DNA from: Lachnospiraceae bacterium
GTDB lineage: Bacteria; Bacillota; Clostridia; Lachnospirales; Lachnospiraceae
Assembly: GCA_045542475.1 (NCBI GenBank)
Contig: JAZQLB010000156.1
Location: 1-32,947 of the forward strand
Length of the DNA: 32,947 nucleotides
Direction of reading: 5' to 3'
Position numbers and translations under genes: made by a program. The notes beneath the pieces were generated by a model that searched no databases, was not told where the DNA came from, and worked only from the letters and a program-made list of their open reading frames with translations. Shown piece by piece: positions 1-32,947 of this stretch. Each line of letters begins with the position of its first letter. The first letter of the stretch is position 1.

Positions 1-476
1 TCTTCCTCTTTATCATCCGGCAGATTATCCATAACAAAAATATCAACTCCCACAACATACGGACAACCATGAAATCTATCCAAATGCTCTGCCTCAAATG
101 AAATCTTTTCCGAATTTAGCACCCTTGTAATAAATCCAAGATTAATATCCCTCCCATTAGCAGCAATAGCATACCCCTTTGGCCACTCATCATCGGGAAT
201 TCTAAGCAGCTTATTATAATCCTCCCTTTTCATCACTATATCAATATCATCATCCCATGGTATAAAACCCTTATGGCGCACTGCACCAAGCAGGGTTCCC
301 CAATCTGCAAAATATGCAATATCATGCTTTTGACAGATTTCGTCAATTACATACAGTACTTCAAGCTGTGCAGCCCATGCACGTTTCATCATTTCCTCAA
401 CCCTGAAATTCTCAATTATTTCTTCTTTAAAGAAATCATCAGAAAAAATCAATCTGTTAACATTGTATTTCTTCAT
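1..476 (-). CDS. LicD-family phosphotransferase (cholinephosphotransferase-like), N-terminal part only; the gene runs off the left window edge
   Basis: Own translation of the minus strand from ATG at 476: MKKYNVNRLIFSDDFFKEEIIENFRVEEMMKRAWAAQLEVLYVIDEICQKHDIAYFADWGTLLGAVRHKGFIPWDDDIDIVMKRED... It carries the LicD hallmark ADWGTLLGAxRHxGFIPWDDDID. GGAG RBS lies 5 nt upstream. It is absent from the ORF track because it is open at the edge. Confidence 0.8.
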   Translation of the reverse strand, partial: MKKYNVNRLIFSDDFFKEEIIENFRVEEMMKRAWAAQLEVLYVIDEICQKHDIAYFADWGTLLGAVRHKGFIPWDDDIDIVMKREDYNKLLRIPDDEWPKGYAIAANGRDINLGFITRVLNSEKISFEAEHLDRFHGCPYVVGVDIFVMDNLPDDKEE

Positions 477-490
477 AAAGACTCCATCCT

Positions 491-1417
491 TTATTTTTGT
501 TCTTTACAACATTCAGACAATAATCTTAACTGTTCTTTGTAGAACGGATAATCATGATCCTGCGTTCCTCTTACCGGTGTCATGTAATCTCCATACATAA
601 CCTTTAGAATCTTATCATACTCTTTCGGAACTGGTATCATCATGTTCTCAAATGGCATATATACAACCTCTGAATACCACTCTTTCTTAAAAAACCATTT
701 TCTATCAGGAAGGTATGTGGCATAGGCAGTAATATAATCACATTCTTCTGTCCCATACAAGCCCGCTATTTTATCAGCCATTTGTATCATCTGCAAACTA
801 ATATCCTTATCCCTATCAAATGTGACATTAAGAAGCTGCTCTATCTTTGCAACCTCATCCCAATATCCTTTTTCATTATTTATTTCTTCTCCACACATTG
901 TAGATAAAATTAATATGGCATTTTCGACAAATTCTCTTTCTTCTGCGCAATCCGGTATCCCATCCAATGGAAATGTATCAACCCCCGCCCCCAAAGGAAA
1001 GCCATGGAATCTGTCTAAATATTCCTTATCCGTTATATAATGCATGGTATTTCCTACTAATGTACCAAGCTTATAGCCCCCGCCATTTGTTTGTGGTCCA
1101 AGCAGTACAAATCTTTCAGGCAGCTCCTTTTTAGCAATCTCAATAAATCTATTATGGTCTTCTCTTTTCATTGTAATATCAATATCATCATCCCATGGTA
1201 TAAATCCTTTATGTCTTATCGCCCCTAACAAGGTTCCCCAATCTGCAAAATATGTTATATTATGCCTCTGGCATATATCATCTATGATATATAATATCTC
1301 TAACTCAGCAGCCCAAGCCCGCTTCATCATCTCTTCTACATAAAAGCCTTCCTTTATTTCACCTTTAAAAAAATCTTCAGAAAATACTAACTTCTCAATA
1401 TTATACTTCTTTTGCAC
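491..1417 (-). CDS. LicD-family phosphotransferase
   Basis: 308-aa ORF with the motif YFADWGTLLGAIRHKGFIPWDDDIDITMKRED. GTG start at 1417 is preceded by AGGAGG 8 nt upstream. It is a close paralog of the partial gene at 1-476. Confidence 0.85.
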   Translation of the reverse strand: MQKKYNIEKLVFSEDFFKGEIKEGFYVEEMMKRAWAAELEILYIIDDICQRHNITYFADWGTLLGAIRHKGFIPWDDDIDITMKREDHNRFIEIAKKELPERFVLLGPQTNGGGYKLGTLVGNTMHYITDKEYLDRFHGFPLGAGVDTFPLDGIPDCAEEREFVENAILILSTMCGEEINNEKGYWDEVAKIEQLLNVTFDRDKDISLQMIQMADKIAGLYGTEECDYITAYATYLPDRKWFFKKEWYSEVVYMPFENMMIPVPKEYDKILKVMYGDYMTPVRGTQDHDYPFYKEQLRLLSECCKEQK

Positions 1418-1526
1418 AAATTTTTCCTCCTATCTCAGCACCTGTCACATAAATAATTATGAAAATATTATACACTCCACCACCCATATTTTCAATCTTC
1501 ATTGTACCTCACAATGGAATTAACTG

Positions 1527-1572
1527 CAAAAAGACAACCGACAAAATCAACAATATGATTTTGCCGGTTGCC
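1527..1572 (-). terminator. Rho-independent terminator downstream of spoIIID
   Basis: 16-bp stem (1533-1548 / 1557-1572) with an 8-nt loop. On the minus-strand RNA the two imperfect positions are G-U pairs; on the plus strand they would be A-C mismatches. A U-run follows on the minus strand (A-run 1528-1532). Confidence 0.75.
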
Positions 1573-1618
1573 TTTTTATTGCTTATTCTTTTATCCAACG
1601 ATTTTTATAAATTAAGCA

Positions 1619-1876
1619 TTATCCACATTTATTTTGCATATACTTTTCTTTAGTAGCAAGCCCACCCCTGATATGTCGTTCTTTTTTGTTATATTCAAGA
1701 ACTGCTCTTGCTCTGCACGCAAGGTCTGAGTTAATCACATTAAGACGTTCTGCTACATCTTTGTGTACGGTACTTTTACTTACACCGAATTTTTTTGCAG
1801 TCTGTCTTACCGTTGCCTTATTTTCGATAATGTAAGCAGCCATTTCAACTGCCCTGGTTTCTATGTATCCTTTCAA
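1619..1876 (-). CDS. spoIIID: Stage III sporulation transcription factor SpoIIID
   Basis: 85 aa. YIIENKATVRQTAKKFGVSKSTVHKDVAERL...ERHIRGGLATKEKY matches my recollection of SpoIIID (HTH plus the C-terminal basic RGG..TK.KY region). TTG start at 1876 with GAGGG 6 nt upstream. Confidence 0.85.
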   Translation of the reverse strand: MKGYIETRAVEMAAYIIENKATVRQTAKKFGVSKSTVHKDVAERLNVINSDLACRARAVLEYNKKERHIRGGLATKEKYMQNKCG

Positions 1877-1993
1877 CTTTAACCCTCATATTTTGGTTGT
1901 TACATAATATGCAAAAGCTATTGAAGGTATGCTTGGTTATTGCGGCTGTTTTTTAGTTTTGTAATATAGGTACTATTATTTTTTTTCACAAAA

Positions 1994-2002
1994 TGATATA
2001 AT
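1994..2002 (+). promoter_or_regulatory. Candidate extended -10 promoter (TGaTATAAT) for trkA
   Basis: TG at 1994-1995 and TATAAT at 1997-2002, about 40 nt upstream of the trkA ATG. The -35 is weak. Confidence 0.4.
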
Positions 2003-2042
2003 CCCCATAGAAATATTTGCGCAAATACCAGGAGGTATATAA

Positions 2043-3428
2043 ATGTTCAGTAAAACCCCTGCCAAACAGGGCTTAAAAATTATAATTGTAGGCTGCGGCA
2101 AGGTAGGAACCACTCTTATCGAGCAGCTGAGTAATGAAGGACACGATATTACAATAATAGATAAAAACCCCCAGAAGGTTCAAGAAATTACCAATCTTTA
2201 CGATATTATGGGTATTCCGGGAAACGGAGCAAGCTATAGTGTACAGAATGAGGCAGGAATAGATAATACTGACCTTATTATTGCAGTTACAGATTCGGAT
2301 GAGCTTAACCTTTTGTGCTGTACAATAGCAAGGCGTGTGGCAAAGTGTGCTGCAATTGCCAGAGTTCGTACTCCTGATTACAGTCAGGAGGTTGGCTACT
2401 TAAGAGAAAAGCTTGGTCTGGCAATGATTATTAATCCCGAGCTGGAAGCTGCCAAGGAAGCCGCCCGCATACTCAATCTGCCAACCGCACTTGAGGTAAA
2501 CTCCTTTGCCCACGGACAGGCAGAGCTTATTAAATTCAAGATTCCTCACAAGAATATTCTTGACGGAATGCAGATTGCCAACCTTGGAAGAAATTCCATT
2601 AACAAAATACTTATATGCGCAGTTGAACGTGATGGTGAGGTATTTATTCCCTCAGGTAATTCCATTCTCAAAGAAGACGATATAATTTCCTTTGTCGCCA
2701 CGAGATATGATGCAAGGGCTTTTTTCAATACAATAGGAATTAAAACCAATCAGGTAAAAAACACCATGATTATCGGTGGCGGCAAGGCAGCCTATTACCT
2801 TGCAGAACGCCTCCTAAGAAGTGGTATTTCCGTAAAAATTATTGAAAGCGACCGTACACGCTGCGAAGAATTAAGTATTCTTCTCCCAAAAGCAATTATA
2901 ATAAATGGAGACGGTACTGATCAGGATTTATTACTGGAGGAAGGAATTGAATATACCGAATCCTTTGTACCTCTTACCGGCATTGATGAAGAGAATGTAA
3001 TGCTTACGCTATACGCCAAGCAGGTTTCCAATGCCAAGGTAATAACCAAAATCAACCGGATAACCTTCAAGGACGTTCTAAGCCGTTTAGATTTAGGAAG
3101 TGTTATTTACCCTAAATATATTACTGCCGAAGCAATTATCGCCTATGTCCGTGCTAAAAAGGATTCCATGAACAGCAATATAGAAACTCTGTATCACCTG
3201 TTTGACCACCGGGTAGAGGCTATAGAATTCCGTGTTGATACTGAATCCGATGTAACAAATATACCTTTAAAGGACCTGTCTTTAAAGAAGAATCTTCTTG
3301 TATCCTTCATAAACCGTAATGGAAACATACTGCTTCCTACCGGTAATGACTGTATCAAGCCGGGAGATACTGTAATGATTGTTACTACACATACAGGCTT
3401 TAATGATATTAAGGATATCTTAGGTTAA
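2043..3428 (+). CDS. trkA: Trk potassium uptake system, NAD-binding peripheral subunit TrkA (two tandem RCK units)
   Basis: 461 aa with two Rossmann GxGxxG starts (IIIVGCGKVG and MIIGGGKAAYY). AGGAGG RBS. Immediately followed by trkH. Confidence 0.9.
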   Translation: MFSKTPAKQGLKIIIVGCGKVGTTLIEQLSNEGHDITIIDKNPQKVQEITNLYDIMGIPGNGASYSVQNEAGIDNTDLIIAVTDSDELNLLCCTIARRVAKCAAIARVRTPDYSQEVGYLREKLGLAMIINPELEAAKEAARILNLPTALEVNSFAHGQAELIKFKIPHKNILDGMQIANLGRNSINKILICAVERDGEVFIPSGNSILKEDDIISFVATRYDARAFFNTIGIKTNQVKNTMIIGGGKAAYYLAERLLRSGISVKIIESDRTRCEELSILLPKAIIINGDGTDQDLLLEEGIEYTESFVPLTGIDEENVMLTLYAKQVSNAKVITKINRITFKDVLSRLDLGSVIYPKYITAEAIIAYVRAKKDSMNSNIETLYHLFDHRVEAIEFRVDTESDVTNIPLKDLSLKKNLLVSFINRNGNILLPTGNDCIKPGDTVMIVTTHTGFNDIKDILG

Positions 3429-3439
3429 CGGAGGGGCAC

Positions 3440-4906
3440 ATGAACACATCTATTATCAGATATATATTAGGTCATGTATTAAAGATAGAAGCTCTGCTTA
3501 TGCTGCTGCCCTGCATAACAGCACTTATATATCAGGAAGCCGAGGGGCTGCAATTTTTAATTGTTGCCATATTTTGCATGCTTTTTGGAATCCTTATGAC
3601 ACGCCGCAAACCCGAAAGCTCCGTTTTCTATCTAAAGGAGGGCTGTGTAGCCACATCCTTAAGCTGGATATTAATGAGTATTTTTGGCGCACTTCCCTTT
3701 GTACTTACAGGCGAGATTCCTTCATTTACTGATGCCTTATTTGAGACCATTTCCGGTTTCACTACAACCGGTGCCAGTATATTAAGTGATGTAGAAGCCC
3801 TTTCCAACTGCTCACTTTTATGGCGAAGCTTTACCCACTGGATAGGTGGTATGGGAGTGTTAGTATTTCTGCTTGCCATAATTCCAATGAGCGGTGGCTC
3901 CAACATTAACCTTATGCGTGCAGAAAGCCCGGGACCATCCGTAGGTAAGCTGGTTCCAAAAATGAAATATACTGCAAGACTTTTATATCTCATATATTTT
4001 GCCCTGACCATAATAGAGCTGATTCTTCTGGTTGCTGGCAAAATGCCATTTTTTGATGCCTTAAACACCACCTTTGGAACTGTGGGCACAGGCGGCTTTG
4101 GCATAAAAAATGACAGCATGATGAGTTATTCTCCTTATATACAGTGGGTTGTAACTATTTTTATGATTTTATGTGGTGTTAATTTTAATGCTTACTACTT
4201 AATATTATATCGTAATTTTAAAAAGGCTCTTCTTATGGAGGAAGTCAGATTTTACTTTATCATTATCTTTGGTGCAACAGCGATTATTTTCTTTAATCTT
4301 GTAGGTACTACAATGAACGCCTTTGATGCCCTGACCCACGCAGCGTTTCAGGTAGGCTCGATTATAACAACTACAGGCTTTGCCAGTATTGATTTTGAAG
4401 CCTGGAATCAGACCTGCAAGACTGTACTTGTCCTATTAATGTTTATTGGAGCCTGTGCCGGAAGCACAGGTGGTGGAATTAAAGTATCACGAATAGTAAT
4501 TCTTTTTAAATCAATAGCAAAGGAATTAACCTCCTACATCCACCCAAAGAACATTCAAAAGATTAAATTCGAAGAAAAGCCTGTAGAGCACGAGATAGTC
4601 CGTTCAGTTAATGTGTATTTTATAACCCTAATGATAGTATTTACAGTATCTGTATTTGCCATATCCTTCGAGGATAAAGGCCTGGTAACCAGCTTTACTG
4701 CCGTTGCAGCTACAATCAATAATATCGGTCCCGGTCTTGAGCTTGTAGGCCCGACACAGAACTTTGGACATTTTTCAGCATTTTCAAAATATGTGCTTAT
4801 GTTTGACATGCTGGCAGGCAGACTTGAGCTATTTCCTTTACTTATGATGTTCCAGCCTGCATTATGGAAGGACACATTGACTAAGAGACGAACCGTCAAA
4901 AAATAA
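3440..4906 (+). CDS. trkH: Trk/Ktr-family potassium transporter membrane subunit TrkH
   Basis: 488-aa polytopic membrane protein with repeated pore-loop-like TTTG / GTGGFG / TTTGF / GSTGGG motifs. GGAGGGG RBS. Starts 11 nt after the trkA stop. Confidence 0.9.
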   Translation: MNTSIIRYILGHVLKIEALLMLLPCITALIYQEAEGLQFLIVAIFCMLFGILMTRRKPESSVFYLKEGCVATSLSWILMSIFGALPFVLTGEIPSFTDALFETISGFTTTGASILSDVEALSNCSLLWRSFTHWIGGMGVLVFLLAIIPMSGGSNINLMRAESPGPSVGKLVPKMKYTARLLYLIYFALTIIELILLVAGKMPFFDALNTTFGTVGTGGFGIKNDSMMSYSPYIQWVVTIFMILCGVNFNAYYLILYRNFKKALLMEEVRFYFIIIFGATAIIFFNLVGTTMNAFDALTHAAFQVGSIITTTGFASIDFEAWNQTCKTVLVLLMFIGACAGSTGGGIKVSRIVILFKSIAKELTSYIHPKNIQKIKFEEKPVEHEIVRSVNVYFITLMIVFTVSVFAISFEDKGLVTSFTAVAATINNIGPGLELVGPTQNFGHFSAFSKYVLMFDMLAGRLELFPLLMMFQPALWKDTLTKRRTVKK

Positions 4907-4934
4907 TCCCAAACATTTTTACACAGGAGGAATT

Positions 4935-5558
4935 ATGAGTAATCCAAACACAACAGACTATACCTCTGAAGAATATGCAAAGCATTGTGAATCCACCCGT
5001 ATATTCTGGCTTAATAATTTTTCCAAATCTGAGAAAGAATACAGGGTTCTTATTGACCGTTGTCTGGAGCTTGGCATTAAAGAAGGCCATAACAATCTGG
5101 CAACGCTCTTTACCACACCATCATTTACTGAAATATTCTGTAGTCGAAGTGATTTTGCATATATGGCACAGATAGTGCAGATATATATTGAAGAAAATAA
5201 GAATAATATACCGCATACCATTCTTGATACTAGCAAGAGTCTGGAGGAACTGTTAAGCGTTTTTTATGAGCTCAAATTCATTTTGTGGCGTATAAAGAAT
5301 CTTGATGGCTCTGCCTTAGAACTTCTACAAAACTATATTGACCGGCATAATGCCTCCCCTATCTTTATTAAAGGCGGAGCTAAAATCGCTTTAAGCAATG
5401 ATACTGACACGCTTGTACAATTAATAGATTTTTTCACAGGCAGGGAAATGTATGAATATGCTTATTATATACTCCAATATCTTAATGAGTATATTCCTAA
5501 TGACCCCTCTGTCACCGGAATGCTTAGGCAACTGGGCACCTTACTTGGAAAGGAATAG
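4935..5558 (+). CDS. Hypothetical helical protein
   Basis: 207-aa ORF with AGGAGG RBS, starting 28 nt after trkH with no terminator between. I recognise no family. Confidence 0.55.
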   Translation: MSNPNTTDYTSEEYAKHCESTRIFWLNNFSKSEKEYRVLIDRCLELGIKEGHNNLATLFTTPSFTEIFCSRSDFAYMAQIVQIYIEENKNNIPHTILDTSKSLEELLSVFYELKFILWRIKNLDGSALELLQNYIDRHNASPIFIKGGAKIALSNDTDTLVQLIDFFTGREMYEYAYYILQYLNEYIPNDPSVTGMLRQLGTLLGKE

Positions 5559-5565
5559 CTGTGGT

Positions 5566-6231
5566 ATGAATGATAAAAAAATATGCTTCATAATGTGCAC
5601 AAATAATAAACAATACTCTGAGGAGTCTGCTTACTATATCAGCAGACTCAATATCCCCGAGGGATATACCATAGAGCTTCTTACCATATGGGATGCCAAA
5701 AGTATGACCTCCGGTTACAACGAAGGCATGAATTCAAGCGATGCCAAATATAAAATTTACCTTCATCAGGATGTATTTATATGGGAAAAAGATTTTCTAT
5801 TCCACATATTAAGACTTTTTTCCAATCCACAAATTGGCATGATTGGAATGGTGGGAACTCCAAAACTCTGCGAAAATGCTATCATGTGGAATTATAACAG
5901 AGTGGGCATTCTTACAAGCTGCAGTATCAAATCCACCGCAGAACATCTTATTGGTGCTGTGGAAGATGACTATCAGAAGGTTGAAGCCATCGATGGTCTT
6001 TTAATGGCAACCCAATATGATATTCCATGGCGCGAGGACATATTTAAAAAATGGGATTTTTATGATGTTTCCCAAAGCTTTGAATTTAGAAAAGCCGGCT
6101 ATGATGTAGTGGTTCCACGAATGGAACATTCCTGGGTATTACATGATGATGGATATCTTAATCTTGATAATTATTACAAGGAACGTGAAATTTTCTTAAA
6201 AGAATACAACTGGGGAGCTTACAGACAATAA
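5566..6231 (+). CDS. Glycosyltransferase-like protein (Glyco_tranf_2_5-type domain)
   Basis: Start moved to the in-frame ATG at 5566 (MNDKKICFIMCTNNKQYSEES...GYNEGMNSSDAKYKIYLHQDVFI), the typical N-terminus of this family. The track ORF start at 5452 overlaps the upstream gene. Confidence 0.65.
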   Translation: MNDKKICFIMCTNNKQYSEESAYYISRLNIPEGYTIELLTIWDAKSMTSGYNEGMNSSDAKYKIYLHQDVFIWEKDFLFHILRLFSNPQIGMIGMVGTPKLCENAIMWNYNRVGILTSCSIKSTAEHLIGAVEDDYQKVEAIDGLLMATQYDIPWREDIFKKWDFYDVSQSFEFRKAGYDVVVPRMEHSWVLHDDGYLNLDNYYKEREIFLKEYNWGAYRQ

Positions 6232-6246
6232 TCCCTTATGTACCCA

Positions 6247-6285
6247 AGGTGTGACACAGCATTTTAGCTGTATCACACCTTTTTG
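6247..6285 (+). terminator. Rho-independent terminator after the trkAH-unknown-GT gene string
   Basis: 14-bp stem (6247-6260 / 6267-6280, one mismatch), 6-nt loop, then TTTT. Confidence 0.7.
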
Positions 6286-6321
6286 TAGGTTAATTACTCA
6301 ATCTTATTTGCACTGCTTTAA

Positions 6322-6531
6322 TTATCTGCAGTTAGAAGAATTACTTGCATTATTCTGGCTCTTGTTGTTTGAAGAGTTTGATGCATTACTTGCCTTGTTC
6401 TGACTCTTGTTGTTTGAAGAGTTTGATGAGTTATTTGCATTTGAAGCGTTGTTTGAATTGTTTGCATTTGATGCATTGTTTGATGAATTTGAAGTTGTGT
6501 TCTTGTAGTTGTCGTTAGCGTTATTATTCAT
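6322..6531 (-). CDS. Small Asn/Ser-rich low-complexity repeat protein (about 69 aa), function unknown
   Basis: ATG at 6531 with a purine-rich GGAAAGAAGGG stretch just upstream. Product: MNNNANDNYKNTTSNSSNNASNANNSNNASNANNSSNSSNNKSQNKASNASNSSNNKSQNNASNSSNCR. The coding call rests only on the open frame and RBS. Confidence 0.4.
   Translation of the reverse strand: MNNNANDNYKNTTSNSSNNASNANNSNNASNANNSSNSSNNKSQNKASNASNSSNNKSQNNASNSSNCR
6359..6428 (-). repeat. Tandem direct repeat inside the Asn/Ser-rich ORF
   Basis: The 25-nt string CTCTTGTTGTTTGAAGAGTTTGATG occurs at 6359-6383 and again at 6404-6428 (45-nt period). A second shorter repeat, TTTGCATTTGA, lies around 6434-6471 (27-nt period). Confidence 0.85.
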
Positions 6532-6702
6532 AATACCCTTCTTTCCGCGCATAAGCGCCAATTGATTAAAGCGGATTTCCGCTTTGTACAAAAATAGTAT
6601 GTGTAAGTTTCTTTTTTGTATTCCATAAAAGTAATGATATAATTTTGGAAATTGCACATAATATTGTTGAACTATTTTAAAAAAGAAAAAGAGGTAAGAA
6701 AT

Positions 6703-7131
6703 ATGACAGATACAATTGAATTACTAAAAGAGGTTGATTCCGGCTGCCACATGGCAATGAACAGCATTCACCAGCTTCAGAATTATGAGTTGCGCCCTGA
6801 ACTTGCCGACCTTCTCGAAAAATACAGAAAGGAGCATCACAAACTTCAGGAGGATGTTGCATCTGTATTAAAAGAACAGGGCGAAGAGGAAAAATTGCCA
6901 GGAGCTATGGCTTCTGCCATGTCATGGGTTACAACGGGCTTTAAAATGATGCTTCACGACACCAATACAGAGGTTGCCAAGCTTATGATGGATGGATGTA
7001 ACATGGGAATCCAGACCATCGGCGAAAAAATGACTATGTATGCAGCAGCCGACCAGAAGGCTAGAGACCTTGCTCACAGACTTATTAAGCTTGAGGAAGA
7101 CTTCGCCCATGAGGTTAAGGAATTCCTATAA
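6703..7131 (+). CDS. Hypothetical all-helical protein (four-helix-bundle / ferritin-like guess)
   Basis: 142 aa from the ATG at 6703 (MTDTIELLKE...), with AGAGG RBS. The track start at 6652 lacks an RBS. The family assignment is only a guess. Confidence 0.55.
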   Translation: MTDTIELLKEVDSGCHMAMNSIHQLQNYELRPELADLLEKYRKEHHKLQEDVASVLKEQGEEEKLPGAMASAMSWVTTGFKMMLHDTNTEVAKLMMDGCNMGIQTIGEKMTMYAAADQKARDLAHRLIKLEEDFAHEVKEFL

Positions 7132-7170
7132 GCAATAAACATGCCTTTATATACTGCTCATTATCCGCAC

Positions 7171-7203
7171 AAAAAAAGAGTGCCTCCCCGCACTCTTTTT
7201 TTC
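7171..7203. terminator. Bidirectional rho-independent terminator
   Basis: AAGAGTGC / GCACTCTT 8-bp stem (7176-7183 / 7190-7197), flanked by an A-run on the left and a T-run on the right. It lies between convergent genes ending at 7131 and 7210. Confidence 0.8.
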
Positions 7204-7209
7204 ACGCAT

Positions 7210-7620
7210 TCAGCAAATATTTATTTTATTAATATAACCACTCTGAGCATTAGAAAACATATTCCCACATTCATCCTCCCATAAGGTTATAACATTGACA
7301 TTTGATAAAGCTGCCTCATCAGCCACCACATATTCATCAAATGCCTTTCCACAACCCAGATACGGATAATATGAACGTGTCTTTAACACACAGATTCTTT
7401 TTTCTCCCGGAATAAAGAACCTTACATTATATGCTGCCTCATAACCTGAATTCCATATTCTTAAGTATAATCTGTTATCGGCTTTTCTAATAAATTTAGC
7501 CCTGATACAGCTTTCGCTCTGTCCGTCATCATTATTACGCTCTGACCAAATACTCTTTTCCGTCTTAATCTTGTAATCCAGTTTCCCCTGTGTCTTATCA
7601 GGTATCAGATATAATCTCAT
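7210..7620 (-). CDS. Hypothetical protein (136 aa)
   Basis: Start placed at the ATG at 7620 (MRLYLIPDKTQ...) because GGGAGGAAG sits upstream. The longer track ORF (to 7701) has no RBS. Confidence 0.55.
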   Translation of the reverse strand: MRLYLIPDKTQGKLDYKIKTEKSIWSERNNDDGQSESCIRAKFIRKADNRLYLRIWNSGYEAAYNVRFFIPGEKRICVLKTRSYYPYLGCGKAFDEYVVADEAALSNVNVITLWEDECGNMFSNAQSGYINKINIC

Positions 7621-7713
7621 GCAGCTTCCTCCCTTCCATAGGTATACTATATCAGAGAAAATAATCCGCATACACATTAATCGTATTTCATAATATGACA
7701 AAAAAGGATTTTT

Positions 7714-8871
7714 TTATACATAGGCTTTATCAACAGTAATTACCACATAATAATTCTCGTTTATCCCAGAGGCTTTCTCCTGTATAAGCGAAATAACCCT
7801 TTCCTGCGGCAGCTTTACCTCATATGGCAGTACAATATCAAATATAAGGTTAGTACGTGTAGGTCCCTGTACCATCCTGAAATCATGAAGACTTATTCCC
7901 TCATGTATCTGTTTTACAGCCTCTGCCATCTTATTCTTAACCTCAATCACAATGGCATTGTCTGTTTCAATAGGATCCATATGTATAACAGCCTCACAGC
8001 CTAATTTATCCTTAAGCTCTCTTTCTATTATATCTATCTCATCATGAATAAGATAGATATTAATATCTCCCGGCACCTCGGCATGGAGGGAAATCATAAC
8101 CCTTCCCGGTCCATAATTATGAACCACCAAATCATGTATGCCAGTTACCATGTCATGTGCCATAACCAGCTGCTCTATCTCTTCGACAAATTCCTTTTTC
8201 GGCGGTGTTCCCAAAAGCGGGTCTATGGTATCCTTCGCAGCATTATATCCTGCATACAGAATAAACAACGCAACTACACTTCCGCATATTCCATCCACAT
8301 TAATTCCCCAGAATCGTAACGCAAACATTGAAATAAGAACAACCAGAGTTGCCACCGAATCACTAAAGCTGTCAACGGCTGTTGCCCTCATGGCAGCTGA
8401 ATCAATTCTTTTACCTATTCTGCTATTATAAAAGCACATATACAGCTTAACACAAATAGCTATAACTAAAATAACCATCGAAAGCGTACTGCCATCCACC
8501 GGTTCCGGTGATACAATTTTCATTATAGAGGATTGCAGCAGTTCCACTCCCATAAAAAGTATTACAATCGAAATAACAAAGCCTGAAATATATTCAAACC
8601 TGCCATGTCCAAAGGGATGCTCCGGGTCTGGCTTTTTCCCAGCAAACCAGAAACCTATTAATGTAATAAAAGAAGAACCGGCATCTGACAGATTGTTAAA
8701 AGCATCTGCAGTTATTGCAATGGAACCACTTATTACTCCCGCAAAATATTTTCCAGCAAAAAGCAGAATATTAAGCAATATTCCCAACATACTGCAAAGT
8801 GTTCCATATGCTTTTCTTACTATCCTTTCATCCTTCTCCTTAATGAATATCTTTGATAATAATGTTATCAT
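7714..8871 (-). CDS. Cation diffusion facilitator (CDF) family divalent metal efflux transporter
   Basis: 385 aa with six N-terminal TM helices, HPFGHGRFE after TM2-3, and a C-terminal cytoplasmic domain. Confidence 0.88.
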   Translation of the reverse strand: MITLLSKIFIKEKDERIVRKAYGTLCSMLGILLNILLFAGKYFAGVISGSIAITADAFNNLSDAGSSFITLIGFWFAGKKPDPEHPFGHGRFEYISGFVISIVILFMGVELLQSSIMKIVSPEPVDGSTLSMVILVIAICVKLYMCFYNSRIGKRIDSAAMRATAVDSFSDSVATLVVLISMFALRFWGINVDGICGSVVALFILYAGYNAAKDTIDPLLGTPPKKEFVEEIEQLVMAHDMVTGIHDLVVHNYGPGRVMISLHAEVPGDINIYLIHDEIDIIERELKDKLGCEAVIHMDPIETDNAIVIEVKNKMAEAVKQIHEGISLHDFRMVQGPTRTNLIFDIVLPYEVKLPQERVISLIQEKASGINENYYVVITVDKAYV

Positions 8872-8890
8872 TACTGTTCACACCCTTATC

Positions 8891-10384
8891 TTATAAATCA
8901 TCATAACGCGAATAGAATTCCGCAATACTTCCCATTCCCTTTATAGATTCAAAATCCTTGTCACACCATGTATGTGGCTGCTTATAGTTCTCAAAGGAAA
9001 CTATTCCCTTAACACCATTATTACATTCAAACATATACTGTGCCACACTCAGTACTCCACTGGAATTAATCATCATACCATATTCACTGTCATCAGGATA
9101 ATTTCTTACATCATCTACAATATATGGCTTATCAACACTTAAGCCGGATTCAATAAGCTGCTTATCTGAATTCAGCTTAAGCAGTGCAGCATCTGAAACC
9201 TCCTTTAGTGCATCACTTTCCCAGCTTACATATTTCTCATAGCCCTTTCTTGTAACCAGATATACACAGGCTCTTTCCACACTACAAAAGGCTGTTGCCA
9301 CCTCAAGCACTCTTGCAACACTTTCCCTACAGCTGTGCCTCTCCATAAGAATATTGTATCCGTAACTGATAAGGCTCTTTCCTGTTGGCGGTATCTGTGC
9401 ATTATGATAACCTGTCTCATGCTCAGCAAGTGCATCCTTTGCGGCAGCCTCTACCTTCTTACTATAGAATACTACCCCGACCTCCTTCTGGTATGATGCC
9501 TCTTTTAATGCATCATATGAATTACTAAGGAGATTATTTGCCGCACCCTCACTATTTATCAGAATACTTACACCTGCATTAACATGGGCATCAATCCCAT
9601 ACAACGCCCCCATATCACTAATACTGTTTTTAAAAGCATTAATTGAAGGAATAATATCCATAATCTGATTCATGTCACTGGTAAATATACCAAATCGGTT
9701 AAATGCAAGACGACCAATAATACAACCATATGAGAAACACCTTTTTAATCTGCTCATAATATTAATAAGCAATTCTCCGGAATCCTGCTCCTTAACAGCA
9801 GCAAACATCTCATAATACTCCGGAATCTCCGCCTGTATGCACACAAACTGGGTATACAAATCTGCATCGGCACATTTCTTAAGAATCATACTTAAAAATT
9901 CATCTGCCCCCATAATTCCGGCTGCTGTATACTTAATCTTCGCCAAATCAACTGCATTTTTATAATGGTTAATATTGCTGATACGCCCTATAACCTCAAC
10001 AGCTCTGTCATTATTGTATATGGTCTTTCCCGTTATTCTATACCAGCTATATTCCCTGTCCCCCTGCATTTTAAGGCGGAATTCTCCTTCAATAAATCTC
10101 CTGTTACCTTCTGTTATACTCTTTATCAGTTCACTATATCTGTCACGGTCATTATCATGTACCATCTTGGCATATTCTGTTGTCTTCTCCAGATTGAACA
10201 TCCATGCCCCATACTTTGACACTTCTTCCCTGTCCGTATACTGCATAAATTTACGTGTCAGCAAATCATAACGAAATACAATATCCCCAGCCATTACAGC
10301 AACCTCTTTAAAAACATCTCTGTCCATAGCTCCCATGATAACACCTTCTCTCTTGCAAATTTCGACATAATTATCTATATTCAT
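8891..10384 (-). CDS. Cytoplasmic sensor protein: PAS - degenerate GGDEF-like - GAF
   Basis: The N-terminal PAS-like segment includes EGEFRLKMQGDREYSWYRITGKTIYNN. The central region is GGDEF-like but has NRFGIF where RxGGDEF is expected. The C-terminal ~150 aa are GAF-like. The ATG at 10336 (M17) has a better RBS (GAGAAGG) than the ATG at 10384. Confidence 0.65.
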   Translation of the reverse strand: MNIDNYVEICKREGVIMGAMDRDVFKEVAVMAGDIVFRYDLLTRKFMQYTDREEVSKYGAWMFNLEKTTEYAKMVHDNDRDRYSELIKSITEGNRRFIEGEFRLKMQGDREYSWYRITGKTIYNNDRAVEVIGRISNINHYKNAVDLAKIKYTAAGIMGADEFLSMILKKCADADLYTQFVCIQAEIPEYYEMFAAVKEQDSGELLINIMSRLKRCFSYGCIIGRLAFNRFGIFTSDMNQIMDIIPSINAFKNSISDMGALYGIDAHVNAGVSILINSEGAANNLLSNSYDALKEASYQKEVGVVFYSKKVEAAAKDALAEHETGYHNAQIPPTGKSLISYGYNILMERHSCRESVARVLEVATAFCSVERACVYLVTRKGYEKYVSWESDALKEVSDAALLKLNSDKQLIESGLSVDKPYIVDDVRNYPDDSEYGMMINSSGVLSVAQYMFECNNGVKGIVSFENYKQPHTWCDKDFESIKGMGSIAEFYSRYDDL

Positions 10385-10486
10385 TGTACTACATTTCCAA
10401 AAAAAAGCAATGTATATATCTTTATTATATTAAAGAGTAAAAGTATTCTGCATTAACAACGTGGACTTGAGTAATTTCCTATAACG

Positions 10487-10528
10487 TAAAAAATCGCATA
10501 ATAAGTTCCGAAAAACTCATTATGCGAT
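10487..10528 (-). terminator. Rho-independent terminator after the FKBP lipoprotein gene
   Basis: ATCGCATAAT / ATTATGCGAT 10-bp perfect stem (10493-10502 / 10519-10528), followed on the minus strand by a U-run. Confidence 0.8.
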
Positions 10529-10544
10529 ATTCTAATAAATTCGC

Positions 10545-11723
10545 TTAGTCAGCTATAACCATATTATTGTTCTCAACAAGGTATTCATTAACAAGCTCAA
10601 AAATAAAGCTCTCTCTTATATAATCCTCGCCGTAATCAGCTACAAATTCTGCTGCTGATGCATAGCCGTATTCAGAAGCATACTTTGATGCCATTGAGTT
10701 ATAATCCTCATCTGAAAGTGTCTTTCCAAGTGCCTTGTATATCTCACATGCAGTCATAATATAAGTAACCTCTGTCTCTGCCATAAGCTGACACTCTGTC
10801 TTAAGGTCCTCATCTGTCATACCATAATAAGTAGTAATATAGCCCTCGTAATCTGTACCCAGCATAGAAGCATATTGTGTGAACACCTGCACATAGTAAT
10901 TATAATAGTCATCCGAAATTGTTGCAAGCTTCTCCTCTGGAAGAGAGTTAACAATTAAATTCTCTGTAATCTTAGTCCAGATTCCATTCTCATACTCAGC
11001 CTTCTGTGACTCTTCTGCCTGTGTCTTTAACTCGGCTGTAAAATATGCCTCGAAATCAGCTGCTGTTGTGTACTGTCCGCCTGTATACTCATTAACCATG
11101 GCATCACTCCACTCAACTGCTGTCTTCTCGCCTTCAATCCAGTTAACGGTTACCTTAAAGATTACTTCCTTGCCTGCTAATTCTGCATTGGTATATCCCT
11201 CTGGGAATGTACATGGAAGCTCATATTCCTTACCTACCTCAAGTCCGATAAGCTGGCTGTCTAAATCCTCGATAAACTGACCTGAACCTGCTGTATAAGA
11301 TACACCTGTTGCTGTACCGCCTGCAAAAGCCACATCATCAAGATATCCTGCATAGTCCATATTAATGCTGTCACCCTCTGCAACTACTCCAGTTGTAATA
11401 TGCTCACCCTCAAGAATATAGTCATTATAATAAGCAACAACCTCATCCTTATATGCCTGAATATCCTCTTCTGTAATCTCCGCTGAGGCAACCTCTATAT
11501 CAAGACCGGTATACTGTCCCAATGTAATATATCCGCTGTAGTCAGCAACCTGTGTTGTCTGCTTAATAGGCTCTGCTGCTACTGTTGACTCTGTCTCTCC
11601 TGTTGCATTAGTTGCACCCTCTGCACCTGTTGTTGTCTCTGTGCTAACACTGTCCTTACTACAAGCACTAAGACTAAATACCATTGCTGTTACAAGTAAC
11701 AGTGATAATAATTTCTTCTTCAC
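10545..11723 (-). CDS. Lipoprotein with a trigger-factor-type FKBP peptidyl-prolyl isomerase domain
   Basis: Signal peptide with lipobox LSAC. The PPIase block is GDSINMDYAGYLDDVAFAGGTATGVSYTAGSGQFIEDLDSQLIGLEVGKEYELPCTFPEGYTNAELAGKEVIFKVTV. GTG start at 11723 with GGAGG 7 nt upstream. Confidence 0.7.
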   Translation of the reverse strand: MKKKLLSLLLVTAMVFSLSACSKDSVSTETTTGAEGATNATGETESTVAAEPIKQTTQVADYSGYITLGQYTGLDIEVASAEITEEDIQAYKDEVVAYYNDYILEGEHITTGVVAEGDSINMDYAGYLDDVAFAGGTATGVSYTAGSGQFIEDLDSQLIGLEVGKEYELPCTFPEGYTNAELAGKEVIFKVTVNWIEGEKTAVEWSDAMVNEYTGGQYTTAADFEAYFTAELKTQAEESQKAEYENGIWTKITENLIVNSLPEEKLATISDDYYNYYVQVFTQYASMLGTDYEGYITTYYGMTDEDLKTECQLMAETEVTYIMTACEIYKALGKTLSDEDYNSMASKYASEYGYASAAEFVADYGEDYIRESFIFELVNEYLVENNNMVIAD

Positions 11724-11850
11724 TTTGTTTCCTCCAATTCCTCGCCCTATGGCTTTAAAAAATCATTCAATCAAGCAGGATGAATCCTACTCAATGCTAC
11801 GATATTTGCCGAATGTGAATGCAAATATTCATGGTCGGCTCATTATTCGC

Positions 11851-11883
11851 AAAAATAACCGCCATGTCTACACACAGCGGTTA
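11851..11883 (-). terminator. Terminator after the AAA+ gene
   Basis: TAACCGC / GCGGTTA stem (11856-11862 / 11877-11883), followed by a U-run on the minus strand. The loop is rather large. Confidence 0.5.
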
Positions 11884-11918
11884 GATTATATCACGAACAA
11901 TATTAAAAAGTAAAGCAT

Positions 11919-13268
11919 TTAACTAAAGTTCACAAAATTTTCAAGGTCTTCTGCCTCAATAGTAACAAGCATCTTATCATCCAGATTATTAATACTTCCC
12001 ACAAGTCGTCCTGCCTGTCTGGAAATCGCCTTTTCAAAATAGTTACGAACCTCTCTTGCATTAGCGAAATTCTCAGTCTTATTCTCACATGCCTGTGTAA
12101 AGTAATCAAGAGCCTTTGCCTTGGCTTCCTCCGAGAACTCATACTGCTGTCCCTTTGCCATACTGAGAAGAATCTGACAAAGCTCCTGTGGATTATAATC
12201 ATCAAAGAAAATAAATTTATTAAATCTTGAACGAAGTCCCGGATTAGAGCTTAAGAACTCATCCATAAGATCCGGATAGCCTGCAACAATAACAATCAGA
12301 TTATCCCTGTTATCCTCCATCGCCTTAAGCAGGGTATCCACAGCCTCCTGACCGAAGTCACCCTCACCCTTATTGGCTGTAAGTGTATATGCCTCATCTA
12401 TAAAGAGAATTCCACCAAGTGCCTTTTCCACAACCTCCATAACCTTAGTTGCAGTCTGACCTATGTAGCCGCTAACCAGCCCCGCACGGTCAACCTCAAT
12501 AAGCTGTCCCCCGGAGAGAATACCAAGCGCACTGTATATTCCTGCAAGCATTCTGGCAATAGTAGTCTTACCGGTACCCGGATTACCCGAGAACACAAGA
12601 TGCTTTGATACATTAGGCTGCTTCATACCGCGTTCTTCTCTCAGCTTCTGTATCTTTAGAAGATTAACAAGGCTGTTAACCTCCTTTTTAACACCCTCAA
12701 GGCCAACCAGTGCATTAAGCTCCTCTAAAACCTCTTCTACAGAACGCTTCTCCACCTTCTGCTCCTTAACTGCAAGCTTACTGGTGTACAGTCCATAATC
12801 CTTAAGAAAACCCTCCAGTACCGCCATATAATCAGTTAAAAGCTTAATCTCGTCCTCACTGGTCACATCATTACAGGCAACAAATTCCTGTCCCAGACTT
12901 CTAAAGGTATTAACAAGCTCATTTGCTCTCTTTTTATTATCCTTAATCTTATGTCCTGCATCACAAAGTACAAAGCCCTTTAAAGCAAAAGGTGGCTCTT
13001 TCCTATACTCATCCTTATTAATATTATCATAAAAAATAATGGACTTTATCTGTGCCTCTGTCAGTTTATAACCCAGATTATCGTTAATAAAAGCTATTTC
13101 CTTTGAATCCGTATAGCCATCCCCGGTACTCAAATACGCTAAAAACTTAAGAAATTCATATCTTAAATTCTCTCTAAAGGTAGTATTAAGCTTGTCCTTA
13201 ATGACTCCTGCTCTCTCGATTTCCTCGGCAGTCTTAAGCGCCGCATCGATTTTCTCTTTAATGCTCAT
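11919..13268 (-). CDS. SpoVK/CbxX-type AAA+ ATPase with an N-terminal TerB-like domain
   Basis: Walker A GNPGTGKTTIARMLAG, Walker B GGILFIDEAYTL, and GYPDLMDEFLSSNPGLRSRF typical of the CbxX/SpoVK clade. The N-terminal ~160 aa (FLAYLSTGDGYTDSKEIAFINDNLG) look TerB-like. Confidence 0.8.
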   Translation of the reverse strand: MSIKEKIDAALKTAEEIERAGVIKDKLNTTFRENLRYEFLKFLAYLSTGDGYTDSKEIAFINDNLGYKLTEAQIKSIIFYDNINKDEYRKEPPFALKGFVLCDAGHKIKDNKKRANELVNTFRSLGQEFVACNDVTSEDEIKLLTDYMAVLEGFLKDYGLYTSKLAVKEQKVEKRSVEEVLEELNALVGLEGVKKEVNSLVNLLKIQKLREERGMKQPNVSKHLVFSGNPGTGKTTIARMLAGIYSALGILSGGQLIEVDRAGLVSGYIGQTATKVMEVVEKALGGILFIDEAYTLTANKGEGDFGQEAVDTLLKAMEDNRDNLIVIVAGYPDLMDEFLSSNPGLRSRFNKFIFFDDYNPQELCQILLSMAKGQQYEFSEEAKAKALDYFTQACENKTENFANAREVRNYFEKAISRQAGRLVGSINNLDDKMLVTIEAEDLENFVNFS

Positions 13269-13285
13269 TTTTGCCCCCGCTTCCT

Positions 13286-14353
13286 CTATTTAAGTATAGT
13301 TACATATTTTTCTGCACCCTGTGACAAATACACCTCATAATCCTCTGTCACAAAAACCGCATATATATCTTCAAGCCCATCTATATACTCCATGCCCTTA
13401 TCAAGTCCCATTACATAACATGCTGTACTTAAAGCATCCGCAGTCATAGACTCTTTCGCAATAATGGTTACTGATAAAAGCCCATTATCCACCGGCATTC
13501 CCGTTACTGAATCCAGTATATGATGGTAAAAAATATCATCCTGTATAAAATATCTCTGATAGCACCCCGATGTCACAAGAGACATATCCATAAGGCTAAC
13601 CCTTGCAATAATCTCTCCGCTTTCACTAAAAGGCTTCTGTATACCAAGGGCAAAATTCTTATTCTGCCCATCCTCTGACTTACCACCAATACATAGAATA
13701 TTGCCGCCCAAATCAATAATTGCACTCTTTACACCATTTTCCTGAAGGTATTCTTTAATTCTGTCAGCGATATAGCCCTTTGCAAATGCACCCAAATCAA
13801 TTATCGCTCCACCAGTATTAATGTAATTATCCTCTTCAAAGCTTATATTTCTATAATCAACATTTTTTAGCACATTGTCAAGCTCTTCTTGTGTTGGAAG
13901 CTTATATGGCGGCGTTACAAATTCCCAACTGCCGCTTAGCGCACCCACTGCCACGTTAACAGCTCCATTAGTCTGCTCGCTCCAACAATATGCCATATTA
14001 ATAAGCTCATACAAATTATCGCTTACCTGCATATGCCCGCTTTTATTAAGCTTATATAATTCACTTTTCTCCTCAGTCCTGCTAAAAAGAAGCTCATATT
14101 CATTGCAAAGCGCTATTGCCCCCTGTGCTTTTTCATAGGCTTCCTCCTCATCCATACCGTATATGGTAACGGTTACATAGGTGTTAAGTGAATAGCCCGA
14201 TACTGATACCTTGTTATTCGCTGCCTTGCAACCGCTAAGCCCCATAGCAACAAACACCAGCCCCATCAGAAACGCAGCTATAAATCTCTTTTTTATTCCA
14301 CATTCCCAGTCTGCACAGGTTCTGTTTCCACCATTTTTCAATCCGTTACTCAT
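13286..14353 (-). CDS. apbE: ApbE-family FAD:protein FMN transferase, lipoprotein
   Basis: Lipobox LSGC, plus ApbE-type blocks IDLGAFAKGYIADRI, IDLGGNI and TSGCYQRYF. Its start overlaps the upstream stop by 8 nt (ATGAGTAA). Confidence 0.85.
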   Translation of the reverse strand: MSNGLKNGGNRTCADWECGIKKRFIAAFLMGLVFVAMGLSGCKAANNKVSVSGYSLNTYVTVTIYGMDEEEAYEKAQGAIALCNEYELLFSRTEEKSELYKLNKSGHMQVSDNLYELINMAYCWSEQTNGAVNVAVGALSGSWEFVTPPYKLPTQEELDNVLKNVDYRNISFEEDNYINTGGAIIDLGAFAKGYIADRIKEYLQENGVKSAIIDLGGNILCIGGKSEDGQNKNFALGIQKPFSESGEIIARVSLMDMSLVTSGCYQRYFIQDDIFYHHILDSVTGMPVDNGLLSVTIIAKESMTADALSTACYVMGLDKGMEYIDGLEDIYAVFVTEDYEVYLSQGAEKYVTILK

Positions 14354-15026
14354 TATCTGCTCCCATCAAATCCACCTTTATGGCTCTGTCAATCCACTCC
14401 ATAGCCGTAACAATAAAATCCTTTGTTACATCAAGGGTGAATATCTTTGACTTTTCCACATCCGGTTTTGCTGACTCCTTAAAAAGCTTATCGTAAAAGT
14501 GAATCATTTCACAAGTCTCCGCCGCCGTAATCATACCCGGCATTTCAACCGCCTCCGTAGTAAGCAGCAGTTCAAACAGCTCCCTGCTCTCACCATAGCT
14601 GTGATACAGATAATTATCCATAGCAATGGCATCCTCTCTGTAAATCTTCATAAAATCAGCAAATTCCAGATTACTTTCATTAATTGCCGGTCCAAATATT
14701 TTAATACAATTAAAATCATCCGTCAGCATATGAATGGTGTAGCCCAGTATGTAATCCCGCTCCGTCCTATCCTTATTCTCATGATAAAACCTGCATATAT
14801 TCCTACGCCACTCCTCCACCTGCTCAGCAGTTCGTACATATCCCCAGCGGATGTGCTCAGGAAGAACATGACTGCGTTCCTTGTATGCAGGAGTATAAGC
14901 TTCACGCATATGTACTGCATCAGGAGCAAGACTTCCTAAAAGAAACTGTGCCTTGTTCTTAATATCTATATCAGTTTTTTTATAAAACTCATTCGCTATT
15001 ATCAGGTGTGTCATTAAGTAGGACAT
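14346..15026 (-). CDS. Zinc-dependent phospholipase C-like family protein (low-confidence family call)
   Basis: 226 aa. The N-terminal THLIIANE...GSLAPDAVH...SH pattern resembles the His/Asp metal ligands of the Zn_dep_PLPC fold. GAGG RBS. Confidence 0.5.
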   Translation of the reverse strand: MSYLMTHLIIANEFYKKTDIDIKNKAQFLLGSLAPDAVHMREAYTPAYKERSHVLPEHIRWGYVRTAEQVEEWRRNICRFYHENKDRTERDYILGYTIHMLTDDFNCIKIFGPAINESNLEFADFMKIYREDAIAMDNYLYHSYGESRELFELLLTTEAVEMPGMITAAETCEMIHFYDKLFKESAKPDVEKSKIFTLDVTKDFIVTAMEWIDRAIKVDLMGADNE

Positions 15027-15075
15027 ATTTTACCTCGTTTCATGCTATATGTTCATAATTCAAATTAGAGCTTTG

Positions 15076-16167
15076 TTACTCCCATTCGCTGATTTGCAAT
15101 TCCAGACCTGTCATTTCTTTAATCTCGCTCCTTGTAAAGTAATTAACATACCAGGTACTCATTGGAAGCTTTTCGCCATTTTCTATATAATAGTAACCTT
15201 CTTTATCGCCCTGATTCACTAAATAATCTACATTATCGTCCTCACCATATACATCCTCATACACATAGTCGCAAAAATCATGGGATATCTCGTATTCATT
15301 TCCATCCACTCCAACAAAGCTATATGCCCAACAGTCTCCTTCAACCTCAAATCCCTCTTTTATAAGTATCTCATAAAGAGCTCCATAGCTTATAACATAA
15401 CCATATTTGTTAGCACATAAATCATCATAAAATTCATATGTTCCATCTTCTCTCTGGATACTGATACATTTACTGTAACCCTTAAGTATCTGCACAAGCT
15501 CTTCATCAGTAAAATCTTCCAGCTGGTCCTCAAAGCGGTAGCTGAGACATACACAAGCATATGTACTCAATGCATCCTCATAATCCGCCTCTGTAATCTT
15601 CTCGGCATTTATATATATGTCTCCATCAGCAAGCTCATATTCACATTGATTTCTTAATATATTCTGATGCTCTAAAAGAACAGATATTGTTATATCATAA
15701 TCAGTATCCTCTACATATTCCGAAAAATCAATAAGCTCATCAAACAGTTTTCTTAACTCTTCTCTGCTTTCATACTCTCCAACCAGACGATAACAAGGCA
15801 TTCCCTTGTCCTCATACTCCTCCAGCTCAATATCAGCAAGTCCGTCATACTCACCAAAAAGCTTCTTTAAAATAACAGTTTCATAGTTATCTGACAAAGA
15901 ACTAACTTCAGCTACCTGCCCCACTGAATGGTAATCAATTACATTAAAAACTATTTCCTCCTCACCGTTTAAGGTAACTGTCCACAAATAGTCCGTATAG
16001 TTCTTTCCATTCTCAATCACTTTCGGAGACGAGCTTACCGTAACGTTGTCAAAGCCTAATTCCTCTTTCACATATTTTTTAACATCTGATTTGGTATGCT
16101 TCTTCGCACAGCCGCCAAGTAACATGCCACACATTACAATCAGCATTATAAATACTATTTTTTTCAT
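15076..16167 (-). CDS. Acidic lipoprotein, unknown function
   Basis: Start placed at 16167 (MKKIVFIMLIVMCGMLLGGCAKK, lipobox LGGC) with AAGGAG 7 nt upstream. The track start at 16206 would lie upstream of the predicted transcription start. Confidence 0.65.
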   Translation of the reverse strand: MKKIVFIMLIVMCGMLLGGCAKKHTKSDVKKYVKEELGFDNVTVSSSPKVIENGKNYTDYLWTVTLNGEEEIVFNVIDYHSVGQVAEVSSLSDNYETVILKKLFGEYDGLADIELEEYEDKGMPCYRLVGEYESREELRKLFDELIDFSEYVEDTDYDITISVLLEHQNILRNQCEYELADGDIYINAEKITEADYEDALSTYACVCLSYRFEDQLEDFTDEELVQILKGYSKCISIQREDGTYEFYDDLCANKYGYVISYGALYEILIKEGFEVEGDCWAYSFVGVDGNEYEISHDFCDYVYEDVYGEDDNVDYLVNQGDKEGYYYIENGEKLPMSTWYVNYFTRSEIKEMTGLELQISEWE

Positions 16168-16209
16168 TTTTATACTCCTTTTATCTTCCTTTTTTATAAT
16201 ATCCAAGTG

Positions 16210-16238
16210 ATTTTATCATATTTTTTAACAGTATTCAA
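16210..16238 (-). promoter_or_regulatory. Sigma-A-type promoter for the lipoprotein/ApbE block
   Basis: On the minus strand: TTGAAT (16233-16238), 17-nt spacer, TAAAAT (16210-16215). Confidence 0.5.
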
Positions 16239-16373
16239 CATTTCAAAGTTGACAAGCAAAATGGCAGAAAAACAAAAGTTTTTTACAGCTTACATAATAG
16301 TAATTTTCGCTTTTTCTTTCTCTTGTCGAGAAAAGCAAGCAACTTATTGAAAGTATTATTGTCAATTCACATA

Positions 16374-16402
16374 TTGACATAATTCGCTTTCTGTGTTATT
16401 AT
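16374..16402 (+). promoter_or_regulatory. Near-consensus sigma-A promoter upstream of the Rpn-type gene
   Basis: TTGACA (16374-16379), 17-nt spacer, TATTAT (16397-16402). This implies a leader of about 150 nt before the ATG at 16561. Confidence 0.6.
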
Positions 16403-16560
16403 GTTATTGTAATGTAAGTGAAAATAATCCACCTGTTATCTTTCAGGTCGTATCTTGGCTATTCGCCAATATTTTTTCACATTCTTAATTAAAATATTGG
16501 CAGGCTGATGAATAACTATATACTATAACCACATATGGTCTGCCGGAAAAGGAGTATTAT

Positions 16561-17433
16561 ATGATTAATGGCAAACCATTTGAAGAACTGGATTTACTTG
16601 ACGACTTTATGATTAACGCAGTAGTGGCAGACCCTGATGTGGGCGAGGCTTTTTGCAGGAAGCTGCTTTCCGTTCTTTTACAGCGAAGTATTGGGAAGCT
16701 GAACATTGTCGCACAAAGAATTATCCCTGCACCAACTCCCGGACTTCGAGGGATACGCATGGATGTGGAGATTACGGAATATTCAGACACAACGGAGACT
16801 GTACATAACATTTATGACCTTGAGCCACATTTGCAAAAAGATATGAATTTTCCAAGGCATAACCGCTTCTATCAGGCTAAGATAGACAGCCGCTACATGC
16901 ACAGTAGGGATAATGATTTTTCACATATGCCCAATCTGTATGTTATTACAATTACTAACTTTGATCCGTTTGGGCAGGATTATATGATGTATACTGTTAA
17001 TAACCAGTTCAATGAGGTTGATGAGCTTGAGTATGATGATGGGCTTAAGTTTATCTATTTTTATACAGGCGGGAGAAAGGGTGGTAATGAGGATATTAAG
17101 ATACTTTTGAAATATCTTCAGAATAGTACCATAGAGAATGCCACTAATGAAACTACAAAAGAAATTCATGAATATACCAGCAGAGTAAAGCTTATACCGG
17201 AGGTGAGGAAGGAATATATGAAATTTGAGGAATTGATGACGTATGCCAGACTTGAAGGACGTGATGATGGGCGTACTGATGCCATAATCGAACTTCTTTC
17301 TCTCCATGGTGAAGTTTCAACAGCACTGTACACACAGATAAAGTCTGAACGTAATTCTGCTACCTTACGCAGATGGCTTTTACTGGCTGCAAAGGTGGAA
17401 TCTATTGAGGAATTTGCTAATCAGATGATATAA
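16561..17433 (+). CDS. PD-(D/E)XK nuclease family transposase / Rpn-type recombination-promoting nuclease
   Basis: 290 aa with family-typical blocks LLDDFM, GIRMDVEI, IYDLEPH, RHNRFYQAKID and NFDPFGQDYMMY, plus a helical C-terminal tail. AAGGAG RBS. Confidence 0.8.
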   Translation: MINGKPFEELDLLDDFMINAVVADPDVGEAFCRKLLSVLLQRSIGKLNIVAQRIIPAPTPGLRGIRMDVEITEYSDTTETVHNIYDLEPHLQKDMNFPRHNRFYQAKIDSRYMHSRDNDFSHMPNLYVITITNFDPFGQDYMMYTVNNQFNEVDELEYDDGLKFIYFYTGGRKGGNEDIKILLKYLQNSTIENATNETTKEIHEYTSRVKLIPEVRKEYMKFEELMTYARLEGRDDGRTDAIIELLSLHGEVSTALYTQIKSERNSATLRRWLLLAAKVESIEEFANQMI

Positions 17434-17501
17434 TGGAAAATAAGTTAAGTCAGAAAAAAGCACTTAAATAATATTGCTCTCTCATAATATTTTATTTATA
17501 C

Positions 17502-17558
17502 AAAAAGGTATCGTTACTATTGTGATAACATATAGCCAATAGTAGCGATACCTTTTTT
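17502..17558. terminator. Bidirectional terminator between the convergent Rpn-type and HIT genes
   Basis: GGTATCGTTACTATT / AATAGTAGCGATACC 15-bp stem (one G-U/A-C position), flanked by AAAAA on the left and TTTTTT on the right. Confidence 0.8.
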
Positions 17559-17572
17559 CGTACTAATCCTAA

Positions 17573-17992
17573 TTATAACGCCGCCTTAATCTTCTCAATC
17601 ATCTCAGTATATTCTTCCTCACTAAGATACTTCTTATCCGGGTTCATAAGGAACACGCCACCCCACTCAAACTCATCCCTATACTTAGGTACAAGGTGGA
17701 AATGAAGATGATGACCTGTATCACCATAAGCACCATAATTAACCTTCTGTGGATTAAATACCTTCTGTAATGCAGCAGACACCTTAGCCACATCCTCAAA
17801 ATAAGCCGCTCTCTCCTGTGCAGTAAGCTCTGTCATATCACCAACATGCTTCTTATGAGCCAGAATAACTCTGCCTGGATGACTCTGCTCCTTAAATAAA
17901 TATACCTTACAGGTATCAAGCTCACATATCTTAATACCAAACTTGGCTACTAATTCGCCTTCCATGCAGTATGCACAATTATTATCTACCAT
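17573..17992 (-). CDS. HIT (histidine triad) family nucleotide hydrolase/transferase
   Basis: 139 aa from the ATG at 17992 (MVDNNCAYCMEGE...), with histidine triad GHHLHFHLVP. GGGAGG RBS. The 83-codon upstream extension in the track reads through a hairpin repeat and is rejected. Confidence 0.85.
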   Translation of the reverse strand: MVDNNCAYCMEGELVAKFGIKICELDTCKVYLFKEQSHPGRVILAHKKHVGDMTELTAQERAAYFEDVAKVSAALQKVFNPQKVNYGAYGDTGHHLHFHLVPKYRDEFEWGGVFLMNPDKKYLSEEEYTEMIEKIKAAL

Positions 17993-18026
17993 GATATCCT
18001 CCCGAAAAATAATATATTTCCTAATT

Positions 18027-18055
18027 ATTCTAATACTTATTATGGAGTATTTCAA
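18027..18055 (-). promoter_or_regulatory. Sigma-A-type promoter for the HIT gene
   Basis: On the minus strand: TTGAAA (18050-18055), 17-nt spacer, TAGAAT (18027-18032). Confidence 0.55.
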
Positions 18056-18107
18056 CCTTGAAAAAATGCATTTTATGGACAAAGTAATATAGAGAGTGGC
18101 GACCCTC

Positions 18108-18241
18108 GTGGTTGTGGGGGAGTACTGCGGAGGACACGTTCTCACTAAGTTGTTGCACGTAGCAGTACATAGGGCTGCAAAATACGCAGCCCAAGTACTC
18201 ACGGCACCAAAAAGTCCTCCGCAGTACTCCCCCACAACCAC
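18108..18241. repeat. Long-hairpin element, copy A (28-bp perfect arms around a 78-nt conserved interior)
   Basis: 18108-18135 GTGGTTGTGGGGGAGTACTGCGGAGGAC is the exact reverse complement of 18214-18241. Inner helices are AGTAC/GTACT (18164-18168 / 18195-18199) and GGGCTGC/GCAGCCC (18172-18178 / 18186-18192). Confidence 0.9.
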
Positions 18242-18319
18242 TTAAGGCTGCCGCTCGCTATAATGCTTCGCATTAAATAGCATTGCTTTTAACGCTTAAC
18301 TACAGCCCCCCGGATAGTG

Positions 18320-18347
18320 TTACATTAAAAAAGTATCAATATACAAT
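18320..18347 (+). promoter_or_regulatory. Candidate orphan promoter pointing into hairpin C and copy B
   Basis: TTACAT (18320-18325), 16-nt spacer, TACAAT (18342-18347). No ORF lies downstream. Confidence 0.3.
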
Positions 18348-18378
18348 TTCCAGCAGTATTATATTTACGCCATAACAG

Positions 18379-18419
18379 GTTTCGTCAGTAAAAAACGAAT
18401 GTTTTTTACGCCACGAAAC
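18379..18419. repeat. Hairpin C, AT-rich, abutting copy B
   Basis: GTTTCGT-CA-GTAAAAAAC-GAAT-GTTTTTTAC-GCC-ACGAAAC, giving a 9-bp inner plus 7-bp outer stem. TTTACGCCA is repeated at 18364-18372 and 18405-18413. Confidence 0.7.
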
Positions 18420-18420
18420 A

Positions 18421-18574
18421 GAAATCCCCGGGACGGGGCATAGTGTATTATGGAGGACTTTTTGATGCCGTCGGTACTTAAGCGGCGTTTTTTGCCGCTT
18501 TATGTACCGCTACGTGCAGCAACTTAGCGAGAGCGTGTCCTCCATAATACACTATGCCCCGTCCCGGGGATTTC
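18421..18574. repeat. Long-hairpin element, copy B (38-bp perfect arms around a 78-nt conserved interior), inverted relative to copy A
   Basis: 18421-18458 GAAATCCCCGGGACGGGGCATAGTGTATTATGGAGGAC is the exact reverse complement of 18537-18574. The reverse complement of interior 18459-18536 aligns without gaps to 18136-18213 at 64/78 identity. Confidence 0.9.
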
Positions 18575-18584
18575 GTCCGTGCCG

Positions 18585-18619
18585 AAAAAAATAGAAGGCT
18601 TTTTATTACAAGCCCTCTA
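18585..18619 (-). terminator. Rho-independent terminator of the GH105-GH112 operon
   Basis: On the minus strand: TAGAGGGCTT / AAGCCTTCTA 10-bp stem (one G-U that would be A-C on the plus strand), 8-nt loop, then UUUUUUU. Confidence 0.8.
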
Positions 18620-18660
18620 TTTCATATATATAATACCTTCTCCGTATTATCGCATATTAA

Positions 18661-20814
18661 TTATAACTTAATGATTACTGTATCATAAGCCTCGATAGTC
18701 TCAGTCTTGGCACCCTTAGCAGTTGTAACAGTAGTAGTCTGTGTCTCACCGCTATTGTTAATGATTACAAGCATGTCGCTGGCTGGATAGTATGCACATT
18801 CCGTGTATGGGTTATCTGTGATGTAGTCACCCTTAAGCGCTTCATTACCTGCCATAAGAATGGTGTTAAATAACATTCTTGTATTCTCAAGGCATATGTC
18901 AAAGTGTGACATATAGATACCCTTACCCTTACCAAACTCATTTACTGTCATGGTTGGGGCTCCATTAGCATCTGCAAGAACCTTAGCATTGCCATCTGTA
19001 AGGTATAGACCGTCACGACCCTTAATGTAGCAGCCCTTTGGCATAAGACCTTCCACAGTCTCCACCTCGTACTGCCACTTACCATGGCATACTCTTGCAC
19101 CTGTATCCTCGTCAATACCAAGAACATGTGCCATTCTGAAATATGTATCATAGCCTTCTGTTGCTGATGGCTCGTTAACACCGATAAATGCGCCGCCGTT
19201 GTATACCCACTCTGTGAGCTTTTCTACAACCTCATCATCCTTCCAGTTGTCGCCACCGCTCCATGCACTGCCTGCATAGCCTGCATTAATCACTACATCA
19301 ACATCCTTTAATGCACCATTCTTAACATCCTCAAAGCTGATAAATGATACATCCACAGGAAGTCCTGACAAAGCTTCATTAATGTGAATAAGGTCGTGCA
19401 TATATGTCTCATGGAAATGTCCTGACAATGTCCATGAACGTAATTTACCCCAGCTGTGAAGTACTGCAACCTTAGTCTTAATAGATGTTGGTGCACCTGC
19501 CGCATGGAAATCCTTAACCAGTCTGAACTCATCTGCCACCTTCTCGATATAATCGCAGAAATCTGGGAATGGCTCTACAAGATGTAAATATCCGCCAAGT
19601 CCGATTCTGTCAACAGGCTGACGAAGAAGTGCTCTTCTTATGCTGTTCCAGAACTTCTTAGCTTCAAGTGTAGGGTCGCCGCCCTCCATAAAGGTTGGCG
19701 CTCCACCAAGTCCTACAGGGAACAGATATGGGTGAAGTCTAAGCTCATGAGTCGGAACATCCACACCTGAGCATAATCTTGCCTCATAGCCTGAGAATAC
19801 ACACTTAATAAGTCCGTCAAAGCCAAACTCTGAAAATCTTCCGTTGTATGGCTCAATACCTACCCAGCTGTCGTCATAGAATACATATGCCTTCTTGCCG
19901 TATTCATGAACCATATCGATAAGCTCTTTACCAAATCCGATTACGAAGTCATTAATGAACTCCATCCAGTCTGCCTTTTCCTTAGTGCCAGGCATATGGG
20001 TTACATGAAGCTGTCCCTTATTGATGAAATCCTCTGCTGTAAGGCTGTAGCCATACTTTTTAGCAAACTCATCAAGAGCAAGCGGACTTACTGTAAAGTC
20101 ATATGATGCCCAGTCAGAGAAGAGATGTCTGTTTCTTGTATCTCCGCCCCAAATCCATACGAAGTTATAGAACATAGATGTGAATCTTACAACAGTTGTT
20201 GCAGGATGTGTCTCGCACCAGTTCTTCATCCAAGAAAGCATATACTCTCTTGTCTCAGGATGACGTGGGTCAATCTGCATAAGATGCTCTTTTGTCCAGT
20301 TGTTGGTTGTGTGGTTGTACATGGAAATCTCTTCCCATATACGATAAGCCATAAAGCTTACTGTGTACTTATGCCATGGTGTAATTCCTTTTACAGTAAC
20401 CTTACCATCTGCATAACTCCACTTATCAGCAGGAACTAAGGTATTATTGGTTCTGTCGTATACCTGCCAATATTTAATAGAATCCTCTGTCTCGTTAATA
20501 GAGAACTGCTCTGCAAAGAAATCCTTCATTAACTCGATTGTGATTGTATCGCTGTCAGCCACAACAGGCTGTGTCATAAGGAAAGACTGCTGAAGCTTAT
20601 CCATATTCTTCTTAGCCCACTCGTTGTGGTCTCTGATTATACATATTGTTGAATATATTCCGTAGCCTGCGTTGATTATCTCGTCAGAAAGAACTGTACC
20701 ATCGCTGTCACGGATAACGTCTGCACCCCACTTTTTTGCCATCTCAAGAGTGAGTGCCTCATATCCTGATTCTCCCGGTAATGTAAAACTACCCTTTGTA
20801 TTAACCTCAGACAT
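18661..20814 (-). CDS. GH112 beta-galactoside phosphorylase (lacto-N-biose / galacto-N-biose / Gal-beta-1,4-Rha phosphorylase family)
   Basis: 717 aa, alignable by eye along its length to my recollection of the Bifidobacterium lacto-N-biose phosphorylase (e.g. FTLP, WGADVIRDSDGT, HNEW, FFAEQ, KYWQV, YTVSFMAY, MYNH, VVRFTSMFY, ISFEDV, GGAFIGVGEPS). GGGAGG RBS. Confidence 0.88.
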   Translation of the reverse strand: MSEVNTKGSFTLPGESGYEALTLEMAKKWGADVIRDSDGTVLSDEIINAGYGIYSTICIIRDHNEWAKKNMDKLQQSFLMTQPVVADSDTITIELMKDFFAEQFSINETEDSIKYWQVYDRTNNTLVPADKWSYADGKVTVKGITPWHKYTVSFMAYRIWEEISMYNHTTNNWTKEHLMQIDPRHPETREYMLSWMKNWCETHPATTVVRFTSMFYNFVWIWGGDTRNRHLFSDWASYDFTVSPLALDEFAKKYGYSLTAEDFINKGQLHVTHMPGTKEKADWMEFINDFVIGFGKELIDMVHEYGKKAYVFYDDSWVGIEPYNGRFSEFGFDGLIKCVFSGYEARLCSGVDVPTHELRLHPYLFPVGLGGAPTFMEGGDPTLEAKKFWNSIRRALLRQPVDRIGLGGYLHLVEPFPDFCDYIEKVADEFRLVKDFHAAGAPTSIKTKVAVLHSWGKLRSWTLSGHFHETYMHDLIHINEALSGLPVDVSFISFEDVKNGALKDVDVVINAGYAGSAWSGGDNWKDDEVVEKLTEWVYNGGAFIGVNEPSATEGYDTYFRMAHVLGIDEDTGARVCHGKWQYEVETVEGLMPKGCYIKGRDGLYLTDGNAKVLADANGAPTMTVNEFGKGKGIYMSHFDICLENTRMLFNTILMAGNEALKGDYITDNPYTECAYYPASDMLVIINNSGETQTTTVTTAKGAKTETIEAYDTVIIKL

Positions 20815-20846
20815 TTTTAATGCCTCCCAAACCTAATAATTATTTT

Positions 20847-21911
20847 TTATAATGCACCATCTTTTTCGATAGTGTCAGAAACAAGAAGTGATGAGAAGAA
20901 TGCAAGTGCAAGTCCCTGACCCCAGCCCTGAATCCACTCTCTTGGAATTCCTCTGTAGCCTTCCTTATCTCTCATAACCGCTGTTCCGCCTGAAACATTC
21001 ATAACCTTACCGCTTTCATTTACATTAGCAAGTAAGCCCTTAATAGCCTTATTAAGATACTTAGAATGAAGTGGATTACCTCTGTCGAGCATAGCTGCCG
21101 CAATACCTGCTGAAGCAGATACCTCTTCATAAGACTCCTCATCATCAAGCACTGTTCTCCATAATCCATTCTCTGTCTGGAGATTCTTAAGTGCTGCAAG
21201 CTGCTCATTTAATGAGCCTGCAATATCAATAAACTTAGGATATAAATATGCCTCCGGTAAAATACCGCCAACCTGTGACATAGTATATGCAGCCCATGCA
21301 TTAGCTCTGCCCCAGTAAATTCCTGACATATGGTCACCTGCGATATTATCATATCCATGATAGTAAATACCGGTTACAGGATCCTGTAAATATCTGATAT
21401 GCCAGTACCACTGATTAAGAGCATCCTCAATCATAGCCTCGTCCTTATTAATAACACCTACTCTAAGAAGCATAAACGCTGCCATAAATAATGTATCAGC
21501 CCATGCCTGCTCAGGGAAATCATTATTAGCAGATACAGTATGCTGTAATACATTGTCAGCAAATCTTAAAGCATCCTTACTGATATAATCAATCTTACTC
21601 TTTACTATATCCCAATATTTCTCCTCACCTGTTGCCTGATAAATACTGATAAGACAATGTCCCATAGCACATGCATTAACAGTCCATACCTTTGGAAGTC
21701 CTAAATCTATAAGCTCATCCACTCTTGCCTTAAGCATATCAAGATATTCCTTCTTGCCGGTTTTCTCATACGCACGGGCAACTCCGTAATATGCCACACC
21801 ACATGGCCAATCCCATGTAAGGTCCATGTCCATGGTTTTCTTAACAATCTTATCAATTACCTGTTCAATCTCCGCTCTGTCAAAATCAAGCTTTAACATA
21901 TTCTCCTCCAT
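20847..21911 (-). CDS. GH105/GH88-type unsaturated rhamnogalacturonyl (glucuronyl) hydrolase
   Basis: 354 aa, no signal peptide. YteR/YesR-like blocks: WDWPCGVAYYG, QHT...WADTLFMA, YYHGYD, YWGRANAWA, GTAV. The ATG at 21899 (M5) has better RBS spacing than 21911. Confidence 0.82.
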   Translation of the reverse strand: MEENMLKLDFDRAEIEQVIDKIVKKTMDMDLTWDWPCGVAYYGVARAYEKTGKKEYLDMLKARVDELIDLGLPKVWTVNACAMGHCLISIYQATGEEKYWDIVKSKIDYISKDALRFADNVLQHTVSANNDFPEQAWADTLFMAAFMLLRVGVINKDEAMIEDALNQWYWHIRYLQDPVTGIYYHGYDNIAGDHMSGIYWGRANAWAAYTMSQVGGILPEAYLYPKFIDIAGSLNEQLAALKNLQTENGLWRTVLDDEESYEEVSASAGIAAAMLDRGNPLHSKYLNKAIKGLLANVNESGKVMNVSGGTAVMRDKEGYRGIPREWIQGWGQGLALAFFSSLLVSDTIEKDGAL

Positions 21912-22004
21912 TCTCCTGCGCTTGCAGATGTATAAAATCTTTATTTATATACCATCTCGTCATTGCTGCATAAGCTGCAACAATCACGAAAGAGTACACT
22001 TTTC

Positions 22005-22038
22005 TTTAAAACAGCCCCCCAACCTACGCTGGGGGGCC
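22005..22038 (-). terminator. Intra-locus hairpin/terminator after the binding-protein gene
   Basis: GCCCCCCA / TGGGGGGC 8-bp GC-rich stem (22014-22021 / 22030-22037), followed on the minus strand by a short U-rich stretch. Probably a partial terminator or stabiliser. Confidence 0.55.
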
Positions 22039-22074
22039 GTAAAATTCAAGCTATATCAAATAGCTGATATTCAA

Positions 22075-23820
22075 TTAGTTGTATCTAGATGTGAGACCAT
22101 CCTTAAGAGCCTGTAATCTCTGCTCAGCGATCTCAGCATAACCTGCATCCATGTAATCCTTAGCGTACTGCTCATATAAAGCATCGAAATCTTCTGGAGC
22201 ACACTCTGTTAATTCAACACGGTATACCTTGTAATCCTCGATTAACTCACCCTGGTAGTCTGTAGAAGCCTTGATTTCAGTAGCGAACATACAGTCAACT
22301 GGAACCCAGCCCTTCTCCCAACATGCTAACTGTGCATAGTAGTTGTCAATAAGAGCCTGTGTGAAATCCTGTGGTAAACCAACAGGAGCTGAAGCTGTGA
22401 TAAGGTCTTCGATTGTACCAGCAACTCTAGCCTCGATAGCTACACAGTAGTAATCCTTGTTACAGTTGTAACCCTGTGTATGCTCTGAACCTTCGTACTT
22501 AATAGCCTCTGGAAGTCCGTTAGCAGCAACCTGATAGTGCTCGCCTTCGATACCCCACTGCATCTGGAATAAGTTCTCTTCCTGAACCATCCACTCCATG
22601 TACATCCAAGCAGCCTTAAGCTCATCCTCAGTAGCCTGTGATGAGAATCCGATCATCATACCGAATGGGTTGTTTGAACGAAATGCAGGAGCTAAGCCTG
22701 TATCTGGGTCAACTGTTGTAGCCTGTGGAACAACTGCAAGCTCTGCATCTGGATTCTGCTCATAGAATGACTTTAATACTGCCATCTCTGGAGCAAAGTA
22801 TCCTGACCATGAATATGTCTGACCAGCGATAAACTGTGCCTCTGCATCTGAACCCTGTGTAATATCCCACTCTGGATTTGTGAATCCTAAGTTGTAATCC
22901 TCGTTAGCAACCTTAAGTAATAACTTGTTTGGCTCCCATCCTAATGAAGGAATGTTGTAGTCACCATACATACACCACTCTTCCTCGTTCATTGGGTATG
23001 TTCTGTAGCCGTAGTTCTGGTCAGCACCTACACCAGTGATCATAGAACCACCAGCTGGGTACTCTGCAATACCAGCTTCTTTAATCTTTGTCATAGCATC
23101 AACATACTCTGCACGAGATGCTGGAACATGGTCATAACCAACTGCTCTTAACCAGTCCATACGTACCCATGTAGCGAAACCATAGTTTGTGTTAGAGAAT
23201 GGTCTCTCAGCAAGAGCGAAGTAGCAATGTCCATCCATCTCTGTGTATGTAAGAAGGTTTAAGTCAACCATCTTCTGATAGTATGTAGGAGCTACCTGAG
23301 CAAATGCGTTAAGATCATACTCAGCTAAGTAACCATCAGCTGCCCACTGAGCCTGCTTTGGATAGTCATACTCCATAAGGATTGTAGGAAGATCCTCTGC
23401 TGCTGCTAATAAAGCATATGATGTTAAAACGTCTGAACGTGTGATTGGAACGAAATCAACTGTGATGTTGTACTTGTCACCGAAGTTCTCCTGAATCCAA
23501 CCTTCCCAATAGTTGTCACCTGTACCGATAGCTGGAACACCTTCTGCTCCTCTGTCGTACACTGGAATACTAAGTGTTACGTTATTCTCGAAAGCTGTCC
23601 AGCCTTCAATTCCTGCAACAACATCACCTGATGGAGCTGCTGTTGTCTCAGTTGTGCTGCCACCCTGTGGAGCTGCTGTTGTCTCAGTTGTGCTGCCGCC
23701 TGCCTGTGGTGCAGTTGTTGTTGTCTCATTACCAGCTTCCTTGTTACAGCCAGCTAATGAACCCATTACCATAACACCAGCAAGTGCGATAGCAGCTAAC
23801 TTCTGAAGATTTTTCTTCAT
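22075..23820 (-). CDS. Large extracellular solute-binding lipoprotein of a CUT1-type carbohydrate ABC transporter (LplA/YtcQ-like)
   Basis: Signal peptide with lipobox LAGC, a Thr/Ala/Gly-rich tether, and a 581-aa size class typical of oligosaccharide binders. AAGGAGG RBS. Confidence 0.85.
   Translation of the reverse strand: MKKNLQKLAAIALAGVMVMGSLAGCNKEAGNETTTTAPQAGGSTTETTAAPQGGSTTETTAAPSGDVVAGIEGWTAFENNVTLSIPVYDRGAEGVPAIGTGDNYWEGWIQENFGDKYNITVDFVPITRSDVLTSYALLAAAEDLPTILMEYDYPKQAQWAADGYLAEYDLNAFAQVAPTYYQKMVDLNLLTYTEMDGHCYFALAERPFSNTNYGFATWVRMDWLRAVGYDHVPASRAEYVDAMTKIKEAGIAEYPAGGSMITGVGADQNYGYRTYPMNEEEWCMYGDYNIPSLGWEPNKLLLKVANEDYNLGFTNPEWDITQGSDAEAQFIAGQTYSWSGYFAPEMAVLKSFYEQNPDAELAVVPQATTVDPDTGLAPAFRSNNPFGMMIGFSSQATEDELKAAWMYMEWMVQEENLFQMQWGIEGEHYQVAANGLPEAIKYEGSEHTQGYNCNKDYYCVAIEARVAGTIEDLITASAPVGLPQDFTQALIDNYYAQLACWEKGWVPVDCMFATEIKASTDYQGELIEDYKVYRVELTECAPEDFDALYEQYAKDYMDAGYAEIAEQRLQALKDGLTSRYN
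23632..23703 (-). repeat. 36-nt tandem duplication in the lipoprotein tether (GGSTTETTAAPQ x2)
   Basis: TGGAGCTGCTGTTGTCTCAGTTGTGCTGCC occurs at 23632-23661 and again at 23668-23697. Confidence 0.9.
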
Positions 23821-23943
23821 AATTTTTCCTCCTTCTTTTAAAAGAAAATTATAGTTATATTCTTACCCTTCCGGGATAACTAACATTAATTATAAGACTT
23901 TTTTACTATTTTGTAAAGATTTATTACTACTTTTTATGAAAAT

Positions 23944-24867
23944 TTAGCCCTTAACAGCACCAATCATTGTACCCTTAACAAAATACTTCTGTACGAAAGG
24001 ATAGATACAAAGGATTGGAACAGTTGCGAACATAATAGCCGCAGCCTGTAAAACTTCCGGTGTACTTGTTACCGCAGCAGCCTCAGATAATGCAACTGTC
24101 TGTGACTCAGCAGCAGATGATACCATCTGATAGAGCTTATACTGAATCATCTTAAGTGAATCTGTTCTGATATAATACTTATTATCAGCATATGCATTCC
24201 AACGACCTACAGCATAGAACAATGCGATTGTAGCCATAATTGCCTTAGAAAGCGGAAGTACAACTCTCAATATAATCTGAAAGTTACTTGCACCATCAAG
24301 GAATGCTGCCTCCTCTAAGCTGTCCGGTATATTAGACTGGAAGTAGGTCTTCATAATAAGCATGTTATATGGTGAATAGATAAGTGGTAAAATAAGTACC
24401 CACATAGTATCAAGTAAATGTAAATCCTTCATTAACAGGTAAGCAGGAATAAGACCAGCACCAAAGTACATAGGGAACATTAACACAAAGGTAATCCATG
24501 TTCTTCCCTTAAGTCTTCTTCTTGACAATGGGTATGATGCACATATACATACCAGCATACCTAATGCTGTGAATATAGCGAGCACCACTACACTATATCC
24601 AAATGAACGAACCATGCCACCGTCTCTGAAAATAGATGCATAAGCATCAAAGTTAATATCTACCGGCAAGAAAAATACCTTCTTAGCCATAACTGCACTG
24701 TTACCAGAGATAGACTTCGCTGCCAGATGAATGAAAGGCATTACACAGGTACAGCATAAAAGTGCAATTATAATCATCATTACCGCATCACTGACACGGA
24801 ACTTATTAATGGCTCTGTTTCCATTAGGGGTATTTTCATCATCAAATTCTTTATTCTTCTTTGCCAT
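23944..24867 (-). CDS. Carbohydrate ABC transporter permease (LplC-like)
   Basis: 307 aa, 6 TM helices, EAA loop SLEEAAFLDGASNFQIILRVVLPLSK. AGGAGGTGG RBS. Confidence 0.9.
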   Translation of the reverse strand: MAKKNKEFDDENTPNGNRAINKFRVSDAVMMIIIALLCCTCVMPFIHLAAKSISGNSAVMAKKVFFLPVDINFDAYASIFRDGGMVRSFGYSVVVLAIFTALGMLVCICASYPLSRRRLKGRTWITFVLMFPMYFGAGLIPAYLLMKDLHLLDTMWVLILPLIYSPYNMLIMKTYFQSNIPDSLEEAAFLDGASNFQIILRVVLPLSKAIMATIALFYAVGRWNAYADNKYYIRTDSLKMIQYKLYQMVSSAAESQTVALSEAAAVTSTPEVLQAAAIMFATVPILCIYPFVQKYFVKGTMIGAVKG

Positions 24868-24878
24868 GATTCCACCTC

Positions 24879-25838
24879 CTATAATAATCCGTCTTCGCCG
24901 AGTGCCTTAGCAACCTTATCAGCTATGATAACAAGTGCAAGACCTACCAACGACTGGAACAGACCAACGGCTGTTGCCTGTGAAAACTTCGAGTTGCCAA
25001 GACCCTTCTCATATATGTACACAGCAAGCTGATACTGGAAGTCAACAACCTTCGCGTTGTAGAATACGTCAAGACGCTCGTAGTTACTTCCCATAACTCG
25101 ACCAAGGTTCATAATTAATAATGTAACGATTGTACCCTTGATACCAGGTAATGTGATATGCCACATTCTCTTCCATCTTCCGGCACCGTCAATCATGGCT
25201 GCTTCGTAAAGCTCACCACTAATACTTGTAATGGCTGCAAGATAAATAATTGTTCCCCAGCCCATTCCCTGCCATACACCGATTAAAAGATATGTAACAG
25301 CCCAATGCCACTTCTCTGTCAGGAACGGAATACCCTCTTCAATAATCCCCGCATTCATCAAAGCAACATTGATAAGACCTGATGTAGGCTTAAATATTGT
25401 ATAAGCAACACTACCAACAATAACCCACGATAAGAAATGTGGTAAGTAAAGAATTGTCTGTGTTACCTTCTTAAACTTAGGATATCTAAGCTCGTTAAGC
25501 ATAAGAGCCAGTATGATAGGCATTGGGAAACCAACTGCTAAATCAAGTAAGTTAAATACTATCGAGTTACGAAGCGCTCTATAGAAATCCTTATCCTTAA
25601 ATATCTTCTCAAAAATCTCAAAGCCAACCCACTCGCTGCCATCGTAGCCCTTCGCCGGCTTATAATCCATGAATACCATTCTAAGTCCCGGATAAGCAGC
25701 ATAGTTAAATAAGAATACTGTTATCAAAGGAAAGAGAAGCAATACATACAACTGCCAGTCTCTCTTTAAGAAGGCTAAAGGTCTTCTGCTCTTCTGTGCC
25801 AACACTATAGGTGGCTTAACTACCTTAGTACCTTTCAT
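24879..25838 (-). CDS. Carbohydrate ABC transporter permease (LplB-like)
   Basis: 319 aa, EAA loop LYEAAMIDGAGRWKRMWHITLPGIK. GGAGGA RBS. Confidence 0.9.
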   Translation of the reverse strand: MKGTKVVKPPIVLAQKSRRPLAFLKRDWQLYVLLLFPLITVFLFNYAAYPGLRMVFMDYKPAKGYDGSEWVGFEIFEKIFKDKDFYRALRNSIVFNLLDLAVGFPMPIILALMLNELRYPKFKKVTQTILYLPHFLSWVIVGSVAYTIFKPTSGLINVALMNAGIIEEGIPFLTEKWHWAVTYLLIGVWQGMGWGTIIYLAAITSISGELYEAAMIDGAGRWKRMWHITLPGIKGTIVTLLIMNLGRVMGSNYERLDVFYNAKVVDFQYQLAVYIYEKGLGNSKFSQATAVGLFQSLVGLALVIIADKVAKALGEDGLL

Positions 25839-26027
25839 AATATGTCCTCCATTCTACATTACCGATTGCTATTTCTTTTAGACATTTTTCACAATCAATT
25901 CTCTTTTTCATATCATAATTTTATACAATTTTTAGTTCCATTTCTAAGTAATTCTAATCTTAAACTGTGCAAAAACGACCATTTGGTATTTTTGTTTTTT
26001 TGTTTTTTTGTATACAATGTAGCCACA

Positions 26028-26082
26028 TTTCCATTTTTTGCTCTTGGTTTTATGCGGTTTTGATGTGTTTTTGTGGTTTTTT
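26028..26082 (+). other. Phased T-tracts (predicted intrinsically curved DNA) in the divergent control region
   Basis: T-runs start near 26028, 26034, 26048, 26058, 26068 and 26077. The last four have roughly 10-bp periodicity. The plus strand is almost purely G/T from 26040 to 26110. Confidence 0.5.
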
Positions 26083-26107
26083 GCCTTATTTCCTTTGTTG
26101 TTGCTGG

Positions 26108-26136
26108 TTGAAATTACTATTTAAATGTAATATAAT
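26108..26136 (+). promoter_or_regulatory. Sigma-A promoter of the AraC regulator gene
   Basis: TTGAAA (26108-26113), 17-nt spacer, TATAAT (26131-26136). Confidence 0.55.
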
Positions 26137-26169
26137 GTATATAAGTATTAGTTTAGAACGGAGGTTATT

Positions 26170-27093
26170 ATGAGCAAGCCCAAAAAAATCATAACTGAAT
26201 ATCGCCATTATGATTTGTCGCCTGATTTCCCACTTATGGTACTGTCAGGTGATCGCTGGAAAATATCCGATGTTAAATCCGACCGACTCCATTTCCACAA
26301 TTGTCTGGAGATAGGTATATGCCATAGCTGGAGCGGCTATATGGATTTCGGTGACACCACCCGCCCGTATAAGGCAGGAGATTTCACCTTTGTAATGAGA
26401 AACTTTCCTCATACTACATATTCTACTGCCGGCGATAAGAGCTTATGGTCATATATATTTGTAGACCTTGAAGGATTTTTTAAGAATCAGGCACAGATAA
26501 ATTCAATTGTACAATTGATTAGTTCCGCAAATTATTATATTATGAATAAAGAAGAATCTCCAAAGCTGTATAACTATATTACAGCCATTATAGATGAGAT
26601 GACTACTAAGAATTCCGGATACATGACCTGCGTAAGCGGTCTTATGACAGCCGTTGTTACCGAGTTATCAAGATTATCCGAAAAACATACCAATAAGCAG
26701 GAGCCTATCAACAACAGTAACATGCTGACAATACATCCTGCGCTTAACTACATATATGATAATTACATGCAGCAGTTCCCAATTGAACACCTTGCTGATT
26801 TGTGCCACCTTAGTGTTACACATTTCCGCCGCATATTTAATTCAATTATGGGAACCAGTCCGCTTGAATATATTAATAACACAAGAATTGACCATGCCTG
26901 CGTGCTTCTGCAAAGAACCGATACCTCCATCCTTGAAATTTCAGAGATGGTAGGCTTCCATTCCGTATCTAGTTTCAACCGTGCCTTCTATAAGGTAATG
27001 GAGACTTCACCAAGAGAATGGCGCAAGAAACACAATCAAGGCGAGACCGTCACCAAGAAACAATCCGTGCTGGAATATCACGGTTGGTTATAA
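26170..27093 (+). CDS. AraC-family transcriptional regulator (cupin sensor plus double HTH)
   Basis: 307 aa. C-terminal AraC signature: LADLCHLSVTHFRRIFNSIMGTSPLEYINNTRIDHACVLLQRTDTSILEISEMVGFHSVSSFNRAFYKVMETSPREWR. Confidence 0.9.
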   Translation: MSKPKKIITEYRHYDLSPDFPLMVLSGDRWKISDVKSDRLHFHNCLEIGICHSWSGYMDFGDTTRPYKAGDFTFVMRNFPHTTYSTAGDKSLWSYIFVDLEGFFKNQAQINSIVQLISSANYYIMNKEESPKLYNYITAIIDEMTTKNSGYMTCVSGLMTAVVTELSRLSEKHTNKQEPINNSNMLTIHPALNYIYDNYMQQFPIEHLADLCHLSVTHFRRIFNSIMGTSPLEYINNTRIDHACVLLQRTDTSILEISEMVGFHSVSSFNRAFYKVMETSPREWRKKHNQGETVTKKQSVLEYHGWL

Positions 27094-27116
27094 ATTAATA
27101 TTTCATAAATCCAAAT

Positions 27117-29066
27117 ATGGGGGATACCATTATGAATGACACCACATCATCAGACATTTTTATTATGAAGAAATTATATCAGGCAGCCTATAACTTTGGC
27201 AGCTCGCCTGACGAAGAAAGCGATTCAATCCAGGTATATCCTGACGACATCTTCTCCTTCGAGAAGGGCTACGGTTTCCTTACAGAGGAAGCAAGAAATT
27301 CAGATCCTCTTCTTAATATAGAAGAGATTAATTCCGGCTTTTCACCTCAGTACTGGTATGCCGATGCGAAGCTTATCAGACCGGAGGCCGATAAAAACGG
27401 CGTATATCTTGCAAACGGAATTGTAGATGGTGGTTATATTCCTCTTACCTTTAAGGCAAGAGTCCCACGTCAGGGCAACTATAAGGTAACTATTGTTATT
27501 GCCGCAGGTGAGGAACCAATTAAAGGCTTAACTATTTTTTCAGGCAGAAGACGTTTGGAATCCCTTAAAGGCGACTACTGCCCTAATGAGGTACGTGCAT
27601 ATGTATTTGATGTCAATGTATGCGACATTATTCCTCGTGGACATGAAGAGGTGTTTGAGGACAAGACAATCGACATTACTTTAATAGGAAGTCGTCCAGT
27701 ATTTACCTCCCTTACTATAGAGGAGTCCGAGACTCCTACTGTATTTATAGCAGGAGATTCAACTGTAACAGACCAGCCTTGCTGCTATCCATATTATCCC
27801 GAGAGCAGCTACTGCGGATGGGGCCAGTTCTTTACCTATTATGTATCCAACTGGGCTGCAGTATCTAACCACTCCCATTCAGGTCTTACTACTGAATCCT
27901 TCCGTTCCGAAGGACATTATGACATTATAAAAAAATATATTAAGCCGGGGGATTTCTGCTTATTCCAGTTCGGACATAACGACCAGAAGCTGCCACATCT
28001 GGCTGCTGATACAGGCTACTCAGATAATCTGGCCCGCTATATTGATGAGATAAGAGAATTAGGGGCATTCCCTGTAATTGTTACACCTATTGCCAGAAAT
28101 ACATGGAAGGGCAGCGACGGCAGCTACAACGACCTGCTCGCAGACCATGCAAATGCCTGCATCAAGGTTGCCGCTGACAAGAATGTTCCTCTTATAGACC
28201 TGCATCAGGTAAGTATGGACTTTATTAAAAAGGTAGGTCTTACAGATGCTACACGCTATTTCTTCCCTAAGGATTACACCCACACTAATGACTATGGTGC
28301 ATATCTTATGGCAGGCTTTGTAGCCAAGGAGATTAAACGACTTCATGAAATCTGTCCAATACCTATCCGCTCATCGCTTTGTGGTAAGGTATACGACTAT
28401 GTTATGGAAGAAAAACGTCCTGTTACCATGGAAGAGCTTATGGCATCAGATGATTTTATTCCACCAATGAAAATTGCCGCTGCCACACCGCCGGAGCACC
28501 TTAAGAACATCCCTGTTCCAAAGCCGGCACCAATGTGCGTGGTTAAGTATACAGACCTTGATAATAACGAAAACAAGAATTTAATTATTTCGCTTGCAGA
28601 GCGAGGTATGTTCCATATAACTGAGGGTGAATTCAAGCCCGAGGAACCAATAAGCCGTATTGATGCCATTAATATGGTAACAAAGGCAGCCAATTTTGTA
28701 CCTGTTAATGTTTACAACGACATGTTCACTGACGTAATCGGTCACGAATGGTATGCAGGTGTAGTGGAATGTGCTTATGCTAATGATATTTTGGATGGCA
28801 CGCTTCTTGAGGGGAAGACCTTCAAACCGGACAAAGCAGTAACCGCCGAGGAAATGGCTTCCTTCTGTGTTAATGCCTACAAGAGCAAAATCATTAACAA
28901 CAGCATTTTACCATATACCGCCAACCTTAACGCAGCTGACTGGTTTAAGAAATATGCTGACACAGCTGCCCATTTAGGCTATGTGAATCCAGACTTTGAT
29001 GGAAGCAAGCCTGTAACCCGTGAAAATGCAGCTAAATATATTAATACATTAATCAGTAATCTATAA
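27117..29066 (+). CDS. SGNH/GDSL hydrolase, CE12-like rhamnogalacturonan acetylesterase, with N-terminal beta-rich domain and three C-terminal SLH-like repeats
   Basis: SGNH blocks FIAGDSTVTD, FQFGHNDQ and DYTHTN. The C-terminus has YTDLDNN..., FTDVIGHEWYAGVVECAYANDILDG... and a third SLH-like unit. An alternative start at 27132 has a GGGGGA RBS. Neither start gives a signal peptide. Confidence 0.78.
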   Translation: MGDTIMNDTTSSDIFIMKKLYQAAYNFGSSPDEESDSIQVYPDDIFSFEKGYGFLTEEARNSDPLLNIEEINSGFSPQYWYADAKLIRPEADKNGVYLANGIVDGGYIPLTFKARVPRQGNYKVTIVIAAGEEPIKGLTIFSGRRRLESLKGDYCPNEVRAYVFDVNVCDIIPRGHEEVFEDKTIDITLIGSRPVFTSLTIEESETPTVFIAGDSTVTDQPCCYPYYPESSYCGWGQFFTYYVSNWAAVSNHSHSGLTTESFRSEGHYDIIKKYIKPGDFCLFQFGHNDQKLPHLAADTGYSDNLARYIDEIRELGAFPVIVTPIARNTWKGSDGSYNDLLADHANACIKVAADKNVPLIDLHQVSMDFIKKVGLTDATRYFFPKDYTHTNDYGAYLMAGFVAKEIKRLHEICPIPIRSSLCGKVYDYVMEEKRPVTMEELMASDDFIPPMKIAAATPPEHLKNIPVPKPAPMCVVKYTDLDNNENKNLIISLAERGMFHITEGEFKPEEPISRIDAINMVTKAANFVPVNVYNDMFTDVIGHEWYAGVVECAYANDILDGTLLEGKTFKPDKAVTAEEMASFCVNAYKSKIINNSILPYTANLNAADWFKKYADTAAHLGYVNPDFDGSKPVTRENAAKYINTLISNL

Positions 29067-29085
29067 TATATTTTTACAAAAAATC

Positions 29086-29134
29086 TTAAAGGGACTTTGT
29101 CGCCAGCGGTGATAAAGCCCCTTTAATACTTTTT
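29086..29134 (+). terminator. Terminator after the acetylesterase gene
   Basis: Long imperfect stem TTAAAGGGaCTTTGTC...GATAAAGcCCCTTTAA, followed by TAC and then TTTTT. Confidence 0.6.
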
Positions 29135-29166
29135 ACAGAATATATACGGTCAATCATCAAACAGCA

Positions 29167-29195
29167 TTGACATACTAGTACTTTTGTTATATAGT
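29167..29195 (+). promoter_or_regulatory. Sigma-A promoter of the 132-aa gene
   Basis: TTGACA (29167-29172), 17-nt spacer, TATAGT (29190-29195). Confidence 0.55.
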
Positions 29196-29208
29196 ATATA
29201 TATCAAAT

Positions 29209-29222
29209 ATACCATTTGGTAT
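29209..29222. promoter_or_regulatory. Perfect palindrome ATACCA-TT-TGGTAT just downstream of the -10 (candidate operator)
   Basis: 6-2-6 perfect inverted repeat overlapping the predicted transcription start region. Confidence 0.35.
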
Positions 29223-29268
29223 CAGGAATTTATTTTATCTTATACTATACAGCAAAGGAGATATTACT

Positions 29269-29667
29269 ATGGCAAAACAGAATGGAGCACAGACAGTTGA
29301 CACAATTACCGGAAGACATATCGTTCACTCTGCAGGAGTGGGTAAGACTAATATCGATGAGCTTAAGTGGCTTACAGATACCGTATTAACCAGCGCAGCA
29401 TCATGGAAAACATCAGGCTGGGCATATATTGCAGATTGTTCTAAGATGAACCCTGTATCACCTGCCGAGGGTGGCGAGCTTGTTATTATGACTAAGAAGT
29501 TCGTAGATGCAGGTTGTAAGGCATTTGCTTTTGTTGACGGTAATTCACTTATGCTTAAGATACAGGCACAGAAGAATACACAGCGTTCAGAGACCGGGGT
29601 TTTGGAAGGTCATTTTGCAACACTCGAAGATGCTTTGGACTGGTTAAAAGATGAGGTTAATATCTAA
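29269..29667 (+). CDS. Hypothetical protein (STAS/SpoIIAA-like fold is only a guess)
   Basis: 132-aa ORF with AAAGGAG RBS, its own promoter and its own terminator. Confidence 0.55.
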   Translation: MAKQNGAQTVDTITGRHIVHSAGVGKTNIDELKWLTDTVLTSAASWKTSGWAYIADCSKMNPVSPAEGGELVIMTKKFVDAGCKAFAFVDGNSLMLKIQAQKNTQRSETGVLEGHFATLEDALDWLKDEVNI

Positions 29668-29683
29668 TTTATAAGTTAACAAG

Positions 29684-29711
29684 GAGGATGTCTTTGACAT
29701 CCTCTTTTTTT
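29684..29711 (+). terminator. Rho-independent terminator
   Basis: GAGGATGTC-TTT-GACATCCTC perfect 9-bp stem, followed by TTTTTTT. Confidence 0.85.
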
Positions 29712-29748
29712 ACCTGTAACTTTTTTAATATTTTTTCTCAAAAAGCTA

Positions 29749-29796
29749 TTGACATTTTATCAAAATGTGTTATTATAATATCAGTAATCATTACTG
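29749..29796 (+). promoter_or_regulatory. perR-rbr promoter with a Fur-family 7-1-7 operator
   Basis: TTGACA at 29749-29754, then TATTAT/TATAAT around 29771-29779. The perfect palindrome CAGTAAT-C-ATTACTG at 29782-29796 shares the TAAT-N-ATTA core of Fur/PerR boxes. Confidence 0.55.
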
Positions 29797-29822
29797 TTAT
29801 CGATTACAAAACGGAGGATAAT

Positions 29823-30221
29823 ATGGCAGAGCTAAGATACAGCAGACAGCGTGAAGCAATTATGAGTTTTTTGATGAGTCGTAAGGATCACCCTACTGCT
29901 GATACTGTTTATCAGAATGTAAGAGAAGAGTTTCCGAATATAAGCCTGGGTACTGTCTATCGCAATCTCACACTGTTATCGGACCTGGGAGAAATACAGA
30001 GACTTCATCTTAATGATGGTACAGACCATTTCGATGCTGACACATCTGAACACTATCATTTTGTGTGTAGTCATTGTAAAGAGGTCATTGACTTGGAGGT
30101 TAAGAATCTGGACATTATTAAAACCTTAGCCCAGAAGTCATTTAATGGGACTATTGACGGACACGTCACTTATTTCTACGGCACCTGTACTATTTGCTCT
30201 GAAAATGTGAATAATAATTAA
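29823..30221 (+). CDS. perR: Fur-family metalloregulator, PerR-like
   Basis: 132 aa from the ATG at 29823 (MAELRYSRQREAIMSFL...), with GGAGGA RBS. It has a winged helix (LGTVYRNL), HYHFVCSHC...CTIC with two CxxC pairs, and a location directly upstream of rubrerythrin. The track start at 29688 is rejected. Confidence 0.75.
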   Translation: MAELRYSRQREAIMSFLMSRKDHPTADTVYQNVREEFPNISLGTVYRNLTLLSDLGEIQRLHLNDGTDHFDADTSEHYHFVCSHCKEVIDLEVKNLDIIKTLAQKSFNGTIDGHVTYFYGTCTICSENVNNN

Positions 30222-30257
30222 CAAAATATAACAAATACAAGAAAAGGAGAATTAATT

Positions 30258-30800
30258 ATGTCAAAGTATGTATGTGAAATCTGTGGTTATGTTCATGAGG
30301 GAGATTCAGCTCCTGAAAAATGTCCAATCTGTAATGCACCTGCTTCTAAGTTCACAGAACAGTCAGGCGAGAAGGTATGGGCAGCTGAGCATGTTGTAGG
30401 TGTTGCCCAGGGCGTAAGTGAGGATATTATTAAGGATTTAAGAGCCAATTTCAATGGCGAGTGTACAGAAGTTGGTATGTACCTTGCAATGGCACGCGTT
30501 GCTCACAGAGAGGGCTATCCTGAAATCGGTCTTTATTATGAGAAGGCTGGTTGGGAAGAGGCTGAGCACGCAGCTAAGTTTGCAGAGTTACTTGGCGAGG
30601 TAGTTACTAACAGTACTAAGAAGAATCTTGAGTTAAGAGTAGATGCTGAGAACGGTGCAACAGCTGGTAAGGCTGACCTTGCAAAGAGAGCTAAGGAGGC
30701 TAATCTTGATGCTATTCATGATACAGTTCATGAAATGGCTAGGGACGAGGCTAGACACGGAAAGGCGTTTGAGGGATTACTCAAGAGATACTTCGCATAA
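30258..30800 (+). CDS. rbr: Reverse rubrerythrin (N-terminal rubredoxin-like domain, C-terminal ferritin-like di-iron domain)
   Basis: CEICGY...CPIC at the N-terminus, followed by ExxH di-iron motifs ([18 protein letters not shown]). AAGGAG RBS. Confidence 0.88.
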
Positions 30801-30830
30801 TTCTCCAACCGCATAAAACAATAATTTGCT

Positions 30831-30866
30831 GAGGGTAAACTGTAAAGGGTTTACCCTCTTATTTCT
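30831..30866 (+). terminator. Terminator after rbr
   Basis: GAGGGTAAAC / GTTTACCCTC perfect 10-bp stem (30831-30840 / 30849-30858). The T-tract is weak (TTATTTC). Confidence 0.6.
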
Positions 30867-30960
30867 GACTATTCGTTCGTAATAGTTTAATTTTCTATTT
30901 ATATATATACAAAACGACATAAAGACTATCTATTCCCCTCTATCCTTTTTCCTAATTTTG

Positions 30961-30969
30961 TGTTAATAT
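30961..30969 (+). promoter_or_regulatory. Candidate extended -10 promoter (TGtTAATAT) of the PilZ gene
   Basis: TG at 30961-30962 and TAATAT at 30964-30969, 29 nt upstream of the TTG start. Confidence 0.35.
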
Positions 30970-30997
30970 TATACTACACGGATAGGAGGTATTAGCT

Positions 30998-31624
30998 TTG
31001 GGTATTGGGTTATCAGAAATTGAAGAAGGCACATATATTTCATTACATATAAGCAATGACGACGGCACTCTTGATATGGGCGCAACCCTGCTTAAACATG
31101 TCCGGGATAAGGTTGCCATTATCGACCTTGAATACGAGGGTGCTGAACGCCTTAATTTTGAAAACGTTCAGATAGATATGGAATATGCACCGGAAGACGG
31201 CATCCCTTTGGTATGGCATAATGCCAAGATACATAATTTCAAGGGTAATTATATACTTCAGGTCTTTTCCGAGGGCTTTAAGCATAATCGCCGTAACTCT
31301 TTCCGTATTTCGGTAGCCAAGACTGCCATTATGAGAATGCCCGGCAAAGGCGTACCTTTCGTTATGGTTAAGGACGTGAGCGTTTCCGGCTTTTCCCTTT
31401 CCGACAGAAAGAGAGAGCTCAATCTGGTTGTAGGTGACAAGCTGTCAGTTTCCTTTGAGGATTTAGGCTATCAGCTTGATTTAGAAGGACGTGTAGTCAG
31501 AATTGAAGAGCGCGAGGACATGGTGGTGTATGGATTAGTAATCTGCAATCTGTGCAAGAACCTTACGCCATATATTAATTTAAAACAGCTTCGCAACAGA
31601 AGCAAGAATAAGGATAAAGATTGA
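30998..31624 (+). CDS. PilZ-domain protein (predicted c-di-GMP receptor)
   Basis: RRNSFR (RxxxR) followed by DVSVSGF (DxSxxG) in the C-terminal half. TTG start with AGGAGG 8 nt upstream. Confidence 0.72.
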   Translation: MGIGLSEIEEGTYISLHISNDDGTLDMGATLLKHVRDKVAIIDLEYEGAERLNFENVQIDMEYAPEDGIPLVWHNAKIHNFKGNYILQVFSEGFKHNRRNSFRISVAKTAIMRMPGKGVPFVMVKDVSVSGFSLSDRKRELNLVVGDKLSVSFEDLGYQLDLEGRVVRIEEREDMVVYGLVICNLCKNLTPYINLKQLRNRSKNKDKD

Positions 31625-31627
31625 TTT

Positions 31628-31651
31628 AAGGGCTTTTATAAGCCCTTTTTT
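31628..31651 (+). terminator. Rho-independent terminator
   Basis: AAGGGCTT-TTAT-AAGCCCTT, followed by TTTT. The hairpin also lies downstream of the convergent minus-strand gene, but there is no U-run on that strand. Confidence 0.8.
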
Positions 31652-31673
31652 ATTGCATCTTTTTTCCATTATT

Positions 31674-32303
31674 TTAATTAAGTGAATTCCAGAATTTATA
31701 TGCTCTTGTATTAGTGGTATCAATTCTCCACCTTGGCTGCATTTCCCTGTCCTTGTACATTCTGCGGGCGTTATGCACAAAATCACCCATTAACAATATC
31801 ATTAATGACACCGCTGTTAGGCGAAGCTTATCATAATCCCATGCCTCAAACTTATTTATAAGCGGAACAAAACAATTATCCATAAATGCAGTTACCATCA
31901 ATGCAAAGCCCATGCTCGTAGGAATGGTAGTATATCTTGTAATGCGCATAGGAAGCCTTGAATAATCCCACCAGTAAAAGCCACAGGTATATTCCACCAG
32001 CTTTCCAAGGAGAATTTCGCCAATACATATACATACCACTACCAGCAGAAAATACAAAAGCTTACTTACATACTTTCTTCTGATGTTAAGCTTATTCCCC
32101 AACAGCACTACTTCTCCCGGTGTCCCTAAAAGCACGAGAATAGCCACCATTGCCAACCCGTATCCAATTAAAAACGGCAGACACATATTTCTGTTATCCA
32201 TAAAGCCCTTTGTTATCGCCAGCCACACATTCTCCACAACAAACCCCAAAAATGACACTACCACCATCACCATACACAACGCCAGAATCTGAATCATTTT
32301 CAT
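31674..32303 (-). CDS. Polytopic membrane protein, CmpB/DUF1113-like (putative type IV ABC-transporter-like permease)
   Basis: Start placed at the ATG at 32303 (MKMIQIL...), with GGGAGAG 8 nt upstream. FLGFVVENVW...NRNMCLPFLIGYGLA resembles the family N-terminus as I recall it. Confidence 0.55.
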   Translation of the reverse strand: MKMIQILALCMVMVVVSFLGFVVENVWLAITKGFMDNRNMCLPFLIGYGLAMVAILVLLGTPGEVVLLGNKLNIRRKYVSKLLYFLLVVVCICIGEILLGKLVEYTCGFYWWDYSRLPMRITRYTTIPTSMGFALMVTAFMDNCFVPLINKFEAWDYDKLRLTAVSLMILLMGDFVHNARRMYKDREMQPRWRIDTTNTRAYKFWNSLN

Positions 32304-32328
32304 ATTCTTCACTCTCCCTTCTAAAAAA

Positions 32329-32757
32329 CTAACAATTCAAATATTCTCTTATGTTATTACTCATCAACCTGATATTACTGCTAATCCTTTCAATATCCTC
32401 TGCACTGTAACCCTTTAATGCTATTTTAAAAAAGTTTTCCTGTGCCACCTTTCCCTCTTGAAGCAAAGCATTGGCTGCTTCACACAGCTTAAGGTGAATA
32501 GTCCTTCTGTTATTCCCCTTGTAGGTTCTTATAATATAATCCCTTTCCTCAAGATGCTTAATAGACATTGACACCTGCGACTTGGCAATATTAAGCGCTC
32601 TTACCAGCTCTGTAGCCGTATCCAAATCAGCCGCCTGTCCAAGCAGCATCACAATATCAAACTCTGCTGCTGTAACACGGTACTTCTCACATACCGGTGC
32701 TATATTTTTCCAATAACATTCCTTTAATAATGACATAAAATCAATGAGCCCTCTCAT
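32329..32757 (-). CDS. MarR-family transcriptional regulator
   Basis: 142 aa with a winged HTH (ATELVRALNIAKSQVSMSIKHLEERDYIIRTYKGNNRRTIHLKL). It lies directly upstream of the membrane protein gene on the same strand. Confidence 0.85.
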   Translation of the reverse strand: MRGLIDFMSLLKECYWKNIAPVCEKYRVTAAEFDIVMLLGQAADLDTATELVRALNIAKSQVSMSIKHLEERDYIIRTYKGNNRRTIHLKLCEAANALLQEGKVAQENFFKIALKGYSAEDIERISSNIRLMSNNIREYLNC

Positions 32758-32947
32758 CTTCTTTACCCGCCTTTTTATTCTTGATAGATTTTACATTAAC
32801 TGTTCAAAATAGAACAGTTCATTTTCGAACATTATATACCAACCTTTGTATAAAAGCAATATATTTGTGAAAACTATCACTTGACACATTCTATTTTATG
32901 ATGTAGTATTGTTTTATACTTGATGTAGTTTTTAATACTACTTGTTG

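Follow-up and report, generated by a model that had tools for sequence, protein, structure and literature searches.

Paired palindromes in a Lachnospiraceae intergenic region share a conserved 78-nt core with homologues at unrelated loci

What are the two large, oppositely facing palindromes that lie between a lacto-N-biose phosphorylase (GH112) gene and the gene for a HIT protein, and how did their stems come to pair so perfectly? We addressed this question in the 32,947-nt stretch of DNA that carries them (here called the window). Both elements lie past the strong GH112 terminator and upstream of the next promoter; a promoter scan places a HIT promoter-like site at 18055-18027. The GH112 terminator, which the terminator scan did not list on the minus strand, was read from the sequence itself as a 13-nt inverted repeat at 18589-18622 followed by a seven-T run on that strand. 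The two elements and their parts are as follows.

18108-18241, unstranded: element A, a perfect 28-bp stem with a 78-nt interior
18122-18227, minus strand: A core, the 106-nt unit homologous to B and to copies at two other loci, L017 and L018
18136-18213, unstranded: A interior (78 nt), the irregular P2 hairpin plus a 14-nt junction segment at 18136-18149
18421-18574, unstranded: element B, a perfect 38-bp stem with a 78-nt interior, inverted with respect to A
18445-18550, plus strand: B core, the 106-nt homologous unit in 'sense-2', scoring 124.7 bits with covariance model R1

The preliminary description of this locus had reported two large palindromes here, and their boundaries hold: perfect 28-nt arms surround 78 nt in A (18108-18135 and 18214-18241), and perfect 38-nt arms surround 78 nt in B (18421-18458 and 18537-18574). 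No other perfect inverted repeat in the 33-kb window reaches 16 bp with a loop of at most 150 nt. It had also seen correctly that the interiors face opposite ways, with 64/78 positions identical in inverted orientation and 21/78 in direct orientation; the 106-nt cores agree at 86/106 positions. The GC content of the elements, reported as far above that of the spacer, is 54% in A and 53% in B, compared with 37% in the spacer and 39% in the window. 'Sense-1' of element A (5'-GGAGGAC-ACGYTCTCRCTAAG...) is the plus strand; model R1 scores the A core at 122.6 bits on the minus strand ('sense-2') and at 19.8 bits on the plus strand.

Both strands fold equally well. For 134-nt versions of the elements, the predicted free energy is -83 to -89 kcal/mol on either strand, with folding z-scores of -11 to -13 and none of 200 shuffles as good. 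When A and B were compared over the 36 pairs counted in the 106-nt core, seven pairs had changed on both sides, none had changed on one side, and one cell was unpaired; pairing stood at 98.6%, versus 31-51% when the partners were slid. Reading the sequence revealed an additional compensated pair at arm position 15, so the earlier count of eight compensated double substitutions with no disruption was right. G-U pairs are absent from both elements (0/50 in A and 0/62 in B, or 0/112 together). One earlier point had to be given up: the 28-nt and 14-nt interior strands, thought to be unpaired, pair with each other (UUG/CAA, UGC/GCA, and CGU/ACG), and only the 14-nt segment ACGYTCTCRCTAAG falls outside the main helix. 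Within this segment is a 2-bp mini-hairpin, which is G-T[TCTC]A-C at 18138-18145 in A (GT[GAGA]AC when read from the other strand) and GC[GAGA]GC at 18527-18534 in B, and its Y-R pair covaries 2:2 among four copies.

A profile of the translated element recovered six short spurious open reading frames (ORFs) with E-values from 6e-11 to 3e-5. These cover homologues at about five further loci, and DNA was fetched for L017 and L018. The L017 homologue (141-274) lies 50 nt past an intrinsic terminator, and the L018 homologue (10044-10177) has a peptidase M20 gene on one side and a PGI gene on the other. The homologous copies occupy unrelated intergenic sites in different assemblies with no common neighboring gene, and each sits just downstream of a gene or of a gene's terminator. 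The family occurs in a few uncultured Clostridia of gut type, in gene gaps that are unrelated to one another. The index-free profile search succeeded where a concatenated six-frame peptide query against a word-indexed protein database returned nothing at E <= 10. Exact-pattern scans with a 19-mer conserved in A and B and with a two-block pattern gave no matches in GTDB representative genomes, and a pattern fitting three of the four known copies gave none in 185,579 species-representative genomes. In viral contigs, the 19-mer, two-block, and later family-wide patterns were all without a match, and the two matches of the 19-mer in JGI metagenomes were both due to chance. BLAST searches were empty both for A and the L018 core in plasmids and for A in phages, and an exact look-up of the window's HIT and GH112 proteins found neither on record. 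Rfam 15 gave no match over the whole window at the gathering threshold; permissive E-value scans of 17950-18700, of L017, and of L018:9900-10400 returned either nothing or generic noise (hairpins or microRNAs) that stayed far under the threshold. A filter-free covariance-model search yielded no copies beyond the two adjacent ones in the 33-kb window and the one in 20 kb, and copy number looks low.

To define what is conserved, we compared four DNA copies, namely, A, B, L017, and L018. The interior is 78 nt long in all four, and the three-way fold is common to them. Two-sided changes affect 19 of the 39 core pairs and one-sided changes none, a number of two-sided changes that 0/500 shuffles reached and that compares with one to three such pairs in slid controls; overall core pairing is 95.5% (slid controls, 26-51%). 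The UGC/GCA helix, for example, is CUC/GAG in L017. Variable core pairs change from Watson-Crick to Watson-Crick with no G-U intermediate, and one invariant G.U is present at the apical loop. Unpaired positions are more often invariant (19/28) than paired ones (36/78), and because the interior is also 78 nt long in every copy, a conserved folded single strand is a fair reading. The interior strand is predicted to form a three-way junction in which the bases left unpaired are conserved and from which two hairpins emerge, one long and irregular and the other the 2-bp G-Y[GAGA]R-C mini-hairpin; all copies keep the same asymmetric features (the 14-nt junction, the bulges, and the mismatch positions).

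Outside the interior, a terminal inverted repeat is conserved over 11-14 bp (CTRYGGAGGAC...GTCCTCCRYAG); A, B, and L017 share this inner part of the arms and L018 shares it in part. The inherited unit is about 100-106 nt, consisting of the 11-14-bp terminal inverted repeat and the fixed 78-nt interior. Homology among the copies stops symmetrically inside the arms, indicating that no promoter or terminator was inherited with the unit. The promoter scan detected no promoter-like site inside the interior, and neither long hairpin is followed, on either strand, by the T-run of an intrinsic terminator. A, B, and L017 are mutually equidistant (84-86 of 106 positions), which argues against A and B being a recent local duplicate. 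Three copies have one orientation with respect to upstream transcription, and one has the opposite. A conserved micro-ORF or small protein gene was rejected on direct reading of the sequences and six-frame translation, the frame after GGAGG having 21 codons in B and L017, having 3 codons in A, and being absent from L018.

The long stems have a different history. Beyond the inner 11-14 bp, arm sequence differs at every locus, and each of the four loci has palindromy over 34 to about 100 nt, which fades outward into the flanking DNA. In the window, the outer arms and what remains between them are as follows.

18046-18107, unstranded: outer left arm of A, the HIT promoter-upstream flank including the -35 box at 18055-18050, taken as original
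18242-18303, unstranded: outer right arm of A, which repeats 18046-18107 in inverted, decayed form
18304-18352, unstranded: remaining spacer of 49 nt, in neither palindrome (coordinates by subtraction)
18353-18420, unstranded: outer left arm of B, which repeats the GH112 terminator flank in inverted, decayed form
18575-18642, unstranded: outer right arm of B, holding the intact GH112 intrinsic terminator, taken as original

The decayed copy beside A matches its partner at 45 of 67 aligned columns, with a score of 28 that exceeds all 4000 real-sequence controls, and the copy beside B matches the GH112 terminator flank at 46 of 72 columns, a score equaled by 0.5%-1.6% of controls. Most of the spacer in the window consists of such decayed inverted sequence, copied from the HIT promoter-upstream flank on one side and from the GH112 terminator flank on the other. 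We infer that the original half of each outer palindrome is the functional half. Sister taxa keep GH112-HIT synteny with 205-231 nt between the genes and no element, and about 250 nt would be left in the window if the two elements and the two inner copies were taken out. The L018 locus is vertically inherited across related strains with its arms compensated. In orthologues of this locus (P0250), arm sequence varies at partners 10031/10193, 10056/10165, and 10042/10182, and a T.G pair at 10053/10168 has become C-G; this comparison derives from protein sequences, which determine the partner bases in part, and suggests that compensation may be ongoing there. Because the arms are locus specific and their palindromy decays outward, the full compensation of the arms is better explained by reverse-complement copying of the flanks than by stepwise selection. 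Template switching is known to make reverse-complement copies and perfect stems in which pairing is fixed by multi-base changes (PMC8794818), and it homogenizes and expands inverted-repeat arms and inverts spacers (PMC8604942, PMC13100816).

The explanation that we favor, tentatively, is that A and B are members of a rare, undescribed family of non-coding palindromes of the MITE/REPIN kind, which acts at the level of single-stranded DNA and whose stems are extended by fold-back template switching. The element would act as single-stranded DNA, and a putative trans-acting enzyme would recognize its conserved loops and move it. After insertion, the strong hairpin would cause the nascent strand to fold back and copy the adjacent flank as its reverse complement; such copying, by template switching or fold-back priming, would lengthen the stem while preserving perfect complementarity. 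In the window, it would have added about 420 nt to an otherwise about 250-nt intergenic region, leaving the decayed inverted copies of the HIT promoter-upstream and GH112 terminator flanks between both cores. The window holds no transposase or recombinase linked to the element and no integrase, invertase, RAYT-like, TnpA, or TnpB gene. Its sole candidate is an Rpn-like nuclease gene (16561-17433), and a link to this gene was rejected, as seven homologue loci in two distinct genomic contexts carry no related hairpin or long perfect inverted repeat; the gene table of the 20-kb L018 locus lists no Pfam-unannotated gene of Rpn-like size. Inspection of four junctions showed no direct target-site duplication, and the sequences outside the conserved arms are inverted repeats at all four loci.

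Two broader statements of the preliminary description can be judged against these data, and the checks that it had named as able to overturn it went in its favor. A selected RNA or single-stranded-DNA structure had been proposed, and the conserved folded single strand, now backed by homologues at unrelated loci in other assemblies and by covariation that shuffled and slid controls do not match, upholds that proposal for the core but not for the long perfect arms, which lie outside the conserved unit and appear to be copied from the flanks. The elements had also been matched to no Rfam family, attC site, REP/BIME, MITE, or IS end. No named family, including any in Rfam, matches any copy, but as to kind the statement was too strong, since conserved 11-14-bp terminal inverted repeats and a scatter of copies over unrelated intergenic sites are MITE/REPIN-like.

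That the elements instead encode a structured non-coding RNA seems unlikely to us. Such an RNA might be an mRNA-protecting hairpin in a 3'-UTR or intergenic region, an RNase III site that releases the core, or a protein-binding RNA, with the long basal stem serving as a sequence-free processing stalk. Strong covariation, the fixed 78-nt interior, and conserved unpaired junction bases would all be expected of it, and the invariant apical-loop G.U is typical of functional RNA too. Moreover, the GAGA loop of the mini-hairpin (GNRA type) lies on the strand with the better covariance-model score (122 versus 20 bits), this strand is the sense of the upstream gene in three of the four copies, and all copies lie just downstream of genes or terminators. 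Against this, copy B is oriented the opposite way, both window copies lie between a strong terminator and the promoter that comes next, no copy matches Rfam, and the core has no conserved promoter or terminator, homology ending inside the arms. RNA helices would seldom show zero G-U pairs among 112, as in A and B, and zero one-sided changes among 19 variable pairs; stable bacterial RNAs do not typically contain perfect duplexes of 28-38 bp, and one outer arm comes from DNA upstream of a promoter. Collectively, the lack of G-U intermediates, the lack of a conserved promoter or terminator, and the occurrence of both orientations point to DNA over RNA.

If DNA is the active form, it need not be mobile DNA. 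Pairing that is exclusively Watson-Crick and the same on both strands, conservation of the unpaired bases, low apparent copy number, and vertical inheritance of the L018 locus with compensated arms would also suit a structural site (a cruciform or single-strand hairpin) that is used by the host, bound by a recombination, replication, or nucleoid protein, and neither selfish nor presently mobile. We consider such a site improbable, given that the loci are unrelated, that they share no neighboring gene, and that the GH112-HIT junction of sister taxa lacks the element. Less probable still is a mutational by-product, in which functionless, immobile hairpins were grown and locally duplicated by replication template switching. 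The two copies lie in inverted orientation at a distance of only 323 nt, their perfect arms give way to outer palindromy that decays into the flanks, and reverse-complement copies with perfect stems are what template switching yields (PMC8794818). The 78-nt core at unrelated loci in other assemblies largely refutes this idea. In addition, L017 is as close to A and to B as these two are to one another, every copy retains the asymmetric features, and the unpaired bases are the most conserved. The perfect 28- and 38-bp repeats flanking an asymmetric segment that occurs in both orientations also recall an inverton, with A and B as opposite states of a 78-bp segment flipped by a recombinase. This we regard as very improbable. 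The interior is a covarying hairpin without a promoter-like site, the 33-kb window encodes no invertase, and the inverted repeats have only 11-14 bp in common between loci, which leaves no shared recombinase site spanning them; 78 bp is, in addition, at the lower limit for intramolecular site-specific recombination. Two further candidates were rejected: A and B as the ends of one ~470-nt transposon (there is no outer direct duplication, homology ends symmetrically, and single copies occur elsewhere), and a sequencing-adapter or assembly artifact (at about 19% divergence, the copies carry compensated changes that are, by our own count, mostly transitions [16/20]).

Our favored reading of a mobile palindromic repeat can be set beside known systems. 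REP, BIME, and REPIN sequences, which RAYT (TnpA-REP) transposases mobilize, are likewise short, non-coding extragenic palindromes located after genes, form inverted pairs at most a few hundred nucleotides apart, are thought to form hairpins in single-stranded DNA, and preserve pairing (PMC3116915, PMC3337134, PMC8266576). REPs are 20-40 nt, and REPINs are about 100 nt built from two conserved REPs, with tens to hundreds of copies per genome alongside a RAYT gene. The family of A and B, in contrast, is conserved in the center of the hairpin (a ~100-nt unit) with locus-specific arms, and it has a low apparent copy number, no RAYT in the window, and Clostridia-like hosts. With structured MITEs (Correia, ERIC, RUP/BOX, and bcr1), it shares a size of about 100-150 bp, terminal inverted repeats (here the conserved inner 11-14 bp), an intergenic location, and a stable predicted hairpin. 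Those elements have direct target-site duplications, conserved termini, and stems made of element sequence, whereas the present family shows no direct duplication at the four junctions inspected and carries long inverted duplications of its flanks.

Hairpins made by template switching (PMC8794818, PMC8604942, PMC13100816) share the perfect Watson-Crick stems, multi-base compensation, outward arm growth, and nearby reverse-complement copies; template switching is, however, a mutation mechanism and not a family, and it leaves the conserved 78-nt core at unrelated loci unexplained. Integron attC sites are also folded single DNA strands recognized by shape, are variable in length, and have extrahelical asymmetry that marks the strand. 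Their conserved boxes lie at the outer ends around a variable center, the reverse of what we find, and our elements have central conservation and lie in ordinary chromosome with no cassette array or integrase. The ends of IS200/IS605 elements and of their non-autonomous derivatives are likewise imperfect single-stranded-DNA hairpins without terminal target duplication. These end hairpins are about 20 nt, with the two ends in direct orientation on one strand; the window has no TnpA or TnpB gene, and Rfam is null. The B arm resembles a dif site, and TAGCGA resembles the CS-6 box of plasmid single-strand origins; because each occurs in only some copies, we treat both likenesses, seen in the sequence, as coincidence.

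The family adds an undescribed repeat from poorly sampled gut- or rumen-type Clostridia, and such elements generate spurious ORF calls and may affect the stability or read-through of neighboring transcripts. Compensated changes in a stem commonly pass for proof of selection on an RNA; DNA-level reverse-complement copying is the simpler explanation in this case, at any rate for the arms. If a core within flank-built stems proves general, it would be a natural system in which hairpin-driven template switching reshapes bacterial promoters and terminators. The element may also reveal an unrecognized mode of DNA insertion. A new type of mobile DNA, in which a single-stranded hairpin joins the target via its 5' end and the folded-back 3' end primes copying of the flank, appears doubtful to us; were it true, insertion would leave the target flank duplicated in inverted, not direct, orientation. 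In both window copies, the presumed-original flank lies 5' of the 'sense-1' core and the decayed copy lies 3' (two cases, with the original half assigned by function), a placement that fits 5'-joined hairpin integration.

The two inverted hairpin elements, A and B, lie between a GH112 gene and a HIT-family gene, and each consists of perfect arms around a 78-nt interior:

17573-17992, minus strand: HIT-family gene, flanking the element region
18108-18135 and 18214-18241: arms of element A, perfect, 28 nt each, enclosing 78 nt
18421-18458 and 18537-18574: arms of element B, perfect, 38 nt each, enclosing 78 nt
18661-20814, minus strand: lacto-N-biose phosphorylase (GH112) gene, flanking the element region

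As reverse complements, the interiors of A and B are identical at 64/78 positions, compared with 21/78 in direct orientation, and the 106-nt homologous cores match at 86/106. Within the 33-kb window, perfect inverted repeats of 16 bp or longer with loops of up to 150 nt are confined to A and B, whose folds have z-scores of -11 to -13 on both strands. Among the 36 pairs in the aligned A and B cores, 7 differ at both partners and none at just one. The preliminary description of the pair was thus right about the arms, the interiors, and the compensated substitutions. It had also listed two conserved strands as unpaired; in fact, these pair with each other, so that the whole element is one long irregular hairpin. 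Each B arm contains a small palindrome of its own, CCCCGGGACGGGG (18426-18438 and 18557-18569), which a terminator scan flagged on the minus strand; thus, the B stem could also form side hairpins.

Exact DNA patterns found no homologues in GTDB representative genomes or in viral contigs, and their two matches in JGI metagenomes were both shown to be chance. BLAST against plasmids and phages returned nothing, as did a concatenated six-frame peptide query of a word-indexed protein set. The successful query was an alignment (A2) of the open frames that A and B share by homology; it was run, without a word index, against all 1.84 billion representative proteins. This profile search matched six short ORFs (48 to 133 aa; E = 6e-11 to 3e-5), each a spurious gene call over a homologous hairpin; two further matches were repetitive false positives. 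Homologue DNA was obtained for two of the six matches, namely, L017, a 575-nt ENA contig, and L018, a 20-kb portion of a 43.8-kb ENA contig whose sample also yielded one of the closest HIT relatives. Proteins P0246, P0249, and P0250 are orthologous to the L018 locus, and P0243, P0244, and P0247 represent further loci known from their ORF proteins. The spurious ORF of P0247 (NCBI, 9.5-kb contig) opens with a B-type inner arm (ATG TAT TAT GGA GGA...) and runs beyond the element into sequence like the terminator-side flank of B; P0247 may represent the B orthologue of a related MAG. Rfam yielded no family at gathering threshold across the window; relaxing the threshold over the element region gave only sub-threshold microRNA-type hairpin noise, and L017 and L018 likewise matched no family. 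About 60 nt downstream of its element, L017 carries an AT-rich palindrome with repeated TTTAGTAAATT motifs and an operator-like look (328-387), which accounts for microRNA-type noise matches in the Rfam scan. Across its four DNA copies, the hairpin is a real, non-random, and undescribed feature.

The four copies align without gaps, each with a 78-nt interior. RNAalifold was used to derive a consensus fold on the strand termed sense-2 (A minus; B, L017, and L018 plus):

P1: long basal stem, of which only the last 3 bp (GAC/GUC) are invariant
Joiner 1: U-rich, after the P1 5' strand
P2: long irregular hairpin
Joiner 2: (A)ACUUAG, between P2 and P3
P3: 2-bp helix, G-Y[GAGA]R-C
3' end: GU, then the P1 3' strand

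Nineteen of the 39 core pairs vary at both partners and none at a single one, and 95.5% of cells form a standard pair. None of 500 shuffles matched the observed pairing and covariation, and slid controls gave only 1 to 3 pairs changed on both sides. Among the covariation new to the four-copy alignment are UGC/GCA to CUC/GAG in P2 of L017 and the Y-R pair of P3, split evenly between U-A (two copies) and C-G (two copies). Invariant columns were more frequent among unpaired positions (19/28) than among paired ones (36/78). A, B, and L017 are mutually equidistant (84 to 86 of 106 positions), and L018 is farther off. A covariance model of the core gave the four copies 102 to 125 bits on one strand compared with ~20 bits on the opposite strand, and an unfiltered search with it detected no further copy in the window, L018, or the sister loci. 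A GGAGG in the 5' arm is conserved and is followed 5 nt on by TTG (in B, ATG is the next codon) (window 18453-18525, plus strand; L017 ~163-235). The frame behind it spans ~21 codons in B and L017, stopping at the TAG of CTTAG, but only 3 codons in A, and it is missing in L018; from its sequence, it is probably not a gene.

The arms behave differently from the core. Only their inner 11 to 14 bp are common to the copies; beyond this, the sequence is locus-specific, yet the two sides are complementary. Pairing is perfect in A (28/28) and B (38/38); the L017 arms match at 27/28, followed by a 3-nt bulge and 6 more bp, and those of L018 extend for ~57 to 63 nt at ~85% identity with indels. Symmetry in the window also extends beyond the perfect arms: 18046-18107 is mirrored by 18242-18303 (45/67 columns identical; score above all 4000 real-sequence controls), and 18353-18420 by 18575-18642 (46/72 columns; 0.5% to 1.6% of controls score as high). 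The outer halves hold the HIT promoter's -35 region and an intact GH112 terminator, and the inner halves are degenerate copies of them, so that the 179-nt "spacer", apart from 49 nt, consists of decayed inverted copies of the two flanks. GH112 is retained beside HIT in relatives whose HIT protein is 89 to 93% identical, where the intergenic gaps are 205 and 231 nt without the element, compared with 668 nt in the window; by coordinate arithmetic, the window gap minus both elements and both inner copies is ~250 nt, close to the sister lengths. At the L018 locus, we compared the arms codon by codon with the orthologous ORF P0250 and mapped amino acid changes to arm partner positions:

A10031 to G; T10193 to C or A
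C10056 to T; G10165 to A, C, or T
G10042 to C or T; A10182 to G
T.G at 10053/10168 to C-G

Because the codon fixes one base per pair and the other is fixed in position only, these changes are suggestive, not proof, of ongoing arm compensation.

Replication template switching makes reverse-complement copies nearby, creates perfect stems in a single event, restores pairing through multi-base changes, and homogenizes and expands inverted-repeat arms, sometimes inverting the spacer (PMC8794818, PMC8604942, PMC13100816); in yeast, inverted duplications arise from fold-back priming (PMC10622511). Such copying explains locus-specific arms that are perfect near the core and decay outward. It does not account for the recurrence of the 78-nt conserved core at loci that are unrelated and lie in different genomes, and a pure mutational by-product is only weakly retained as an explanation. 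Our proposal accordingly has two layers. The first would be a small hairpin unit that is, or once was, mobile and whose loops are under sequence constraint; the second, as the pattern and the known mechanism suggest, would be fold-back copying of its flanks driven by the hairpin. Inspection of the four junctions revealed no direct target duplication. The earlier reading of the compensated stems as a selected folded single strand thus holds for the core but not for the arms, where compensated changes are better read as DNA copying.

Several observations favor DNA as the folded strand: G-U pairs are absent (0/50 in A, 0/62 in B), variable core pairs show no one-sided changes, both strands fold equally, the core is inherited without a promoter or terminator, three copies face one way and one the other relative to upstream transcription, and one arm is built from promoter-upstream DNA. 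A structured RNA remains an alternative, in line with the fixed interior length, the GNRA-type loop in P3, the conserved junction bases, and an invariant G.U pair at the apical loop; the strong strand preference of the covariance model is a further point on this side, although it reflects only the asymmetric loops. A host DNA site also remains. An inverton is weakly retained, and no integrase, invertase, or classical transposase is encoded in the window.

The window is ordinary chromosome, with genes for potassium uptake proteins, glycosyltransferases, an ABC sugar transporter, GH88, and Fur and MarR regulators. Its sole recombination-type gene (16561-17433, plus strand) encodes a 290-aa distant Rpn-family PD-(D/E)XK nuclease ("recombination-promoting nuclease/putative transposase"), which matches TIGR01784 at E = 6.7e-12 and 45.8 bits, under the curated cutoff of 52.1; no link between this gene and the hairpins was found. 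Together with the adjoining gene for a 376-aa putative lipoprotein (15076-16206, minus strand), it forms a ~2.5-kb insertion between the HIT and Zn-dependent phospholipase C genes, which are adjacent in one relative (L003). Lachnospiraceae have many homologues of the Rpn-like protein, frequently on 1- to 2-kb contigs, as is typical of repeated genes. In the closest HIT relative (L009; 93% identity), a ParE toxin gene (27-383) takes the place of GH112 upstream of HIT, indicating that the HIT neighborhood is variable in this clade. Two HIT homologues on short metagenome contigs, P0002 (L001; 185 aa) and P0009 (212 aa), have internal tandem duplications that repeat part of the HIT domain, which could be assembly artifacts or real. 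Finally, the Rpn-like and HIT genes converge on a 21-bp inverted repeat (17502-17557; 95% complementary) that probably serves as a two-way terminator.

Follow-up and report, generated by a model that had tools for sequence, protein, structure and literature searches.

The window, by which we mean the whole 32,947-nucleotide stretch of DNA analyzed here, is a Clostridia chromosome segment of an ordinary type as judged by its Pfam content, which also ruled out the phage identity first suggested by low GC and a one-strand gene order. The hairpin pair under study is located between the terminator of a lacto-N-biose phosphorylase gene and the promoter of an HIT gene; neither the HIT nor the phosphorylase protein had an exact record in the protein look-up. 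For the genome of origin, our analysis covers this 33-kb window and the two copies therein, copy A and copy B, whose folding strands are those deduced from the features of the core described below.

18027..18055, minus strand: promoter of the HIT gene, sigma-70-like, TTGAAA-17-TAGAAT (context)
18064..18100, no strand: degenerate outer arm of copy A, about 78% complementary to 18249-18285
18108..18241, minus strand (probable folding strand): copy A, complete perfect hairpin with a 28-bp stem and a 78-nt core
18108..18135, no strand: outer-stem arm of copy A, 28/28 pairing with 18214-18241
18136..18213, minus strand: core of copy A, with mini-hairpin GUGAGAAC, rod and apical hairpin (18172-18192)
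18138-18145, plus-strand positions: mini-hairpin GUGAGAAC of copy A, GAGA loop on the minus strand
18214..18241, no strand: partner arm of copy A, from a repeat search of the window
18249..18285, no strand: degenerate outer arm of copy A, partner side, about 78% complementary to 18064-18100
18242..18420, no strand: spacer between the head-to-head copies, 179 bp
18319-18347, plus strand: promoter-like site in the spacer, GTTACA-17-TACAAT, facing copy B
18379-18420: hairpin in the spacer, between copies A and B
18421..18574, plus strand (probable folding strand): copy B, complete perfect hairpin with a 38-bp stem and a 78-nt core
18421..18458, no strand: outer-stem arm of copy B, 38/38 pairing with 18537-18574, nested palindrome CCCCGGGACGGGG inside
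18459..18536, plus strand: core of copy B, with rod (18459-18522) and mini-hairpin GCGAGAGC at 18527-18534
18480-18500: apical hairpin of copy B within the rod, loop GUUUUUU
18527-18534, plus strand: mini-hairpin GCGAGAGC of copy B, GAGA loop
18537..18574, no strand: partner arm of copy B, followed on the minus strand by T-rich ATTTCTGTTT
18586..18612, minus strand: intrinsic-terminator-like hairpin and T-run of the lacto-N-biose phosphorylase gene (context, outside the element)

Two hairpins in head-to-head arrangement

The arms that the first-pass annotation described as pairing without a flaw (38/38 and 28/28) are indeed 100% complementary and lie 78 nt apart in each copy, and the nested palindrome that it noted in the copy B arm, CCCCG-GGA-CGGGG, is present. 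Folding energies of the window hairpins are −83 to −89 kcal/mol; relative to shuffles, the z-scores are −11 to −13. The cores of copies A and B give a 106-nt inverted match at 81% (18122-18227 against 18445-18550) and are therefore homologous and mutually inverted, and a covariance model of the family scores copy A at 91.3 bits (E=1e-27) on the minus strand and copy B at 103.4 bits (E=1e-31) on the plus strand. The GNRA-bearing strand is minus for copy A and plus for copy B, which places the pair head-to-head. No ORF of at least 60 aa both starts and ends within 18108-18574; the listed ORF 17573..18241 on the minus strand is the HIT reading frame extended upstream across copy A, and we read it as noncoding over copy A, with the HIT gene starting at 17992.

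Each arm is unique in the 33-kb window, with no second occurrence. Arms were compared by direct alignment, an earlier identity metric having been discarded (its random 95th percentile was 0.6). The statement at first reading that the arms of the two copies share no similarity holds for the outer 8 nt of copy A and 14 nt of copy B, which are unrelated, but not for the proximal 14 nt, which are homologous (GTACTGCGGAGGAC versus GTATTATGGAGGAC, 11/14 identical, with all three differences compensated in the other arm); a GGGG(G/C)A block also aligns if a 4-nt indel is allowed. Beyond its perfect stem, copy A is flanked by sequences of about 78% complementarity, a score reached by only 3 of 2000 shuffles, and the unit thus extends past the coordinates first given for it, whereas the outer complementarity of copy B is not significant (70 of 2000 shuffles as high). 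The −35 element of the HIT promoter lies just beyond the supported outer arm of copy A and falls only inside a weaker extension of the complementarity. A flawless inner stem beside such outer flanks is not predicted by uniform neutral decay, and the contrast suggests either selection in place on the inner hairpin or homogenization of the arms.

The orthologous intergenic region measures 235 bp in relatives L002-L005. When the orthologous site was compared, as the first-pass annotation had proposed, the core was undetected at the loci of the closest relatives found (L002-L006), and the covariance model returned 0 matches on five relatives' loci within a further set of 26 sources.

Structure of the core

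The family to which the two hairpins belong has a common architecture, consisting of a long outer stem, a three-way junction, an invariant GUAC-rich rod with a variable apical hairpin, and a 2-bp GNRA mini-hairpin. The junction joins the arm helix P1, the rod (P2-P3), and the mini-hairpin with its GNRA cap, and in the rod the CGU/ACG and GGUAC/GUACC helices are invariant and are accompanied by a 2-nt bulge and an internal loop of UU/UAU. RNAalifold gave 24 pairs, of which 17 show compensated changes. Paired cells amount to 95.9% versus 75.0% in shuffles, and the covariation score is 0.59 versus 0.175 in shuffles (none of 500 reaching it) and 0.08-0.13 in slid controls. In the alignment of S1-like members, compensated changes occur at 34 of 59 predicted pairs, arms and core taken together. 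Covariation of a conserved secondary structure therefore exceeds the controls, as is looked for in a structured noncoding RNA. Stop triplets are fixed in the conserved core, which is shown to be under strong purifying selection and which, in agreement with the first reading, is far more constant than the arms across the family.

The mini-hairpin reads GNRA on one strand in 110 of 118 copies, and G-U exceeds A-C (38 versus 15); from these two features together we infer the folding strand. The core may act as RNA or as folded single-stranded DNA. Consensus scans found no promoter or terminator conserved across the family. Reading of the sequence led us to reject four candidate identities for the core, namely domain 5 of group II introns, the 11-nt GAAA-tetraloop receptor, the k-turn, and the loop E motif; CCUAAG and the GNRA loop are on opposite strands, and the AGC triad is absent. 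A retron or other reverse-transcriptase-associated RNA was also rejected, there being no RVT domain in the scanned ORFs of the window and the next ORF in prophage contig L014 encoding a phage tail sheath.

Distribution of the family

A core-pattern scan of genome contigs found at least 119 loci among the matches listed. The covariance model gave 111 matches in 100 loci and 25 matches in the further 26 sources, a set that included prophage contigs L013 and L014. Carriers are almost all labelled Lachnospiraceae or unclassified Clostridiales/Bacillota, with prophage contigs in addition, and the isolates include Mobilitalea sibirica, Anaerocolumna sedimenticola (a complete genome), Butyribacter intestini, Waltera, and Anaerosporobacter. 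Because the same architecture recurs in more than 100 independent assemblies, isolate genomes included, the assembly artefact that the first-pass annotation had allowed for is excluded. There are at least nine copies in PUUB56_bin.002, at least eight in SIG294, and three to four on different contigs in several other MAGs, and three species-level genomes with different names (L037, L105, and L122) contain elements that are 94-97% identical. The repeat is so frequent that many MAG contigs end in a copy, which suggests that it may break assemblies. The genes near copies are generic (ABC transporters, histidine kinases, MatE), with no recurrent partner gene in the fetched loci; a candidate recurrent neighbour protein proved to represent generic paralogous families only.

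The repeat appears to be previously unannotated, being absent from Rfam and from the literature searched, where nothing relevant to it was found. No Rfam family reached its gathering threshold, and at E≤10 only generic miRNA-hairpin models were returned. Blastn of the hairpin region gave no match in a plasmid collection and, in a phage collection, matched the HIT gene only, with two weak core matches at E≤1; one S1 element searched against the phage and plasmid collections gave no match. Among sequence patterns, CTAAGTTGYTGCACGTAGC and GGAGGACACGNTCTCNCTAAG had no match in viral contigs, CTAAGTTGNTGCACGTAGC had none in genome contigs, TGCACGTAGCNGTACATA had a single match that was judged to be chance, and a junction pattern had six matches in metagenomes that were judged likewise.

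Ends, target duplications, and arms

Elements measure 128-344 bp between their inverted-repeat ends. Aligned members of subfamily S1 have sharp ends, TAGGCAATTGCGAAACTC ... GAGTTTCGCAATTRCCTA, with unrelated flanks, and terminal inverted repeats are found in S1 (TAGGCAATTGCGAAAC), in S2 (GGATTCGGGTGTCAAAAGCCC), and in the L120-type subfamily. Termini of the form GTAG...CTAC are confined to one subfamily. Flanking direct repeats of at least 8 bp surround 11 of 106 elements versus 4 of 527 mismatched-flank controls; flanking repeats include CTGCATTTTCA, TTCTGCCCAT, and TTATTCTCATTTACTT. The sharp ends, terminal inverted repeats, and target duplications of the subfamilies together make this a probable fold-back MITE family, and its members are small and noncoding, with multiple dispersed copies in unrelated insertion contexts. 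Across the approximately 1 Mb of fetched loci we found no transposase-like ORF between matching termini, no transposase cluster near copies, and no cognate autonomous element encoding a transposase. Subfamilies show target duplications of 9-16 bp; overall the lengths run from 7 to 16 bp, a spread unusual for a single DDE enzyme. The window copies have no terminus matching any subfamily and no target duplication around either, so that their status as transposed elements rests on family membership.

Most copies have mismatches, wobbles, and bulges in their stems. Among 109 copies, the longest perfect run has a median of 13 bp and pairing over the proximal 30 bp is about 87%, wobbles and mismatches being present there, and pairing declines with distance from the core; the runs of L130 (52 bp) and L022 (51 bp) are both longer than those of the window copies. 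The arms are conserved within subfamilies, and we show that they are lineage specific and that the differences between lineages are compensated double changes. These results bear on the proposal, made from the two window copies, that flawless pairing betrays a DNA-level process such as templated copying, for which ordinary imperfect stems in other copies, or arms conserved among copies as in a plain TIR/MITE, had been named as the counter-evidence. Both were found, and the templated-copying reading is by its own terms largely refuted. What survives of the suggested DNA-level process is a mobile repeat with terminal inverted repeats, target duplications, and several copies per genome.

Discussion

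We interpret copies A and B as old, diverged members of a fold-back MITE-like family, its elements about 130-300 bp long, with a conserved core and fast-evolving arms, a reading to which we assign a probability of about 70%. We propose that the elements are moved in trans by a transposase that would recognize the terminal repeats and make staggered cuts. Helices P1, lower P2, and P3 are shown to be free in sequence yet obliged to pair, so that each lineage has its own self-complementary arms. A lineage may be active only while its hairpin is intact, in which case young copies would be near-perfect and old ones would decay. The 28- and 38-bp perfect stems are in the upper tail of the family distribution without being unique, and by themselves they do not imply a copying mechanism.

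A templated DNA process, either intrastrand template switching or mismatch correction in an extruded hairpin, might keep the arms Watson-Crick in place of selection, any change in one arm being undone or else transferred to the other, as in concerted evolution of a quasi-palindrome; template-switch correction of quasi-palindromes is established in E. coli. We consider this account not very likely as a whole. The variable helix P3 is 99% Watson-Crick, with G-U in 4 of 406 cells as against 162 cells changed on both sides; this scarcity of G-U, below what is usual for RNA helices, leaves room for a DNA-level or templated process, and regeneration of one arm from the other, as the first-pass annotation envisaged, would explain why wobbles are rare in the variable helices. 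In PUUB56, two arm classes differ, on our reading of their alignment, at about one third of aligned positions and are still paired, yet the cores differ at few. Arm units stand in tandem to either side of the core of L042, as 2.9 repeats of 56 bp and 7.8 repeats of 57 bp, and comparable arrays are found in L026 and L069. These arrays show that slippage-type DNA processes act on arms, and homogenization could also have left flawless inner stems within the decayed outer flanks of copy A, the outer complementarity of copy B not being significant. Many copies nevertheless carry mismatches, with 223 G-T and 229 A-C oppositions in the arm alignments, which implies that any such correction is inefficient after insertion. 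Moreover, a U-G conserved at one arm position (13 of 58 and 12 of 21 sequences) would be erased by Watson-Crick restoration, and selection acting on the active masters suffices to explain why young copies are perfect, with no templating required.

The hairpins in the window might instead be domesticated, divergent sRNA genes, each transcribed independently from the 179-bp spacer, in which a long perfect double-stranded stem is needed, for example for RNase III processing, and mobility is irrelevant. The cores of both copies are among the best-scoring in the family (103 and 91 bits) though terminal repeats and duplications are lacking, their inner stems are perfect where the outer arm of copy A has decayed (the outer flanks of copy B again not being significant), and the promoter-like site in the spacer faces copy B. 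Head-to-head pairs are present in five further genomes, in one case by a weak match, and no convergent pair was seen. The GNRA loop and the U-G bias indicate one folding strand, but mini-hairpins of the d(GCGAAAGC) type are very stable in single-stranded DNA too, and G-U pairs are scarcer here than in typical RNAs. The lack of a promoter or terminator conserved family-wide also weighs against sRNA genes, and the sample for this lineage is two copies from one genome. Across the family, both neighbouring genes run antisense to the GNRA strand in 42 cases and in the same sense in 22, which does not fit simple read-through RNA expression. On balance, we regard domestication as sRNA genes as unlikely.

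A more radical proposal, which we find doubtful, is that the approximately 90-nt module is a functional single-strand fold, of RNA or single-stranded DNA, that founds a new class of fold-back element in which the arms are continually re-templated or replaced, making the perfect hairpins ever-changing. This could come about if the core hunted hairpin tips or if one arm were copied from the other; the products would potentially be double-stranded RNA precursors or structure-specific recombination sites, and head-to-head pairs and tandem arm units would arise from the same mechanism.

Alternatively, a core of about 85-90 nt might alone be mobile and insert at the apex of existing palindromes, such as terminators or the centres of palindromic MITEs, so that the arms would be host or carrier sequence. 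The first-pass annotation had listed insertion into existing palindromes among its hypotheses, and the direct support that we found for it is anecdotal. In L025, a core-less terminator-like hairpin lying 6 kb from the element on the same contig has a stem identical to the element arms (GGCTGTAAATAAAC / GTTTATTTACAGCC), but a k-mer search for core-less "empty" arms in the approximately 1 Mb of loci found essentially no others. In L006, the orthologous gene has a terminator stem with the same sequence as the outermost 8 nt of the copy B arm (ATCCCCGG), and a T-rich tail follows copy B, but this match is of 8 nt only and was made post hoc. More generally, the core is found between at least three unrelated kinds of termini as well as in short-armed forms without recognisable termini, and in pairs with near-identical cores, similarity often ends exactly at the three-way junction (29 pairs at −24/+13). 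Conversely, the target duplications lie outside the arms and not at the core boundary, core-less S1-type elements resemble internal deletion derivatives that retain part of one arm only, and the arm classes of PUUB56 are homologous, with compensated substitutions and no replacement. We regard independent movement of the core as improbable. It is very improbable indeed that the arms serve a recombinase as sites for inverting a small segment, or that they store acquired guide-like sequences. Only the bare anatomy (perfect inverted repeats around a short segment, with arms differing between copies) recommends such a reading. No recombinase, reverse transcriptase, nuclease, or cas-like gene is present among the window ORFs scanned or recurrent near other copies, and a single recombinase could not use as its sites arms that vary from copy to copy. 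In the 21 subfamily members aligned, all of them colinear, the core has one orientation with respect to asymmetric features of the arms. Neither the phage and plasmid collections nor the rest of the window gave a match to the arms, and the differences among arms are ordinary compensated substitutions.

Annotation of the repeat would remove recurrent "mystery hairpins" from Lachnospiraceae genomes, those of cultured gut and environmental isolates included. A fold that works as RNA would make the family a mobile element disseminating structured RNA among gut Firmicutes; one that works as folded DNA would indicate a structure-dependent step in transposition. Either way, the family is a natural system in which to study how bacterial genomes keep long palindromes perfect.

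Comparison with known systems

In its level of covariation and its GNRA-capped helix, the family resembles a curated RNA motif, and Rfam holds several repeat-derived motifs, none of which reaches threshold for this family. Integron attC sites and other folded single-stranded DNA sites likewise have conserved paired boxes with bulges between them and a variable, covarying apical stem-loop, and the almost exclusively Watson-Crick pairing and apparently single functional strand of the family are also attC-like. It differs from attC in having no GTTRRRY box, integrase, or cassette context and in that its outer stem is variable too, and its duplicated targets and terminal repeats suggest a chemistry other than that of attC. 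REP sequences and REPINs are likewise extragenic palindromic hairpins, often paired in inverted orientation and with one strand seemingly functional, and the subfamily ending in GTAG...CTAC resembles them. REPINs, however, have neither target duplications nor a 90-nt conserved centre; in our family, duplications of 9-16 bp are present, in several subfamilies, GTAG ends characterize a single one, and no RAYT or IS200-like gene was seen in the loci examined. Foldback (FB) transposons of Drosophila and other eukaryotes also have long inverted arms of variable length around a central loop, and their arms are built of tandem subunits that are unequal between the two sides, as are those of some copies here (L042, 2.9 versus 7.8 units). 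The present family is bacterial, ten times smaller, and has a conserved structured centre, with tandem subrepeats in few subfamilies, and we found no evidence that it is related to FB transposons.

Further parallels are Correia of Neisseria, pneumococcal RUP/BOX/SPRITE, enterobacterial ERIC, and bcr1 of Bacillus cereus, which we take to be bacterial MITEs with hairpin potential. Like these, the family is small, without an ORF, intergenic, and multicopy, with terminal inverted repeats and target duplications in some of its members and a possible whole-element stem-loop, and it lies in either orientation between ordinary genes; no sequence similarity to them was seen. Unlike these elements, its most conserved part is the centre and not the ends, and a 90-nt three-way-junction module is common to subfamilies with unrelated termini. 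The usual MITE pattern is thus reversed, with a conserved centre, free arms, and a three-way junction whose GNRA-capped fold is supported by covariation.

Results

The two hairpins are present exactly as the first-pass annotation described them, with arms complementary over their full length, in the intergenic region between the phosphorylase and HIT genes:

18055-18027, minus strand, HIT promoter TTGAAA-17-TAGAAT, one flank of the hairpin pair
18108-18135 and 18214-18241, arms of copy A, 28/28 complementary, 78 nt between
18421-18458 and 18537-18574, arms of copy B, 38/38 complementary, 78 nt between
18586-18612, minus strand, phosphorylase gene terminator, the other flank

The inner stem is flawless in both copies, and the folding energy of each hairpin (-83 to -89 kcal/mol) lies 11-13 SD under that of shuffled sequences. 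The copies share a 106-nt inverted match (81%) made up of both 78-nt centers and 14 nt of each stem. The further claim that their arms are unrelated goes slightly too far: homology covers the proximal 14 nt, with 11/14 positions identical and 3/3 differences compensated, and a GGGG(G/C)A block farther out is alignable given a 4-nt indel, leaving only the outer 8 nt of copy A and the outer 14 nt of copy B unalignable. Weaker complementarity, decayed to ~78%, extends copy A to 18064 and 18285, with a score reached by only 3/2000 shuffles; the outer complementarity of copy B is not significant (reached by 70/2000 shuffles). These outer arms contrast oddly with the flawless inner stems. A covariance model from the family alignment described below matches the window at these two copies only (103 bits for copy B, 91 for copy A). 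No recognizable termini or target duplications were seen at either.

The window is bacterial chromosome of Clostridia type, with genes for TrkAH, LicD, a cation-efflux protein, trigger factor, an AAA ATPase, ApbE, a sugar ABC transporter, GH88, lacto-N-biose phosphorylase, the HIT protein, Fur, and rubrerythrin; it contains no transposase, recombinase, reverse transcriptase, or cas gene. The closest relatives found have a phosphorylase 87% identical and the same gene order. Their orthologous intergenic region is shorter and free of the core (235 bp in L002-L005 versus 668 bp in the window), and the hairpin pair is therefore a lineage-specific insertion or expansion, with no base-for-base alignment of an empty site obtainable in these relatives.

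Several other features of the window were recorded. Between the HIT and AAA-ATPase genes lie ~4.3 kb (13286-17572) holding ApbE, a Zn-phospholipase-C-like ORF, and two ORFs without a family match, unlike in the closest relatives found, where the AAA gene directly follows the HIT gene. A 21-bp hairpin (17502-17557; 95% complementary, A- and T-runs at its sides) separates the HIT gene from a convergent ORF (16561-17433, plus strand) and resembles a bidirectional terminator. On each side of copy B stands a terminator-like hairpin, the two being inverted relative to each other: the phosphorylase terminator and an internal spacer hairpin at 18379-18420 (GTTTCGT..AAAAAAC-gaat-GTTTTTT..ACGAAAC); the arrangement is striking, although similarity between the two is not significant. 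A 262-nt direct repeat (212-473 and 1150-1411; 74% identity), partly overlapping the LicD-family ORF 491-1417 and its upstream sequence, and tandem repeats of 27-45 nt at 6330-6466 (ORF 6322-6657, minus) and 23625-23728 (ORF 22075-23820, minus) are unrelated to the hairpin element.

An Rfam search with the hairpin region returned nothing, and first exact-pattern scans for relatives of the core found no family members. A pattern of the unpaired and invariant apical positions only retrieved two prophage contigs, and a generalized pattern, CGTANNNGTACATAN{18,24}AAGTACNNACG, scanned over GTDB representative genomes, matched at least 119 stretches. Nearly all labels among the matches listed are Lachnospiraceae or unclassified Clostridiales/Bacillota, with genera including Acetatifactor, Anaerocolumna, Anaerosporobacter, Mobilitalea, Butyribacter, Waltera, Eisenbergiella, Lacrimispora, Hungatella, and Dorea, and some carriers are cultured isolates, with one complete genome among them all. 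Many matches lie at contig ends, as is typical of repeats, and several genomes carry multiple copies (at least 9 in MAG PUUB56_bin.002, hereafter PUUB56). This spread over many genomes, isolates, and multi-copy carriers excludes the assembly artifact that the first-pass annotation had raised. Typical copies also occur in contigs binned as Bacteroides, Bacteroidales, Odoribacter, or Gastranaerophilales (L040, L114, L059, L071, L021, L074, L132), which could reflect mis-binning or horizontal transfer; other carriers among the matches listed have only Lachnospiraceae or unclassified Clostridiales/Bacillota labels. Prophage-like contigs with core copies are L013/L014 (IMG/VR) and MT839589.1 and MT838426.1 (phage collection); the L014 copy has a tail-terminator gene on one side and a tail-sheath gene on the other. 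The HIT gene of the window has a homologue in another "Bacteriophage sp." fecal contig, MT838159.1.

In every copy the outer helix (P1) is long, a short single-stranded stretch is conserved, and the lower helix varies, whereas the helices CGU/ACG and (C)GGUAC/GUACC(G), with a 2-nt bulge between them, are invariant. Each copy also has a UU/UAU internal loop, a 7-bp helix that is free in sequence and capped by a 7-nt U-rich loop, and a tiny 2-bp hairpin adjoining P1. The loop of this mini-hairpin is GNRA in 110/118 distinct copies (GAAA 37, GAGA 36, GCAA 18, GGAA 7, GGGA 6, GCGA 5, GUAA 1), on the strand opposite the search pattern, and both of its pairs co-vary, which assigns folding to the minus strand in copy A and to the plus strand in copy B. 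On this strand RNAalifold predicts a three-way junction of 24 pairs, among which 17 have undergone compensated changes; paired cells amount to 95.9% versus 75.0% in column shuffles, and the covariation score is 0.59 versus 0.175 in shuffles (reached by 0/500) and at most 0.125 with slid partners. G-U oppositions on the GNRA strand outnumber A-C (38 versus 15), and one P1 position is U-G in 13/58 sequences. The GNRA strand runs antisense to both neighboring genes in 42 cases, compared with 22 in which it is sense.

All-against-all comparison resolved subfamilies in which shared similarity stops at the same two points, ~85 nt on each side of the core. Subfamily S1 has sharp ends (TAGGCAATTGCGAAACTC ... 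GAGTTTCGCAATTRCCTA), unrelated flanks, and flanking direct repeats (CTGCATTTTCA in L037, TTCTGCCCAT in L066, AACACTGTCTT in L089, TTATTCTCATTTACTT in L061). Over all elements, such repeats of at least 8 bp flank 11/106 versus 4/527 mismatched-flank controls; PUUB56 adds the examples GTATCAATCC and ATCTTTTTT. Another subfamily has the terminus GGATTCGGGTGTCAAAAGCCC with a subterminal CGTCAATTTGCACAA block, and a further one TTACTGTTCACACCC. Three differently named genomes (L037, L105, L122) carry S1 elements that are 94-97% identical. Neighboring genes are generic, with no recurrent partner protein, and ~1 Mb of fetched loci contained no autonomous element; the family thus resembles MITEs in most respects, not all.

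Elements of subfamily S2 immediately abut S1-type termini (…CCTA, element, TAGGCAATTGCGAAA…) in L020, L060, L068, L115, and L033, which suggests nested or end-targeted insertion between both kinds of repeat. At L061 3530-3650, L020 6290-6400, L033 880-960, and L037 4560-4790, short core-less elements of 60-80 bp with S1 termini, together with one copy that has lost half its core, appear to be internal-deletion derivatives.

Copies also occur in close pairs and within arrays of arm units, the latter multiplied tandemly on both sides of the core in unequal numbers:

L042 7122-7806, arm array, 2.9 units of 56 bp facing 7.8 units of 57 bp across the core
L026 844-1289, arm array, 2.2 versus 4.4 units
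L069 1738-1863, arm array similar to that of L042
Window 18108-18574, head-to-head pair by GNRA strand
L088 2990-3386, head-to-head pair
L016 4787-5560, head-to-head pair
L083 4536-4976, head-to-head pair
L120 1474-1971, head-to-head pair
L127 3430-3879, head-to-head pair (weak)

The copies of the six head-to-head pairs (left minus, right plus) are 180-560 nt apart. Tandem pairs occur in L057, L055, and L119, and no close pair is convergent.

Discussion

The hairpins of the window belong to a multi-copy, dispersed family with a conserved fold on one strand, lineage-specific and compensated arms, and, in several subfamilies, defined termini and target duplications. We propose that a transposase acting on the termini mobilizes the elements in trans and that a lineage may be active only while its hairpin is intact, so that young copies would be near perfect. 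The window copies would then be immobilized relics or domesticated copies.

The flawless, copy-specific arms had been taken as a sign of templated copying, an inference that imperfect stems elsewhere or conserved arms were to count against. Both were found. The longest perfect arm run across 109 copies has a median of 13 bp (at least 28 in 7 copies and at least 38 in 4), and pairing over the proximal 30 bp of P1 averages 86-89%, with wobble-type and other mismatches. Within a subfamily the arms are conserved, and lineages differ in theirs through compensated substitutions: across arms and core of the S1-like alignment, double changes keep pairing in 34/59 predicted pairs, and the two arm classes of PUUB56, each self-complementary, differ at about one-third of aligned positions (read by eye), in contrast to its cores, which differ at few. 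Nor are such arms special to the window copies, whose perfect runs come third and seventh in length, behind L130 (52) and L022 (51; 76/78 paired). The special inference is thus largely refuted on its own terms, and templated synthesis is mostly unsupported. Arm-to-arm templating, or a fold at the DNA level, nevertheless fits the scarcity of G-U in the variable helices, which are nearly pure Watson-Crick (4 G-U pairs among 406 cells of the rod helix P3), as is unusual for RNA; a mini-hairpin of the GCGAAAGC type is a classic stable hairpin in single-stranded DNA as well.

There are also hints that the core alone moves and lands in existing palindromes. A core-less, terminator-like hairpin with a T-run in L025 (7704-7750) has a 14-bp stem (GGCTGTAAATAAAC / GTTTATTTACAGCC) that also forms the arms of a core-bearing element 6 kb off (1616-1723); it could represent an "empty" palindrome or have arisen by deletion. 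Likewise, the stem of the orthologous phosphorylase terminator of a relative (L006 6246-6290; ATCCCCGG ... CCGGGGAT plus T-run) equals the outermost part of the copy B arm (18421-18432 / 18563-18574), an 8-nt match noticed post hoc. However, a k-mer search of ~1 Mb of loci for other empty arms yielded essentially none besides L025. Further rival readings are a domesticated sRNA pair and, last, inversion or guide storage.

These hairpins are probably bacterial MITEs or fold-back repeats, a known kind of element, and the inverted arrays of arm units around the core in L042, L026, and L069 resemble eukaryotic foldback transposons. No match to this family came from Rfam or from the literature searched. 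The family combines a conserved functional center with helices free in sequence yet obliged to pair; its center is more conserved than its ends, and its three-way junction is supported by covariation.
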